Shown piece by piece: positions 1 to 64,000 of a stretch of DNA of 64,000 nt. The stretch lies in assembly GCA_905211485.1 (NCBI GenBank), contig CAJMAW010000001.1, positions 254 through 64,253 on the forward strand. Reading direction: 5' to 3'. The translations under genes and the position numbers were made by a program. The notes beneath the pieces were generated by a model that made no database searches, was not told the origin of the DNA, and saw only the letters and a program-made list of their open reading frames with translations. Every line of letters begins with the position of its first letter. Within the stretch, counting starts at the first letter, position 1. The stretch is from an uncultured Lentisphaeria bacterium (GTDB lineage: Bacteria; Verrucomicrobiota; Lentisphaeria; Victivallales; UBA1829).

Positions 1-1281
1 GATTTTGGAAATCATATCCTCAGTTTCTTTTTCCTTTTCCTCCTCAATATCCAGGCGCTCAAGAAGCCGTTTTGCAAACCAGATACAGATAATCAGGATG
101 CAATAGAGGAAAGATTCCACCACAAAGAGACTGAATACTCCTGCATATTCAAAGACCAGCCCCCCGCACAACGGAGCAAACATCCACCCCATGGAACGGA
201 TGGACGCCGCCCATCCGAAAACCAGTCCCCTGCTTTCCGGAGGGGTTTTCTTGCAAAGCCAGATCTGCAGGACAGGCTCAAGCCCGCCACCCATGAAAAC
301 CATCATGAAACGCATCAGAAAGAGCCAGTTGACCGTAGTTACAAATGCGTGCGGAAGGATCAGGAAAGCCGTGGCGAAAGCCGAAAAAATAGCAATCATT
401 CCCGGAGAGAAACGATCCGCCAGCCAGCCCATGACAAATCCCGAAACCACTCCCGCAATCCCACTGGCCGCAAAAAGAATTCCGGAAAGAATGGAGGCCC
501 CCTCCAGAGACCCGTGAATGGTTTGAACCAGAACGGCAATGTAGGAGGAGTCAAACTGGCGGACAAACATCACCCCGGCCATCAGCAGAAGAATCGGAAG
601 CACAATTTTCAGTTGCGTCGGTTCTACTTTGAGCGAAGCGAAAAGCGTCTCCCCTTCCAGCTTTTTCGGAGGGACAAATTTTTCCCTGACTCCGAAAAAT
701 ATCAGGGTCAGGGAAATCAGCATCAGTCCCCCGGAAAGGATGAAAGCAGTCCTGTAACCATAATGTTCCGCCGTCCATCCTCCGAGGAAAGCACCGGCAA
801 GAGATCCTGAAAAGACCGCACTGTTCAAAGCACCGAGAGCAAATCCGCTGTGTCTGCTCGGAGTATGAGTTGCCACCAGAGTCTGCGAAGCCGAAACCGA
901 ACCGCTCAGCGCCCCCTGGATCAGACGCAGGAAAACCAGAAAGACCACGGATTGGGCCACCCCCATGAGAGAGAGCACGATCAAGCCCCAGAAATATGCC
1001 CTCAGGAGCATGATGCGTCTGCCGTACCGATCCGCGAGAGCTCCCCATACCGGGGCAAACACCGTCATGGTCAGCGGCGATGCCGCACCGAATGCAGCCA
1101 GCCAGAAAGGGAGATCCGACTGCGATACATGCAGATCCGTCTGCATGAAGTATGCGACAAACGGCAGACCGTAGGAAAATCCCATCATGGCCACGAACTG
1201 GGAAATCCAGATGAACGCCAGATTCCTTTTCCAGTAGGCGGAAGGCCCCGGACGGGCTGCGGAGGAAACGGAGGATTTCAT
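1..1281 (-). CDS. MFS transporter (start in window; 3' end runs off the left edge)
   Basis: Absent from the ORF track because no stop lies in the window. My minus-strand translation from ATG 1281..1279 reads MKSSVSSAARPGPSAYWKRNLAFIWISQFVAMMGFSYGLPF...APVWGALADRYGRRIMLL, which contains MFS motif A (G-x-x-x-D-R-x-G-R-R). It stays open for 427 codons of alternating hydrophobic segments down to position 1. ATGA start/stop overlap with the upstream ORF. Confidence 0.8.
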   Translation of the reverse strand, partial: MKSSVSSAARPGPSAYWKRNLAFIWISQFVAMMGFSYGLPFVAYFMQTDLHVSQSDLPFWLAAFGAASPLTMTVFAPVWGALADRYGRRIMLLRAYFWGLIVLSLMGVAQSVVFLVFLRLIQGALSGSVSASQTLVATHTPSRHSGFALGALNSAVFSGSLAGAFLGGWTAEHYGYRTAFILSGGLMLISLTLIFFGVREKFVPPKKLEGETLFASLKVEPTQLKIVLPILLLMAGVMFVRQFDSSYIAVLVQTIHGSLEGASILSGILFAASGIAGVVSGFVMGWLADRFSPGMIAIFSAFATAFLILPHAFVTTVNWLFLMRFMMVFMGGGLEPVLQIWLCKKTPPESRGLVFGWAASIRSMGWMFAPLCGGLVFEYAGVFSLFVVESFLYCILIICIWFAKRLLERLDIEEEKEKETEDMISKI

Positions 1282-4094
1282 GATCCGCCGTCACCTCCCT
1301 GGAGCCGATCCTTTTCACTCGAATCCTCTGCGGGGACGGAAGTGTTGGCAGAATTTTCCCCGTTATGGAAAAAAGTCAGATCCGTGCAGATGCCGCGGAT
1401 GCCGGAGCATTTTCCGAAATCGTCAAAGACCGGCACGCAGGTCATGAGAATCGGGATGGAATTGCCGGAAGCTGCCATCATGGAGCAGGGAGACATGGTG
1501 AACGGGGCCTTTTCCCGGATGGAGGCGGCAAGACGTTTGTAAAAGACGGAATGAAATTCCTCAGAAAGAAGAATCATGGGGTCGGCGCCAATCAGGTCCC
1601 GTACAGAGCGACCGAGTTTTTGGGAAATATTCTCACTGCAGAAAATGAGGCGTCCCGAGACATCGGTTTCCCAGAAAATGTCATTGGAATATCGGCCGAT
1701 GTCAATGAATCTGAGTTCGAGTTTCCGGAGGGAATTTTCGGTGCGTCTGGCAGTCGTGATGTCGCGGGAAATGCCGCCGACTTCCATGACGGAACCGTTC
1801 CGGATGATGGGATAAAGCGTGTCCAGATAAAAGTTTTCGCTATCGTAAATTTTGACGGAATGCTGGAAGGTGAGGGGACTGCGCATGGCAAACACGTTCT
1901 CCAGCATGGTCTTGTAGAAAGTGACCGTCTCATTGGAATAATAATCTGAAAGCATGGGGGGGGCGGCCGATGATTCCTGTTTCCCGATCCTGCTGGAGAT
2001 CCGAGGATCGTTACTGGCAAGAAAACGTCCGTTCCGGTCAAGCAGGAACATGTGTTCGGGGGTGGATTTGGAGAGACTGCGGTAAAGACCGTCGCTGAGT
2101 TTCAGAAGATTCATCTGCCTGGTGGTCTGAGTTTCATCGAAAAGGGTCCAGAGGGAGACATCGGACTTTACAAGCGAGTTGTTTTTCCGGATCCTGGTCT
2201 GAAACAAAGTCGCGGAGGCCCGGCAGGTGACCGACTTCAGATTCCGTTTCCGGAAAAGCAGTTTGAGATTGCAGAAATTCTTCTCCAGAAGAAGCGATGC
2301 CGCCGCGGAATGAAATTTTGCATATTCGTCTTTGGAGGGGAAAAGATGCTGTGTCGAAAGCAGAAGAAAATCCGTGCGGTCATAACCGAAAAAACGGCCC
2401 ATGGCTTCATTCGCGTCGATCAGTTTGAAGGAATCATCCAGAAGGAACATCGGGAGCGGATTGTGGGCGAAAAAGGCGTCCTTCCATTCCATGAGCCCGA
2501 TGTCGTTTTCGCGCTTTTTCAAAATGAGTTTGATGCAGAGCCACAGGGAAAAAATCAGAAGCCCGAGGAAGAACATGATCCGTACACCGAAAATGTACAT
2601 GGTCGAAGGATAGGAGGAGAAGGAGGCAATAATGATGCTCCAGCCGCGCAGAGCGTTGTTGAAACGCGCCTGCGTAAATACAAGAACTTCGCGGATTTCA
2701 GCATCGCTCCGGTTGATGTGGGAGGTCTTGGAAACCATCGGATCCATTGCCTTGTAAATGGGATCGTTTTCAGAAAGAAGCGAGGCGTCTTTTCCATAAA
2801 TGGAAAACAGGGAACTTGCACGGATCCGGTTTTCTGGTGAAACGAAAAAGTAAAACAGCCCCGAAAGTTCCGGCATGGAAAGCGTATCGGTTTTTACGCA
2901 CAGAACCCCGATGGGAACACCCGTTTCAGAGTCAATCCGGCTGGCCGCATAGAATCCTGCCTGATTGGTCAGAAGTCCCCTGTCGATCATGCATGCGTTT
3001 CCTCCCCCCATGGCTCCGGTAAAATAGGATCGCTGTCTGAAATTCGAGTGCAGGAGAAGACTGTTGCTGGATGCAATGCATTTTCCGTCGCTGTTGAGAA
3101 TATAGAAAATCCCGCGACTGTCCATGAAGGCATGCCTTCCGAGAAGTTCATACGTCTGCGCAATGAGTTCCTGACCGTTGCTTTCCGCAAATTTCTGTAT
3201 CACATCCATGGATGCCATGCTTTCGGCCAGTTCACTGATTCTTTTCATCCTGCCGTCCAGACGAAGCATGAGGGTTTCCGTATTCCTCTGTTCCCGTTCA
3301 GAGACATGTTTTTTCGCGTAATAATGAAAGAGCGAGGGCAGGAAAAAGACAAACAGCGCAAAAAGCAGATTCGCTCCAAAAAAGGAAAGCACTGACTTGA
3401 ACGGATGCGGCTTTTCTTTCTCTGTCATCAGGCAGGAGGCAAAAATGTATGTCACACCCAGATTAACCAGGTACAAAGCTGATTTCACGTAGTCCGGCAT
3501 CGTCACTTTCCAGAAGTCTCCTCTTCCTGCCGGGAAGAGTGTTGGGAAAATCTGAAAGCTCAGACACAGCAGTGAAAGTACCTGAAGGCACAGTAGAAAA
3601 AGGAATCTCCAGCGGTTTTCCTCCAGATGCTCTTCATAGTAAAGCTTCAGAAAGGATCCCGCGGCAAGGAGATGTGCGGGAAGCGCAAGAAAGAAAAAGG
3701 GGTAGGCGATTGTGGATGATCCAGTCAGAGTCATCACCCCGCACGTCAGAAGCATCGCAAACATGATCGCCACCGATGAAATCAGAATGCGGACAAACAA
3801 TATCCGCATCGCAAACATAAGCAGCAGCACGTTGGCAAGAATGAAGAACAGCAGCCTCAGATATCCTGCTATGGACATCTGCGGATAGAATTCCAGATAT
3901 GCCCCCAGCATAAGAACGAATCCTGAAATCAAATAATACATGGAAAAACAGAGGGCACGTTTCCCGTTCAAATTTTCCGGCAGACTCCCTGAAAGGAATA
4001 CAGCCGCAATCATGATTCCGGATGCAATGCAGGAAAAGCTTTCCAGAAAATAAATCGTATCGGAAATATTCGTAAGGGAAATCATTGTTTCCAT
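1278..4094 (-). CDS. Polytopic membrane sensor with Cache-like periplasmic domain and three PAS-like domains; no recognisable output domain
   Basis: 938-aa ORF. The N-terminal ~270 aa has about 8 hydrophobic segments. A Cache-like stretch follows (SYFTGAMGGGNACMIDRG...GFYAASRI...GVLCVKTD), closed by another TM segment (IMFFLGLLIFSLWLCIKLIL). Then come PAS-like repeats (PLPMFLLDDSFKLIDANEAMGRFFGY; HMFLLDRNGRFLASN; IFWETDVSGRLIFCSENISQKLG). No HisKA/HATPase, GGDEF, EAL, HD or HTH motif seen. Overlaps both the moxR-like gene and the MFS gene. Confidence 0.85.
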   Translation of the reverse strand: METMISLTNISDTIYFLESFSCIASGIMIAAVFLSGSLPENLNGKRALCFSMYYLISGFVLMLGAYLEFYPQMSIAGYLRLLFFILANVLLLMFAMRILFVRILISSVAIMFAMLLTCGVMTLTGSSTIAYPFFFLALPAHLLAAGSFLKLYYEEHLEENRWRFLFLLCLQVLSLLCLSFQIFPTLFPAGRGDFWKVTMPDYVKSALYLVNLGVTYIFASCLMTEKEKPHPFKSVLSFFGANLLFALFVFFLPSLFHYYAKKHVSEREQRNTETLMLRLDGRMKRISELAESMASMDVIQKFAESNGQELIAQTYELLGRHAFMDSRGIFYILNSDGKCIASSNSLLLHSNFRQRSYFTGAMGGGNACMIDRGLLTNQAGFYAASRIDSETGVPIGVLCVKTDTLSMPELSGLFYFFVSPENRIRASSLFSIYGKDASLLSENDPIYKAMDPMVSKTSHINRSDAEIREVLVFTQARFNNALRGWSIIIASFSSYPSTMYIFGVRIMFFLGLLIFSLWLCIKLILKKRENDIGLMEWKDAFFAHNPLPMFLLDDSFKLIDANEAMGRFFGYDRTDFLLLSTQHLFPSKDEYAKFHSAAASLLLEKNFCNLKLLFRKRNLKSVTCRASATLFQTRIRKNNSLVKSDVSLWTLFDETQTTRQMNLLKLSDGLYRSLSKSTPEHMFLLDRNGRFLASNDPRISSRIGKQESSAAPPMLSDYYSNETVTFYKTMLENVFAMRSPLTFQHSVKIYDSENFYLDTLYPIIRNGSVMEVGGISRDITTARRTENSLRKLELRFIDIGRYSNDIFWETDVSGRLIFCSENISQKLGRSVRDLIGADPMILLSEEFHSVFYKRLAASIREKAPFTMSPCSMMAASGNSIPILMTCVPVFDDFGKCSGIRGICTDLTFFHNGENSANTSVPAEDSSEKDRLQGGDGGS

Positions 4095-5158
4095 GTGGAT
4101 TCCGTTCTGTTGTTTACGGCTGAAAGCTCGACTCCGGCGGGGAGCCCGCTTTTGCCCGTTCCCGTGGCATCACGGATTTTCAGGGCCAGTTCATAGGGAC
4201 TGATCTTCTCTGCTTTCGCTCGGTAATCCAGAGTGATTCTATGCTGAATGGCCCAGGGAGCGACCTCGTTCACATCCGCAAAACCCGCTGTCGGCCTGGA
4301 ATCCAGAAGCGCCAGGGCGCGGGCGCTTTCCGCAATGGCAATCGCCGCCCTGGGCGATGCTCCGTGACGTATGTAACAGGAAAGTCCCGGAATTCCTGCT
4401 TCAGGATCCGAATTTTTCACCATCCGTGCAATGTAGGAGGCCACCGCGCGAGGTATCCGGATGCGGTCCACCATGGCAAAGGCTTCCTTCAGATCCTCCT
4501 TCCCCATCTCCGGCTTGAAAACGGGTGCTTCCCCCCGGTGACGTTCCAGAACGATCCGTTCCAGTGATGCGACGTCCGGGGCGTCCACATTCAGTTTGAA
4601 GAGAAAACGGTCCAGCTGGGCTTCCGGCAGGGGATAGGTTCCTTCGAGTTCAATAGGGTTTTGTGTTGCCAGGACGAAGAAGGGGTCCGGCAGCGCCATC
4701 GTCTCCCCCATGAGTGTGACGGTCCGTTCCTGCATGGCTTCGAGCAGCGCGGACTGGGTTTTTGGAGAGGCTCTGTTGATTTCGTCTCCGAGCAGCAGAT
4801 GTGTGAAAATCGGTCCCGGCTGGAAACGCATTTCTCTGTGTCCGGAAGCGGTTTCCTGGAGGATATGAGCTCCCAGAATATCTCCCGGCAGCAGGTCCGG
4901 AGTGAACTGAACGCGTTTGAAGGTCAGATCCAGCAGTTGTCCGAGGGCGTTGACCAGTGCGGTTTTCCCGAGTCCCGGGAGTCCTTCGAGCAGGACATGG
5001 CCTCTGGCAAGGATGGCGGTCAGAAGCAGGCGGTGCAGACGGGTCCGTCCGAACAGGCAGGAGTCGAGTTTTTGAAGAATCTGTTCCAGTTTGCGGGAAA
5101 CGGCATTTATTTCATCGGGCTCCGGCATGGTTCCGGATTCCGCTTTGGCGTCGGGCAT
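4082..5158 (-). CDS. MoxR-family AAA+ ATPase
   Basis: Walker A LLEGLPGLGKTALVNALG. MoxR/AAA_3-type block FFVLATQNPIELEGTYPLPEAQLDRF. Start placed at ATG 5158, preceded by AGGAG 7 nt upstream (the ORF-track start at 5212 would add 18 aa). Confidence 0.9.
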   Translation of the reverse strand: MPDAKAESGTMPEPDEINAVSRKLEQILQKLDSCLFGRTRLHRLLLTAILARGHVLLEGLPGLGKTALVNALGQLLDLTFKRVQFTPDLLPGDILGAHILQETASGHREMRFQPGPIFTHLLLGDEINRASPKTQSALLEAMQERTVTLMGETMALPDPFFVLATQNPIELEGTYPLPEAQLDRFLFKLNVDAPDVASLERIVLERHRGEAPVFKPEMGKEDLKEAFAMVDRIRIPRAVASYIARMVKNSDPEAGIPGLSCYIRHGASPRAAIAIAESARALALLDSRPTAGFADVNEVAPWAIQHRITLDYRAKAEKISPYELALKIRDATGTGKSGLPAGVELSAVNNRTESTWKQ

Positions 5159-5312
5159 TTGAGACTCCTGTTTTCTGAATGACAAAAAAACGCATTCCTG
5201 AGAAAACCTCACTGGGGAATATAATACCGCTTTTTCCGGATTGCCATTTCTTTTTTTTGAAAAAGATGCAAAAACTTACGTTTTTCACAATCGTGATTCA
5301 TCATTCTGCAGA

Positions 5313-5768
5313 TCAGAGAAAATCTTTCCGGACGGGAATGGCTTTTTTCCCCTGGAAGCAGATGGGTTCTCCGCAGCGGGAATATCCTGATTTTTCATAG
5401 AAGCCGATGGCATTGAGTGAGCTGTGAAAAGCCAGGGATTTTTTTCCTTCAAAGCGTGCCAGTGCTTCGAGTGTATGCAGGAGTTTTTTCCCGACTCCAG
5501 CTCCGGTAAAATCCGGACAGACGTACAGTGCGAGTGTTCCCAGGGAAAAAGATCCGCAGCAGAATCCTGCGGGATGCCCGTCTTTTTCGGCGAGGAAGAA
5601 GAATTCTTCGCATCGGAGCAGTTCCCGGATCCTGCGCGGTGTTTTGTCCGACGCCCATGCTTCGATAATTTCGGGGGGATAACACTCTCTGCAAAGCTCC
5701 CGGATGCTTCTCTGCCAGAGTTCAGAAAGGATTTTCGCATCGGACTCTTTTGCCTGACGAATTCTCAT
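5313..5768 (-). CDS. GNAT-family N-acetyltransferase
   Basis: 151-aa ORF. Acetyl-CoA-binding-type motif FTGAGVGKKLL, and typical GNAT length and layout (MRIRQAKESDAKILSELW...). Confidence 0.8.
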   Translation of the reverse strand: MRIRQAKESDAKILSELWQRSIRELCRECYPPEIIEAWASDKTPRRIRELLRCEEFFFLAEKDGHPAGFCCGSFSLGTLALYVCPDFTGAGVGKKLLHTLEALARFEGKKSLAFHSSLNAIGFYEKSGYSRCGEPICFQGKKAIPVRKDFL

Positions 5769-5903
5769 GGATATTTCTCCTGAGTCTCATGTGAAAAAGC
5801 GGAACCGTGATTCAAGTCTGAGTGAAATCACAGATTTCTAGGGCAGAACGGATAGAAAGAAAAACAGTTCGCACCGGCAGAATCACCGACTGCATTTTAA
5901 AAA

Positions 5904-5988
5904 TGGTGGTGGGGGATGGATTCGAACCATCGAAGGTGTAACCGGTAGATTTACAGTCTACTGCATTTGGCCGCTCTGCAACCCCACC
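5904..5988 (-). tRNA. tRNA-Tyr (anticodon GTA), CCA encoded
   Basis: Reverse complement reads GGTGGGGTTGCAGAGCGGCCAAATGCAGTAGACTGTAAATCTACCGGTTACACCTTCGATGGTTCGAATCCATCCCCCACCACCA. It has a 7-bp acceptor stem, the anticodon loop CTGTAAA, a long variable arm and a GTTCGAATC T-loop. Confidence 0.93.
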
Positions 5989-5999
5989 TGCAGAAAATC

Positions 6000-6073
6000 T
6001 GGAGCGGGTAGAGGGAATCGAACCCTCACAATTAGCTTGGAAGGCTAATGTTCTACCTTTGAACTATACCCGC
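6000..6073 (-). tRNA. tRNA-Gly (anticodon TCC), CCA encoded
   Basis: Reverse complement reads GCGGGTATAGTTCAAAGGTAGAACATTAGCCTTCCAAGCTAATTGTGAGGGTTCGATTCCCTCTACCCGCTCCA. Clean cloverleaf with anticodon loop CTTCCAA. Confidence 0.93.
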
Positions 6074-6101
6074 ATCGCAAGCCTCATTCACATGAATCTT
6101 T

Positions 6102-6129
6102 AATCTATCATCATTTTCTCAGATGTCAA
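6102..6129 (-). promoter_or_regulatory. Candidate sigma-70-type promoter for the tRNA-Gly/tRNA-Tyr pair
   Basis: Minus strand reads TTGACA-16 nt-TAGATT, about 30 nt upstream of the tRNA-Gly 5' end. Confidence 0.35.
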
Positions 6130-6472
6130 ATGCTTCATCCGGGAAAATCAGGGAAAGTTTTGCAGAGTCTTTTCTTTGCTGCTTTTCCTCTCCGCGGCGG
6201 ATTGGAAAGAGCGGGAGGAAGAACGTGTCCGGGAAAACCTTTCCCCCCGCCTGAATCATCCGGGAGAATGCGCAGAGTGAAAATCAGACGGAAGATCGCA
6301 TGGCGACGGAATGAAACGTTTCCCAAAAGGTGAGAGAAAAGGAAAAAAACACGTGCCCGGGACCCTCTCTTTTCCCCCTCCTGCCGGGTATCATCTGTCT
6401 CTTCCTGCTCCGCCAAAGATGTCCGATCCGGCAGCTTCGGCTCTTCTGTCTTCAGTGTCGGAGGAGCGGGAA

Positions 6473-8518
6473 TCAAATCCCGTCATTCTGCTGCACGGCA
6501 AACTGCGTGTCGTGGAGGCGTTTGTATCTTCCGCCCCTTGCCAGGAGCTCCGCATGAGTGCCGGATTCGACAATGTGCCCCTTGTCCAGCACAATGATCA
6601 GATCCGCATGCTGAATGGTGCTCAGACGGTGTGCTATGGCGAAAACTGTTCTGTTGGACATGACGCGGTTGAGAGCGTCCTGAACCAGTTTTTCCGTGAC
6701 CGTGTCCAGTGCGCTGGTGGCTTCGTCCAGAATCAGGATCGGCGGATTTTTCAGAATGGCCCTTGCAATGGCCACACGCTGTTTTTCACCGCCGCTGAGT
6801 TTGCAGCCTTTTTCCCCGACTTCAGTGTCATAGCCTTCGCGGTGGCGTCCGTCCACAATGAAGTCATGGGCGTTTGCCTGTTTCGCGGCGAGGACGATGT
6901 CTTCCCGGCTGACGTCCCGGCAGCCGTAGGAAATGTTGTTCGCAATGGTGTCGTTGAAAAGAATCGGATCCTGGGTGACAATCCCGATGTGGGCGCGAAG
7001 GGACTTGATCGAATACTTGCGCACCGGAATATCGTCGATCAGCACCTCTCCGGAATTGACGTCGTAAAAACGTGCGATCAGATTGGCAATGGTGGTTTTC
7101 CCGGAACCGGTCTGCCCGACCACCGCAACCATGCTCCCTTTCGGAATCCGGAAAGAGATCCCGTTCAGTATCTGCTTGTCTTCATAGGCGAAGCGGACGT
7201 CCCGGAATTCAATGCCGCGCTCAAACTGCTTCAGTTCCACCGGATGCGGATCTTCTTTGATGGAAGTGTCCGTGTCGATCAGTGCAAAATAGCGGTCCGC
7301 CGCCGCCATGCTCCGCTGGAGATGAGAAACGACTTTCGCCAGATCCTTGATCGGGCGGTAGGCCAGAATTGCCGGTGTCAAAATCACCAGCATTTCCGTG
7401 ATGTTTACACCCTTGCTGTAGGAGTAGAGCAGAAAGATCAGCGTCGCAGCAATAGCGACGACTTCCATCAGCGGCTGCATCATCAGCTGAAGAAAAGTTG
7501 CATGGATCACGGCCCGGAAGTATTTGTCGTTCGCGCGCCGGAACACGTTCATTTCGTGCTTTTCCGTATTGTAAGCCTTGATGATCATGATTCCCGTGAA
7601 CGTTTCATGCATGCGGGAAAGAATGTCGGCGATCTTCGCAAAGGACTTCTTGTAGATCTTGCGGATTTTCCGCGCCAGAATGATGATGGGCAGCACACAG
7701 GCCGGCATCCCGATGAACAGCAGAAGAAGCAGCCCGTAGTTCCCGTAGTTCCAGCTCGCAGTGATGATGGCGGCGGCGCAGGCGACAATTTCGATCGGAC
7801 AGCGCGTCGCGTCCGCTATGGTGTCGGAAACGGAGCTTTCGATGGCGGAGGTGTCATTCGTGCAGCGGCTGATGAGGTGCCCGATGTCCTGCTTCCCGTA
7901 GAATTTCAGCGACTGCCCCAGCAGACACTGGTAGATGTCGTTGCGCATGTCCGTAATGACGCGCGCACCCACCCAGCGCGTGAAATAGTGGTTGACGAAC
8001 GTCGCAATATTTTTCAGCGTCCAGATCAGAATGAAGAGCACCACGTAGATCGCGAAGAACTGCCAGGTGATCCTGCCGAAACTGTCCACGACGGGGAAGG
8101 AAAACTCAAACGGCTTCTCCACTTCAATCGAGGTCTTCCCCACATGGACGGGAAGACCCAGTTTCTCCGAATATTTCCGGAGTTCATTCATGGCCTTGGT
8201 CAGTTTCGGGTCATTGTCCGAAGGATGCAGAAGTTCGGCAACGGCTTTTTCCTTCTCCTCCGCTGTAAGCCCCGGCTTTTCCGTCTCTTCGACAATCCGG
8301 GCCGCGGTCTGATTCAGCTGCTGCCTTGTTGCGGAATCCTGGTCTACAATCATCAGCATATTGGGAATCATCATCATGCTGCCGAAGAGGGAGCCTCCCA
8401 CCACCAGTCCTGCCACAATGCCGATGGTCAGACGGAACCAGTAGGGCTTGCAGCATTTCAGAAGCCTGAAATAGCTGACGGACTTGAAATCTTTTTCATT
8501 TTCGTTGCGTTTGCTCAT
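6473..8518 (-). CDS. ABC exporter, fused permease/ATPase (MsbA/lipid-A-exporter-like) with enlarged first periplasmic loop
   Basis: 681-aa ORF with a six-TM exporter domain followed by an NBD. Walker A GQTGSGKTT, signature LSGGEKQRVAIARA, Walker B ILILDEATSALD. Confidence 0.9.
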   Translation of the reverse strand: MSKRNENEKDFKSVSYFRLLKCCKPYWFRLTIGIVAGLVVGGSLFGSMMMIPNMLMIVDQDSATRQQLNQTAARIVEETEKPGLTAEEKEKAVAELLHPSDNDPKLTKAMNELRKYSEKLGLPVHVGKTSIEVEKPFEFSFPVVDSFGRITWQFFAIYVVLFILIWTLKNIATFVNHYFTRWVGARVITDMRNDIYQCLLGQSLKFYGKQDIGHLISRCTNDTSAIESSVSDTIADATRCPIEIVACAAAIITASWNYGNYGLLLLLFIGMPACVLPIIILARKIRKIYKKSFAKIADILSRMHETFTGIMIIKAYNTEKHEMNVFRRANDKYFRAVIHATFLQLMMQPLMEVVAIAATLIFLLYSYSKGVNITEMLVILTPAILAYRPIKDLAKVVSHLQRSMAAADRYFALIDTDTSIKEDPHPVELKQFERGIEFRDVRFAYEDKQILNGISFRIPKGSMVAVVGQTGSGKTTIANLIARFYDVNSGEVLIDDIPVRKYSIKSLRAHIGIVTQDPILFNDTIANNISYGCRDVSREDIVLAAKQANAHDFIVDGRHREGYDTEVGEKGCKLSGGEKQRVAIARAILKNPPILILDEATSALDTVTEKLVQDALNRVMSNRTVFAIAHRLSTIQHADLIIVLDKGHIVESGTHAELLARGGRYKRLHDTQFAVQQNDGI

Positions 8519-8896
8519 TTCTTGTTCCCGGTCGATGTTGAGGGGTCAGGCGGTCTGCCGTGATTTGCTGTCTGTCTCCGCAGGAGATCCGGTATGCCTC
8601 AGGGGCGGTTCTTCGCTTGGAGATCCCGCCGGACTCTTGTTGAATTTCCCGCATTTTGATTGTATGAATTCCGCAGAAAACTGTAAATCCCGCGTTCAGT
8701 CTGCCAGTCCATAAGATATGATATCAGGAGATGCGGGAAAGAACACTAAGATAACCCTTCTTTTTCTGCTTTTCAAGTTTGCTTGCAGATTTTTCAGTTT
8801 TGCGTGGAGGAAACAGGCCCGGTCACTGTGTCGGGGAAACAGAGACGTGAGAATCTTCAGCCTCTCCCGGAGAAGTTTTCTTTTCCGGGGAGAAGC

Positions 8897-11683
8897 TCAC
8901 TTCCCCGAGAGACGGCAGATGAGACGTTTGAGTTCGCCCGCCCAGAGTACGCACGAAGTCCCCTCGACGATGAGCGCCCATTCTGCGAGGGAGAGAGGCT
9001 CGGTCCGGAAGAACTTTCCCCCAAACTGGACGATCAGAATCTGCATGACGAAAATGAATCCTGCGATCCCCGTGAACACCCGGTTGCCGCGGAGCTTTCC
9101 AAAGGTGGATTCCGAAGTCCCGAAGGTCCTGACATTGAAAAGATTCCAGAACTGAAGCATGACGAATACCGTGAAGAGGATGGAAAGTTCTCTGCCCGAG
9201 ATTCCTCCGTCGTTCTTCTGCCAGAGAAGAAGCATGCCTGCGAAAAGGACGACATAAAAAAACGCCGTCCCTAAGATATCCCGCGCCATGGCCGCCGTTA
9301 CGATGAAGGCGTCAGGAGACCTCGGCGGACGTTTCATGAGTTCCGGATCCGGCGGCTCGGTGGCCAGGGCCAGCGCTGCAAAGGTGTCCATGATGAGGTT
9401 GATCCAGAGCATCTGGATGACCGTCAGGGGCATCGAGACACCCAAGAAGGGACCGCTCAGAGCAATCCCGACGGCCGCAACGTTGATGGTCAGCTGGAAC
9501 ACGAGAAAACGCTGAATGTTCAGATAGAGCGAACGCCCCCAGAGCACGGCGTTCACGATGCTCTGGAAGGAGTCGTCCAGCAGAATGATGTCGGCGGCTT
9601 CCCGGGCGACGGCGGTACCGCTTTTCCCCATGGCGATTCCGACGTCCGCATGATTCAGGGCGGGTGCATCATTGGTCCCGTCGCCCGTCACGGCGACGAC
9701 CTGGCCCTGTTTCTGAAGAGCACAGACCAGTTTCAGTTTGTCCTCCGGCCGTGCCCTCGCAATGATGGAAAGTTCCCGGGCCGCCTGAAGAGTTTCCTCT
9801 TCTCCCTCCAGTGCCAGAAAATCCTTTCCGTTCCAGACTTTTTTCCCTTTTCCCTCTTCTGTTCCCGGGGTGAGCAGGGAAGGATGATCCGCTGCTCCCG
9901 GTCCGGCAGTGTTTACGGCAGTGGGTGCGGGTGACTGATCTTTCTTCCAGAGTCCGATCTGCCGTCCGATTTCGCAGGCGGTCGCGGGAGTGTCGCCCGT
10001 CACGACCTTCACTTCGATGCCCGCATTGCGGCAGGAGGCGACCGCGGCGGGAACTTCCCTGCGCACCGGATCGGCGATGCTGACAAATCCCAGATAGGTC
10101 AGTCCCGCAGCCAGGTTCCGGACATCGCAATCGGCACGGAGCGTTTCCGGATCCCGGCAGGCGAAGGCGAGTGTTCGGCTGCCTTCGGACTGCGCCCGCC
10201 GGAAAGAGGCCGCAACCGCTTCACGTTTCTCCCTGTCCAGCGGGAGGACGTTCCCTGCGGAATCCCGGTAGAAGGCACAGCGCTCCAGAACGATTTCTGG
10301 CGCTCCTTTGACATGGAAATTCTTTTCCGTCAGAGTCGCCATGAATTTCAATTCGCTGCTGAAGGTCCACTGCCGGACGATCTGTTCCGATTCGCGGATC
10401 TTCCGGTAGTCCGCGCCGTTTTTCGCCACCCAGAGCAGCAGCGCTCCTTCCGTCGGATTGCCGAGGACTTCCGTTCCGGCGCTTTGCGTCGTGTCTTTTT
10501 CATCCTTCTTTTCATCCTGTCCGGAGAGATTGGCGGTGGAGTTGACGCAGATGGAATCGCGGAGTCCTGCGGCGGAAGAATCCATGCTGAAATCCGCTTC
10601 TGAAAAAGTTTTTCCGTCCGGCGTGTGAAACCGCCTGACGTGCATCCGGTTCATGGTGAGGGTCCCGGTTTTGTCCGTGCAGATGACGGTGGCGGCTCCG
10701 ATGGTTTCGCAGGCATGAAGTTTCCGCACCAGGCAGTTGCTTGCCACCATGCGTCTCATGCTGCATGCCAGGCTCAGCGTAACGCTCATGGCAAGCCCTT
10801 CCGGCACCGCCACCACGATCAGCGTCACTGCGATCATGAAGAATCCCAGCAGCGTGTTCAGCAGCTCTTTTTCCGAATAGCGGCCGATATCGAGCGGGAG
10901 TTCCCCGGAGAAAAGCGCTTCGGCAAAAAGAATCGCGAACAGCGCCGCGGAAAGGAGAATTCCCGCCGCCGCAATGACCCTGCCAAGGGAGCTGAGCTGC
11001 TTCTGAAGGGGGGTCTGGTTCCCGGAGTCTTCGCTGGCGGCGAGGGCGGTGCGGCCCATAACCGTTTCCGGCCCGACCGCGGTGACTCTTGCGCAGGCAT
11101 GGCCGTCGAGAACCGTGGAGCCGCGGAGAAGCACGTGGTGGGGGTAGGTGGCTTCCTCCAGTTCCGCAAATCCCGGCGCGGAGGAAGGCATTTTGGGAAC
11201 CGGTTCCGGCTCGCCGGTGAATTTCGACTGGTCCACATGGAAATTGACGGCTTCCAGAACTTCGGCGTCCGCCGGAATTTCCTCGCCCGTTTCCAGAAGA
11301 ATGACGTCTTTTGTCACGAGGCTCCGCCTGGGAAGGTTCATGAGTTTCCCGTCGCGGAAAGTTTTGACGGGAATCTCATCATCCACCTGATTCAGGATGT
11401 CGAATTCTCTGCCTGCCCGGTATTCGCTGAGAAAAGAAATCCCTGTTGCCAGAACGACCGCCAGCAGAATGCCCAGTCCTTCCACGAGTCCCCCCGTCGC
11501 TCCAGAGAGAACTGCCGCCAGCATCAGAATCCGGATGACCGGATCGTTGAACTTCCTCAGAAACTGTTTCCACCAGGGATCCCGTTCCGCCCGGGCAAGA
11601 ATGTTCTCCCCGCAGATCCCGCGTTCCTTTTCCGCTTCCTGCGTGCTGAGCCCCTGTTTTCCCCATGAATCGTCAGACGGCAT
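8897..11683 (-). CDS. P-type ATPase, P2 (Ca2+-transporting) type
   Basis: Phosphorylation site ICTDKTGTLT, hinge TGDGTNDAPAL, and PEGLAM in TM4. Start moved to ATG 11683 (MPSDDSWGKQGLSTQEAEK), preceded by AGGGAG. The upstream 73 codons of the ORF are Arg/Pro-rich and look non-coding. Confidence 0.9.
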   Translation of the reverse strand: MPSDDSWGKQGLSTQEAEKERGICGENILARAERDPWWKQFLRKFNDPVIRILMLAAVLSGATGGLVEGLGILLAVVLATGISFLSEYRAGREFDILNQVDDEIPVKTFRDGKLMNLPRRSLVTKDVILLETGEEIPADAEVLEAVNFHVDQSKFTGEPEPVPKMPSSAPGFAELEEATYPHHVLLRGSTVLDGHACARVTAVGPETVMGRTALAASEDSGNQTPLQKQLSSLGRVIAAAGILLSAALFAILFAEALFSGELPLDIGRYSEKELLNTLLGFFMIAVTLIVVAVPEGLAMSVTLSLACSMRRMVASNCLVRKLHACETIGAATVICTDKTGTLTMNRMHVRRFHTPDGKTFSEADFSMDSSAAGLRDSICVNSTANLSGQDEKKDEKDTTQSAGTEVLGNPTEGALLLWVAKNGADYRKIRESEQIVRQWTFSSELKFMATLTEKNFHVKGAPEIVLERCAFYRDSAGNVLPLDREKREAVAASFRRAQSEGSRTLAFACRDPETLRADCDVRNLAAGLTYLGFVSIADPVRREVPAAVASCRNAGIEVKVVTGDTPATACEIGRQIGLWKKDQSPAPTAVNTAGPGAADHPSLLTPGTEEGKGKKVWNGKDFLALEGEEETLQAARELSIIARARPEDKLKLVCALQKQGQVVAVTGDGTNDAPALNHADVGIAMGKSGTAVAREAADIILLDDSFQSIVNAVLWGRSLYLNIQRFLVFQLTINVAAVGIALSGPFLGVSMPLTVIQMLWINLIMDTFAALALATEPPDPELMKRPPRSPDAFIVTAAMARDILGTAFFYVVLFAGMLLLWQKNDGGISGRELSILFTVFVMLQFWNLFNVRTFGTSESTFGKLRGNRVFTGIAGFIFVMQILIVQFGGKFFRTEPLSLAEWALIVEGTSCVLWAGELKRLICRLSGK

Positions 11684-12163
11684 TTCATACTCCCTGCTGC
11701 TGTTTTTATCAAAGTCGCATCTCAAATCCGGACCATCTACATCCATCCCGGGACTTCCCCGTGATCTCTGAATCCGCCTCCGGTTTTTCTTCCCCGTTTC
11801 CCTTCTCCGCTTCGGAAGAGAAAGTCGGGGAAAAGGCCTTCCCGGATGTGCTGGTACTGTACAGGAACTCCATTTGAAATCAACTTTTCCCGGGCCTTCC
11901 AATCCCCCCGGAACTTCCGGTTTAACGAAATTCTAACAAAGTGGAGTGCAGGAGGAAGCCCGTCAGCCGGATCACAGCGGGCAGAGGCGGAGGCGGAACG
12001 GGAACTCCAGTCAGCCCCCGGAAATCACAGGCTGGTGAGGAAAGAGGCGTAAGGAAAGCGAACGCAGGGCAGGCGGAGGAGAAGAAGAAAGTGGTCGGGA
12101 GGGAAAAAGGAAGGGATTTCCCCCCGCTGATTCCTTCACCTTTTCCGCTTTTCCCATTCAGCA

Positions 12164-12223
12164 GATTCCCGGACTACGGGATTCCTGAACTCTCTACGAT
12201 CCTGAACTCTACGATTCCTGGAC
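12164..12223. repeat. Degenerate tandem repeat, four units of ~14-18 bp (GATTCC[C/T]G[G/A]AC..TAC)
   Basis: Read directly as gattcccggactac / gattcctgaactctctac / gatcctgaactctac / gattcctggac, immediately downstream of the stop of the 12237..13076 gene. Confidence 0.6.
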
Positions 12224-12236
12224 AGAGCTGTTTCCT

Positions 12237-13076
12237 TCATCGCTGAGTCGGATTGGAGAACATGTTTTCGGAATTGGAGATGCCCCCGGAGGATCCCAAG
12301 TAAAAATGCCGACTGACGACGAGGGATGGGAAACACTGAGCATGACCGTCATAAAAGACCACGTTGACGAAGAGAGCGTGTCTTCCGCTGTAGAAGTCTT
12401 TTTTGTTGAAGTCGTTCCATTCCGGGATATTGACGCCTGCAATCTGATTGGAAAGCCTGGAATTGGTGATCTGTCCGGCACAGCTTCCGGCGCCGGGGAC
12501 ATAGGGATTGAAGCCGGACATGTCGCGCGGAGAGTCGAAGAGGAAGAGCCTCTTGGAGGGATAGCAGACGGAAGATATTTTCAATCCCCCTCCACGTCCT
12601 CCGCCCCAGGAACTGTCGGAATAAATCCATGTGGTTTGATCACCTCCTCCTGCGCTTCCGCAGCCGAAGATTCCGGCGTAATTGTCGCGTTCTCCGCCGG
12701 AAACGCAGCGGAGAATCTTGGACTTGCTGCCGCCGGGGAGGAATTTGCCGAGAATTTCATCATAACGGATCATATTGGGATAAGTCTGATAGAGTCTTTC
12801 CGGGACGACGTATTCGTCATAGGCGTTGATGTATAGGTATTGAAGCTGCCCGATCTGTTTCAGATTGTTGAGGCAGTGAATCCGCTTTCCCGCTTCCCTC
12901 GCCTGGTTGAGCGCGGGCAGGAGAAGCGCCGCGAGAAGCGCTATGACCGCTATGACGACCAGAAGTTCAATCAAAGTGAAGGGGCGTAGAAATAAAACGT
13001 TCCGCTTTGTCGGGATTCTCTTCCCTGAGCGGACGCCGTTTCCCGTTTTGTCGGCATTCCAGGCTCTTTTCTGCAT
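12237..13076 (-). CDS. Prepilin-type N-terminal cleavage/methylation domain protein, DUF1559 (H-X9-DG) family
   Basis: [44 protein letters not shown] at the N-terminus. C-terminal [15 protein letters not shown] fits H-X9-DG. Confidence 0.9.
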
Positions 13077-13303
13077 GGCAAATTCCTTCCTGATTGTATG
13101 AATAAAGCGGGCGAGACGAAAGGCGTCTCACTGTCCGTCTCCGGATCTCACTGGTCCGGAATCTCTTCTGTACAGTGTGGATAAAATAACACAGGCATTC
13201 CTTCCTTTCAATGGCGAAGCGTCTGGATTCCGTTTTTTCCTTTTCAAAAAAACAGAAAAAACGGAATCCTAGGGGCGGGGAGGAGCTTTCCTGCGCAGGC
13301 GAA

Positions 13304-15433
13304 TCAGTCAGAGCCTTTTTCTGATTTGCTTGTTTCCGCTTCCTTCTGCGGGGGATCGGAGAAGAAGCTCAGAAGCCCGGCGATCAGAGTTTGGACTTCC
13401 TCCGTGTTTTCCGGATGGCAGGAGGCGATTTGCTGTTTCCAGTTTGCCGGAGGGGAGGGGATCCAGCGGTAACGGTCGAGTTCAAATGAATAACGGGGAA
13501 AGCGCATGCGTACCAGACGGTGATAGAAGGGCTCCGCTTCTTCCGGATTCCGGTTTCTCAGAACGAGTCCGCCGGCAAGATGAGAGAGAAAACGCAATTC
13601 CGGATTCCCGCTCAGTTCTCCGGCTTTGCGGAAATATCCGGCTTCCCGAATGCGGTAATGAAAGCGGGAAAGACGGAACGGGGAGGACGGGGGAAAGGTA
13701 GACTGAGACGGGGGAACGGAAAGAATTCCGGAGTCCGGAGTTTTTGTTTCCGGGGGGATTTTCTGGGCGCTCGGGTAAGAGTCGTAACGGCCTTCGCAGA
13801 TGAAGTAATCGGGGTGGAGTTCATATCCGAAAAGCTCGATGTCGTACAGGAGCATGAGTTGTCCGAGCCGGAAGTAGGCGAGGGAGCGTTCTCCGGAGGG
13901 GATTGTGCCGTTCCCGGAGATCTCTGTCAGACCGGCAAATTCTTCAGCTGTCCTGCGGAGCTTGTCCGGAAAAAAGGGGGCCGCTTCGGAAAAACGGTTT
14001 CCGCGCATCAGACGGCGCGCGAGAAGATGGCAGAGGCGCCGCCGCATCGGAGACGGAATCTGAGGATTGTCCCGATGGGCTTCGACAAATTCCAGAAGTT
14101 CCGGAAGACAAAGTTTTACCTCCGCAATCCATGCCGCATCGCTCCATGATCCGCCCATGAGGAAACTGTAGAGGGCCTCCTGGTAGAGATGTTCCGCACA
14201 TTGAAGAGCTCCGAGTTCTCCACTGACGACTTCGCGCATGCTGTGGACAAGGTTGTCCGGGACATCCACATATTCCTCCTCCGGCCGGAAGATCCCTTTC
14301 CACGGGAAAAACATCCCGTAATATTTCCCAGACGGTGTGAAACGGATGGGCAGTTCTTCTCTTTCGGGCTGTTTCCCTTCTCCTTTTTCCTCCTCCTCTT
14401 CTGGCGTCACTCCCGCCGTCTCCGGGGTGAGACGCCCGGCGCTCCCTTCCTTTTTCTGAACGGGCGGCAGGCGGTTCAGAAAAAGCCATTTCCGGAGCAG
14501 ATGGGCCGATTTGCGGTAATCCCCTTCTCTCCGTGCGAGACGCGCCTTCAGATACAGACGGACGGGGGAATCTTCCGCAGTTTTTCGGAGCATTTCTCTG
14601 CAAAGTTCGAAGTCCCCGTTCTGAAATGCCCGGACGGCGAGAAAGTCGGCGCAGACAAACGGACGACTTCCGAGTTTTTCCTTTTCTTCCCGTCCCTTCC
14701 GGATCAGTTCCGGATAAAACAGAATGGCGACTTCCGCCGTCAGCGGATCCCTGAGAAAGATTTCCGGATCATATCTGCGCATCATGCTTCCGAGTTCGTC
14801 CCAGAGTTCCTTGGAACGATCGTTCCCGCAGCCTGCCGCAAGGACCAGATAACGCAGGCGCTCCACCGGATCCGATGCGTAGAAATAATTGCTGCGGAAA
14901 CTCCGGCCTGCCAGATTCTCCGGATCCGGGATGCCTCCGTTGACGGCCTTCCGGAGCTTCTGATACCATTCATAGGCTTCGGCCGGGTTTTCCTTCGCAT
15001 GCAGATTTCCCAGCAGATAAAGCGTTCTGGCTGTGCAGAGACGCCGTTCGGATTCCGGGAGAGAGAGCAGATGCTTCCAGTCCTCCGGGAAACGGTTTTC
15101 CGGGTCCCGCCGAAGCGCTTCCCAGCCGGACTGGAAAAGCCGGAATTCCGTTCTGTTTTCCTCCGGTCCTGGCCCGGGATCCATCTGCTGCGGCCCGGAA
15201 TCCGGACTTTTCAGCATGATGCAGTCGGGAAAATAATGCCGGGCAAGTTTGCCCAGAAGAAAGCGGAGATTCAAATCCGGGGAAAACGCGGCCTCCCCCT
15301 GATGATGAGCCAGAAAGCTGGGAGGAAAAGCTTCGCTGCAGGCGGAAAGCCGGGGGTTCTCCGCTCCGGACAAAAGCCCGGCGGTCACGGCCGTGATCAA
15401 AGTGAATTTCAATCGGAAGGGGATGGAATCCAT
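13304..15433 (-). CDS. Secreted hypothetical protein (710 aa), TPR/helical-repeat-like
   Basis: Start set at ATG 15433 (MDSIPFRLKFTLITAVTAGLLSGAENP, signal-peptide-like). The upstream 162 codons of the 871-aa ORF overlap the preceding gene and are Arg/Pro/Gly-rich. No catalytic motif recognised. Confidence 0.75.
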   Translation of the reverse strand: MDSIPFRLKFTLITAVTAGLLSGAENPRLSACSEAFPPSFLAHHQGEAAFSPDLNLRFLLGKLARHYFPDCIMLKSPDSGPQQMDPGPGPEENRTEFRLFQSGWEALRRDPENRFPEDWKHLLSLPESERRLCTARTLYLLGNLHAKENPAEAYEWYQKLRKAVNGGIPDPENLAGRSFRSNYFYASDPVERLRYLVLAAGCGNDRSKELWDELGSMMRRYDPEIFLRDPLTAEVAILFYPELIRKGREEKEKLGSRPFVCADFLAVRAFQNGDFELCREMLRKTAEDSPVRLYLKARLARREGDYRKSAHLLRKWLFLNRLPPVQKKEGSAGRLTPETAGVTPEEEEEKGEGKQPEREELPIRFTPSGKYYGMFFPWKGIFRPEEEYVDVPDNLVHSMREVVSGELGALQCAEHLYQEALYSFLMGGSWSDAAWIAEVKLCLPELLEFVEAHRDNPQIPSPMRRRLCHLLARRLMRGNRFSEAAPFFPDKLRRTAEEFAGLTEISGNGTIPSGERSLAYFRLGQLMLLYDIELFGYELHPDYFICEGRYDSYPSAQKIPPETKTPDSGILSVPPSQSTFPPSSPFRLSRFHYRIREAGYFRKAGELSGNPELRFLSHLAGGLVLRNRNPEEAEPFYHRLVRMRFPRYSFELDRYRWIPSPPANWKQQIASCHPENTEEVQTLIAGLLSFFSDPPQKEAETSKSEKGSD

Positions 15434-16749
15434 TGGTGTATTTCTCCTGTTTTCAGTGTTTCTCCCGGTTTGGGGATGATTCCGCGGATGCTTTCCGGGA
15501 CGCATCCGGGAACAGTGGGGGAAACGGGATGTATGCCGTGGAAGAAAAACGCTTCTCCCTTCCCGCCTCCCAGAATCTGTGTATATTCCTCTTCTCCCGG
15601 AATCCCGTGATTGGTCCAGAAAATATCGGTTCTGGATCCGCTTGTCCGGAAGGTGGTTTCGATCTCTCTCAGGGGAGGGGAGCCTCCGTCCAGACGCCGC
15701 AGGTTCTCCAGTTCCAGACAGAGCCGATCGCCCGGCATCGGCAGACGGAACCAGACGACGCGAATGTCCGGATGCCGTTTCCGGAAACGCAGAAGCTCCT
15801 CCCAGTCCGGAACGGCAAAGCGGATGATTTCCCCTTTTCCCCGGGGCGGGCGGTTTTCCGCGCTGAGCCTCAGAAAGCGGCCTGTCCTCTCCGAATAATG
15901 CAGCCGATAAGCGTAGCACGGGAGCGCCATCCGGAATGTCTTTCCCAGGTCAAGAGCCTGTCTGAGCGCCTTTTCCGCCGCCGCGGAGTCGAACAGACGG
16001 TATTCTGAAGGAAGATCCGGGGGCCTTTCCAGCGCGTGCAGCTGCAAGACATAGAAGGAAATCAGGGGAAACAGCTCCTCAAGTTCCTCTCTGTGACGCA
16101 GATGGCAGGGAAGAAGCGTGACGGAGAATCCCTTGTCCGGAACCCGTGCCCGCAGCCGTTTCAGAAACTCCGCATAGTCCCGGAGACGCGATTCGGGAAC
16201 ATCGCAGTCGATCTGGATCTCGGGGGACTGTTCTCCCCTGAGAATCTCTGCAAATCTTTCCGTGAAAGTCTTCTGAGAATGAAACGATTCCTCCCGGGAC
16301 CCGCCATTGTCTCTGCTGTTTCCGCCGTCTCTGGCGTCTCCGCCGCCGCCATTTCCGGAATTTTCCCCGGCTCCTTTTTCCGGGAACTCTTCCCTCCAGA
16401 CTTCCGCATCCAGCCGGAACACGGGAATGCTCCTTACGGAGGCGGGAGCACGTAGAAGACGTCCTCCCTCATTTTTGCGGAATTCTCCGCGCAGAGCGTA
16501 GATCTGCCAGTCCGCCGCGCAGGAGGTCAGGACCTCATCCGTTCCGGCGTTCCGTTCCCTGTGCCAGAAATAGACCGCGCTTTTTTCCGCTCCGGAGAGA
16601 GGGTGCACTGGGAAAAGAACAACGGCCGCTCCGGAAAAACATGCGGCAAGGCACATGAGGAATTTCCGTTGCTTCCGACAGAAGAAACGGAATGCGGCGG
16701 ACGGTGCCGCCGATTCGGACCGTTTCCCGCATTCGAATTCTGCAGACAT
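15409..16749 (-). CDS. Secreted hypothetical protein, possibly DUF3142-like
   Basis: 446-aa ORF with an N-terminal hydrophobic segment (FLMCLAACFSGAAVVLFPV). The blocks VYFWHRERNAG and EIQIDCDVPESRLRDYAEFLKRLRARVPDKGFSVTLLPCHL resemble my recollection of the DUF3142 family. It contains the Gly/Asn/Asp-rich insertion NSGNGGGGDARDGGNSRDNGG. The family label is tentative. Confidence 0.7.
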   Translation of the reverse strand: MSAEFECGKRSESAAPSAAFRFFCRKQRKFLMCLAACFSGAAVVLFPVHPLSGAEKSAVYFWHRERNAGTDEVLTSCAADWQIYALRGEFRKNEGGRLLRAPASVRSIPVFRLDAEVWREEFPEKGAGENSGNGGGGDARDGGNSRDNGGSREESFHSQKTFTERFAEILRGEQSPEIQIDCDVPESRLRDYAEFLKRLRARVPDKGFSVTLLPCHLRHREELEELFPLISFYVLQLHALERPPDLPSEYRLFDSAAAEKALRQALDLGKTFRMALPCYAYRLHYSERTGRFLRLSAENRPPRGKGEIIRFAVPDWEELLRFRKRHPDIRVVWFRLPMPGDRLCLELENLRRLDGGSPPLREIETTFRTSGSRTDIFWTNHGIPGEEEYTQILGGGKGEAFFFHGIHPVSPTVPGCVPESIRGIIPKPGETLKTGEIHQWIPSPSD

Positions 16750-17406
16750 CTTCTCTTCATTTCCCTTTTTCGCGGACTACTGTTTCCTCCCTTCGGCGGA
16801 GCTTCGGCGGAATGAAATTCTTCTCCGTTCTTTCCTGACGGAATATCAGCACGGAAGAGGAAAAGCCGTCTTTTCTTCCTGCTTCATTCGCCATCCTGTC
16901 CTTTCATTTCATCCGCTGTTCCATGGATGGCCGTCTTGAGGGGAGGGATGAATATAGGAGCGTTTTATGAAAATGCAAGGATGGGATTTTGTCCGTCCGT
17001 TTTAAAAATCCGTCACCGGAATGGTTCACCGGAATCCTGCTCAGAAAATCCGTCTCAGATTAGGGGAAGAGGAGGTTCCGCGAATTCGGGAGAATCCGTT
17101 TTTCCCCTTATTCAGATGGGGCGTCCTGTCGGGGAAAAACACGGGAACGGCTTGTAAAGGCTGCCGCCTGAGTTTATCTTAGAAAAAACGCCTTAGGATC
17201 CTTAGGTTATGGAAGAAGGCGGATGCGTACTGACATCATAAACAAAAAACGTATTCTTCGGACTTGTTTTTTTCTTTTCTGCTTTACTTCGCCCCCCGTT
17301 TTCTTTCTCAGATCCGAGAAGAGTCGACAAGTCGGCGGAGTGAAGAAAGCGACACAGCTATTGAGAAGAAACCGGAAGAAAAAAATATCTGGCAGGAGGA
17401 AACAGA

Positions 17407-19493
17407 ATGTCATACTCTGTTGACGAACATATGGATTCCCGTCCTGATGGCAGCCGTGATTCCGCGGGTGCTCCCGCGCCTTTCGGAGCGCTTCCGAACA
17501 GGCGGCAGCTTGCGTGGCAGGAAATGGGTATGTACGCCTTCATCCATTTCGGGGTCAATACGTTCACCGGGCGCGAGTGGGGCGACGGAAGCGAAGCGGA
17601 GGAACTTTTTCACCCCACGGCCCTGGATTGTGAACAGTGGTGCCGGATTCTCCGCGATGCCGGATTCAAGGGGGTTGTTCTGACGGCGAAGCATCATGAC
17701 GGTTTCTGTCTCTGGCCCAGCCGTTTTACGACTCATTCGGTCCAGTCTTCCAAATGGCGCGGCGGCTGTGGTGATGTGGTCGGCGATCTGGCAGCGGCCG
17801 CGAGGAAATACGGGTTGAAGCTTGGGGTGTATCTCTCCCTCTGGGACCGCCATGAAAAGACCTACGGGCAGGGAGGTCCGTACAATGAATTCTACCTGGC
17901 CCAGCTTAGGGAACTGCTCGGCGCCTTCGGCGGAGAAAACGGCAGGGACATTTTCATCGTGTGGTTTGACGGCGCCTGCGGAGAAGGAAACGCCAGCAAT
18001 ATGACTTTCCCGGCATTGCGGAGCTGATCCATGAACTGGCCCCGGAAGCCGTCATACTCGGGCATCTGGGGGAATACCGCGACATCCGCTGGTGCGGCAA
18101 CGAAAAAGGCTTTGCCGGATCTCCGAACTGGGCAACATTGAACGATTACAGCAAGGGGCCCGGAGGCGGCCTTCTGAACGGACACGTCAACGGAATTCAC
18201 TGGTGGCCTTCGGAAGTGGACGTTTCCATTCGCCCCGGCTGGTTTTATCACCCGGAGGAGGATCCCCTGGTGCATTCGCTGGAACACCTCCTGGAGATTT
18301 TCTACCACTCTGTGGGACGCGGATCCTGCCTGAATCTGAATATCCCTCCCGACCGCCGCGGACTGATTGCCGATCCCGACGCCGAACGGCTCCATGAATT
18401 CCATCTGGTGCTGAAACGGACATTTGAACACAATCTGGCAGCGGGGGCGGAAGTTACGACCTCCAGCGAACGCGCTCCGGACTTCCGCGGAGAACGGATG
18501 ACGGATGGAAATCCGGAAACGTTCTGGGCGGTGGAGGATGGTGTTACCGAATGTGAAGCCGTTCTCGAATTCGGGGAAATCCGTCGTCTGAATGTGGTGT
18601 CTCTGAAGGAATATACGCAGCTCGGGCAGCGCGTGGCGGCATTTACCGTCGATTTCAGAAACTCTTCCGGAGAATGGGAGAAGCTGCTGGAGGACAGCAC
18701 GATTTCCTTCCGGAAAATTCTCCGCACGAAAACGGTCGAGACCGCCGCCCTCCGGCTCCGGATCACCCATGCTCTCGCCTGTCCCTGCATCCGAGAATTC
18801 TCCGCATACTATCAGCCTCCGATCCTGAGCGCGCCTTCCATCTCACGCGATCCGGACGGAACGATCCGCATCAGCGCTCCGAATGATGAGGTTTCCATTC
18901 ACTATACGCTGGACGGTACTCGGCCCACAGTTTCCTCCCCTCTGTACACCGGGCCCTTCCAGATCCGGGATTCCGGTTTTCTCCGGGCCGTTTCTGTGCT
19001 ACGGCCCGGTTGCGGGGCAAACGCCTTTCCTGAAATCCGGAGCAACCCGGAAGCCAGTCTCCGTTTCGGCAGAGTCCTGGAACACTGCCGCGTCCTGGGG
19101 GCGGACAGTGAGTTGGATGAGGCTCATTCCCGTGATCATGCCGTTTCCGCCGACGACCGGATCTGGATGACGGCGCAATCCGGATCGTATCCTCACTGGA
19201 TTTCCATTGACATCGGCGAAACACAGCTTGTCCGCGGCATCCTTTTCACCCCTTCCGTCTTCCGCGGGACCTGTCTGGGGCCGATTCGCCGTTACCGGAT
19301 TCTTGCGGGCGATTCCACGGACCTGATCCGGACTCCTGTGGCGGAGGGAATCTTCGACAACATGCAGAACAATCCCGTTCCGCAGGCCATTGTATTCTCC
19401 AGCCCGCTTTCCGCCCGTTACTTCCGTTTCGAGGCTTTGGAATCGGCGGACGGCGGATGCCAAGCCTCCGCGGCACGGATTGAAATTCTCTGA
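17407..19493 (+). pseudogene. GH29 alpha-L-fucosidase with two C-terminal F5/8-type-C (discoidin/CBM32-like) domains, interrupted by a 1-nt frameshift near 17988-17991
   Basis: ORF 17407..18027 carries GMYAFIHFGVNTFTGREWGDG...TAKHHDGFCLWPS...IVWFDGACGEG. The homology continues in another frame from 17991 (RQQYDFPGIAELIHELAPEAVILG...IRWCGNEKG...WWPSEVDVSIRPGWFYH), which is in frame with ORF 18138..19493. The two frames are separated by only two nucleotides at an AAA run. Confidence 0.8.
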
Positions 19494-19572
19494 TCTTTTC
19501 TCTTTGTCCCGCCGTTTGCGGAAGAAAATGGACGGACGGGCATATGGCGCCGTGGAGAAAAAAGTGGTTTGT

Positions 19573-19591
19573 TGTGGATAAAGGTGGATAA
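19573..19591. promoter_or_regulatory. Two tandem DnaA-box-like sites, 10 bp apart
   Basis: TGTGGATAA is the reverse complement of the consensus TTATCCACA. It is followed by GGTGGATAA (8/9 match). Together they form the direct repeat GTGGATAAAG x2. Confidence 0.35.
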
Positions 19592-19720
19592 AGGAAAACG
19601 GGATCTCAGCGCCTGTGCTTAGTGCCGCTTCTCCGGAACGTGAGACGCGGGGGATGTGAGATTACATGAGAGGATGTGACGACAATATGGAACTGTGAAC
19701 ACTCGGAAGAAAGGTATGAT

Positions 19721-19811
19721 TGGCGGAGAGAAGGAGATTCGAACTCCTGGTCCGGAAAAACCGGACAACGGTTTTCGAGACCGCCGCCTTCGACCGCTCA
19801 GCCATCTCTCC
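19721..19811 (-). tRNA. tRNA-Ser (anticodon CGA), CCA encoded
   Basis: Reverse complement reads GGAGAGATGGCTGAGCGGTCGAAGGCGGCGGTCTCGAAAACCGTTGTCCGGTTTTTCCGGACCAGGAGTTCGAATCTCCTTCTCTCCGCCA. It has a long variable arm and the anticodon loop CTCGAAA. Confidence 0.93.
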
Positions 19812-20238
19812 GTTCCAATGATGATGGAAGACATAATATGCCTCCTGTAAAACATTTTTTCAAGTCATCCGCCGGGAAAATCCTCTGAATCTGTCCTGAA
19901 AAAAACTGTTTGATAAAACGATCCGCAGGACTATATTACATTCCCTGAGCCGCACTTCCTCCCTGCAGCGGAGAATTTGCGGAAGTTTGCAGGAATCTGA
20001 AAAAGTTTTGTGCAGGAAAATTTTTCCGGAGGGACTCCCTCTCCTTTAGGCTCCTCTTCCGCCGTCACTCCGTCTCCGTTCGGAGGACGGGTGAGAACCG
20101 GGACATTTTGTGCGCGCGGCGCCTTCTCTTCCTCCCCGTGCGCATGACGGACCCCGGATCTCGGGAAAAGGATGCTTCTTTGAAAGTGAAAAATCTTGCG
20201 GATGGTGACGGGGGAAGGGAAAGGACTGTTTTTTTCCG

Positions 20239-21234
20239 ATGCCGAAGAAAATTATCTTGATTGCTCTGCTGTGCGCGTGCGCACTGATCGCGGGAATGCT
20301 TTATTTCGCCAAACGCGGAGAAGCCCGGGAGCAGAATCATCAGCTTGTGATGTACGGGAATGTGGACATCCGTCAGGCATCGCTCGGCTTCCGTGTGTCC
20401 GGGCGCATCCGGAAGCTGTATGTGGATGAGGGCGATTCGGTCAAAACGGGTCAGCTTCTGGGGGAGCTGGATCCGGCCGTCTTTGAAGCCGCGTGCGCGC
20501 TTGCGAAAGGGGAACTGGCTCAGGCTCAAGCAAGATACGACAAACTGAAGAACGGATACCGCGCGGAGGAGATCGCCCAGGCGAAGGCTCTGGTGGAGGA
20601 AACCACCGCGCTGCTGAAAGACGCCGCTTCGGATCATGAGAGAAATTCGGATCTGATTGCGAAAAATATTGTTTCGACAAAGGATTTTGATGCGTCCCTG
20701 TCCAAACGCGATCAGGCCAGGGCGCGTCTGGACCTGACCCTTGCGCGTTATGAACAGATGAAAAACGGGTACCGTGTGGAGGAAATTGAAGAGGCCAGAG
20801 CCGCGGTCGAGTCGGCGCGCGCGCTTCTGGACGCACGGGAAATCGATCTCAAGGATGCGCATCTGTATGCGCCTTCGGAAGGAATCGTGCAGACCCGGGT
20901 GCTGGAAGAGGGGGTGATCGCGGGGGCGGGGAATACGGTCTTCACGCTGACGCTGAATGATCCCGTCTGGGTGAGAGCCTATGTTTCGGAGAAGGAACTC
21001 GGGCTGATTCATCCCGGCATGGAGGTGGAACTGTATACCGACTCCAGGAAGGGCGTTGCCGCGAAGGGGAAAATCGGATTTATTTCTCCCGTTGCCGAGT
21101 TTACTCCGAAGACGGTTGAGACAGCCACGCTCAGGACGGATCTGGTCTACCGCCTGAGAGTCGTTGTGGAGAATCCGGACGGTTCCCTGCGCCAGGGGAT
21201 GCCGGTCACGCTCAAAATCAAACTGGACCGCTGA
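20239..21234 (+). CDS. HlyD-family membrane-fusion protein (YbhG-like)
   Basis: N-terminal TM anchor, a lipoyl-like hairpin (VSGRIRKLYVDEGDSVKTGQLLGELD), coiled-coil repeats and a beta-barrel end. First gene of a YbhGFSR-type operon. Confidence 0.88.
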   Translation: MPKKIILIALLCACALIAGMLYFAKRGEAREQNHQLVMYGNVDIRQASLGFRVSGRIRKLYVDEGDSVKTGQLLGELDPAVFEAACALAKGELAQAQARYDKLKNGYRAEEIAQAKALVEETTALLKDAASDHERNSDLIAKNIVSTKDFDASLSKRDQARARLDLTLARYEQMKNGYRVEEIEEARAAVESARALLDAREIDLKDAHLYAPSEGIVQTRVLEEGVIAGAGNTVFTLTLNDPVWVRAYVSEKELGLIHPGMEVELYTDSRKGVAAKGKIGFISPVAEFTPKTVETATLRTDLVYRLRVVVENPDGSLRQGMPVTLKIKLDR

Positions 21235-21236
21235 CT

Positions 21237-23147
21237 ATGACGATGTCCGACATTGTCGAAATCACCGGTCTGACAAAGACCTTCAACGGTCAGACGGCTC
21301 TGGACAATCTGAGCCTTTCCCTTCCGCAGGGGAAAATCACCGGCCTGGTCGGACCCGACGGAGCCGGGAAAACCACCCTGATCCGCGTCATCACGGGATT
21401 GATGAAACCGGATTCCGGTTCGGTCCGCGTTGCCGGATGGAATGTCTTCTCCGGGGAGAAGTCGAACCTCGTCGGCCGGATCGGATATATGCCGCAGAAA
21501 TTCGGTCTTTATGAAGACCTCAGTGTCCTGGAGAATCTCCGCCTTTACGCCCGGCTTCACGACCTTTCCGCGGAAGAGGAGGCAGGCGCCTTTGAAAAAA
21601 TGCTCGAATTCACCGATCTCAAACGCTTTACCGGCCGTCTTGCGGGAAGACTCTCCGGCGGAATGAAGCAGAAGCTGGGACTGGCATGCGCACTGCTGGG
21701 GCATCCGGGACTTCTGCTGCTGGATGAACCCGGAGTCGGAGTCGATCCCGTTTCGCGCAGAGAGCTCTGGGCGATGGTGAAGAGTCTGATGGACGGCAGA
21801 ATGAGCATCCTGTGGTCCACTTCCTATCTCGACGAAGCGGAACGGTGTGACAAGGTTATTCTGCTGAACGAGGGGAAAATCCTTTTTTCGGGCGTCCCGG
21901 CGGATCTGACTTCCCGCCTCGAAGGGCGCGTGATGCTGTTTCAGCCGAAGAGTGGAGACAAGAGAAGAGCGCTGGGGGGATTCCTCCGCCGGAATGACGT
22001 CGCGGATGCAGTGATCCAGGGCGCTTCCATCCGCCTTGTCTTCCGCTGTCCGGGGAATCCCGGAACGGAGGAAACAGATGAAACTTCGGAACTTCCGGAA
22101 ATGGAGAAACTTGCAGGAATAGCGGCTCAGCCTGTGGAAACGGTCCGTTCCTCAGAGCTTTCCGGAGTCCGTCCCTTTTCCACGGAGGAGAAGGAGGCTG
22201 AAGACGGAGTGTTTCTTCCCGTCCGGCCCCGTTTTGAGGATGCGTTCATGGATCTCCTTGGTGGAAGTCCTCCTCCCGATTCCGCGCTCGCGGGATTTTT
22301 CCCAGACTGCGGCAGAGGATCCGAAATCGTGGTCCGTGCAGATTCCCTGACGAAACGATACGGTTCCTTCACCGCCGCCGACAGGATTTCCTTCCGGATC
22401 CGCCGCGGAGAGATCTTCGGTCTGCTCGGCCCGAACGGGGCGGGGAAGTCCACCACCTTCAAAATGCTCTGCGGACTGATCAGGGCAAGTTCCGGATCGG
22501 CTTCGATTGAAGGATTCGATCTGATGAAATCCGCGTCGCTCGCCCGCAGCCGCATCGGCTATATGGCGCAGAAGTTTTCTCTTTACGAAGGATTGAGCCT
22601 GAAGCAGAATCTGGATTTCTTTGCCGGAATTTACGGACTCTCAGGAAAACGGGCGGCGGAAAGAATCGGACGCATGACGGAAATCTTCGGTTTCAAGGAG
22701 TATCTGAATGAAAACGCCGGAGATCTGCCGCTGGGATTCAAACAGCGCCTTTCACTCGCGTGCGCCGTAATGCACAATCCTTCGGTGCTGTTCCTGGATG
22801 AACCGACTTCCGGAGTTTCACCTGTCACGCGGAGGGAATTCTGGATCCATATCAACAGCCTGGTGGAGAAGGGGGTCACAGTCATGATTACGACGCATTT
22901 CATGGAGGAGGCTGAATACTGCGACCGGATCAGCCTGATCTACCGCGGGGAGGCCATTGCGGAAGGAACTCCGGATGAACTGAAGTCGAGAGTACGCGAT
23001 GAATTCGTCCGTCCGGACCCGACGATGGAGGACGCGTTTATCGAACTCGTGTCTGGCGGCTCTTCCGCATCTTGCGGCTCTTCCGCATCTTGCGGCTTGT
23101 CTTTCTCTTGCTCCCCGTCCTTGCCCGGAAAGAAAGGAGCGGAATGA
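21237..23147 (+). CDS. ABC transporter ATPase with two fused NBDs (YbhF-like)
   Basis: Walker A GPDGAGKTT and GPNGAGKST. Signatures LSGGMKQK and LPLGFKQR. Walker B LLLLDEP and VLFLDEP. Confidence 0.92.
   Translation: MTMSDIVEITGLTKTFNGQTALDNLSLSLPQGKITGLVGPDGAGKTTLIRVITGLMKPDSGSVRVAGWNVFSGEKSNLVGRIGYMPQKFGLYEDLSVLENLRLYARLHDLSAEEEAGAFEKMLEFTDLKRFTGRLAGRLSGGMKQKLGLACALLGHPGLLLLDEPGVGVDPVSRRELWAMVKSLMDGRMSILWSTSYLDEAERCDKVILLNEGKILFSGVPADLTSRLEGRVMLFQPKSGDKRRALGGFLRRNDVADAVIQGASIRLVFRCPGNPGTEETDETSELPEMEKLAGIAAQPVETVRSSELSGVRPFSTEEKEAEDGVFLPVRPRFEDAFMDLLGGSPPPDSALAGFFPDCGRGSEIVVRADSLTKRYGSFTAADRISFRIRRGEIFGLLGPNGAGKSTTFKMLCGLIRASSGSASIEGFDLMKSASLARSRIGYMAQKFSLYEGLSLKQNLDFFAGIYGLSGKRAAERIGRMTEIFGFKEYLNENAGDLPLGFKQRLSLACAVMHNPSVLFLDEPTSGVSPVTRREFWIHINSLVEKGVTVMITTHFMEEAEYCDRISLIYRGEAIAEGTPDELKSRVRDEFVRPDPTMEDAFIELVSGGSSASCGSSASCGLSFSCSPSLPGKKGAE
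23058..23101 (+). repeat. Perfect 18-bp tandem duplication (GGCTCTTCCGCATCTTGC x2 plus a partial third unit) inside the 3' end of the ABC ATPase gene
   Basis: Read directly. It encodes GSSASCGSSASCGLS just before the stop. Confidence 0.85.
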
Positions 23148-24271
23148 AAAAAATGAGTTTCCCCAGACTCAAAGCTTTGATGGCGAAGGAAACATGTCAG
23201 ATTTTCCGGGATCCCGGAAGCATTCTGGTGGCCTTTGTCCTGCCCGTGATCCTGATCATCATCTATGCCTATGCGGTTTCTCTTGACATGAACTGTCTGA
23301 GAATCGGGCTTGTGATTCAGGATGAAGGCAGTGCCGTGCGCGCTCTGGCGGGCGCCTTTGTCAGCGATCCTTTTCTGGAGGTGAAGGTCGATACGCGCAG
23401 GGAAGCGTTTGAAAAAGAGCTGATGAGCACGGAACTCCGCGGGATTGTCGTCATTCCCCCCGACTTCTCCCGGAAACTGGAGCAGGGGATTTCCATCCCC
23501 CCGCTGCAGGTCATTGCTGACGGAAGCGAACCCAATACGGCAAAATATGTGTCGAACTACGCTTTCGGCGTATACCGGAACTTTCTGGAGCAGAATTCCA
23601 TGCTGCGCGGGACGGGGAAGCGTCAGGATGTCTCTGTCGAAAGCCGGGTCTGGTACAATCCCCAGCTGGAGAGCAGGGATTTCCTTCTCCCGGGAGCCCT
23701 CGCCCTCATCATGACCGTCACCGGAACTCTTCTGACTGCGCTGGTCATTTCCAGAGAATGGGAACGCGGAACCATGGAGGCGCTTCTCACCACTTCCGTG
23801 ACCCGCGCCGAACTGCTGCTCGGGAAACTCATCCCGTATTTCATTCTGGGAATGCTTTCGATGATCATGTCCGCGGCGGGAATCATTTTGGTTTTCGGCG
23901 TGCCGTTCCACGGGTCGCTGCTGCTGCTTTTCAGTGTGGGAGCGGTCTTCATGCTGACGGCTCTGGGGCTGGGACTGCTGATTTCGACCGTTGCGCGCAA
24001 TCAGTTCGTTGCCTGTCAGCTGGCACTTCTCCTCGCCTTCATGCCCACACTCATGCTTTCCGGTTTCATTTTTGAAATCAACTCCATGCCGGGTGCAATT
24101 CAGATCCTGACGAAGATCATTCCGGCAAAATACTTCATCTCCTGTCTGCACAGCCTTTTCCTTGTGGGAAATGTCCGGGAGATCCTGATCCCGAACGTGA
24201 TCTTCATGGCCCTTGTGAGCGTGCTGCTCATTCTCCTGACTTTCTGGAGAACCCGCCGGAATCTGGAGTGA
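23144..24271 (+). CDS. ABC-2 type permease (YbhS-like)
   Basis: Start set at ATG 23144 (MKKMSFPRLKALMAKETCQIFRDPGS), forming an ATGA overlap with the ATPase stop. Large first periplasmic loop followed by 5 C-terminal TM segments. Confidence 0.88.
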   Translation: MKKMSFPRLKALMAKETCQIFRDPGSILVAFVLPVILIIIYAYAVSLDMNCLRIGLVIQDEGSAVRALAGAFVSDPFLEVKVDTRREAFEKELMSTELRGIVVIPPDFSRKLEQGISIPPLQVIADGSEPNTAKYVSNYAFGVYRNFLEQNSMLRGTGKRQDVSVESRVWYNPQLESRDFLLPGALALIMTVTGTLLTALVISREWERGTMEALLTTSVTRAELLLGKLIPYFILGMLSMIMSAAGIILVFGVPFHGSLLLLFSVGAVFMLTALGLGLLISTVARNQFVACQLALLLAFMPTLMLSGFIFEINSMPGAIQILTKIIPAKYFISCLHSLFLVGNVREILIPNVIFMALVSVLLILLTFWRTRRNLE

Positions 24272-24543
24272 GAAATGAAAGACGGCTTCCCCCCCCGGAA
24301 ACAGCCTTTTTCCCCATTCCCCGCCCCCCCCTCCCGCGTAAACCGGGAAGGAATGCCTGAGAAGATATATGGAATGCCTGAAGAAAAAGAGAGAAATGAA
24401 GAACATGAAAGAAAATATAAGGATGAAAACGGGATCCGTCCCTGAATCCTTGAATCATTCTGAATCATCAGGAAGAAGTTAAGACGTGAAGGACCCGGGA
24501 AACATCACTTTCCCCGAGTCATTGGAAGGAGTATTTGGAGTCA

Positions 24544-25716
24544 ATGGTGTTTCTTCGGATTAAGACACTTGTCATCAAGGAAATGCAGACCATCCTGCGG
24601 GATGTGAAGACGCGGATCATTATTATTGTCCCGCCTCTGCTTCAGCTCTTCATTTTTTCTTTTGCCTCGACCATGGAGATCCGGAATATTTCCCTGGGGA
24701 TTCTCAACCGGGACACCGGACCCGAGGCTTCGCGCCTGACGGAATCCTTCCGGAATTCCCCATATTTCACAAGTCTTACCTTCCTGGAAACCGAAGCGCA
24801 GGCGGAAACATTCATGGATACTCAGCAGGGAGTGGGGGTGCTGCACTTCCCGCCGGATTTCTCCCAGCGCCTGCAGAACGGGGAGAAGAGTTCCGTTTTG
24901 CTTACTCTGGACGGACGCAAAAGCAACGTTGCCCAGATCGTCAGCGGCTATGTGACGGAAATCATTGCTTCGCGCGTTCTCTTCCGCAATGCGATTACCG
25001 GCGGCGCCACCGCTTCTTCTTCTTCTTCTTCTTCCTCCTCTTCCGACTCCCTGCAGAAGGAATTCCTGGACTACCAGCCTTTCGTCATCACGCGGAACTG
25101 GTACAATCCGAATCTGGAATATATGTGGTTCACTCTCCCGTGCCTGATCGGGATTCTCTGCATGGTGATGGGTATCACCATCCCGGCGCTTTCCGTTGCC
25201 AGGGAACGGGAGTTCGGCACCTTCGACCAGCTGCTGGTTTCCCCTCTGAGTACCACCGAAATCCTGATCGGGAAAACCGTCCCTTCGCTCCTGATCGGAC
25301 TCGTTCAGGCAACGGGAATGTTTCTTGCCACAGTGCTCTGCTTCCGGATTCCCTTCATCGGTTCGCTCCTGATGCTGTATCTGAGCATTGCGGTATTCAT
25401 CTGTTCGGTGACCGGAGTGGGCCTGTTCATTTCCTCTCTGAGCAAGACGCAGCAGCAGGCGATACTCGGGGTTTTTGTCTTCACCGTTCCTGCCGTGATG
25501 ATTTCCGGATACGCTACTCCCGTCGAAAACATGCCGGAATGGCTCCAGTGGATTTCCCTGGCGGATCCGCTCCGGTATTTCCTCGTTCTGATCAAGGGGA
25601 TTTTCCTGAAGAACATGACCTGGAACGTCGCCTTTGAAAATCTTCTTCCCCTTGCGGGGCTGACAGTGGTTTTTCTGCTCTTCGCCGGATGGTTTTTCAA
25701 ACGGAAACTGGATTGA
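24544..25716 (+). CDS. ABC-2 type permease (YbhR-like)
   Basis: MVFLRIKTLVIKEMQTILRDVKTR... with the same topology as the preceding permease. ATG 24544 has GGAAGGA 13 nt upstream (the track start at 24535 is TTG). Contains a run of 9 Ser. Confidence 0.85.
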   Translation: MVFLRIKTLVIKEMQTILRDVKTRIIIIVPPLLQLFIFSFASTMEIRNISLGILNRDTGPEASRLTESFRNSPYFTSLTFLETEAQAETFMDTQQGVGVLHFPPDFSQRLQNGEKSSVLLTLDGRKSNVAQIVSGYVTEIIASRVLFRNAITGGATASSSSSSSSSSDSLQKEFLDYQPFVITRNWYNPNLEYMWFTLPCLIGILCMVMGITIPALSVAREREFGTFDQLLVSPLSTTEILIGKTVPSLLIGLVQATGMFLATVLCFRIPFIGSLLMLYLSIAVFICSVTGVGLFISSLSKTQQQAILGVFVFTVPAVMISGYATPVENMPEWLQWISLADPLRYFLVLIKGIFLKNMTWNVAFENLLPLAGLTVVFLLFAGWFFKRKLD

Positions 25717-25786
25717 CGAGACGGGCAGCTTTTCTCCGACATCTCTTTTTTCCCCCCGCTTTCTGTTTCAGTTCCAGGAAACGGAT

Positions 25787-27307
25787 TCAGGAAACGGAGA
25801 AGATAAAGAGCATTGCGCGGAAGATTCCGATGGTCAGGACCACCGAGGCCGGAATGGTGATCAGCCACCCGAGAATGATTTTGGAGAGCACCGCCAGATG
25901 CACATTCCGCGCTCCCTTGGAAAGACCCGCTCCGGTGATGGCGCCTGTCGCGGCATGGGTTGTACTGATCGGGAGGCCGAGAGCGGACGCCCCCACCACA
26001 GTCGTCGCGACGGAGAAATCGACGCAGAATCCGCTGGCGTTGCTGATGGTTGTGATTTTTTCCCCCAGCGTTTTCATGACTCTGTGCCCGAGGACGGAGA
26101 TTCCCGCTGCCATGGCCAGTCCCCCGAGAATCAGGATCCAGAGCGGCATGGCGGTATCGAAGGATTCCGGAATCCCGTTCGCCTCCACCACCATGCAGAT
26201 GGCGAGAACCGGGCTGATGCTGTTGGCGACGTCATTGGACCCGATGGCGAAGGCGACATAGCAGGAACTGCCGATCTGAAGGTTTTTGAAGGCGTTCTGC
26301 ACCCCGTGCGGCGTATCGTCGCAGGCTTTGAGCCATCGGTGGATGAAGGCGCGGCACTGGAAATAGATGGGGACCAGAAGCAGAAGACAGATGGACAGGA
26401 CATGCCAGCGCTTCAGATAGAAGATGGCCGGAGCGTAACCGGAGAATTCGCTGGAAAGGTTTTTTGCGGTCATGGACATTTTCCGGGCGGTTCTTTCGAT
26501 GTCGTCGGCCATCAGGCTGAGCTTTTCGCTGTTGACGGGGGTTTCCTCTTCCTGAAGCGCGCGGTCCATTTTATCCATGAGGATCTGGATGTGCTGGGTG
26601 CCGTAGGCGATTCTGTCGGCCCGGTCGGTCTGGCGGTCGCGGCGTTCGACGGCGGATTTGGAGGCAAAGAGCTTGTCCGCGTCGATCCCGATGCTGTTCT
26701 TGAGCGATGTCAGGGTAAAGAGGGCGTAAATTCCCCCCACGATCGTCACCGCCACCACAATCGGCAGCCAGAAGCGAACCCTTTTGATCGTTCCCGGTCC
26801 CGAACCGATGACGAAGCCTTCGATGAAACGGCTCAGCGAGAGGGAGAGAACCGCCGCTATCAGAGGCGAAAGCACCCATGCCAGCGCAATCATTCCCAGA
26901 ACATCCCACTGCACGGTCTCCCAGCCCGCGATGAAGATGCTGATGCCCGTGAGACTGCCCACGATTGCATGCGAGGAACTCACCGGAAGGGATGTCAGAG
27001 TCGAAATGAACACGAAGACTCCTGACGCCATCAGCACGCTGATCATGGCGATGATGTACTCCTGCGGATTGTTGAACGTTGTCGGCGGGATCAGTCCGGA
27101 AACCAGTTTGACCGCCACGTTCCCACCGAGAATGAGGGCTCCCGCAAAGGTCACGAGACTGCCGATGAAGATTGCCGTCCGCATTTTCAGAGCCTTGGAC
27201 CCGACGACCGGAGCGAAGGCGTTGGCTATGTCGTTTCCCCCGTTGTTGAACGCCATGAACGAGGCCGCCAGGGCTGCAAGGACGATATAAATAATGCCGT
27301 GTTCCAT
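25787..27307 (-). CDS. Inorganic phosphate transporter, PiT family
   Basis: Duplicated PiT signatures GGNDIANAFAPVVGS and GSNDVANSISPV, with a large hydrophilic central loop. Confidence 0.9.
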   Translation of the reverse strand: MEHGIIYIVLAALAASFMAFNNGGNDIANAFAPVVGSKALKMRTAIFIGSLVTFAGALILGGNVAVKLVSGLIPPTTFNNPQEYIIAMISVLMASGVFVFISTLTSLPVSSSHAIVGSLTGISIFIAGWETVQWDVLGMIALAWVLSPLIAAVLSLSLSRFIEGFVIGSGPGTIKRVRFWLPIVVAVTIVGGIYALFTLTSLKNSIGIDADKLFASKSAVERRDRQTDRADRIAYGTQHIQILMDKMDRALQEEETPVNSEKLSLMADDIERTARKMSMTAKNLSSEFSGYAPAIFYLKRWHVLSICLLLLVPIYFQCRAFIHRWLKACDDTPHGVQNAFKNLQIGSSCYVAFAIGSNDVANSISPVLAICMVVEANGIPESFDTAMPLWILILGGLAMAAGISVLGHRVMKTLGEKITTISNASGFCVDFSVATTVVGASALGLPISTTHAATGAITGAGLSKGARNVHLAVLSKIILGWLITIPASVVLTIGIFRAMLFIFSVS

Positions 27308-27325
27308 GATTTTCTTCCGTTTTTA

Positions 27326-28465
27326 TCACTGGTGAAACTGAGTCCGGCGCGCCGCTCCCTCTCCGTTTCCGCGCTCCGCAGATCCGGCTGCGGAGGAGGT
27401 TTTTGCACCGAAACGTTTTTTCCATTCCTTCAGGATGGCGGGTTTGTGCTGCGCAGTCCACTCAATGTCGTTTTCGGGGAGGGTGAGACGTCTTCCCCAG
27501 GCGGAATCTCCGATTTCCCTGTCAATTTCCCTGTCCGAGACGGCCGGATAGGATCTGGAATACATCTTCATCATGGTTCCGGAGAAGGTCCAGTCCATGA
27601 ATTTCCTGACGGCGTCCTCCTTTTCCTTTCGGTCTTCTTTCTTTTTGACGATGGCATTGGCCTCAATGCCCCATGCCGGCCCGTCGACGGGCGCGTGGAC
27701 GCTGATGGGCGCTCCTTTCTTCTGTTCGGCGAGACAGCGGTTCAGAATCGAAATCCCCACCATGCATCCGCTCCTTCCCGCCAGACGCGGCGGAATGGTG
27801 GAACTCGGTACATATTTCCGGACATTCTTATCGAGTTCCTCCAGATATTTCCATCCTTTTTCCTCCCCCATGCTCCGCAGAATGTGCGAGACGAAACTGA
27901 GTCCCTTGGCACTCGTTTCCGGATCCACCGCGATAATATTGTTCCGGAACGCCGGGTCCAGCAGGTCCTCATGGCTCCGGGGAGAGCGGAATCCTTCCTT
28001 GTACTGCTCATAATTGCTGACGGCGAAGGCGGATGCGTATGCTCTCATGCCGGTCCAGGAGGGCACTTCCCGCCCGGAATCGTAAAAGCGGGGATTGAGG
28101 TGCTCCAGTCTCCGGCAGGCGTAGGGAGTCAGAAGCCCCTGGTCCCGGGCCTGGGACAGTGTGACGGCCGAAACGCCCCAGAGCAGGTCCGGCCTGTCCT
28201 TTTCCGGTCTTCTGAGCGCATCGAGGATCTCGTTCTCCCTCAGGAATTCGATTTCCGGCTTGATGTCTGGATGGTGCCGTTTGAAGTCGGTCAGGTACAG
28301 AAACACTTCGCTTTTATTCAGAGTGGTGGCAACTTTGATTTTTTCCCCCTGGTCACCCGCTGTCCCTCCGCAGGCGGAAAGCAGGGAGGAAAGAGAAAAA
28401 AGAACGAAAAGAAGAAGGGCGGCAAAAGAGAAAAAACGGATCCGTGGGACTTGTCTGTTGTTCAT
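27326..28465 (-). CDS. ABC-type periplasmic solute-binding lipoprotein (Fe3+/thiamine/2-aminoethylphosphonate-binding-like family), no cognate permease or ATPase nearby
   Basis: Lipobox-like LSSLLSACGG. The layout resembles PhnS/FbpA-type class II binding proteins (PDLLWGVSA...WTGMRAYASAFAVSN...DLLDPAFRNNIIAVDPETSAKG). Only 18 bp upstream of the PiT gene. Confidence 0.7.
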   Translation of the reverse strand: MNNRQVPRIRFFSFAALLLFVLFSLSSLLSACGGTAGDQGEKIKVATTLNKSEVFLYLTDFKRHHPDIKPEIEFLRENEILDALRRPEKDRPDLLWGVSAVTLSQARDQGLLTPYACRRLEHLNPRFYDSGREVPSWTGMRAYASAFAVSNYEQYKEGFRSPRSHEDLLDPAFRNNIIAVDPETSAKGLSFVSHILRSMGEEKGWKYLEELDKNVRKYVPSSTIPPRLAGRSGCMVGISILNRCLAEQKKGAPISVHAPVDGPAWGIEANAIVKKKEDRKEKEDAVRKFMDWTFSGTMMKMYSRSYPAVSDREIDREIGDSAWGRRLTLPENDIEWTAQHKPAILKEWKKRFGAKTSSAAGSAERGNGEGAARRTQFHQ

Positions 28466-28771
28466 AAGCCGAGGGTCTCTGTTTATTGAAACTGTCGCGG
28501 ACCATACTATAGCACGGGGGATCTTTCTTTAAAACCCCGCCTCAGAAAAAAATCTTTTTTTTCTCTCTCTTCCGCCCGGATGGAGGCGGATCACCGGGAA
28601 AATATGACAAAAAATGATGGATGGTGTAAGATTTTCCTGGTTTGTTGTGGTATATTAAAAAAACGGAAGATGGACCGGAAACGCTTGTGGACGGGTTTTC
28701 TGCTTTTTTTTGTCTTTTCCCTCCGCGTGATGTCAGAGGGAAAATAAGGAAAAAGAACGAAGGTGGCGTAA

Positions 28772-30397
28772 ATGCGTGAAGAACAGCAGCAGAAAAACAC
28801 TCTGGATTCGTTGACCGAGCTTTTCGTGAGACGGAATCCCATGCGCTGCGCCTGCGTCACAATGACCGGGAGACAGAAACTCTGTTACGCCGCCGGTTTC
28901 CTCCTTCTTCTCTTCCTTCTGAAATTCCGCTGGGACTGTTTTGTGTTTCTTGTGAGCCTGTTTCTGATGCTCTGCTACGGCGCAGCCGCACTGCTGCGGA
29001 TGGGAGCGGCGCTGTTTTCCCTGGCGGGAAGCGGAGAGGTCCGTTTTGCGCGGGAGGAAACCAGGCGGACTCCCGATGAAGACCTGCCCGTCTATACCCT
29101 TCTTCTCCCGCTCTACCGGGAATCCGCCGTGGCGGAAAAAATTCTGGCGCGGATCGGAAGACTGGATTATCCGAAGGAAAAACTGGATGTGAAACTGCTC
29201 CTGGAAGCGGATGATTCCGAAACGCGCGCCGCACTTCAGAGACGTCCTCTGCCCGTCTGGTGCGAAATCGTGAATGTCCCGGACGGGCGTCCGCGGACCA
29301 AACCGCGCGCCTGCAATTACGGGCTCGCAGCTGCACGGGGGAAATACTGCGTCATTTATGATGCGGAGGACGCTCCTGAACCGGATCAGCTCCGGAAAGC
29401 CGTCCTTGCTTTTGAGAAGGAGGATTCGGACGGCAGACTTCTCTGCGTCCAGGCGAAACTCAATTATTACAATGCGCGCCAGAACTGGCTGACGAAGTTT
29501 TTCACCGTGGAATACAGCACGTATTTTGATCTGACTCTGGGCGGTCTTCAGCGATTCCGTCTTCCCATGCCGCTCGGCGGCACGTCCAATCACTTCAAGA
29601 CGCGCGAACTTCGGGAAATCGGGGGATGGGATCCCTTCAACGTCACGGAAGACTGCGACCTGGGAATCCGGATTTACGAGGACGGCTACCGGACCGTGCT
29701 GCTCGATTCCACCACCTGGGAGGAGGCCAATTCCCGCCTCTGGAACTGGATGCGCCAGCGTTCCCGCTGGGTGAAGGGGTTCATTCAGACGCATCTTGTC
29801 CATTTCAGGCATCCGCTGGAGACGATCCGGAGACTGAGCCTGCGCGGAGCTGCGGGGTGTTACATTCTTGTGGGCGGGTCCGTGCTGATGATGCTGCTGA
29901 ATCTGGTGTACTGGCCGCTGATTTTGCTGTACGGGGTTCTTCTGATTCACGGGATGGCTTCCGGGGAATCGCTGATGTCTTTGATGACGGGGCCGCATAC
30001 GGGGGAGGAACTGTATCGGGGGATTCAGATCGGGAATTTTTCCATCCGTGCGTGGCCGCTGATTTATGCGGGGGAGGGGGAGAATGTGTTTCAGTCGCTG
30101 ATGTCGCAGGTGTTTTTCTGCGGGAGCGTGCTGTTGTTTCTGTCCAATCTGTTTCTTGTGCTGGTGCATCTGGCTGCGTGTCTGCGGAGGAGATTTTATT
30201 TTCTGATACCGTGGGCGCTGCTGATGCCGTTTTACTGGGTTCTGATTTCCATCGGCGCGTGGAAGGGAGCCTGGCAGTTTGTCACGAATCCCTTCTACTG
30301 GGAAAAGACGATTCATGGACTGGATCACGGAACAAAATGGAATGCAATGGGATATACAGGAATAGAACATCATGGAGTCGAACATGCGGAACCTTGA
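28772..30397 (+). CDS. Membrane-embedded family-2 glycosyltransferase, processive beta-glycan-synthase type
   Basis: Two N-terminal and at least four C-terminal TM segments flank a GT-A domain. Motifs are YDAEDAP (DxD), VTEDCDLG (TED) and [10 protein letters not shown] (Q/RxxRW). Confidence 0.88.
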
Positions 30398-31115
30398 ATC
30401 CGGAGGAAAAAGCCGACCGTTTACATTGATTGAACTGCTTGTGGTGATTGCGATCATTGCACTGCTGGCGGGCATGCTCCTCCCGGCTCTGAGCGCGGCG
30501 AGGGAGAAGGCGCGCCAGACCAGCTGTCTCAACAATCTCAAGCAGCTCTCCATCGGGATACGGACGTACCAGATGGATTACAAGGACAGTTTCCCCTCAT
30601 GGCTTTCGCGTCTGGAACCTGCCTATATCAAGGACGGCAAGCTCTTCGCCTGTCCCTCCGATCCCAAGAAAAATGCCAACGACGACGGAAACTACAGCGA
30701 CAGCACTTGGAAACGCTCCTCCAACCGTCCCCCGGGATCCGACAGCTATGACACCATCGACGCCACCTTCGATTCCCCCGACAACAGTAAAGTCTGCCCC
30801 GCCTACGAACCCCCGAACGAAGATGTCCCCTGGGTCAGCTACATCTATGAATTCTGCGGCGGACTCTGGGCCTGGAGCGAAGGCGATTCCTACAATGAAG
30901 CGGGAGACAAGGTCCCACTGGGGGACGGTTCTTTTCAGAATGTCAAACTCAACGTTCTTCTCGCCCGTCCGGACTGGGCCAGCAAGCTCCCGATGATCCG
31001 CTGCTTCTGGCATGTCCGCAGCGAAAGTGTCCTGGAACCGGTGATGAATGTCTCCAGTCTGGGCAATGTGTTTTACAGCAAATCGGACTGGCAGCAGGGC
31101 ACCTGGTCGCCCTGA
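30372..31115 (+). CDS. Prepilin-type N-terminal cleavage/methylation domain protein (DUF1559-like, divergent C-terminus)
   Basis: [43 protein letters not shown]. Overlaps the GT2 stop by 26 nt (14 nt if the start is ATG 30384). Confidence 0.88.
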
Positions 31116-31325
31116 GCCTGAGCCGGGAAACTTTTTATATCAGAGTTGTGTCAAAGTAGATCAAAAGTTTTTTGTTTTTTTGAGATCAAAAGAAGTTATC
31201 CTCCTCCATTGCTTCCCTTGTCTCCCGTCCCGTTCCTTTCCTTCTCCGGAACGCAGTCGGAAAGATCCCGGGAAGAGGGAAAAAAAGAGAGCGGTGACGT
31301 GGGAGAAGAGGCAAGGCTCCTTCGG

Positions 31326-34145
31326 ATGACGATGAAATCAGACAAAATTTTTTCATATACTCTCTTATTCTTATGCGCCCTGTTTTTCCCGGCATTTTCC
31401 CGGGGAGCGGAGGAGTATGAATGGATTTTCCGCGACGCCGTGGGAAAGGAATCCGTGCTTGTTTCCATGCCGCAGTCCGGGGCGGAAGGGGAGGAAGCCG
31501 GAAATGAGAAGAACACTTCATCCGCGGAAGCTGCCGCTGAGGGAACTCCTTCCGGGAATGCTTCTCCGTCGGAGGAGAATTTGTCCGTTGCCTTCCGGAT
31601 GCCGGGGAACGTTCTGCTTTTCCGCCGTGCCGGACGTCTTTCCTTCCGGCATGAGAAAGAGCTTTTTGATTCTTCGCGCTTTTTTATGCGTGTCCGAGTC
31701 TCGGGACCTCTGAAGAAACCACTGAAAGCCTGGATTTTCGCGAAGGACAAGGACGGCAACTGGTATCAGACGGAAAAGGAATACACGCTTGTTCCCGGCG
31801 AATGGCAGACTCTGGAGGCTGTGACGGATCAGGCAGGGCGTCATTTTCTCCCCGTCGGGCACAATGGCGCCTGGAATGGATCCATTGCTTCCGGGGCCTA
31901 TGAGATCGGACTTTCCCTTTACGGAGAGGAAACGGAGTCCGGTCTGACCCTGGAATGTTCCGCGGCCGGATTTTCCGGGAAGAGGAAGCGTCCTCCGCTT
32001 CGGATAGTCCGCTGGGATCTTCCGGAAAAAATTGAGAAGAACCGGACCTTTGAATCGCGTTTCCAACTGAGCCGGGAGTATTTCAATCCCTTTGATCCGG
32101 ATGAGATAGAGGTGAATTATGAGATTGCGCTTCCGGGGAACACTCTTTCTGTCACGGCACCGTTTCATGAAATTTTCCGTCTTCCGGAAGAGTATTTCAA
32201 TCCTTTCCTTTTTCGGTGGAAGGAGATAGCAGCTTCTCTCAAGCTGACGCCCTCCTCCTCTTCTTCTTCAGCGCTTTTCAATCTGCGCTATCCCGCGTAT
32301 TACGGGCAGGATTTTGAAAGGTACCGGCATTTCACTCGGGAAAGCGTGTTTCCTTCCGGCGCGCCGTACTGGGCGTTCCGGATGATTCCGCATCAGAGCG
32401 GTCCGCTCCGTTTGCGTCTGCATGTGCTGGACCGGAGCGGGGAGGAAGCGGAGGAACTTTTTTCCGCATGGCAGGAAGTCCATGTGGAAGATTCCGCTTA
32501 TCCGGGAGTGATCCGGGTCAGCACGGAAAATCCCCGCTTCTATGAATTTTCGGACGGTTCCTTCTTCTATCCCGTCGGGCTGAACATTCACACGAATACG
32601 GACCTCCGGAGCGAATTCAAATTCAACTGGGGCCATCTCCCCGACCGCGGCACCTATGATTACGACGAATACTTTGAAGCCTGCGGCCGCGCCGGGATCA
32701 ATCTGATTGAAATCTGGATGGCTTCCTGGACCTACGCCCTCGAATGGGACAGCGCCAGAACCTATTATTACGGAGTCGGACGCTACAACATGGCGAATGC
32801 CTGGAAGCTGGATCATCTGTTCCGCCTTGCGCGTGACAACGGGATTTATCTCAACCTTGTTCTGGACGCGCACGGCAAGCTTTCCACCGCCAACGATCAG
32901 GAGTGGGAAGACAATCCCTACAACGCGCATGCCGCCTTCGCCGCTGCCAATGGCGGCTTTCTGAAACGCTCCCAGGATTTCTGGGTCCATCCGGATGCTC
33001 AGAGAGCCAATTGGAAACGGAACCGCTACATCCTGGCGCGCTGGGGCGCGGAAGCCAATCTTTACGCCGTGGAATTCTGGAGTGAAGTCAATCTCGTTGC
33101 AGACGGCTGGAACCGATACCGTCAGGGATATATGACCGCCTGGCACCGCAGAGCAGCGCGGGAGGTCCGGGAACTCGATCAAGGCGGACACTTGATGTCC
33201 ACGCACATCTGCGGCGATTCCGGCACCGTCCTGAGCATGCGCCAGCTCGGGATCGAGCCGCCCGAGTTCACCCATATCGCCTGCAACGCCTACCGCGGCA
33301 CGAACGTTCATATCGTCGACCAGCTCCGGAAACACGGGCGGGAGCTCTTCTTTGCTTCCAAGCCCATGATGATCATGGAGTACGGCGGGACAAACTTCGG
33401 GTCCAAGGACAATCAGGTCCGCGCGGACATTCACGGCGGACTCTGGGGCGCTCCGTTTACTTATCAGGCCGGGACTCCTTCGCTCTGGTGGCATGATTTC
33501 GTCCATATCAAAAACATGTATCCGCATTTTCTGGCGTTCTCCAAATTCATGAAAGGCGTGGACCTGCGAGAAGCGGGGAGTGTCCTGAGGGAAGGGCGGA
33601 TCCTTCTGGAGGAAAATGCGCCGCCTTTCACTGTCCCTTCCTGGAATCTGCCTCATGCGGGAACAAGTTCCGGAGGGGGGAAGGAGGACGCTTCTTCCCA
33701 CAGGGGGAACAGCAGGACAGAGGAGGACGGGGGATTCCGGCGCTTTCCGCATCAGTGGCAGCTTTCCTCTCTGCTGAACACCCCTGCTTCCCGCTATTTT
33801 GAACGCCGGATTGCGAGCTGGCTCCCCGCATCGGAGTACATGGATTTCTTTCTGATGCCTCTGGGATCGGACAAGGCGGTCGGCTGGGTGTATGACCGTG
33901 CTCAACTTCTGGTGTATCCAGCGGATCCCGGGGCGGCGCGTCTGTTCAGCGGAGTGCTTCTCCCGCTGGACCTGCCGCTGGAGCCGGGCGATTATCTGCT
34001 GCGTTTTTATGATACGCTGACCGGGGAGCCCGCATCTTCCTGCGTGATCCGTTGTGATGGAGCGCCGCGTCTGCTGAAACTGCCTCCGTTCCGTGTGGAT
34101 CTGGGGGTGAAACTCGATAAACTTCCCGGGGGGGGTGAAGCATGA
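31326..34145 (+). CDS. Secreted putative glycoside hydrolase (DUF5060-like Ig domain plus clan GH-A/GH5-like TIM barrel)
   Basis: Start set at ATG 31326 (MTMKSDKIFSYTLLFLCALFFPAFSRGAEE, signal peptide). FESRFQLSREYFNPFDPDEIEVNYEI is DUF5060-like. The barrel region includes FFYPVGLNIH...INLIEIWMASW. Candidate catalytic Glu residues lie in EFWSEVN and MIMEYGG. Confidence 0.7.
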   Translation: MTMKSDKIFSYTLLFLCALFFPAFSRGAEEYEWIFRDAVGKESVLVSMPQSGAEGEEAGNEKNTSSAEAAAEGTPSGNASPSEENLSVAFRMPGNVLLFRRAGRLSFRHEKELFDSSRFFMRVRVSGPLKKPLKAWIFAKDKDGNWYQTEKEYTLVPGEWQTLEAVTDQAGRHFLPVGHNGAWNGSIASGAYEIGLSLYGEETESGLTLECSAAGFSGKRKRPPLRIVRWDLPEKIEKNRTFESRFQLSREYFNPFDPDEIEVNYEIALPGNTLSVTAPFHEIFRLPEEYFNPFLFRWKEIAASLKLTPSSSSSSALFNLRYPAYYGQDFERYRHFTRESVFPSGAPYWAFRMIPHQSGPLRLRLHVLDRSGEEAEELFSAWQEVHVEDSAYPGVIRVSTENPRFYEFSDGSFFYPVGLNIHTNTDLRSEFKFNWGHLPDRGTYDYDEYFEACGRAGINLIEIWMASWTYALEWDSARTYYYGVGRYNMANAWKLDHLFRLARDNGIYLNLVLDAHGKLSTANDQEWEDNPYNAHAAFAAANGGFLKRSQDFWVHPDAQRANWKRNRYILARWGAEANLYAVEFWSEVNLVADGWNRYRQGYMTAWHRRAAREVRELDQGGHLMSTHICGDSGTVLSMRQLGIEPPEFTHIACNAYRGTNVHIVDQLRKHGRELFFASKPMMIMEYGGTNFGSKDNQVRADIHGGLWGAPFTYQAGTPSLWWHDFVHIKNMYPHFLAFSKFMKGVDLREAGSVLREGRILLEENAPPFTVPSWNLPHAGTSSGGGKEDASSHRGNSRTEEDGGFRRFPHQWQLSSLLNTPASRYFERRIASWLPASEYMDFFLMPLGSDKAVGWVYDRAQLLVYPADPGAARLFSGVLLPLDLPLEPGDYLLRFYDTLTGEPASSCVIRCDGAPRLLKLPPFRVDLGVKLDKLPGGGEA

Positions 34146-36838
34146 TGCCGGCGAAATATTCTGATTCTGATGCTTTGTCCGCATGGAGCCGCATTTTTTC
34201 TTTTCTGCTGCTTCTAGTGTTTTTCAGCGTTTTGGCCTCGGTCTTTTTCAGGGTTTCCGCGGCGGAGACTCCGGGAGACGGCAAGGAGGCTTTTCCCGCG
34301 CAGTCCCGGCAGCCGGAGTCTGAGGAAGGTCCGCCGCCCCTTCTTCCGTCGTCTGGTGAGCCGGGCGGCGTCCGAAGCGGGAAAGACGGCGGGGAGGAGG
34401 CCCCTGCCGCTTTCCCCTCCGCTGTCCCATGGCATTGCGGAGAGGCTCTTTACAGGCTGGAGGTGTTTCTTCCCGCATCCGGCAAAGCCGCGATTGCCGA
34501 CGACCGACGCATCTGCCTTCCCGCCGGATTCGGTCACGGGGTGAAAGTCTATGACGCATCGGGCCTGAAAATGCCTGCACATCAGTACTCCGACGGCGGA
34601 GTTCTTCTTCCTCCAGTAGACCGGGATTCTGTGCTTTATCTTTATTTCGGATTTTCCACCCCCTGCGAGCCGGAATCCATGCCGGACGCGCCTGGGAACG
34701 AAAGGCTGACCCTTTTCCAGAGCGAACAGCGCATGGCTTTGACTCCGGATCAGTGGCGTCCGACGGAAATATCCAAATGCAACGACGCCATCCGCAATAC
34801 CGCCCGTCATTCCAAACCTTGGCAGAAGTGCGACGGGGGAAAAGACTGCCCCCTTCTCCGCAACGTGTTTTCGCGCTGCCGGAATTCCCTGATGCCCTTC
34901 TGCGCCAGGAATGTGGCTTTCCGCGGATTTCATGCGAAGTCGGATCTGTATAAGACACCGTTCCCTTCGACTCTCAGCTGCTGCAAAACCTTTGCCATGC
35001 TTCCCGATTACGCACTTCTCCCGAAGAACCATTTCCCCTGCCGGAAAAATCAGACGGACTCCGCCCTGAGGAATTACTGGAAGGTTCGTGACCGCAACCT
35101 GGCGCAGATTGACCGGATCCGCCGGACCGATCCTGAAGAGGGCCTGGAAGAGACTCTCTTCGACGCTTTCAACGGGAATCCCCGGCGCCTGGAAAGCGGC
35201 CAGATTTTCCTGCCCAAGCGTCCCTTTGACACCGGCTGGCGCTTCACCGTTCTCTTCCGCGGGAATCTCTATGTTCCCGAGAGCGGTGAATATGAATTCA
35301 AAGTCAAGGCGAATTCCACCCGGATTCTGCGCATCGACGGGAAACGCGTGATCCGTTCCTTCGGCGAAACTCCGAACACCGAAATCATCGGGACGGAGGA
35401 ATCTGCCTGCATTCCGCTGGAAAAAGGGATTCATCCCCTGGAACTGGTCTATTGCAAACAGTCGGTGTCGACCTGGATTTCGGCTTCGTGGCGGAAGAAG
35501 GGGGAGGGGGATTTTGAAACGCTGAACGAAGAGAATTTTTCCCCCGCGACTCCGGCGGAACCCCTGTCTCTGAGCTCGCGGACGGGGCTCCGCTATCCGC
35601 TGCTGCTGCGTCATGATAAATACGCTCTGTACACGGGAAAATACGAAAAGTATTCTCTGAACGCCTTTGAATCCGCGGATGTGCCCGGCAATCCGGGAAT
35701 CCGTGCCTGGCGTCTGAACGGGAAGGAATATCCCGGGCAGATGAATGTGGTCGCGCTCAAGGAGGAAGCGGAGAATTCTTCCGCTGCGGGAAAGATGACT
35801 TCCGCTTCTCCGTCTGATGAAAAGGAGATGAAAATACAAAACGCGAACGATAACGGAAATGAAAGTGGAAGCGGGAATGGAAATGGGAATGGCAATGTGC
35901 TGTATGCTCTTCCGGATTCTCCGGATTTCGCGCCGCTTCCGATTTATCTTCCGGAGCGGAGCACGCCCCGGATTCCGGTTCGCCCGGATCTCTCGCTGAA
36001 GATCTGGGCGCCGTATTTTCTGTATGAGGACGAGACGCTGGATTTTTATACGGAAATTCGTTCGCGTCTTCCACTTGCGCTGAATGCGGGATTGAAGGCG
36101 TCGGCGGGAAGGAGCCTGACTTCTTCCCATGATGTGTTGAACCGTCCCCTGCTTCTTGCGGTGCCTTCGCTGCAGCAGGAGCATGTGGACCGTTTTGCGC
36201 AGGATGTGCTTCTGAAGTATCCGATGAAGGTGGACGGGGCGTCTTTCCGTTCGCAGCCTTCTTTTTCGGAATTTTCGCTGTTCATTCCCGGGCTGGAGTT
36301 TGAACGGAGGAAAGTGGCGGTGCTGCCGCTTCGTTTTCTCGGGCGTTTGAACTTTGCTGCAGATGGGTTTTACGATGGGGATATCCGGGTTGTTCCTCTT
36401 CTGCACCGTCCGACCCTGCATGATCTGAGAGCCTGGCAGCTGCCGAAAGCCATTTCCCGCGAATTCAATTCCGTGAAGAAGGTTCTGGTGATTGCCGAGG
36501 ATTTCGGTTCGTTCCGCGAAGATCTGGAAAAGGAACTGGCAAAAGACGCTGTGGCACTGGAATTCCTATCCTGGAAAAGGAGTCCGGCAGAGAGCGGGCG
36601 CGAGAGTCTGGAAAGCCTTCCCTCCCTTTTTGAAGGAATCCGGAAGAGTTCCGCTGATACGGCGCTTCTGATTCCCATGACTCAGTCCCGGCGTAAAACG
36701 GTTTCCATGCGTGATGAAGCGCGGGCGATCGCATTTCTTCTCCAGGCGCTGCGCGAACTTTCTTCTGTGCGTTCGATCAAGCTTGCGCCGCCGCTGCCCT
36801 CCCATCCTGATTTCGCGGATCCCGTTTCGGATGAATAA
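34142..36838 (+). CDS. Membrane-anchored or secreted PA14-domain protein with C-terminal SGNH-like region
   Basis: ATGA overlap with the upstream gene. N-terminal anchor IFSFLLLLVFFSVLASVFF. The PA14-like block is FTVLFRGNLYVPESGEYEFKVKANSTRILRIDGKRVI...HPLELVYCKQSVSTWISASWRKKG. The C-terminal region VLVIAEDFGS...ALLIPMTQS is reminiscent of the SGNH fold. Confidence 0.75.
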   Translation: MMPAKYSDSDALSAWSRIFSFLLLLVFFSVLASVFFRVSAAETPGDGKEAFPAQSRQPESEEGPPPLLPSSGEPGGVRSGKDGGEEAPAAFPSAVPWHCGEALYRLEVFLPASGKAAIADDRRICLPAGFGHGVKVYDASGLKMPAHQYSDGGVLLPPVDRDSVLYLYFGFSTPCEPESMPDAPGNERLTLFQSEQRMALTPDQWRPTEISKCNDAIRNTARHSKPWQKCDGGKDCPLLRNVFSRCRNSLMPFCARNVAFRGFHAKSDLYKTPFPSTLSCCKTFAMLPDYALLPKNHFPCRKNQTDSALRNYWKVRDRNLAQIDRIRRTDPEEGLEETLFDAFNGNPRRLESGQIFLPKRPFDTGWRFTVLFRGNLYVPESGEYEFKVKANSTRILRIDGKRVIRSFGETPNTEIIGTEESACIPLEKGIHPLELVYCKQSVSTWISASWRKKGEGDFETLNEENFSPATPAEPLSLSSRTGLRYPLLLRHDKYALYTGKYEKYSLNAFESADVPGNPGIRAWRLNGKEYPGQMNVVALKEEAENSSAAGKMTSASPSDEKEMKIQNANDNGNESGSGNGNGNGNVLYALPDSPDFAPLPIYLPERSTPRIPVRPDLSLKIWAPYFLYEDETLDFYTEIRSRLPLALNAGLKASAGRSLTSSHDVLNRPLLLAVPSLQQEHVDRFAQDVLLKYPMKVDGASFRSQPSFSEFSLFIPGLEFERRKVAVLPLRFLGRLNFAADGFYDGDIRVVPLLHRPTLHDLRAWQLPKAISREFNSVKKVLVIAEDFGSFREDLEKELAKDAVALEFLSWKRSPAESGRESLESLPSLFEGIRKSSADTALLIPMTQSRRKTVSMRDEARAIAFLLQALRELSSVRSIKLAPPLPSHPDFADPVSDE

Positions 36839-36841
36839 TTT

Positions 36842-37036
36842 GTGTCCCTGCTCCGAGAATACAAACGCGAGTATGGTGTGGACTTTCTGGAACTGAATGC
36901 CGATTACCGGAAAATGTCGGATTTTTCGTCTGCCTATGGACCGGAGAGACCCGCTCTGCCCGATTCGCTCTTCCCCGCAGGAAAATCACAGGAGATAGCG
37001 GAACTTCTCCATGCCTATCTGCTGAATCGGAGATGA
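36842..37036 (+). CDS. 64-codon ORF in the same frame as the PA14 gene, separated from it by a single TAA; probable C-terminal continuation
   Basis: 36842 minus 34142 equals 2700, which is divisible by 3, so the frames match. The sequence FVSLLREYKREYGVDFLELNADYRKM...DSLFPAGKSQEIAELL looks like the last blocks of an SGNH-type domain. Confidence 0.4.
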   Translation: MSLLREYKREYGVDFLELNADYRKMSDFSSAYGPERPALPDSLFPAGKSQEIAELLHAYLLNRR

Positions 37037-37282
37037 AGTTTTTTTTTGCCGTTGTTGCTCTGGGAAACATCTTTTTGCGTCCGAGCTTTTTCCCCCTTTC
37101 CGAGGGTCTCCGGCCATGTGGGGAAAATATTCTTTCCACTTCTGGCTGCATTGGAAAAAAATGAAAAACAGGCTATATTACAAGCTTGAGGTCTTCCGGA
37201 GCCTGTCGCCGTCTTTCCCGGATCGCGGGAGCTTGTGAGAAAATCCGGAAGGATGGATCAACATACAAGGAAAGCATTTTGC

Positions 37283-39364
37283 ATGATGGAAAAGTACTAC
37301 CTGGGAATTGATATCGGTTCAACCACGTTCAAAGCGGTTCTGCTGACGGAGGACGGGAAGGTCTTCCACAGTACATACCAGCGGACGAAGCCTGTTGATT
37401 CCGGGAGACTGACCTGCAGCGGGCGCTGTTCGAGCTGCGGCGCGTGCAACATGGGATCCGTGAAAAAGATTGTGGAGGCATTTCTGGCGGAGGCGGGAAT
37501 TGCTCAGGAAGCGGTATGCTGTACAGTGGTGACCGGCAGTCAGATTGTTGAGGATACGCGTCGTTTTATCCATTATGATTTTCAGGTCAGCGAAGTTTCC
37601 GCCCATGTGGCGGGAGCGCGTCATTTTCATCCGGAGGTGAAAGCGATTCTGGATGTCGGGGGGCAGGACAGCAAGGCGATGATTTACAACGAGGCCATGG
37701 GAATGTGGACCTCGAAAATGAGCGGGATCTGCGCCGCGGGGACCGGGGCGTTTCTGGACAGCGTCGCGGCGAAGCTCAATGTTCCTGTGGAACAGATGGC
37801 CGAGAAGGTGGATTATGATTCGGATCTGGAGTTTTCCAGCATCTGTGCGGTGCTCAGCGCTACTTCCATCAACAAATTCAAGAATCGTTTTCCTCTCGGT
37901 CAGATCATAGCGGGAGCCTGCCGCGCGCAGGCGAGGACCATTATTTCCGGTGTCGGGGAACTGCTGTTCAATTATAAGGGCGACATTGTGTTTCAGGGGG
38001 GAGTCGCTTCCAACCGGGCCGTCGCGCATTATCTGCATGAGATCACGAACAACAATGTGATTATTCCGGAATATCACCGTGTGATGGGTGCGCTCGGCGC
38101 GGCCTGTCTGGCCCGGCAGTATGCGGGGCTGAAGGACCGTCTGGTGCTGAAACGGGTGGAGTATCCCTCTGCCGAAGTGCCGCTCAAGTCCGTGGCGATG
38201 CGTTCCAACATGACGCGCAAGGACTTTTTCTCCAAGAGCAACATGCCCACCGTGTGGCGGAATCTCTTTTTCCCCACTGAGATTCTGAACGCTCTCGGCG
38301 TGAAAATGCTGACCCTTGAAACCTATGCTGCGCTGTTTGCCAGAAATTCCAAGCGTGTGAAAAAAGCCTTTGACATAGCGGCATACAAGGGATTTGCGGG
38401 GGAAACCTGTTCCTTTCTGCGTGTTCTGGAGGGAATTGAACTGAATCCGCCCGGATTTGCGGTGTCCACCTCCCAGCCCTGCCAGCAGGGGGAGAGAATC
38501 TTTCAGGACCTGGCGCGGCAGTATCATTTCACGGACAAGTTTTATTCTCTTCACACACCGGTGAACATGAATGATGAAAATGCGGTTGAAACCATCGCGG
38601 AGGGGCTGCAGAAATCGGTTTCCCTGATGGAAAAGGCGCTGAATCTGAAGATGGATCCCGGCCGTTTGTCGGAAGCGTGTCATTTTTCAAATCTTGCGGC
38701 GGAGATTTCCAAGAAGTGCAACGAGCTCCGCTGGTACAGCCCCCCGCTCATCCGCGGGGCTGAAGGAATTTACAACGCCATCCTCTTTTCCCAGCTCTGG
38801 GGCCGCAGGGAACTGATTGACATCCAAAAACAGTTTTATGAGGAACTTCTTGCCAGAAAAGAGATTATGGAAAAACGCTATCGCATTGAGGATACGCATC
38901 GTCTGCTCTGGCTCCATCTGCCGCCTTTTTACGACACAAAGATTTTGGATTATCTGGAATCCGGATGCAATGCGCCGATTGTTTTTGAAGAGGTCAACTT
39001 CGTCGACTGGCTGGATCTGGATCCGGACGATCCGTACCGTTCGCTGGCACGGAAGCTCCTGACTGTCGGGTATCTGGATCCCAAGCTGAGGGTCCATTAC
39101 ATCAGTTCCAACGCCGAAAAGGCCAAGCTGAACGGCTGCGTGCTCTACAACCACGGTTTCGGGCGCTGCTCTCTTGCAGACAGCTGTTTCACCAAGCATC
39201 TCCGCGAAGAATTGAGAAAAGTCAATCTCCCGCTCCTGATCCTGGACGGGGACTGCATGGATCCGACGACCGATCCCTGCAGCACTTCCACGAAAATTAC
39301 TGCGTTTGTCGAATCCTTGAATTCCAAGAAGTATCACAATATTTTCGGGCCGGTGAAATCATAA
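37283..39364 (+). CDS. Fusion protein: BcrAD/BadFG (HgdC-type) activase ATPase plus a 2-hydroxyacyl-CoA-dehydratase-family domain
   Basis: N-terminal ASKHA motifs are YYLGIDIGSTTFKAVL, ILDVGGQDSKAMIY, GICAAGTGAFLD and FQGGVASNRAV, with a Cys-rich insert CSGRCSSCGACNMG. The C-terminal ~390 aa is HgdB/D-component-like (GETCSFLRV...NHGFGRCSLADSCF). Start ambiguous (GTG 37235, ATG 37253 or ATG 37283). Confidence 0.8.
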   Translation: MMEKYYLGIDIGSTTFKAVLLTEDGKVFHSTYQRTKPVDSGRLTCSGRCSSCGACNMGSVKKIVEAFLAEAGIAQEAVCCTVVTGSQIVEDTRRFIHYDFQVSEVSAHVAGARHFHPEVKAILDVGGQDSKAMIYNEAMGMWTSKMSGICAAGTGAFLDSVAAKLNVPVEQMAEKVDYDSDLEFSSICAVLSATSINKFKNRFPLGQIIAGACRAQARTIISGVGELLFNYKGDIVFQGGVASNRAVAHYLHEITNNNVIIPEYHRVMGALGAACLARQYAGLKDRLVLKRVEYPSAEVPLKSVAMRSNMTRKDFFSKSNMPTVWRNLFFPTEILNALGVKMLTLETYAALFARNSKRVKKAFDIAAYKGFAGETCSFLRVLEGIELNPPGFAVSTSQPCQQGERIFQDLARQYHFTDKFYSLHTPVNMNDENAVETIAEGLQKSVSLMEKALNLKMDPGRLSEACHFSNLAAEISKKCNELRWYSPPLIRGAEGIYNAILFSQLWGRRELIDIQKQFYEELLARKEIMEKRYRIEDTHRLLWLHLPPFYDTKILDYLESGCNAPIVFEEVNFVDWLDLDPDDPYRSLARKLLTVGYLDPKLRVHYISSNAEKAKLNGCVLYNHGFGRCSLADSCFTKHLREELRKVNLPLLILDGDCMDPTTDPCSTSTKITAFVESLNSKKYHNIFGPVKS

Positions 39365-39525
39365 AATCCCTTCGGAATCACTTTCCCTCATTTGCCGGGC
39401 ATTGTTTCCGGAAGGGAAGAGAGAGGGCAAGAAGGGGGGAAGGCCTTCTTCTTTTTTGTTGACTTCAGTTGACTTCAATTGAATGAACTTTCGTTTTTGT
39501 GAATGGATGAAGTGAGGTGACAGCC

Positions 39526-39891
39526 ATGATTAGGAAACAGTCGGATTATTTCCCGGAGCGCCGTCATGAAATGCGAGGCGGCAGAGGCGATGCCCTGTTC
39601 CAGCATATCTGGAAGCCCGGTGAAGAAATGAAATCGTGCACAAGGCTTTTTTCAAAAATCATTCTCGAGCCCGGAAATTCGATCGGTTTTCATGTCCATG
39701 AAGGGGAGGAGGAAATCTTTTTCGTTCTCAGGGGGCGTGCGGAAGTGGATGACAACGGCGTCCGGAAGATTCTCGAACCCGGAGACAGCATTCTCACACG
39801 CGGCGGGGAAGGGCATTCCATCGCCGCTTCCGGGAATGAGACTCTGGAAGTTCTTGCCGTCATCGGCACCTATCCCGGGAAATCTTCCTGA
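39526..39891 (+). CDS. Cupin-domain protein
   Basis: GNSIGFHVHEGEEEIFFVLRGRAEVDDNG...PGDSILTRGGEGHSI matches the two-motif cupin pattern. ATG 39526 has GAGGTG 8 nt upstream. Confidence 0.8.
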   Translation: MIRKQSDYFPERRHEMRGGRGDALFQHIWKPGEEMKSCTRLFSKIILEPGNSIGFHVHEGEEEIFFVLRGRAEVDDNGVRKILEPGDSILTRGGEGHSIAASGNETLEVLAVIGTYPGKSS

Positions 39892-40615
39892 CACCCCGCC
39901 TCACACGAAAGGGGGCGTGCGCTCTGGCGATTTTTCCCTCTTTTCTCTCCCCTCTGTATGGCACGGAAAAGAGGAAGAGAGAAACGGCCTGAAGACAAAG
40001 TAATGCCGGGGAATCATCCCGCTCCGGGGAGCGGGGATTTCAAGAAGAGCAGAAGCATTGTATCCCCTTTTTTCTTTTCCGGGAATGCGGGATTTATTCC
40101 ATTGGGGTTAATACCTCGCTCCTTGGGGTGACCTTTTTGTTCTTTGCTTTTTCCATTTTTGCGTCCAGCTCGTTTACGAGCTGTGTAAGAGCGGGCGTAA
40201 TACCGGGTGGCTTGCCGCGCGGATAGCTTGTTGCTCTGAAGCAAAAATTTTATTTCCTGTTCCCCTGGATTGCATCCGGCTTGTGAACGCTCTCGCTTTA
40301 TCTCCAGGGGGAGAGAAAAAGCGCCTCGGCATTTTCATGATCTGGCGTCATACGTTCTCCAGTGCTCTGTTACGGATTTGTTTCCCCTCGTGAATTGATT
40401 TTTTGAAATATTCTTCAGAAGGGGGGGAGGGGGAAAGGGCGCTTGAAAGCCGTTTTTCCCAGAGAAGGTATCTGGGGGAAAAAGAAGAAGCGGGGGGAAA
40501 AAACACTCAGAACACTCTGAAGAGCAGAGAACCAGGCTTTTCCGATCTGTTCTGTAAAGGCGTGGGAGACACTGTGCTGTGTAGTACGCGCCGTGAGCTG
40601 CGTTTATTCCCAGTG

Positions 40616-42955
40616 TCAGCGGCTGTCTGATTTGGATGTGTTGAAAAGCTGAATCAGTTCCGCTTTCCATTTTTCGTATTCGGGGGCGCCTTCCAGCTGG
40701 CGGAGGAGTGTCTGAGCCATGATTTCAGCGCGTTTCCGATCTCCGGGGAGTGCGTAGCGGATTCTCCGGATTGTATTTTCGCGGAGGAGGCGGACTTGTT
40801 CATAGAGTTCGGTATTGGCCGGCTGGAGTTTCAAGGCGTTTCCCGGATTGCCCTTCAGGAGTTCCAGGGCGGACTTCACTTCCTTTTCCTCGCCCGGGCT
40901 CATGGAGTTTTTAGCGGAAAGGATCTGCCAGAGGGTATCCGTGGAGAACTGTGTCCAGGGCTTCTGGTGGATTTTGCCGTCCTCCTGATAATCGATGTAC
41001 CCGCCGGAAATGACGACGATTTTCGCTCCGCTGCCGAAGGATGTGAGCGCATACTTTGTTCCGCTTCCCGTGACAGCCGTATCAATTCTGGAGATACGTG
41101 CGTTTTCCGTTTCGCATTTCCGGATCCAGTCCTTCAGTTCCGGAGAGCGGATGGATTCCATTGTGAGCATGACGTCGATATCGTTGAAACGGCGTTGTTC
41201 TCTGAGTTTCAGAATCTGGGTTCGGATGTCGTCTTTCCTGATTTTCAGGAGAAGCGGGGAAACTGCCTCGTACTTCCGTCTGAAGGACTCTGCGGCGGCA
41301 CTTTGAGTCTTGAGTTCCTTTTTCAACGTGAGGATTTCCTCGTTCAGCAGAGCCAGCTGCTGCGGATCCGTATCAGAGTTTTGCTGCGGAGAAGAAGGAG
41401 ACGAAGAGGATTCGGAAACGCCTGCGGGTTCTCCGGAAGCCTGATCCGTTCCTGATTCCGCAGATGGTTCCGGCTGCTGCTGTCCCGTGGAGGGCTGAGA
41501 GGTTTCCTTTGCGGAGGCCAGAGCCGTTTTCAGATCCGTATTCTCCTGACGGAGGGCGGCAAGATCCGAGAGCGCGGCATCTTTTTCCGTTTCCAGACGG
41601 GAAACGGACGCTTCCAGTGCCTCCTGGCTGCGTTCCAGCATGATGCTTCTGATTTTCGCCGCAAAATACTGTTCCGCCGTATTCTGGATCGGAGTGACTT
41701 TTTTGAGCAGGGCTTCCCCTTCTGTGAGAATGACCTGAAGCTCCATGGACCTGTCCGCCGCGAAGCGTTCAAAACTGGCGGCATCCTCCAGGAGCTTTTT
41801 TTCCTTTTCGGTCATCCGGTTTCCGAAAAGGAAACTCAGAATGATGAGCAGGATCAGCAGCAGGGGCAGGGCAATGAGGACAAGCTTCATATAGTCGTAG
41901 CGGGATTTGATCTGCTGCTCCATCTTCTTGACATGGCGTTTTTCGGCAATGGACTCATGCTGAATGTCATAGTCCAGCCTTTTGATGGAGATGGTGTGGA
42001 CGTCCGGGATCAGGCTTTTGTTCGGCGCGGTTTTCTGGCGGATCATCCAGATTTCATTGAGGAGCGCCTCCATGTCCTGGAAACGGTCGTCCGGATGTTT
42101 CGCCATCATTTTGTGAACGAGGGCGTCCACTTTGGGGGGAATGTTCGGATCCAGGTGATGGAGTGCTTCCGCGTTTTCCTCGAAATGCTGTCTGGCGACG
42201 CTCTTGATCGTTTCCGCACAGAAGGGCAGACGGCCGGAAAGCATCTGGTAAAGCGTGACGCCCAAACTGTAGATGTCGCTCCTCGTATCGAGTTTTTCCC
42301 CGCAGAACTGTTCCGGACTCATGTAGGAGGGACTCCCCGAAATTTCCATGCCCTCCCTCCATTCGCTCTGGTTGATGGCAAGCCCGAGATCCGTGAGCTT
42401 GACGATTCCGTCTTCGGTGATCATGATGTTGTCCGGCTTCACGTCGCGGTGAATCAGCCTGCTTTCATCCCAGGCGTAATAGAGCGCCTCCGCAACCTGC
42501 TGGACAATATGAAGTGCTTCATCCACCGGAATTTTCTTTTCCCGACGGAGACGGCTTTTGAGAGTCTCGCCGCTGATATAAGTCATGGCCATGAAATAGA
42601 CTCCGTTGTCCTCCCCGACTGCATAGGACTGAACCAGATTGGTATGGCTCAGCTTTGCCGCGGCCCTGGCTTCTCTCAGAAAGTCGCGAGTTCCTTTGGC
42701 CGTGATATATTCGGGAAACAGGATTTTCAGCGCCACGGGCCGGTCAAGTGAAATCTGCGTCGCTTTGTAGACCGCTCCGATGGAACCGGCCCCGAGTTTG
42801 CTGTTGAGCACAAAATCCCCCACAATGCATCCTTCGTCAAACGGATTGGAAGGTACGAGAATGCTTTTCCCGCAGCTGGTGCAGTTGGTGCGGTAACCGC
42901 GTGCGGAATCATCCACGCTCATTGCATAAAAACAAAAAGGACAACTGAATCTCAT
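40616..42955 (-). CDS. Hanks-type Ser/Thr protein kinase with N-terminal zinc ribbon, one TM segment, coiled coil and a C-terminal domain of unknown function
   Basis: CPFCFY...CTSCGK provides two CxxC pairs. Kinase motifs are GAGSIGAVYKA, HRDVKPDNIMI, DLGLA and SPSYMSPE. TM segment LVLIALPLLLILLIILSFLFG. The track start at 42991 is TTG; I use ATG 42955. Confidence 0.88.
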   Translation of the reverse strand: MRFSCPFCFYAMSVDDSARGYRTNCTSCGKSILVPSNPFDEGCIVGDFVLNSKLGAGSIGAVYKATQISLDRPVALKILFPEYITAKGTRDFLREARAAAKLSHTNLVQSYAVGEDNGVYFMAMTYISGETLKSRLRREKKIPVDEALHIVQQVAEALYYAWDESRLIHRDVKPDNIMITEDGIVKLTDLGLAINQSEWREGMEISGSPSYMSPEQFCGEKLDTRSDIYSLGVTLYQMLSGRLPFCAETIKSVARQHFEENAEALHHLDPNIPPKVDALVHKMMAKHPDDRFQDMEALLNEIWMIRQKTAPNKSLIPDVHTISIKRLDYDIQHESIAEKRHVKKMEQQIKSRYDYMKLVLIALPLLLILLIILSFLFGNRMTEKEKKLLEDAASFERFAADRSMELQVILTEGEALLKKVTPIQNTAEQYFAAKIRSIMLERSQEALEASVSRLETEKDAALSDLAALRQENTDLKTALASAKETSQPSTGQQQPEPSAESGTDQASGEPAGVSESSSSPSSPQQNSDTDPQQLALLNEEILTLKKELKTQSAAAESFRRKYEAVSPLLLKIRKDDIRTQILKLREQRRFNDIDVMLTMESIRSPELKDWIRKCETENARISRIDTAVTGSGTKYALTSFGSGAKIVVISGGYIDYQEDGKIHQKPWTQFSTDTLWQILSAKNSMSPGEEKEVKSALELLKGNPGNALKLQPANTELYEQVRLLRENTIRRIRYALPGDRKRAEIMAQTLLRQLEGAPEYEKWKAELIQLFNTSKSDSR

Positions 42956-43277
42956 GGCGTGCTGCACATCTTTCCGGTTTGCAGAACTCAACTCTCAAAA
43001 ACCCCATAAATATGACACCGGAAACGTTATTTTCAAATTTTCCCGTTCTTCTTTCCCAGGAAAGATGTCTCCTTCCCTTTCTTTCCCGGAGGGGGCAGGT
43101 CCGGCGATCCTTTCCTTTCCCTCTCTTCTCATTCTTCCTGTTACTCCTGCATTCCTCTTCTTCGCGTCCTCCCCCTCCGCGGCGCGAAAATCAGGGACTT
43201 TACGGATGGAACGCTTTCATTTGCCTTCACTTCGTGTATATTAACGGAATATGAAGATGTGGAGGACAGGAAAATAC

Positions 43278-44099
43278 ATGCTCAAACCCTATCTCAATGA
43301 CCCTTTTGCTTCCCGCTGGCTTTCCTCCGGCAATTCATCCTCCGCCCTGTTTGAGCACGCGTTTTCTCTGGAGGGCCAGGTTTTCCGGAATGTCAAGAAC
43401 CGAAAGACACTGCGTTTTTTCCTGGAGGGGAAACCCTACTTCGTCAAACTTCACCGCGGCGTGGGCTGGAGGGAAATCTTCAAAAACCTCTTTCAGCTGA
43501 AAAAGCCCGTCCTTGGTGCAGCCAACGAGTATCTTGCCATCCGGAAATTCGAGGCGCTGGGGCTGGACACCATGAAAATCGCCGCCTTCGCCGAACGGGG
43601 GCTCAATCCCGCCTCCCGCGAATCTTTCCTGGTGACCGAGGAACTCTGCAATATGACCAGTCTGGAGGACTTCTGCTCCGGGTGGAAAGACAACCCGCCC
43701 CCTTCCGGATTGAAGCACCGCCTGATTTCGGAACTCGCGCGGATCTGTTCCGTCATGCACGGTGCGGGCGTCAATCACCGGGACTGCTACATCTGTCATT
43801 TTCTGCTGGACCGCAGCTCGTTTGAAAAAGGGGAACTGCGTTTATTCGTGCTGGACCTGCACCGTGCGGAGATCCGGAGACGGATTCCCCGGAGAATGCA
43901 GGTCAAGGATCTTGCCGGCATTTTTTTCTCGTCCATGGATCTGGGACTCGGGAAAAGAGACGCCCTGCGCTTTATCGCGGCCTATTCCCGGGGAGGTGCG
44001 CCCGTGGACAAGTCCCTCTGGCGGGATGTCCTGAACACGGCGGTCAAACTGTACCGCAAGGAATTCTCCCGTTCTCCCGAACTTCCCCCGGCGCAATAG
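43278..44099 (+). CDS. waaP: Lipopolysaccharide core heptose(I) kinase
   Basis: Colinear with my recollection of E. coli WaaP/RfaP (LEGQVFRNVKNRKTLRF..GKPYFVKLHRG...PVLGAANEY...GVNHRDCYICHFLLD). ATG 43278 aligns with the E. coli N-terminus; the ORF opens at 43251. Confidence 0.88.
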   Translation: MLKPYLNDPFASRWLSSGNSSSALFEHAFSLEGQVFRNVKNRKTLRFFLEGKPYFVKLHRGVGWREIFKNLFQLKKPVLGAANEYLAIRKFEALGLDTMKIAAFAERGLNPASRESFLVTEELCNMTSLEDFCSGWKDNPPPSGLKHRLISELARICSVMHGAGVNHRDCYICHFLLDRSSFEKGELRLFVLDLHRAEIRRRIPRRMQVKDLAGIFFSSMDLGLGKRDALRFIAAYSRGGAPVDKSLWRDVLNTAVKLYRKEFSRSPELPPAQ

Positions 44100-44208
44100 G
44101 AAGGACGAAGGCGGGTTTTCCCCTGAAAATCTTCCTCCTCCCTTGCCTTTGGACACAGGTCCCCGAGTTTCTTCCCACCTTTGCTTTCCTCCGGAGTTTC
44201 TTCCTTTT

Positions 44209-45072
44209 TCAGCGGAAGGAGGCGATGTTCTTTCCCAGCGGACGGCTGACTCTCACGGAGGAGGGAATCACAACCCTCTGGAATCCGAATTCCGGGATTC
44301 CGAAGAGCATTGCGTAGCCGGGCCTGTAATGCTCCGGAATTCCCAGAAAGCGGAAGACTTCCGGAGCAGCCGAATGAAAGGCGGACATGGCTCTTCCGCA
44401 CCAGAGCGTCCCGATGTTTCTGCTCTGCGCATACAGTTCAAAATAGCTCAGCGCGATGATCGGGTCGATTTCGGCGCACGGCGCGTCCTCCGGGCTTGAC
44501 ACCAGCAGAAGGTGCGGCGCCCTACGGAAAATCGGATCCTCTCCTTTCAGAATCGCCTGTTTCGACGGCGCGAATTTCATTGCCGGGGCGGAGTCCGGAG
44601 CTTTTTCCAGCAGTTCAAGAACTTTGGAATTGGTGTACTCGCGCAGTGTGTCCATGCTTTCCAGATTGTCGACCACGGCAAAATGAAGACGGTGATTGTT
44701 GACGCCTGTCGGGGAGAAACGCATGGCGTCCAGCAGTTCCCGGAGCGTTTCCTGCGGCACGTTTTCGCGCTTGTAATGGCGGAAGGAGCGCCGGCCCCGC
44801 AGCAGATCCCGCATTCTTTCCGGATCCGGGAAGATCCCGGGGGCCGGACAGCTGTCCGGAGAAATGCCGTCGATGGAAAGAGCTCCTTCCGGACAGATCA
44901 TGACGCAGTGTGCGCAGTGAATGCATCTGGCCGATCCTCCGTCCTCTGCCTCTTCCGGATATCCTCCCTCTTTCCCCATGGAAAGAACGCGGTTGACGCA
45001 TTTTTCAACACAGAGTCCGCAGCGTATGCATTTCCCATGGTCGATTTTCAGTTCGATGGATTCTTTATACAT
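44209..45072 (-). CDS. Nitroreductase-family protein with N-terminal 2x[4Fe-4S] ferredoxin domain
   Basis: CIRCGLCVEKC and CIHCAHCVMICP, followed by RRSFRHYKRENVPQETLRELLDAMRFSPTGVNNH (nitroreductase fold). Confidence 0.85.
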   Translation of the reverse strand: MYKESIELKIDHGKCIRCGLCVEKCVNRVLSMGKEGGYPEEAEDGGSARCIHCAHCVMICPEGALSIDGISPDSCPAPGIFPDPERMRDLLRGRRSFRHYKRENVPQETLRELLDAMRFSPTGVNNHRLHFAVVDNLESMDTLREYTNSKVLELLEKAPDSAPAMKFAPSKQAILKGEDPIFRRAPHLLLVSSPEDAPCAEIDPIIALSYFELYAQSRNIGTLWCGRAMSAFHSAAPEVFRFLGIPEHYRPGYAMLFGIPEFGFQRVVIPSSVRVSRPLGKNIASFR

Positions 45073-45537
45073 AAGAACATTCCTCCTTTTGCCTTCTGGT
45101 TGAATCCCGACAGGGAAATGTATACGGGCTGCTTCCTTTTTTCAAGTCCTCTGCCGGGAAAGCGGAGGGAGAGGAAAAGAAAAGAAAAAAAGGAAAAGAA
45201 ACAGTTCGGGAGGGAAAAAAGCAAGATTTCCCATTTTCCTTCCCTTCTTCCCCCCCCCCGGAAACAATCCGTTTCCGGGAGTCCGCTCTGAAGGAAAATG
45301 AGCTTGCAAGCAGGAGCTTCCTGTATTATATTCCGCAAGAGAAAGAGACGGCAGCTCCCGGGGAAATTCCGGCTTCCGCCTTCTGCGGCGTTATTACCGC
45401 GGCTGCTCTCTTTTTCGCGGAGAGACACGTGGATCTCTGGAGAAGAGACACCTCTCTCTCTCTGAGAAAACGCTGAAAAACAGAAAATGTATCAGGGATA
45501 AATCTGAAATCAGGAAAGAATACTTGGCTTCTTTGCA

Positions 45538-46695
45538 ATGAATCTGGCGTTTGCACTCTTCAAATACTTTCCCTTCGGAGGCCTCCAGCGCGACATGATG
45601 CGCATGGCGGAGAAAGCCGTCGCGCGCGGACATCAGGTGACGGTTTTTGTGTCGGAATGGAAGGATGCGCCTCTTCCCGCGGAGACGTCCGGGCTTTCCG
45701 TGCGCTTCCTGAAAACCCGTGCTCTGACGAATCACGGGGCCATGAAGGACTTTGAACGCCGTTTTCAGGAGGAGGTCCGTCTTCTTCCGGGACGATTCGA
45801 TCTGACCGTCGCTTTCAACCGGATTGCCGGATGCGATTTTTATTTTGCCGCGGATAACTGCCTTGCTGCGGAACTTCCGAAGAAACACAGTCGGCTCTCC
45901 CTTCGTTTCCATCCCCGTTACCGGGTCTTTCTGCAGATGGAATCCGCCATTTTCAGCCCCCGTTCGGAGACCCGGATCCTTTACATTGCTCCGCGCCAGA
46001 AAACGGACTATTCTGCCTGTTACGGAACGCAGGAACAGCGCTTTTTCCTTCTGCCTCCGGGGATGAATCCGGCCTGTCGTCGGCCGGAGACGGTTGCGGC
46101 TGCGGAGAGTCTCCGTGTTTCAAAACGTGCGGAACTCGGCCTTTCGCAAAACGATCTGGCACTTCTTCTTCTGGCTTCCAATTTTGATCTGAAGGGTGGA
46201 GACCGCGTCATCCGCGCGCTGGCGTCCCTTCCACCCGGGTGGAAGGATCGTTGTGTTCTGTGCCTGGCGGGACCGGGTTCCGTGAAACGCTGCATGGCTC
46301 TGGCATCGGCGCTGGGCGTGTCGGAGAAAATCCGCGTCCTCGGCGGCAGAAACGATGTGCCGGAGCTGCTGCTCGCTTCGGATCTGATGGTGCATCCGGC
46401 TCGGGAAGAATCCGCGGGAAGCGTTCTGGTCGAAGGAATTGCTTCGGGACTCCCTGTCCTCTGCAGCGGAGAATGCGGTTTTTCTCCCTATGTGCGCGAG
46501 TCCGGAGGCACGGTGCTCTCCGAACCCTTCTCCCAGCAGGAGCTGAATGAGCAGTTGAAATCCATGCTGCCCGGTCTGGAGGAAATTTCGCATTCCGTGC
46601 GTTCGTATGCCGGATCTGCCGATTTCTGCCGGAGGGAGGAAGTGGCGCTGGAATATCTGGAATCCGCTTTCCTCTCCGTCTCATCCCGGAAGTGA
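45538..46695 (+). CDS. waaG: GT4 lipopolysaccharide core glucosyltransferase I
   Basis: MNLAFALFKYFPFGGLQRDMMRMAEKAVARGHQVTVF and HPAREESAGSVLVEGIASGLPVL are colinear with my recollection of E. coli WaaG/RfaG. Confidence 0.85.
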   Translation: MNLAFALFKYFPFGGLQRDMMRMAEKAVARGHQVTVFVSEWKDAPLPAETSGLSVRFLKTRALTNHGAMKDFERRFQEEVRLLPGRFDLTVAFNRIAGCDFYFAADNCLAAELPKKHSRLSLRFHPRYRVFLQMESAIFSPRSETRILYIAPRQKTDYSACYGTQEQRFFLLPPGMNPACRRPETVAAAESLRVSKRAELGLSQNDLALLLLASNFDLKGGDRVIRALASLPPGWKDRCVLCLAGPGSVKRCMALASALGVSEKIRVLGGRNDVPELLLASDLMVHPAREESAGSVLVEGIASGLPVLCSGECGFSPYVRESGGTVLSEPFSQQELNEQLKSMLPGLEEISHSVRSYAGSADFCRREEVALEYLESAFLSVSSRK

Positions 46696-46800
46696 GAAAG
46701 GGCGCTGGAAGGAGGGGAAGGGAAGGAAAAAGAGGAGGAGGAGGGGGGAGGTACAAGCGTTTTCTTTCTCTCTTCTCGGCAGCATGATTCCGGAAGGAAT

Positions 46801-47838
46801 TTACAGCCATCCCGGCACGGCATTGAGTCCGTATCTGCGGAGGAAGTCCGCGGCTGTCCTCAAGTCGTTGTCGGAGGGAGGGGTGATTCCCTCCATGAAA
46901 TGCCCGGCGATCCCGAGCGCGGCATATTTGGCCCCTGCCAGCCGATGATAGACAAGAAGCCGGACTCTCCACGGATTCAGACCCCTGAGAAATTCCCCGC
47001 TCTGCCTCAGATCCTTTTCGGAATCGTTGATTCCGGGGATGAGGGGAATGCGGATTTCGATTACGGCTCCTTCACGGGCAAGGAAGAGCAGATTTTCCCG
47101 GATGAGAGCGTTTTCCTGTCCGGTCAGGGCTTCATGGACTTCGGGATCGGGGTGTTTCCAGTCGGCGAGGAAGAGATCCGTATACGGGAGAAGGTCTTCC
47201 AGCGCTCTCCGCGGGGCGAAACAGCTGCTGTCCAGGGCGGTATGGATTCCCTGCGTCCGGCATGCGGAGAAGAATGCCCGGCAGAACTCCGCCTGAAGAA
47301 GCGGTTCGCCTCCGGAAAGAGTCACTCCGCCTCCGGATTCGTCATAAAATTCCCGGTCGCTCAATGCCTCTTCGAGCATTTCGGACACGCTTTTTTCCTT
47401 CCCGTACAGTCGGAGTGCTCCGGAAGGGCATACCTCTTCACATTTCCCGCATGCGGTACAGAGTTTCCGGTGGAATTGGTGGCGGGTAAATGCAGGCGAT
47501 TCCTCATCCCATGCAGACTTCCGTCCTGCGGACCGCTGGGTTTGCCCGAGGAATCTCTGCGTTCCCGGGAGGATCCTATGGGCTCCGGAGGGGCAGACTT
47601 TCTCGCATTCTCCGCAGAGGATGCAGTTCTGTTCATAAAAGGCCATCTGCGCAGTGGGGGAAAAGGTTTCGGGGTTGTGGCACCAGCGGCAGCGGAGAGG
47701 GCAGCCCTTCAGGAAAAACGTGGTCCGGATTCCGGGACCGTCGTGTACGGAAAAGTGGCGGATGTCCGCAAGAACGGCTCTCCTCTCCACCACGGCGGGG
47801 GCGGGGTGAGGGGAGGGACGGCGAAGGGGGAACACCAT
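46801..47838 (-). CDS. Glycyl-radical enzyme activating enzyme (radical SAM, with two auxiliary ferredoxin-type clusters)
   Basis: CPLRCRWCHNPE (CX3CX2C). CILCGECEKVCPSGA and CTACGKCEEVCPSGA. GGVTLSGGEPLL. Start set at ATG 47838, preceded by AAGGAGAAGGAGAAG. The ORF remains open upstream to 48303, so the true start is uncertain. Confidence 0.85.
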   Translation of the reverse strand: MVFPLRRPSPHPAPAVVERRAVLADIRHFSVHDGPGIRTTFFLKGCPLRCRWCHNPETFSPTAQMAFYEQNCILCGECEKVCPSGAHRILPGTQRFLGQTQRSAGRKSAWDEESPAFTRHQFHRKLCTACGKCEEVCPSGALRLYGKEKSVSEMLEEALSDREFYDESGGGVTLSGGEPLLQAEFCRAFFSACRTQGIHTALDSSCFAPRRALEDLLPYTDLFLADWKHPDPEVHEALTGQENALIRENLLFLAREGAVIEIRIPLIPGINDSEKDLRQSGEFLRGLNPWRVRLLVYHRLAGAKYAALGIAGHFMEGITPPSDNDLRTAADFLRRYGLNAVPGWL

Positions 47839-48085
47839 CTTCTCCTTCTCCTTTTCTTTTCCCTTGATTTCCCCTGATTCGTTTTCTTTTTCTTTTTTTC
47901 CGTTTCCGTCTCCATATCCGTTTCCGCGGCTGTTTTCTTTTCCTTCCAGAAAGTCTTTTTTCGCCTCTTTCCCATAGTTTCCGGAAGGGAGGGGGGGAGG
48001 AAGGGAGTCCGGAGGATGAGGAAATTCCCCTCCCGACAGGGGAAGAGAAACGGACGGCGAATCCGTGCAGGACGCTTCCTTTGAT

Positions 48086-50365
48086 TCATTCCCGGATTCT
48101 TGAGGCTCGTTCAATGTAGGCATCCTGCTCCTTTCGCGAGAGATCATTCCAGCGGACGTTCCAGCCGCAGACGCGGACCTGGAGCGATTCATATTTTTCC
48201 GGGTGTTTCTGTGCATCCAAAAGTGTTTCCTGATCGAAGAGGTTGAAATGAAGAGCAATCCCGTTTCTCTTTCTGTAGATTTCAAGGAGTGAGAAAAGAA
48301 CATTCAGTCCATCTTCTCCGGAGACTGTGGCGGGATGCATCATGACATCGAGGGAAAAGTCCCCCGGGAAACGGGAGGAATCGATTTCCGTCACGGATCG
48401 CAGCAGTGCGGCGGTTCCGTTGACGTCTGTCCCCATGACGGGAGAAAGGTTTTTGGAGAGTTCCTCCCCTTTCTTTCTCCCGTCCGGCGTGGCGGAAGTT
48501 TTTTCTCCGAGTGTGATGAACGATCTTGCCGCATGCCCGCTCGCCATCCAGAATCCGCCCCGGCTGTTGGGGCGCAGATTGATTTTGGAACTGAGAAAAT
48601 TTGCCAGCATTTCGGCAAGAAAATCACTTTCCTTGTCTCCGTTTCCGTACTTTGCCGAGTCGTGCCGGATCCGGAGGCGAAGCGCTTCGCGGCCCTCCCA
48701 GTTGCTCCGGAGCGTTTCCGCCATTTCGGAGAGAGAGAGAACTTTTTCCCTGAAAACGAATTTCCGGATCGCCGACAGGGAATCGACCGCGCTTGCGAAA
48801 CCGGAATAAAGCATGAGAGTGTTGTTGTAGAGACAGCCGGTGGAAAAGGCGTCGCGCGCCGTTTCGAGACTGTGTTTGATCGCGGCGCAGAGCACTGCCC
48901 CGGGATTGATCGCCGAAAGATGTTTTTCAAATTCGTTGACCTGTCCGACGGTAATTTCAATCATTTCATTCACGAAATGCAGGTAATTCCGGTAAAAAGA
49001 ATCGAAGTCGCCGATATTTCCGATCTCATCACCCCGGATTCCCGAGTCAATTCCCGTCATCGGATCCCTTCCGTTGTTCAGCAGAAGTTCGATTCCTTTG
49101 GGCAGGTTCAGATAGCAGGGCGCTGTGGCGTTGGAGGCGCCGGCAGCGCCGAATTCATAGCAGCCGCAGACATGGCAGGTACGCGCTTCCTCTTCCGTAT
49201 GCCCGCAGGACATCATCGCGCGTTTGATCCCGTCCTCCGAGACAAAAACCAGACTGCTGTTTCCATGCCGGATCATCTCGAATGCCTTCAGAAGAAAGTC
49301 GCGCGGCGTCCGGGCGGAATATTTCAGCTGGATCTTCGGCGAAGTGATTGAAAGGGAATCGAAGACGTCCAGAATCAGAAAGGAGAGTTCGTTGATTACG
49401 CTTGAAGAGTCTTTCTCCGTTCCCCCCAGATAGAAGGGGTGTCCCCAATAATTATTGATGGAGGCGAACTGAAGCATGAAGCAGCCCAGAAGTCTCCGGA
49501 TCTCCTCTTCCGTGAAGGTTCCGGAACTCAGGTCCCGTTTATAATACGGATATAGAATGCGGTCCAGATTCCCCAGCGAACGCACCTGCATGTGATCGAC
49601 ATGTTCGCCAAAAAGAAAATAAAGAAAGATGAGCAGGAGCGCCTCGTACAGATTTCCCGGTGCGGCGCAGGAAAGGTGACGCAGTGCGGTGGCGAGCCTG
49701 GAGATTCTGCTGCTGCTTTTGTTCCCGTCCGCTTTTCCTCCTCCTCCGCGGCTGGAGAGGTCTTGCTCCTGCCCCGCCCTTTTTTCCGCATAGCGGGCGA
49801 AGCGCAGGAGAGTTTCGAGAATGGCGCTGCAAGTAATTTCGACTGATTCAAAATAGATCTCGGATTCCGGAGTGTTTTTGTTTTCCAGACTCCTTTGGGC
49901 ACGGTATTTCTTTGCCCGTTCGAGCAGGCCTTTGAATCCCAGGCTGAGAATGTCGTCCCAGTCCGGCACGGAGTGATCGAAGTCTTTCCATACGGCATAG
50001 ATTCCGGCGCGGTTGAATTCCGCGATCCTGGAGCTCGTTTCCGGGAGGAGGCGTTCATTGACTTCCGTCTCCCAGCGCCGGAGCAGGGGTGCCGCGGGGC
50101 GTCTGTCCCGGTTCCAGCATCCGAATGCGGGAAAGGGATCCGCCGCGTGGACGCCCGTCTGCATGTTGCGGCAGAGATATTCAAAGACTCTGGCCTTGAG
50201 CAGAGGGTGGGGAAGTTCCTTCAGGGAATCGGCGAGAAGGAGAACATCGTTGCGGAGAGTTTCGTTGTCCCTGCCTGTTTCCGGGTCGAGAAAGCATTCC
50301 GGATTGCGGAACTTGGAAAGCAGGATCTTTTTTTCCTCCGGAGAAATGGGAAATTCGTTCTGCAT
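48086..50365 (-). CDS. Glycyl-radical enzyme, PFL2/eliminase-like, substrate unknown
   Basis: The C-terminal motif LQVRVCGWNVRWNDLSRKEQDAYIERA has the RVxG glycyl-radical pattern. The candidate thiyl loop HVCGCYEFG fits G-C-x-E. 759 aa. Confidence 0.85.
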   Translation of the reverse strand: MQNEFPISPEEKKILLSKFRNPECFLDPETGRDNETLRNDVLLLADSLKELPHPLLKARVFEYLCRNMQTGVHAADPFPAFGCWNRDRRPAAPLLRRWETEVNERLLPETSSRIAEFNRAGIYAVWKDFDHSVPDWDDILSLGFKGLLERAKKYRAQRSLENKNTPESEIYFESVEITCSAILETLLRFARYAEKRAGQEQDLSSRGGGGKADGNKSSSRISRLATALRHLSCAAPGNLYEALLLIFLYFLFGEHVDHMQVRSLGNLDRILYPYYKRDLSSGTFTEEEIRRLLGCFMLQFASINNYWGHPFYLGGTEKDSSSVINELSFLILDVFDSLSITSPKIQLKYSARTPRDFLLKAFEMIRHGNSSLVFVSEDGIKRAMMSCGHTEEEARTCHVCGCYEFGAAGASNATAPCYLNLPKGIELLLNNGRDPMTGIDSGIRGDEIGNIGDFDSFYRNYLHFVNEMIEITVGQVNEFEKHLSAINPGAVLCAAIKHSLETARDAFSTGCLYNNTLMLYSGFASAVDSLSAIRKFVFREKVLSLSEMAETLRSNWEGREALRLRIRHDSAKYGNGDKESDFLAEMLANFLSSKINLRPNSRGGFWMASGHAARSFITLGEKTSATPDGRKKGEELSKNLSPVMGTDVNGTAALLRSVTEIDSSRFPGDFSLDVMMHPATVSGEDGLNVLFSLLEIYRKRNGIALHFNLFDQETLLDAQKHPEKYESLQVRVCGWNVRWNDLSRKEQDAYIERASRIRE

Positions 50366-50551
50366 GGGATGATGATCTGTCCTCTTTTTTTCTGCCGTGT
50401 GTGATGGCGTCCTCTGAATGCCGTTCGTTATGGAAAGTATAGGCTCTCCGGAAAAAATGGAATGTGAAAAAAAGGAGATTTCTTATCTGTTTGTGACTTT
50501 CAGAGGGAAATCCGCTTCAGATCTTCCCCTGGGCAGGAAGCGGGAAGGCGG

Positions 50552-50602
50552 AAAAGAAAAAAAAGAGGCATGGCCGCCCGGAAGAAGAGAGGCGGCCATG
50601 CC
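50552..50602 (-). terminator. Rho-independent terminator
   Basis: Minus strand reads GGCATGGCCGCC-12 nt-GGCGGCCATGCC, a perfect 12-bp stem, followed by TCTTTTTTTTCTTTTC. It lies 44 nt downstream of the 50646 stop. Confidence 0.7.
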
Positions 50603-50645
50603 GGCGGATGCGTTGCACATCCGCACAGGGAGGGAAGAAAGAGAC

Positions 50646-51335
50646 TTATTTGAAGTTGCCGTGTGCGTCGAATGTCAGTTTTCCGTCATTGACGTACACG
50701 CCGCATGCTTCCTGATAGTATTTTTCTGGATCGTCGGACAAACTGTTCTGGGAGATGTTTCCCTTTCTGCGCACTGCGACTTTGACCACTCCTTTTTCCC
50801 AGAGCTCTTTGTCCGGCAGACTGTCAATCATGACAATCTGCTGCCCCTTCTTGAGGAGCTTTGCCGTTTTGGTATCAATTCCGAAAACGGAGAAGAGCAC
50901 GTCCGCCGACTCGACTGCAGGCGACTCCTTGGAGGCTTTCCCGACTGCGGAAAACATTCTTTCCTCCGGACTGAGCGGCTCCTGTTCAAAGAGAGCGATG
51001 TATTCGGTATTGCTGCACCCGAAATTCTTGATCGCCTCATTCATTTTTCCGACTCTCTCCGCATCACCCCAGCCCAGAACCACCGCCTGCTTTGCATTCG
51101 GGAAGTGATCCTTCATGACCCGGGCAATGACATAGGCCTGACCGTCAAACAAAATATTCGCCGTCCGGTCGGAAAGACGTGAGGAGACCGTATAATGCGT
51201 CACCGCATAGTAGACGAGACCTCCGCACATCAGCACCACCAGCACAATGCCCAGCTGATGCTTCTGTGTCTTCTTCAGGAAATAAACCCCTGCAATACCG
51301 CAGAGAATTGCAATTGCAAGTATCACATTTTCCAT
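50646..51335 (-). CDS. Hypothetical membrane-anchored protein (two N-terminal TM segments)
   Basis: 229-aa ORF. ILAIAILCGIAGVYFL and LGIVLVVLMCGGLVYYAV are followed by a soluble alpha/beta-looking domain. 43 bp downstream of the DUF1559 gene. Confidence 0.7.
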   Translation of the reverse strand: MENVILAIAILCGIAGVYFLKKTQKHQLGIVLVVLMCGGLVYYAVTHYTVSSRLSDRTANILFDGQAYVIARVMKDHFPNAKQAVVLGWGDAERVGKMNEAIKNFGCSNTEYIALFEQEPLSPEERMFSAVGKASKESPAVESADVLFSVFGIDTKTAKLLKKGQQIVMIDSLPDKELWEKGVVKVAVRRKGNISQNSLSDDPEKYYQEACGVYVNDGKLTFDAHGNFK

Positions 51336-51378
51336 AAATCTACCTCATTTGCTTTAAAATCATTCCAATGAAATGAGA

Positions 51379-52206
51379 TCAGCCTGCGGACTGAGTGTAG
51401 CAAACCGAACAGCCCGTGTCTTCTTCGGTCGCATGTCCAAGTGTATCGGAGAGTGCGGGGACTTCGATGAGGCGGTCATAGAAGGCGCCTCTGGCTGTCG
51501 CAGTATAAGTTTCCATTCCGCCGTCGGCATTGACCAAGTTCAGATAGCTGCCGCCGTCCATGTTGTTGCAGAAGCCGACGATGGGTTCGTCGAAGCCCGA
51601 CATTTCATTCATCACAGGATTCACGCCGTGACGGAATTCCACATGTTTGAAACCGCTGGTCGTTCCCAGTCCCATGCTCGATCCTTCGCTCATGAACACT
51701 CCGCCCGGATTCTTTTCATAGTTCCTGGAATCCGATCCCAGATAATGCGGATTGATCCCGTAGGAAGCTCCGTATCCGTTCACAGCAACGGTCTTGAGGG
51801 GCTTCAGATCATACGCCGTATCCGGTCCCATTGGAATGCTTGGACACCACCACTGTTTCACATAAGGCCCGTCTCCGCCGTACCCTGTATTGAGAGACTG
51901 AGAGGCAGCCTGAGCATATCCGAGTTTCTCCAGAACAGCCCAGGTCATATAACGGTTGGCTCCATCCGAAGCGAAATCCACCTGGACGCCTCTCGGAGGC
52001 ATGAACTGATTGTCCGCATAATAAATCGCGAACATGGTAAAGTTCTGTTTCATGTTGGAAACGCAGTTGATGGCCTGTGCCTTCGCACGTGCCGCCGCCA
52101 GCGCTGGCATCAGCATCCCCGCCAAAATGGCGATGATCGCTATGACGACAAGTAGTTCAATCAGTGTGAAACTTTGACTTCTGAAAAGACCGTGATTCTT
52201 TTTCAT
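51379..52206 (-). CDS. Prepilin-type N-terminal cleavage/methylation domain protein (DUF1559-like)
   Basis: [42 protein letters not shown]. Confidence 0.88.
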   Translation of the reverse strand: MKKNHGLFRSQSFTLIELLVVIAIIAILAGMLMPALAAARAKAQAINCVSNMKQNFTMFAIYYADNQFMPPRGVQVDFASDGANRYMTWAVLEKLGYAQAASQSLNTGYGGDGPYVKQWWCPSIPMGPDTAYDLKPLKTVAVNGYGASYGINPHYLGSDSRNYEKNPGGVFMSEGSSMGLGTTSGFKHVEFRHGVNPVMNEMSGFDEPIVGFCNNMDGGSYLNLVNADGGMETYTATARGAFYDRLIEVPALSDTLGHATEEDTGCSVCYTQSAG

Positions 52207-52810
52207 TTGTTTTCTCCCGATTGTTTTTCCCCCGCACGAATGAGACCAGTCCGTGCCTCAGGTTTTGACGACATTCAAAAAGACCTGCTGTAAAAAAACT
52301 TTAAATCAATAGCCGAGATTCTTCCTTCCCGATCTTCCGCACCTCCTTCCCTGATGAATATACGCATCCGATAAAAAAATCGGTTCTGCCGTTTCTTCCT
52401 TTTTCTTGTCTTTGCCAAGCATGATTCCTGTGGCGGGAATGAATGCTGTCCTCTTTTTCAGTCGTGTCCAGCCGTGTCGTTCTTTTCATCCATGCCGCAC
52501 CCTGTTATTGTTAATTATACAAAGAAATAAAGAATCTGTCAATGACTTTTTTCTTAATTGTGAGAAAAATATTTTAAAATTTTTCTCTTTTTTGATTGTT
52601 TTTCGGGGGTTTTTTATTGAAGCAGGCAGAAACAATGATTTTTTATAATTCTTTTTTCTCTTTCTCGTGAATCAAAAGTGAGAAAGGGCTCCTGGAGGGA
52701 AGGCCGGATGCCGGGGTGCGGGAAGAAAAAGAAAGAGATTCCCGGAAAAGGGATTGTGACAGAATCGTCATGAATTCAAACTGGAGAATGAGTACAGGAG
52801 AAATGGAAAG

Positions 52811-52845
52811 AAAAAAAGCCGGGAACGAGATTTCCCGTTCCCGGC
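52811..52845 (-). terminator. Rho-independent terminator
   Basis: Minus strand reads GCCGGGAACG-8 nt-CGTTCCCGGC, a perfect 10-bp stem, followed by TTTTTTT. It lies ~110 nt downstream of the 52958 stop, after a second GC-rich hairpin (52888..52926). Confidence 0.7.
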
Positions 52846-52957
52846 CTGCAGTATTTCCGATGTTTTTCCCCCTTCTCATTTTGTATGCCGCCGCCCCCTG
52901 TGGTGAGTGTTCAGGGCGGCGGCTTGCAGAGAGAACGGGGAGGAAAAAACGACAGGA

Positions 52958-55900
52958 TTATTTGTCTTCCTCCTTGTCGTAAACGGCGCTGTAGTCCTTG
53001 ACGCGGACCGAGGGCTCGGACTTCTTGAAATCCAGCAGATCGAGTTTGTTTCTGTTGACTTCGATTCCGATGCCGCGGAGTTTGATCGGCATGTCGATCT
53101 TCTTGTTTCCGCCTTCGGAGACCCACTGCTCGGAGACTGGTCCGGGGCTGTGGTCGTTGAAGAGATCGGTATCGCGGAGAGGATGCGCCACGAAGTTCCA
53201 TCCGTCGAAGTTGACGGAGAGATTTCCTGGCCAGTCAAGGATGTCGCATCCCCATCCGGAGGTGCTGAGAGTCTTCCAGACTTCGCCTTCCGCATCTTCG
53301 ATTTCAAAGAGGATCCGTCCCCAGCTGGAGTTTCCTTTCACCCAGACTCCGACCGCGGCGGGATTGCCTTCGACGGGAACGGGTTCCTTGAACATCAGGT
53401 GGGTGTATTCCGAGATGTATTTCCCGGTGTCCTTGTTTTTGGAGAGGTCCAGAGTCGCCTCGATGCAGTCTCCTTTTTCCTCGTCCTTGACCGCCTTCAC
53501 GATGAAATCGGAGGGTTTGGTGATCGGGAGGAATTTGGTGTGCGTGCTTTCATAGCTCTTGTCCGGAGCGGCGGTGATGCCGTCGAGCGAGCTGAGGGGG
53601 GCGACGACTTTGGATTTTGCGGCGCGAGCCTCGTCCTTCGGGAACGCTCTGTCAAGAATCGAGACCGATTTCACTCCCTTGTCCGAGAGCAGATAGACCG
53701 GAGACGTTCCCGCATCCACGGTGATCTCATTTCCGGACTTCCTGCTTTCCGCCCCATACATCGTGAATTCCCTGACGGACGCTTTCCCGTTGAATTCAAC
53801 CTTGAATTTCACCGTCCCGCGGGAAGCCCAGAGCGCGATGGCCTTCTGGCCGTCTGCGCGATTGAATTCCAGAGCATAGACCGTGGTGGATCCGGTCGGG
53901 ATCTGACGGTTGAATTTGACGCGGTCAAACACATTGGTCAGCGCCGCATACGCTACATACGCGCGTTTCGGATACACATACGGCCCGCGGGTGATGATTC
54001 CGCTTCCGCCCCAGAGTCCGTTGTAGTATCCGCTGGAACAGTCGAAGAAGATCCCGGGGCTGATCAGGAAGAAATCATTGGCCAGGGAGATCAGCACGTC
54101 GCGCATATACCATTCCGCCTGCTGCTGTTCCCCCATGTCGCGTTCGCAGCGGTAGGTGAATTCCCAGGATCCGTTCGCGGGGATTTTCCGCTTGCCGAGC
54201 TTTTCGGCAATGTCCTTGGAAATCATCATGCCCTGGAAACCGACTTCCTGCAGCTTTTCCGGGACAATGACCTGCGAAGGCGTTTCGATCCCGATGTAGT
54301 CATAGTACTGCGGATCGGCTCCTCCGCGCAGCGGGAGTGTGGTAGCTCCGATGGAAGCGCTGCTGTTCCCGATCTGGATTTTCAGTTTCGGGAAATGCTT
54401 CCGGATGATTTTGCCGGCGGCGTTGATGTACTTTCCGAGGTTTTCCGCACGCTCTTTGAGCGCCGGATCGGAAGGCACGTCCATGTTGAGCATTTCTTCC
54501 GGAATACCGTAGCCGGGAGCGGTTTCATGCCAGATGAGGATGTGATCGGATTTCGGGCGTTTGTCCAGATTTTCCTGAATCGTCATCCTGGCATATTCCT
54601 CGCCGGAGACGGTGATCCTCTTTTTCGGATCCTTCGGATCGCGGATCTGTTTTTCCTTGAACTCGCCCGTTGCGGGGTCGAGATCTCTGATTCCGAGGGG
54701 GAACATCAGATTCAGCGTGGTGGTGACGTTGAAACGGTCCATTTCCTCCTGGGAAAGTTTCGCAGTTGCCCAGCTGGCCTTGCGGATTCCGGCTTTCTGG
54801 AACAGGGGACCGGCGACTTCAAAATCGCCGAGACTGCCGTGTGCGTCGAACCACCATGTCGCAAAGGGGGAGGTGTATTTATCCGCTTTGCGTTCGTCTT
54901 TCGCAAGAATGGCGAAGCGCGCCGGATGTGTCAGAATCACGTTGCCTTTTTCATCGGCAAGAGTCATGTTCAGGTCGAAGTACCCGACTTTGTCTTTCGG
55001 AAGGGAGATTTTGAGGGTTTTCTCCTCTCCGGCTTTGGCGAACTGCCAGTCAGCGGAAGAGCCCGCGACTTTTTTCACGTCAGCGTCAAACGCTTCCCAG
55101 ACCAGTTTCCCTTTGGCCGGACGCAGAGACTTCAGCACTACCGATGTCTCCGGATTTTCCGCCTGGGTGAAGACGTTCCCCGGCTGTTTCTGCTCGATAT
55201 CCATCAGAATCGGCGCCTGCTCCAGCGTGATTCCGAAGATCTGCACCGCACTTGTGGAATACGGCGTGGGTTTCCCCGTGCGGTCGATCTGTTCAAAGTT
55301 CTCCCACGGTTTCCCGAAGAAGTCCAGGTTGAGATGCTTTTGTCTTGCGGGAAGATCCAGCACGCTTCCCGTCCCGAGTTCAATCTCGGCAAGATAGAGC
55401 GGTGTTTCCACGCCTTTGATCTTCACGCTTCCGACCTGTTTCATGTTGGCGGGCAGGGCTTCTCCCTTGCGCGGGAAGACGGTGTGCGTATCGGCCATCA
55501 TGTTCTGGCCGCTTCCATTCGGGTAGATGTAGTATCCGATGCGAGTCGTCAGGAACGGATCCTTTGCGGGGTCGGGATCCACGGCGCAGAGGATCCAGGC
55601 CTTGGTATAGTCAGCCGGAGGAAGCAGGTAATGCACTTCGCTCAGGAGTCCGTCGAAGGGCGAACGTCCCAGATATTCCTCGACTTCCAGCGCCCATTCC
55701 CCCATTCCCTGGCGTGCAATGCCGACATCGGAGGAATGTTCCGGGGATGCCACGAACATCGGAATCCCGTTTATATTCGAAAAACCCTCTTTCAGACTGC
55801 TTTGCGCATCAACGAATGCCTTGGCTTTCGGCCGGGCGGTGATGTCAAGCGGATAGTATTTCGGATCGGCTTTCAGGGCCGGGGAATCCGAACGGGCGTC

Positions 55901-57085
55901 CTTGTAGGAGGCACCCTTCTTGAAGAAGAACTCTGCACTCTGCAAGGCTGCGCCCTTGTCGTTCAGGATTCCCGCGTAAGAGCCGTCCAGGAAGAGCCGG
56001 GTATTCTGACCGTCCCGGCGGAATTCGATGCGGAGGGGATGTTCCGAGGCTTTCGGCAGTTTCTCCCAGTCGCGGATGATGTCCACATATTCCGGAACGA
56101 CGCTGTAGCTGCTGTGATAGCGCCGCAGAAGGGGGCGGACATAAACGTTCTGAAGAAGATTCTTATCTCCTTTGACACTCAGGAAAGCATCAGGCAGATC
56201 GATTTTCGTTCCTTTCGCCTGTTCGCCGACAGGGGCCATCAGGGAATGCTTCCGGATCCCTTCTGTGTTGATGGAAAGTTCCGTCTCCGTCCCGTCGCTC
56301 CACTTGAGAATTCCTTTGACCGCATCCTTTTCCGTTCCCGTGATCACGGTGATTCCTCCGGCTTTTTCAGGACGGATGGTCACGGGAGTGCTTTCCGATG
56401 CGGCTGTCTGGAATCCTTTTTTGTCCGTCAGACTTTTCAGGGAGGCTGTCAGATCCAACACGCTGCTGTCCTTCAGTGCCCCGGGGCTGCGGAGAAGGAA
56501 ATGCGATACCGCAAACTGTTTCTCCGGTTCCGCAAAAATATTGAAGCCCTTCAGCTGGAAGGAACCCAATGCGGCAGTGAAGAGTTTTTTATACTGTCTG
56601 TCCGCAGTCACATAGACATCCAGTTTGCCTCCGGAGAATTTGAGAGCCGCCTTTTCCCATTGTCTGGTCCGATGCGGCACCTGGAAGGCCGTTTTGGCTG
56701 TGTCGAGCGACACTTCCTTCGGGGTGAAGACAACGACTTTATCCTTGCCGTCCGCTCCCTTCAGATATACTTTGAATTCTCCCTTGTCGTTATTGAAGCG
56801 GAAATCGAAAAGCAGATCGAAGGCGGAAAGGGTTTTCCCGGCAGCTCCTTGAAAATCCTTGAAGATGAATCCGGGTTCCTTTGCATTGACATTCAGTTCC
56901 GCATTGTCCGCCCAGATCGGATCGTTGCCGACCGAGAATCCTTTCCCCTCCGGACACAACGGCGCCTGTTCCGTGTAGTTCCGGAAGTTCTCCCGGAAAT
57001 ACTCGGCGGGTTCCGCTGCTGAGAGGTACGGAATGACAGGGAGTGAAAGTCCTGCAAGCAGAATCGCATTGCAAATCTTCGGCAT
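52958..57085 (-). CDS. Very large secreted protein (1375 aa), putative multi-domain glycan-active protein
   Basis: Signal peptide MPKICNAILLAGLSLPVIPYLSAAEP. The N-terminal region is beta-sandwich-like. The central region has alternating beta/alpha character (IQIGNSSASIG...YIGIETPSQ...WEFTYRCERDMG). The C-terminal region is beta-rich. No family recognised with certainty. Confidence 0.8.
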   Translation of the reverse strand: MPKICNAILLAGLSLPVIPYLSAAEPAEYFRENFRNYTEQAPLCPEGKGFSVGNDPIWADNAELNVNAKEPGFIFKDFQGAAGKTLSAFDLLFDFRFNNDKGEFKVYLKGADGKDKVVVFTPKEVSLDTAKTAFQVPHRTRQWEKAALKFSGGKLDVYVTADRQYKKLFTAALGSFQLKGFNIFAEPEKQFAVSHFLLRSPGALKDSSVLDLTASLKSLTDKKGFQTAASESTPVTIRPEKAGGITVITGTEKDAVKGILKWSDGTETELSINTEGIRKHSLMAPVGEQAKGTKIDLPDAFLSVKGDKNLLQNVYVRPLLRRYHSSYSVVPEYVDIIRDWEKLPKASEHPLRIEFRRDGQNTRLFLDGSYAGILNDKGAALQSAEFFFKKGASYKDARSDSPALKADPKYYPLDITARPKAKAFVDAQSSLKEGFSNINGIPMFVASPEHSSDVGIARQGMGEWALEVEEYLGRSPFDGLLSEVHYLLPPADYTKAWILCAVDPDPAKDPFLTTRIGYYIYPNGSGQNMMADTHTVFPRKGEALPANMKQVGSVKIKGVETPLYLAEIELGTGSVLDLPARQKHLNLDFFGKPWENFEQIDRTGKPTPYSTSAVQIFGITLEQAPILMDIEQKQPGNVFTQAENPETSVVLKSLRPAKGKLVWEAFDADVKKVAGSSADWQFAKAGEEKTLKISLPKDKVGYFDLNMTLADEKGNVILTHPARFAILAKDERKADKYTSPFATWWFDAHGSLGDFEVAGPLFQKAGIRKASWATAKLSQEEMDRFNVTTTLNLMFPLGIRDLDPATGEFKEKQIRDPKDPKKRITVSGEEYARMTIQENLDKRPKSDHILIWHETAPGYGIPEEMLNMDVPSDPALKERAENLGKYINAAGKIIRKHFPKLKIQIGNSSASIGATTLPLRGGADPQYYDYIGIETPSQVIVPEKLQEVGFQGMMISKDIAEKLGKRKIPANGSWEFTYRCERDMGEQQQAEWYMRDVLISLANDFFLISPGIFFDCSSGYYNGLWGGSGIITRGPYVYPKRAYVAYAALTNVFDRVKFNRQIPTGSTTVYALEFNRADGQKAIALWASRGTVKFKVEFNGKASVREFTMYGAESRKSGNEITVDAGTSPVYLLSDKGVKSVSILDRAFPKDEARAAKSKVVAPLSSLDGITAAPDKSYESTHTKFLPITKPSDFIVKAVKDEEKGDCIEATLDLSKNKDTGKYISEYTHLMFKEPVPVEGNPAAVGVWVKGNSSWGRILFEIEDAEGEVWKTLSTSGWGCDILDWPGNLSVNFDGWNFVAHPLRDTDLFNDHSPGPVSEQWVSEGGNKKIDMPIKLRGIGIEVNRNKLDLLDFKKSEPSVRVKDYSAVYDKEEDK

Positions 57086-57579
57086 GTTACTCTCTCTCTT
57101 TCTCTCTAGATTGTTTACTTGGGGACTCTTTGATTTATTTTTAGAAAAACACGTGAAAGGATAGCTCTGATTTTTCCTTTTTTCAAATCAAAAATTCTTT
57201 TCTTCAATTCTTTTTTTCAGAAATCTGTCATGGTCAGACGAAAAATCTGTATCTGAATCCGCCTTCTTCCCAAGTCTCGGCTCGTCTTTCCTGAAGATCC
57301 GGGAAGATTGCATGAAAATGCGAAAATTAGATTCCTGACACGAAGCGGGACGAAGCGGGACGGGAAAGAACAAATCCCTGTTGGTGCATGTGTGTGCTGC
57401 CTGGCAGGAAGAATACCCGGGCTCTTTCTTCCTTTTCCCTCTTTTCCCCTCCACCACCGTTTCTGCGCGCGGGGGGACGTAAGGGAAGGAAAAGGTCCTT
57501 TCATTCAAGACAGTGAATCTGAGTAAAAGATGAATAGAGAGAGGCGAATACGATCATCGTAAATAAGGTGGATATTGCC

Positions 57580-58692
57580 TCAGCCTGCTTTGCGGATGAG
57601 GAAGAACCATCCGTACAGGGCGAATGCCACCGTCGGTGCCAGTCCTCCAACGATGGGGGGGAGGATTCCCTGCTTGCCGAGCAGCATGAAGACTTCCGTC
57701 ATGATCTGGTACAGCACAATGATTCCCACGGCGGCGGTGATGGCTGTAAAGATTCCGGAACGTTCATTTTTCGCAGCAAGAGGAAGTGCCAGAAATACAC
57801 AGAGAAAACAGACCCACGGGAATGCCAGACGGTAATAAAAGATTGTTGTGTAAATGTTTCTCAGTGTCGGAGCCATGTTTTTACTGCTTTGGAGAATATC
57901 GTAAATGATCCAGGTAGGCAATTCCTCCGGGGGTTTGATGGAGTTGATGATGTTGTCTGGCGTTTCAGGAATTTCATCTCTGGAAATGGTGAGTTTTTCG
58001 AGTTCTTCAGGCTGTCCGGGCAGATAGAACTGGCTGTAAGGGGTGCGGAGCACTCCTTTGAATTCCCAGCCTTTTCCTTCAATGAAGCGGGCTTCCTCCG
58101 CGCGGATGTCCTGAGAGAGAACCTGACGGCCTTCCGATTCGCCGGTCCCGTCCACATAAATTTTCAGGATGATGTTTTTCTGGACTCCCTCCGCATCAAA
58201 TTCCTGAAAAAGCCAATCTCTTTTCTTGTCGCTGCTCCGGTACTGAAGCATGCTGTGCATCCATTTCTCGTAATCGGGGTTCTGCACGGTTTCGATGAGA
58301 ATGGTCGATTCCCGTTCGCAGTCCGGCACCACCTTTTCGTTGAACCAGAAATTCACCAGAGTGACCGCGAACGCTACCATATAGATCGGAAATGCGGAAC
58401 GGAAGAGGGAAATCCCTGAGGCTCTCATCGCCGTGATTTCCCTGTGCCTCCCGAAATTCGCCAGCGTGTACATGCACGAGAGCAACACAGTGATCGGAAG
58501 AATGAACCGGATGTTCCCAGGCATCTTCAGTATAAAATACCTTGCTGCCAGAGACACGGGCGACTTATGATCCAGAAATTCGTTCAGGTCGTTGAACATG
58601 TCTCCCACCAGAAACAGCAGACAGAAAGCAAAGAGCAGCGCTGTGAACGGCACCAGAAATTCGCGCAGGACGTAAAAGTCCAGAATCGGCAT
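57580..58692 (-). CDS. LptF/LptG-family (YjgP/YjgQ) LPS export permease
   Basis: MPILDFYVLREFLVPFTALLFAFCLLFLVGDMFN, a periplasmic beta-jellyroll-sized insert, and three C-terminal TM segments. Start set at ATG 58692. Confidence 0.85.
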   Translation of the reverse strand: MPILDFYVLREFLVPFTALLFAFCLLFLVGDMFNDLNEFLDHKSPVSLAARYFILKMPGNIRFILPITVLLSCMYTLANFGRHREITAMRASGISLFRSAFPIYMVAFAVTLVNFWFNEKVVPDCERESTILIETVQNPDYEKWMHSMLQYRSSDKKRDWLFQEFDAEGVQKNIILKIYVDGTGESEGRQVLSQDIRAEEARFIEGKGWEFKGVLRTPYSQFYLPGQPEELEKLTISRDEIPETPDNIINSIKPPEELPTWIIYDILQSSKNMAPTLRNIYTTIFYYRLAFPWVCFLCVFLALPLAAKNERSGIFTAITAAVGIIVLYQIMTEVFMLLGKQGILPPIVGGLAPTVAFALYGWFFLIRKAG

Positions 58693-59000
58693 CTGGCTGA
58701 ATGTTCTCGGCGTATTGCTCAAATATTTGAGGGATGGACTGTTTCTGTTGTTCAATGGATTCTTTCCCGCCATTTTTTAGAGAAATTGGATGCTTTCCCA
58801 CGCTTCCCGGTAAGATAGCGCATTTTTCCATTTTCGCAACCCCCGGCATCCGGTTTTGAAAATAAAAAAGACGTTCCCGGAAATCTCCGAGAACGTCTTA
58901 CCCGCCATTCCTTTTTCTCTCCGTCCGGCTTTTTCCCCATGGGGGGAGAAAAGATTCGGGGGAAAATCAGGAAGGCTGCTTTTTTCACCTGGGGGAAGGC

Positions 59001-59168
59001 TCAGCCTCTGCGGCGCTGTGAACGGCGCTTTTTTTCGCTGGGCTTTTCGAAGTGCCTCCGGTTGCGGAGTTCCTTCAGGGTTCCTTCCTTGTCGAGCTTT
59101 TTCTTCAGCCGGCGCAGGGCGCGGTCGATCGGCTCGCCTTTTTTCAGACGGACTTCCGTTGCTTCCAT
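59001..59168 (-). CDS. rpsU: 30S ribosomal protein S21
   Basis: Below the ORF-track length cutoff. My translation is [55 protein letters not shown], 55 aa, matching the S21 pattern (ALRRFKK...EKPSE..KR). Confidence 0.9.
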
Positions 59169-59324
59169 ATTCTTTTGTTCACCCCCCTTCAGAAACTGAA
59201 TCTATTCATGGGCTTGTATCCCGTTTCCCTTTTTTCTTCAGTGAGAGGGAAGAAAAAAGGGCTTTCTGTTCTTTTTCTGTATCTCAAAGTCTGTATGTCA
59301 AACACGCAAAAACAAAAATGATTA

Positions 59325-62207
59325 TTATTCGTTGGCGAAACCGGCTTCGTCCGCGAGCATTGCGCGGAGCTTGCTTAGAGCCTGGTTCTGGATCTGCCGG
59401 ACACGTTCCCGGGTGCGTCCGATTTCCTGGCTGACTTCCTCCAGAGTTCGGGAACGGGCTCCGTCGAGTCCGAAACGCATTTTCAGGATCATCCGTTCGC
59501 GTTCGTCCAGATCGCGCAGAAGATCCATCAGGCGGCCGACGGATTCCACATCACTGAGAATCCGGTCCGGTGTCATGGCTCCGCGGTCGGGAATAATATC
59601 CTGGAATTCTCCGTCTTCCCCCTGCTGGATGGGGTCGTGCAGAGAGAAGGTCCGCAGATCTGCAAGACGAAGACCCGCCACGGTTCTTTCACTGTAGTCC
59701 AGGTTTTCTGCAATTTCGGCGTCGGTCGGTTCGCGCCCGAGTTTTTCCGTGAGCTTCATCCGGACGGATTTGATTTTGTTGATCTTCCCCGCCGACTGCA
59801 CAGGAATGCGGATGGTGCGGCTCTGATTCGCCAGCGCACGGCGCATGGACTGTTTGATCCACCAGGCCGCATACGAACTGAATTTCGCTCCTTTCGCGGG
59901 ATCGAATTTCTCCACCGCACGCATCAGACCGATATTCCCTTCGGAAATCAAATCCAGAAGCGGAAGCCCCAGGCCCTTGAAGTCGTGCGCAATTTTGACG
60001 ACAAGACGGAGATTCGCCTTGATCAGCGTTGCTCTCGCCTTGTCGTGGGCAATGTTGTCCTCGCCGTGGATCATCGCAGCAAGGTCCACTTCCTGATCCT
60101 TGGTCACCAGATCGATCTGGCCGATGTCGTGCATATACACTTTCATCGTGTCGTTTTTGGTCACCGAACCGTGTTTCGCGGCGACCTTCGCATTTTTCCG
60201 GTCCAGAGAAAGATCTTTTTCAGCGTTCTGAAGATCTAGCGAATTCAGGTCAATGTCGATATCCTCGATCACGGGTTCTTCCTCGGTCCGGGGAGAATCA
60301 ATCTGCTTTTCCACTTCAATGTCGACAAGCAGTTTCTCAGGCACTTTGACTTTTTTCGGAGGTCTGGGCGGCGGAACTGAAGAGGGCATTCCCCCCTCCT
60401 TCTCAGCCGTCTTCGCGGGCTTGTCCTTCCCGTCTTTCGCTTCCGCCGGAAGCGATGAAGATGAGGGCGCTGCTGTTTCGGCAGAAGCTGCGGAAGCCGT
60501 CTTCCCTGTCTTTTTTGCCGGGGCGGGAGCGGCATCGGCTTCTTTGCCGCCTGCGGATGATGCGGACGGAACAGACTTCTCTTTTTTCGTTTCCTGCTTC
60601 TGTTCCCGGACAGGCAAATTTTCCTGCGAGGACTTTCCCTCTTTTTTCAGAGAAGCCTGATCTGCCTGGGACTTCTTCGCCGTCTGCTTTGCAGGCGCGG
60701 AGCCCTGAACGGGAGACGAGGAAGCTTCCGGAACGTCTTTCCCCCCGTCCGACGATGCCGGAGAACTGCTGCTTCCCCCTGCCTTTTTCTTTGTCCTGAG
60801 CTCCGCAGCTCCGGCTTCCTGCCGATTCTGAGCGGCAGCAACAGAAGGAAGAAGGCCTTCCATCTGTTTCTTCCCGGACTTCTTCGCGTTTTTCGGCGAC
60901 ACGGCGGACCCGTCGGATTTTTTCTGGTTCTGAAGAGTTTCTTCCGGATCTTTCGAGACCGTCTTTCCCGCGTTTCCGTTTTTTTGAACGGCGGCGCGGG
61001 GAGAAGCGGTTTCCAGATCTTTCCCCGCTTTCTTTCCCGTATCCTTCCCGCTTTTCTTCGAGCGGGAAGAATCTTCGGCTCCGGAAGAGGAAGAGTCCTT
61101 CGACTCTGTTTCCGGACTTGCCTGAACAGGCGGGACAGCGGCCTTGCCCTTCTGCGTTCTCCCGGCTTTCAGATCCGGAACGGCAGACGCCCCGTCAGAC
61201 TTTTTCTGGTTCTGAAGAGTTCCTTCCGGGTCTTTTGAGACCGCCGTTCCCGTGTTTCCAGCTTTCTTCTGAACGGCGGACTGGAGAGAGAAGACGGGCT
61301 TCTGATCTTTTTCCGCTTTCTTCTTCGTTTCTTTTTTTTCAGTCTTGCCGGTTTCGGAAGGAGTCTGGAGCGGAGCCGCCGCAGGACTCCCCTTCTGTTT
61401 TTTCCCAGTTTTCGGAGCCGGGGGGGCAGCCGACACGACGGAAGCGGAGTGCGACGCTGCGGCAGGAGAAACAGATTTTTCCGGAACGCTCCTGCTCTTC
61501 TTCTTGCCGTCATTCAGATTCCGGGCCGCAGAGAGAGTGGAGGTATCCTTTTTTTTCTCTGTCTTTTTTTTCTCTGTCTTTTCCGGTTTTTCTTTGCCTT
61601 TTTCCGTTTTTCCTGTCCCGGGGAGAGCGGCAGAAGTTTTCTGCATCTTTTTTTGTGCCGGGGAGGAGGATTTCACTTCATTTTCCGGTTCCGGCGATTT
61701 TCTTTTCTGTGCATTCTGGGCAGCCGGGGGTACTTTGACTTTGACTTTCGCCTCCGCCGCGGCTTTTTTTCCGGCTGCGGGGACCGATGCGGCTGCTTCC
61801 TGTTTCCTTCCTGTGCCTTTCCCGGTGGATTTTTCAGATGCGGAGGAAACGCTTGCGGTATTTTCTCTGCTGTTTTCCTTCTTCGTTTTCTCAGCGGTTT
61901 TCGTTTTTTCAGCGGGGACTGCTGTCTTGGAAACGGCCTTGCTCTTTTTCGCCGCTGCAGGCTGTTTTTCTACGGAACTCTGCACGGCGGGACGTTTTGA
62001 GGATGCTGTTTTTTCTGTTTTTTTCTGTTCAGAAGTCATGGAAGCGGATTTTTTCACAGGAGCCTCCTGTGTCTTTTTTGAGGGCGCGGCAGGGGGCACA
62101 AGCGGAGTTTTTTTCACAGCGGTCTGCGAAAGTTTTTTTTCTGACACAGTCGGTTTTTCTTTAGAGGAAACAACCTTCTTCTTCTGGGAATCCGAAGCAG
62201 ATTTCAT
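59325..62207 (-). CDS. rpoD: RNA polymerase sigma-70 family factor (RpoD-like) with a ~620-aa basic low-complexity N-terminal extension
   Basis: The C-terminal 273 aa carries regions 1.2 to 4.2 (VYMHDIGQIDLV; ANLRLVVKIAHDF; LDLISEGNIGLMRAVEKFD; YAAWWIKQSMRRAL; TIRIPV; TLEEVSQEIGRTRERVRQIQNQALSKLR). The preceding ~620 aa is K/A/S/P/T/E/G-rich. Confidence 0.9.
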   Translation of the reverse strand: MKSASDSQKKKVVSSKEKPTVSEKKLSQTAVKKTPLVPPAAPSKKTQEAPVKKSASMTSEQKKTEKTASSKRPAVQSSVEKQPAAAKKSKAVSKTAVPAEKTKTAEKTKKENSRENTASVSSASEKSTGKGTGRKQEAAASVPAAGKKAAAEAKVKVKVPPAAQNAQKRKSPEPENEVKSSSPAQKKMQKTSAALPGTGKTEKGKEKPEKTEKKKTEKKKDTSTLSAARNLNDGKKKSRSVPEKSVSPAAASHSASVVSAAPPAPKTGKKQKGSPAAAPLQTPSETGKTEKKETKKKAEKDQKPVFSLQSAVQKKAGNTGTAVSKDPEGTLQNQKKSDGASAVPDLKAGRTQKGKAAVPPVQASPETESKDSSSSGAEDSSRSKKSGKDTGKKAGKDLETASPRAAVQKNGNAGKTVSKDPEETLQNQKKSDGSAVSPKNAKKSGKKQMEGLLPSVAAAQNRQEAGAAELRTKKKAGGSSSSPASSDGGKDVPEASSSPVQGSAPAKQTAKKSQADQASLKKEGKSSQENLPVREQKQETKKEKSVPSASSAGGKEADAAPAPAKKTGKTASAASAETAAPSSSSLPAEAKDGKDKPAKTAEKEGGMPSSVPPPRPPKKVKVPEKLLVDIEVEKQIDSPRTEEEPVIEDIDIDLNSLDLQNAEKDLSLDRKNAKVAAKHGSVTKNDTMKVYMHDIGQIDLVTKDQEVDLAAMIHGEDNIAHDKARATLIKANLRLVVKIAHDFKGLGLPLLDLISEGNIGLMRAVEKFDPAKGAKFSSYAAWWIKQSMRRALANQSRTIRIPVQSAGKINKIKSVRMKLTEKLGREPTDAEIAENLDYSERTVAGLRLADLRTFSLHDPIQQGEDGEFQDIIPDRGAMTPDRILSDVESVGRLMDLLRDLDERERMILKMRFGLDGARSRTLEEVSQEIGRTRERVRQIQNQALSKLRAMLADEAGFANE
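60909..61279 (-). repeat. Two ~85-bp near-identical segments (60909..60993 and 61192..61279) inside the sigma-factor tail
   Basis: Read directly as ccgtcggattttttctggttctgaagagtttcttccgg... versus ccgtcagactttttctggttctgaagagttccttccgg.... They encode ..TVSKDPEETLQNQKKSDGSAVSP.. and ..AVSKDPEGTLQNQKKSDGASAVP.. Confidence 0.75.
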
Positions 62208-62409
62208 CAGCTGCTTTTTCTCCTTGCACTATTTCCTGTTGCGCAATTGCCTTTTTATGATGGACTGTTATATTGTTGTCCGTTTCTTTTCTACGGCGGA
62301 GAAGCATCTTTTTTTCCCCCCCCCCCTCTTTTTTTCCGGGGGGAATCCGCACGGGAAAGAAGCAGAAAAACAACAGGGACAGTTCGCACATATAAAACCA
62401 TATTATATA

Positions 62410-64000
62410 ATGGGAAACAGGAAAAGTCAAGTGGAGAGGAAGAAATATCTCTGGAAAAAGCATCTGCTTTCCTGGCTTGAGCGTCTCCCGCACGGAGAAG
62501 GGAAGGCGGAATTTGTTGATGAATCTCTTCTGGCCTTTCCGCTTTTTTCTCTGCTGATGCATGCGGATCGTCCGCTTCTTGTGGTTTCTCCGGCGCTTTC
62601 CCTTGCCGAACGTGTGAAGGAGGATCTGACTCTGCTTTCGGAAGTGCTCTCCACCAATTTCCGCATCGGCGGTCTTCCGGAGGGGTCGACCCGTTCCCAG
62701 GCGCTTGCAGGAAGCGACGCTCCGCGTGCGGAAGTCCTCTATCGGACACTGACAGATCCTCCTGCACTGACTTCTGTTTCCCTTTCCGCTCTTCTGGCTC
62801 CGGCTCCCGCTCCCAGGAAAATGAGGGAGAGCGGTCTGCTACTCCGGCCAGGAATGGAAATCTCCATCCCGGCTCTCGCTGAAAAACTTCTTGAAATGGA
62901 TTATGATGACGAACTGGAAGTGGTGCGTCCGGGCGAATTTGCGCGCCGGGGCGGAATTGTGGATCTCTTTTCCCCTTCCGAAAAACTGCCCGCCCGAATC
63001 GAATTCTGGGGGGATGTGATTGATTCCATCCGCCTCTTCCGGCCGGACACACAGATTTCCTGTGCTCCGGCGGAGGAATACAGGGTGATTCTGCGTTCGG
63101 GGTCCGCTCCGGCGGGGGAGGATCCGTCTTCTGATTCCGCGGATTTTGCGGATTATTTTGAGGATCCTCTCCTTGTTGTGATTCATCCTGCCGAGTGCAT
63201 GAGGCATCTGGAACAGTTCGGGACAGCGGAAAACCTTGCCCGCTGGGAAACTCTCCTGAAGCGCGCCGGGCTCCGGAAAATCTTTTTTCCGGATGCCGCA
63301 GAAGCTGCCGCACTTGAAAAAGATCTTTCCGCTCCCGCCTGTTATCCCGCCTTCGCGCATATTGTGAAGTCGCTGCCCGAGGGGGCGGAGGAATCCTGTT
63401 CCGAACTGGCCAGACAGCTTGGGGCGGCGCAGATCCGTTCCTGGTGCCGGGAAGGCTGTCACGTTGTCCTGCTGGGCCGCAGCACTGCCGATGCCGCCTA
63501 CATCCGGAGCTGGCTGGAGGAGGCCGGGCTGCTTCATCCGCAGGAAGAAGACGGAGTCCTTCAGATAGATCACTGCCCTTTTCCGCGCGGCGTTTTCCTT
63601 CCGGAAGAGAATCTGGCCGTCCTGACGGAACAGGAACTGTTTTCCCTTCCCGGGAAGATGAGAAGTTCCACGGTTTCCAGGAGCAGAGCGGAGGACCTTC
63701 CGCCGTCCGCCCGCGGCACCGACAGCGACATGTTCACGACCATGGGGGAACTCGAGGAGGGCGGATACGCCGTCCACATCAATTACGGGATCTGCCTCTA
63801 CCGGGGGCTGAAGACACTCTCCTCCTCCGACGGCGGGACGGAGGAGGTGCTGGAACTGGAATTCGCCGACGACACCATTGTGAATGTCCCCGTCTGGCAG
63901 GCCGACTGCGTTTCCAGATACATCGGCTCCAAGAAAACCGCTCCCCCTCTCAGCCGGATCACGACTTCCCGCTGGAACCGTACCAAATCCGAAGCCGCTT
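62410..64000 (+). CDS. mfd: Transcription-repair coupling factor (N-terminal part; runs off the right edge)
   Basis: Not in the ORF track because there is no stop in the window. My translation from ATG 62410 gives ...VVRPGEFARRGGIVDLFSPSEKLPARIEFWGDVIDSIRLFRPDTQ (UvrB-homology module) and later LEEGGYAVHINYGICLYRGL...VNVPVWQADCVSRYIG (CarD/TRCF RNAP-interacting domain). Confidence 0.88.
   Translation, partial: MGNRKSQVERKKYLWKKHLLSWLERLPHGEGKAEFVDESLLAFPLFSLLMHADRPLLVVSPALSLAERVKEDLTLLSEVLSTNFRIGGLPEGSTRSQALAGSDAPRAEVLYRTLTDPPALTSVSLSALLAPAPAPRKMRESGLLLRPGMEISIPALAEKLLEMDYDDELEVVRPGEFARRGGIVDLFSPSEKLPARIEFWGDVIDSIRLFRPDTQISCAPAEEYRVILRSGSAPAGEDPSSDSADFADYFEDPLLVVIHPAECMRHLEQFGTAENLARWETLLKRAGLRKIFFPDAAEAAALEKDLSAPACYPAFAHIVKSLPEGAEESCSELARQLGAAQIRSWCREGCHVVLLGRSTADAAYIRSWLEEAGLLHPQEEDGVLQIDHCPFPRGVFLPEENLAVLTEQELFSLPGKMRSSTVSRSRAEDLPPSARGTDSDMFTTMGELEEGGYAVHINYGICLYRGLKTLSSSDGGTEEVLELEFADDTIVNVPVWQADCVSRYIGSKKTAPPLSRITTSRWNRTKSEAA

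Follow-up and report, generated by a model that had tools for sequence, protein, structure and literature searches.

We have found that the probable housekeeping sigma factor of an uncultured human-gut Victivallales species (Lentisphaerota) carries 685 residues ahead of region 1.2, most of them in a lysine-rich tail that is predicted to be disordered. Comparative evidence shows that this tail is translated and that it is the extreme of a trait common to the orthologous sigma factor across Lentisphaerota. Our preferred reading, to which we assign a probability of roughly one half, is that this is a housekeeping sigma in which the tail would act as a polyanion-binding arm, a nearly neutral segment as a spacer, and an acidic patch as a replacement for region 1.1. 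Region 1.1 and the N-terminus of housekeeping sigma factors govern the avoidance of DNA by free sigma and the loading of the holoenzyme onto promoters. To our knowledge, E. coli, Thermus, Bacillus and mycobacteria have supplied almost all mechanistic understanding of the sigma N-terminus. Across the whole of Lentisphaerota, a phylum that has received very little study, this sigma lacks a recognisable region 1.1 and instead has a fast-evolving, polycationic and putatively disordered arm followed by an acidic patch.

The gene lies in a 64-kb stretch of DNA (the window, meaning the whole stretch analysed), where the sigma gene, its parts and the gene downstream are arranged as follows:
59001..59168, minus strand: rpsU (ribosomal protein S21), 156 nt downstream of the sigma gene (Pfam PF01165, E = 2e-18)
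59325..62207, minus strand: sigma-70 family gene, complete, 960 aa, ATG start (ORF list and Pfam domains)
59328..60152, minus strand: sigma core, regions 1.2-4.2, aa 686-960 (Pfam, PDB matches, strain polymorphism)
60153..60197, minus strand: short, conserved basic linker, aa 671-685, with the sequence ..KNAKVAAKHGSVTKN, predicted to form a helix into region 1.2 (alignment, AlphaFold2)
60198..60347, minus strand: acidic patch, aa 621-670, net charge -10, predicted disordered, a candidate stand-in for region 1.1 (composition, AlphaFold2)
60348..61307, minus strand: C-terminal half of the tail, aa 301-620, net charge +21, +0.07 per residue (composition; AlphaFold2 pLDDT <50)
61308..62207, minus strand: N-terminal half of the tail, aa 1-300, K 23%, net charge +45, +0.15 per residue (composition; AlphaFold2 pLDDT <50)

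As the first-pass annotation of this DNA had proposed, the 960-residue ORF has its sigma-70 regions at the C-terminal end. Pfam places region 1.2 at residues 686-714 (27 bits), region 2 at 728-798 (69 bits), region 3 at 808-881 (68 bits) and region 4 at 896-949 (56 bits), all over cut-off, and the core thus comprises 275 residues rather than the 273 originally given. Region 1.1 (Sigma70_r1_1, PF03979) has no Pfam match in the protein. This is not disqualifying for group 1, since some accepted primary sigma factors, such as those of Bacteroidetes, also lack the region. The best PDB matches are SigA of C. difficile (7l7b) and of B. subtilis (7ckq), followed by HrdB, at 211-220 bits, with the alternative sigma factors RpoS (189-194 bits) and RpoH (101 bits) scoring lower; the region 4.2 sequence TRERVRQIQ agrees with SigA sequences in the PDB alignment. 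Linkage to rpsU is kept in 75 of 80 loci, echoing the known rpsU-dnaG-rpoD operon arrangement, and the two genes are probably co-transcribed. The SigA-type best matches and the conserved rpsU downstream both indicate a housekeeping sigma, and we conclude that this gene probably encodes the housekeeping (group-1-like) sigma of its species. Orthologues are present in more than 570 species genomes and bear the JGI label 'RNA polymerase primary sigma factor', and the window holds no second sigma-70 paralogue; the loci compared with it cover 5-15 kb. The lineage is nevertheless divergent: the NCBIfam models for RpoD, RpoS and SigA give 190-260 bits, in every case under their cut-offs of 354-1020 bits, and those for RpoS and RpoD score nearly equally. 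The orthologue in the uncultured Victivallales MAG CAKUDG01 (L001) is 98% identical. Across six strains the core shows no amino-acid changes against 55 synonymous polymorphic codons and is thus under extreme purifying selection.

Eight residue types (K 19.2%, A 15.0%, S 14.4%, P 8.4%, E 7.6%, T 6.8%, G 6.3% and Q 5.3%) make up 83% of the tail (residues 1-620), bearing out the earlier description of a stretch of ~620 residues dominated by them; I, Y, W and C are entirely missing, and S and T together contribute 21%. The tail is a polyampholyte with 32% charged residues, of which the acidic ones amount to 11% of the tail, and has a net charge of +66 (+0.11 per residue). The charges are well mixed, their segregation being indistinguishable from that in shuffles (z = -1.5). 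The N-terminal half is the more basic, and the C-terminal half is nearly neutral, rich in S, A, G, P, Q, E and K, and spacer-like. In an AlphaFold2 model based on an alignment of 93 sequences, residues 1 to ~660 have pLDDT below 50 and lack secondary structure, and the earliest helix of the protein is at 669-678; the disorder suspected from inspection is therefore also predicted. The acidic stretch that had been noticed ahead of the sigma regions is likewise present, and a patch of similar kind occurs in 48 of 71 orthologues. Residues 1-685 match no Pfam family at E <= 10. The sole PDB match of the tail, a phycobilisome linker (E = 0.009), was rejected as a compositional, low-complexity match.

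Three repeat features lie within the tail:
60891..61046, minus strand: repeat copy 2, aa 388-439, with a 69-nt core at 60909-60977 (nucleotide and protein self-comparison)
61173..61334, minus strand: repeat copy 1, aa 292-345, with a 69-nt core at 61191-61259 (nucleotide and protein self-comparison)
61548..61582, minus strand: tandem repeat of a 15-bp unit that encodes (KTEKK)n, a hot spot of in-frame length variation at ~aa 210-214 (repeat scan, strain variants)

The 69-nt cores are the best-conserved repeat units (88% identity) and are spaced 282 bp apart, in frame (94 aa). They are enclosed by a larger duplication, 132 nt of which are 80% identical, and whose protein alignment score is 156 as against 56 +/- 8 for shuffles. 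The two internal repeats reported at first are thus real, but the peptides quoted for them share 17 of 23 residues and the spacing is 282 rather than 283 bp. Besides alleles of 953-966 aa, the species has alleles of 861-870 aa that lack 94 or 96 aa, and these are explained by recombination between the two copies. Beyond the KTEKK unit the tail has only a few weak short tandem repeats. These comparisons indicate that the tail grows and shrinks through in-frame duplication and slippage.

The NCBI pipeline has annotated some orthologues from internal starts, giving products of 301 and 409 aa (P0123, P0166), as would be expected if the long ORF were artefactual, whether through misassembly or because a sigma of ~300-350 aa had been given a spurious 5' extension. 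Against this, more than 20 independent assemblies share the long ORF, and the sole differences between 22 conspecific variants are in-frame indels of 2, 5, 94 and 96 aa. Only the sense frame is open across the 1860-nt tail region, the other five frames having 4-10 stops each, and none of 2000 nucleotide shuffles of this region was free of stops. Independent gene callers also choose the distal ATG. The divergent mfd gene lies 100-250 bp upstream of this ATG in most of 80 Lentisphaerota loci irrespective of tail length; this arrangement spans lineages with 67 to 685 aa ahead of region 1.2 and leaves no room for another gene or a long untranslated region. With mfd directly upstream of every short-tailed orthologue examined, we also rejected a fusion or fission history in which these would be preceded by a separate lysine-rich gene. 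The comparative data effectively refute the artefact, which we regard as extremely improbable, and they show that translation of the tail begins at the distal ATG (62207). Frame preservation would be imposed by the putatively essential core downstream and is by itself no proof of tail function. The combination of pipeline truncation with sub-threshold RpoD models means that the principal sigma of these gut bacteria is easily mis-annotated.

An internal start near the core had been raised at the outset as a possible sign of a spurious extension. The tail is in frame and relatives are tailed, which excludes such an extension, but a strong internal Shine-Dalgarno sequence with an ATG does exist in this species:
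60387..60400, minus strand: AGGAGG (60395-60400), 5 nt, then ATG (60387-60389, Met607), a candidate secondary start (window and conspecific L001)

Initiation here would yield a 354-residue tail-less sigma made up of the acidic patch and core, close in size to the shortest orthologues (342-347 aa). Two isoforms could then be produced, of which the short one might be the main sigma and the long one regulatory. The site is kept in L001, a strain-mosaic boundary falls at residue 606, and two or three of the seven AGGAGG-N4-9-ATG sites in the window mark the start of a sizeable ORF. A comparable site at the junction of tail and core is, however, absent from the other 56 of 57 loci scanned, and no promoter-like site was found inside the tail-coding region. 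Presence in one locus of 57 implies that the site is not a conserved design, and it may be a by-product of the K-E-G-G codons; we see only a slim chance that two isoforms are made.

Lentisphaerota orthologues have tails with a median of 280 aa (range 67-512) and 10-35% K. The window tail is the longest when set against the orthologues of 66 other species and among the database matches listed, in keeping with the initial remark that its size is unusual. Some Victivallaceae orthologues have just 67-72 residues ahead of region 1.2, implying that a long tail is dispensable in some lineages. A tail-only search of 5.8 billion proteins matched the sigma of the same species alone, so the tail is not a shared or mobile module. 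Polymorphism among six strains amounts to 21 non-synonymous and 3 synonymous codons in the tail, where ~18 and 6 are expected. This non-synonymous excess is not significantly above neutral and we do not claim positive selection; the tail keeps its basic composition while changes in its sequence accumulate in a roughly neutral manner.

These observations bear on whether the tail has a function at all. It could be neutral low-complexity sequence, at most an inert spacer, arising through slippage and segmental duplication where the N-terminus tolerates them, and held in frame solely by the core downstream. The near-neutral polymorphism ratio, the frequent length polymorphism within the species, the tenfold variation in length across the phylum with almost no tail in some lineages, and the lack of any homologue outside the species all fit this explanation, as does relaxed codon bias in the tail (GC3 0.54 as against 0.63 in reference genes). 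It is harder to reconcile with the net-positive, lysine-rich composition, which is kept in 66 of 68 species despite complete sequence turnover, and with the repeated origin of similar tails on unrelated primary sigma factors and other DNA-binding proteins. Bacterial genomes are usually considered to be deletion-biased, and phylum-wide retention of 200-600 useless codons in a highly expressed, putatively essential gene would be unexpected. A functionless tail is consequently possible, but we consider it somewhat unlikely.

Several known systems resemble the window sigma in part. The SigA proteins of Mycobacterium tuberculosis and M. smegmatis are also primary sigma factors with a long disordered extension ahead of region 1.2, in which, as here, the basic part (K/A/T/P-rich in these proteins) comes first and an acidic part after it. 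The mycobacterial extension is invisible in structures, is shorter (163-225 aa as against 685 aa), belongs to a different phylum and has no sequence similarity to the window tail, which is an orphan. A lysine-rich low-complexity segment on a DNA-handling protein is likewise found in HrdB (where it sits between regions 1.1 and 1.2), Bordetella pertussis RpoD, TopA, HupS and HupB. Those segments consist of short regular (A/T/P)KK-type units over tens to ~100 residues, whereas the window tail extends over 620 aa, is irregular, serine-rich and less basic, and stands on a protein without region 1.1. Since the tail-only search matched its own species alone, the likeness to the SigA and HrdB extensions is one of composition and architecture and is most likely convergent. 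The existence of shorter basic extensions on Mycobacterium SigA, Streptomyces HrdB and Bordetella RpoD makes the window tail an extreme and not a new class.

The first-pass annotation had likened the tail to histone H1 and AKP-repeat proteins. The tail shares a disordered, K/A/P/S/T-rich character with the C-terminal domain of histone H1, Hc1/Hc2 of Chlamydia and AlgP, but the resemblance is weak, given a lysine content of 19% where H1-like tails have about 30-40%. It differs further in being fused to a sigma and not a free nucleoid protein, in having no match to Pfam HC2 (PF07382) even at E = 10, and in lacking short repeats of the AKP type. The comparison fits several orthologues better, as these are truly AKP-like, for example L003 with its AKP-type repeats. 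The tail of one orthologue (P0083) gives a sub-threshold HC2 score of 34.5 bits (cut-off 40). The acidic segment at residues 621-670 adjoins region 1.2 as region 1.1 does in E. coli sigma-70, but is predicted to be disordered and not a helical domain, and Sigma70_r1_1 is unmatched. JGI-labelled primary sigma factors of other lineages (P0006/P0013, P0018, P0027, P0030) also carry lysine-rich N-terminal tails, of ~150-400 aa; these are shorter and more regular and are followed by a retained region 1.1 (PF03979), and we found no description of sigma factors of this type in the literature.

Full-text literature searches found no paper on Lentisphaerota sigma tails. The earlier statement that no functional study was known nonetheless needs correction. 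Functional work on M. tuberculosis SigA shows that its disordered N-terminal extension is needed for function and that phosphorylation of this extension has functional consequences (PMC10011835). Lysine repeats have been noted on HupS, Streptomyces HrdB and B. pertussis RpoD and linked to DNA binding; those of Streptomyces TopA confer DNA binding and processivity and stabilise DNA complexes, and those of HU homologues have been linked to DNA binding (PMC5714199).

On our preferred reading, the lysine-rich tail, mainly residues 1-300, would be a non-specific polyanion-binding arm for which the lysine tails of HU/HupS/HupB, actinobacterial TopA and histone H1 provide the model. Such an arm would retain both free sigma and the holoenzyme on the DNA of the nucleoid and supply further non-specific contacts near promoters; from composition alone, tethering to DNA or the nucleoid, which had been proposed at first alongside condensate formation and autoinhibition as possible roles of the tail, is plausible. 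The acidic patch would stand in for region 1.1 as a DNA mimic or in autoinhibition, and it may in addition fold back onto the basic tail; the nearly neutral residues 301-620 would be mainly a flexible spacer. It counts against a DNA-binding arm that the window tail is less basic than those of orthologues or of H1, with a C-terminal half that is almost neutral.

Alternatively, regulation or scaffolding, and not DNA tethering, might be the main task of the tail. It could be phosphorylated on Ser/Thr or acetylated on lysine, set proteolytic stability, offer a binding platform to other proteins, to RNA or to polyphosphate, or drive the formation of transcription condensates. Its high content of serine, threonine and lysine in a disordered context, its well-mixed polyampholyte character and the phosphorylated M. 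tuberculosis SigA N-terminus (PMC10011835) are all compatible with such a role. No conserved short linear motif was found in the tail, however, the repeated motif VSKDPExTLQNQKKSDG being restricted to this species; sequence turnover is too fast for specific partner binding, and nothing in the 64-kb window points to a dedicated kinase or partner. We therefore doubt that regulation or scaffolding is the main role. A bolder version of the polyanion-binding arm, which is speculative and which we hold to be unlikely, is that the Lentisphaerota housekeeping sigma is itself nucleoid-associated. Region 1.1 would then have given way to an H1-like disordered arm that brings sigma or holoenzyme to bulk DNA or into a DNA-protein condensate, tail length would be an evolvable dial on global transcription, and in this species the arm could perhaps be switched through the Met607 isoform. 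The range from 67 to 685 aa, together with the alleles within one species, constitutes a natural length series that could be used to study the effects of disordered basic tails on promoter search, nucleoid association and sigma competition.

The remaining features of the locus flank the two genes:
58868..58899, minus strand: terminator-like hairpin after rpsU, a 14-bp stem then a T-run (hairpin scan)
62208..62401, minus strand: putative 5' leader, ~190 nt (conserved in L001 except for a G-run)
62402..62430, minus strand: promoter-like TTGACT-17-TATAAT, 11/12 matches, upstream of the distal start and overlapping the start of the divergent mfd (promoter scan; identical in L001)

Among the other proteins of the window no lysine-rich tail was found, bar a short K/E patch in a glycyl-radical activase. 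An Rfam scan of the window returned three tRNAs and nothing else. A 13-codon upstream ORF in the leader was rejected because its ATG is missing from L001. The G-run in the leader (62316-62326) has 11 G in the window and 8 G in L001.

The sigma-70 gene encodes a disordered, net-positive N-terminal arm and an acidic patch in front of a group-1-like sigma core. The gene and the features that bear on it are arranged as follows:

59325..62207, minus strand: sigma-70 ORF, 960 aa, ATG start
62430-62402, minus strand (the sigma strand): promoter-like TTGACT-17-TATAAT upstream of the sigma gene
~62413..64000, plus strand, running past the window end: mfd (UvrB-interaction and CarD/TRCF-RID domains), divergent from the sigma gene
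59001..59168, minus strand: rpsU (ribosomal protein S21, 55 aa; PF01165, E = 2e-18), 156 nt after the sigma stop codon
60909-60977 and 61191-61259, minus strand: tail repeat pair, 69 nt, 88% identity
5 nt before the ATG of Met607, minus strand, in the window and in L001 (a conspecific metagenome-assembled genome, MAG): internal AGGAGG of a candidate start

Pfam assigns residues 686-714 to region 1.2, 728-798 to region 2, 808-881 to region 3 and 896-949 to region 4, and detects no region 1.1 in the 960-aa ORF. The first-pass annotation had described a lysine-rich, disordered-looking tail of ~620 aa separated from region 1.2 by an acidic stretch, and this description is borne out with slightly corrected numbers. 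K, A, S, P, T, E, G and Q make up 83% of aa 1-620 (K, 19.2%), whilst I, Y, W and C are absent from it. The net charge of this part is +66, amounting to +0.15 per residue in aa 1-300 and +0.07 in aa 301-620. It is followed by the acidic patch (aa 621-670, net charge -10) and a short basic linker (aa 671-685). In an AlphaFold2 model built from a 93-sequence alignment, residues 1 to ~660 have pLDDT below 50 and lack secondary structure; the first predicted helix spans aa 669-678 and the sigma core is confidently modelled.

Three comparative results (in-frame indels, spacing from mfd and codon choice) indicate from sequence that the tail is translated. The sense frame is the sole open frame over the 1860 nt of the tail, each other frame containing 4-10 stops, and none of 2000 nucleotide shuffles of the tail was free of stops. 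K, E, Q and P codon choice agrees with that of other genes in the window. The divergent mfd/sigma layout is kept in most of 80 Lentisphaerota loci, and in most of them the distal ATG lies 100-250 bp downstream of the mfd start, for tail lengths between 67 and 685 aa. The sigma ORF fills the space up to mfd in every one of these loci, and the comparison revealed no separate lysine-rich gene in short-tailed relatives. Four other assemblies, annotated by independent gene callers, have the same distal start and the same order of mfd, sigma, S21 and LptF/G. The possibility raised at first reading, that the tail is a spurious 5' extension, is at odds with its retention in relatives, with indels that are in frame only and with an mfd spacing that, in most loci, is similar at all tail lengths. 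Because the essential core lies downstream, this avoidance of frameshifts proves translation of the tail, not its function.

The 22 conspecific variants of the protein are 829-966 aa long, except for one outlier of 761 aa (P0050). With two N-terminally truncated gene calls and one C-terminal extension left out, all internal length differences are in-frame indels at four hot spots: a (VK) near aa 154, a 5-aa KTEKK unit near aa 210 that corresponds to a 15-bp tandem repeat, a 94-aa deletion falling exactly between the two repeats, and a 96-aa deletion. The near-identical repeats recognized at first reading are real, with a spacing of 282 bp (94 codons) rather than 283 bp. Both lie within a longer duplication that pairs aa 292-345 with aa 388-439 and has a protein alignment score of 156, compared with 56 +/- 8 in shuffled sequence.

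The candidate start at Met607, spanned by the junction peptide ..TAEKEGGMPSSVPPPR.., would yield a 354-aa tail-less sigma, and the well-placed AGGAGG in the window and L001 would fit a gene producing two isoforms. However, no comparable Shine-Dalgarno sequence and ATG occur at the tail/core junction in the other 56/57 loci scanned; the site is therefore not a conserved design, and we regard dual isoforms as improbable. Separately, the NCBI annotation of some orthologues, P0123 (301 aa) and P0166 (409 aa) among them, begins at internal codons and loses the lysine-rich tail; on the P0123 contig (locus L034) the open frame is 608 aa.

Across 66 other species the length before region 1.2 has a median of 280 aa (interquartile range 212-342, range 67-512), the longest tail being that of the present species at 685 aa, counting acidic patch and linker. 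No longer tail was found among the best 120 matches in a 5.8-billion-protein collection, mostly of 500-630 aa, or among 50%-identity representatives, where close relatives have at most 803 aa. The orthologue of Victivallis vadensis, a cultured species, has ~502 aa. Lysine makes up 10-35% of this region, which is net positive in 66 of 68 cases. The acidic patch directly precedes the linker in 48 of 71 orthologues, and thus the common layout is basic tail, acidic patch and region 1.2. The basic-tail rule is broken most clearly at locus L030 (Lentisphaerae bacterium WC36, CP085689.1, complete genome), where the 148 residues before region 1.2 are strongly acidic (net charge -26, K 10%).

The likeness to histone-H1-like or AKP-repeat proteins proposed earlier applies to some orthologues: the tail at locus L003, among others, consists of regular AKP-type repeats, and that of P0083 matches chlamydial Hc2, though below threshold. 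It is only weak for the tail in the window, which has no regular pattern, is less basic and contains more serine. Searches with this tail gave no Pfam family, even at E = 10, no solved structure apart from one compositional match, and no homologue outside the species in the 5.8-billion-protein collection. Within the species, polymorphic codons in the tail comprise 21 non-synonymous and 3 synonymous changes, near the neutral expectation of ~18 to 6; composition and charge are therefore conserved and residue identity is not, as is usual for disordered regions. Such near-neutral evolution, together with the near absence of the tail in some Victivallaceae, supports a neutral low-complexity expansion. 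This is the most serious of the rival explanations, although we consider it unlikely given that basic composition is retained phylum-wide.

We favor a model in which the arm, chiefly aa 1-300, would bind DNA or other polyanions non-specifically, and so might retain sigma and holoenzyme at the nucleoid, or make additional contacts close to promoters. Residues 301-620 would serve mostly as a spacer. The acidic patch may do the work of region 1.1, either by mimicking DNA or by autoinhibition, and could in addition pair with the basic arm. An improbable alternative is that the tail has a regulatory or condensate role.

The best structural matches to the core are group-1 SigA proteins (C. difficile 7l7b, B. 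subtilis 7ckq) and Streptomyces HrdB, with RpoS structures ranking behind these and RpoH far behind. None of the curated NCBIfam models for RpoD and RpoS reaches its cut-off; orthologues are named only 'sigma-70 family' by the NCBI pipeline and 'primary sigma factor' by JGI. An orthologue with the signature peptides DTMKVYM and WWIKQSM is present in >570 species genomes, the polymorphic codons of the core among six strains are 55 synonymous and 0 non-synonymous, and the 64-kb window contains no second sigma-70 paralogue. We take the protein to be the probable housekeeping sigma of the bacterium. One MAG, JAZNVL01, carries two differing copies (contigs L006 and L007, with 72% and 87% identity to the query), which represent either a paralogue or mixed binning. 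Both copies end at contig ends inside the tail, showing that repetitive tails break assemblies.

Principal sigmas whose N-terminus carries a disordered basic extension peculiar to the lineage are already known, and the protein described here is not a new class of system. It stands out as an extreme case: its tail is over twice as long as the sigma core, region 1.1 is absent, and length is polymorphic within the species. Many primary sigmas of other lineages have lysine-rich tails of 150-400 aa before a normal region 1.1, and such tails are widespread; we found no description of them in the literature. Examples of these primary sigmas are P0006, P0013, P0018, P0020, P0026, P0027, P0029, P0030 and P0034. 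We know of no study of the Lentisphaerota transcription machinery, and the full-text literature yielded no paper on the Lentisphaerota sigma tail. In Streptomyces TopA, lysine repeats stabilize DNA complexes, and the presence of such repeats on HupS, HrdB and B. pertussis RpoD has been pointed out (PMC5714199). The earlier statement that no functional study is known is too strong for such tails in general: the disordered N-terminus of M. tuberculosis SigA (207-225 aa) is needed for function and is phosphorylated (PMC10011835). The tail here is ~3x the length of that extension, and its value lies in the natural experiment it offers on how disordered tails act in transcription initiation.

The L001 contig, to which the locus is 97-98% identical, comes from an uncultured Victivallales (Lentisphaerota) MAG; the isolate name of this MAG suggests a Nepali stool metagenome as its source. 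Divergence between the window and L001 alternates between blocks of ~0-1% and 5-10%. One divergent block begins at window position 60391, at the tail/core junction (codon 606), and extends through rpsU into lptF/G, to ~58400. The sigma core is ~5-10% diverged at synonymous sites from L001 and from loci L081-L084, whereas the tail is ~99.5% identical; rpsU and the start of lptF/G are also ~5-10% diverged at synonymous sites in the L001 comparison. Compared with five other strains, the window carries 3 nucleotide differences of its own in codons 1-600 and 55 in codons 606-960, and therefore the genealogies of tail and core differ in this strain. We read the mosaic as probable homologous recombination stopping where inter-lineage homology stops, the alternative being a strain-chimeric metagenome assembly.

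The rpsU gene lies 39-146 nt 3' of the sigma gene in 75 of 80 Lentisphaerota loci, a pairing that is reminiscent of the rpsU-dnaG-rpoD operon and likewise points to a housekeeping sigma. It is followed by a terminator-like hairpin and then lptF/G; under a 60-aa ORF cut-off the rpsU stretch appears intergenic. The sigma 5' leader (~190 nt) is conserved relative to L001 outside a G-run at 62316..62326 (minus strand), which has 11 G in the window and 8 G in L001; the run may be a variable tract, or an artefact of sequencing or assembly. Elsewhere in the window, a 1375-aa protein with a signal-peptide-like N-terminus and no Pfam domain is encoded at 52958..57085 (minus strand); a 1371-aa ORF wholly antisense to it (52907..57022, plus strand) was rejected as a shadow ORF on codon-position G+C. 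A glycyl-radical enzyme (PFL-like and Gly_radical domains) adjoins its radical-SAM activase, the pair occupying 46801..48303 and 48086..50365 on the minus strand, and the activase has an N-terminal extension of ~180 aa that holds a K/E/G-rich low-complexity patch.
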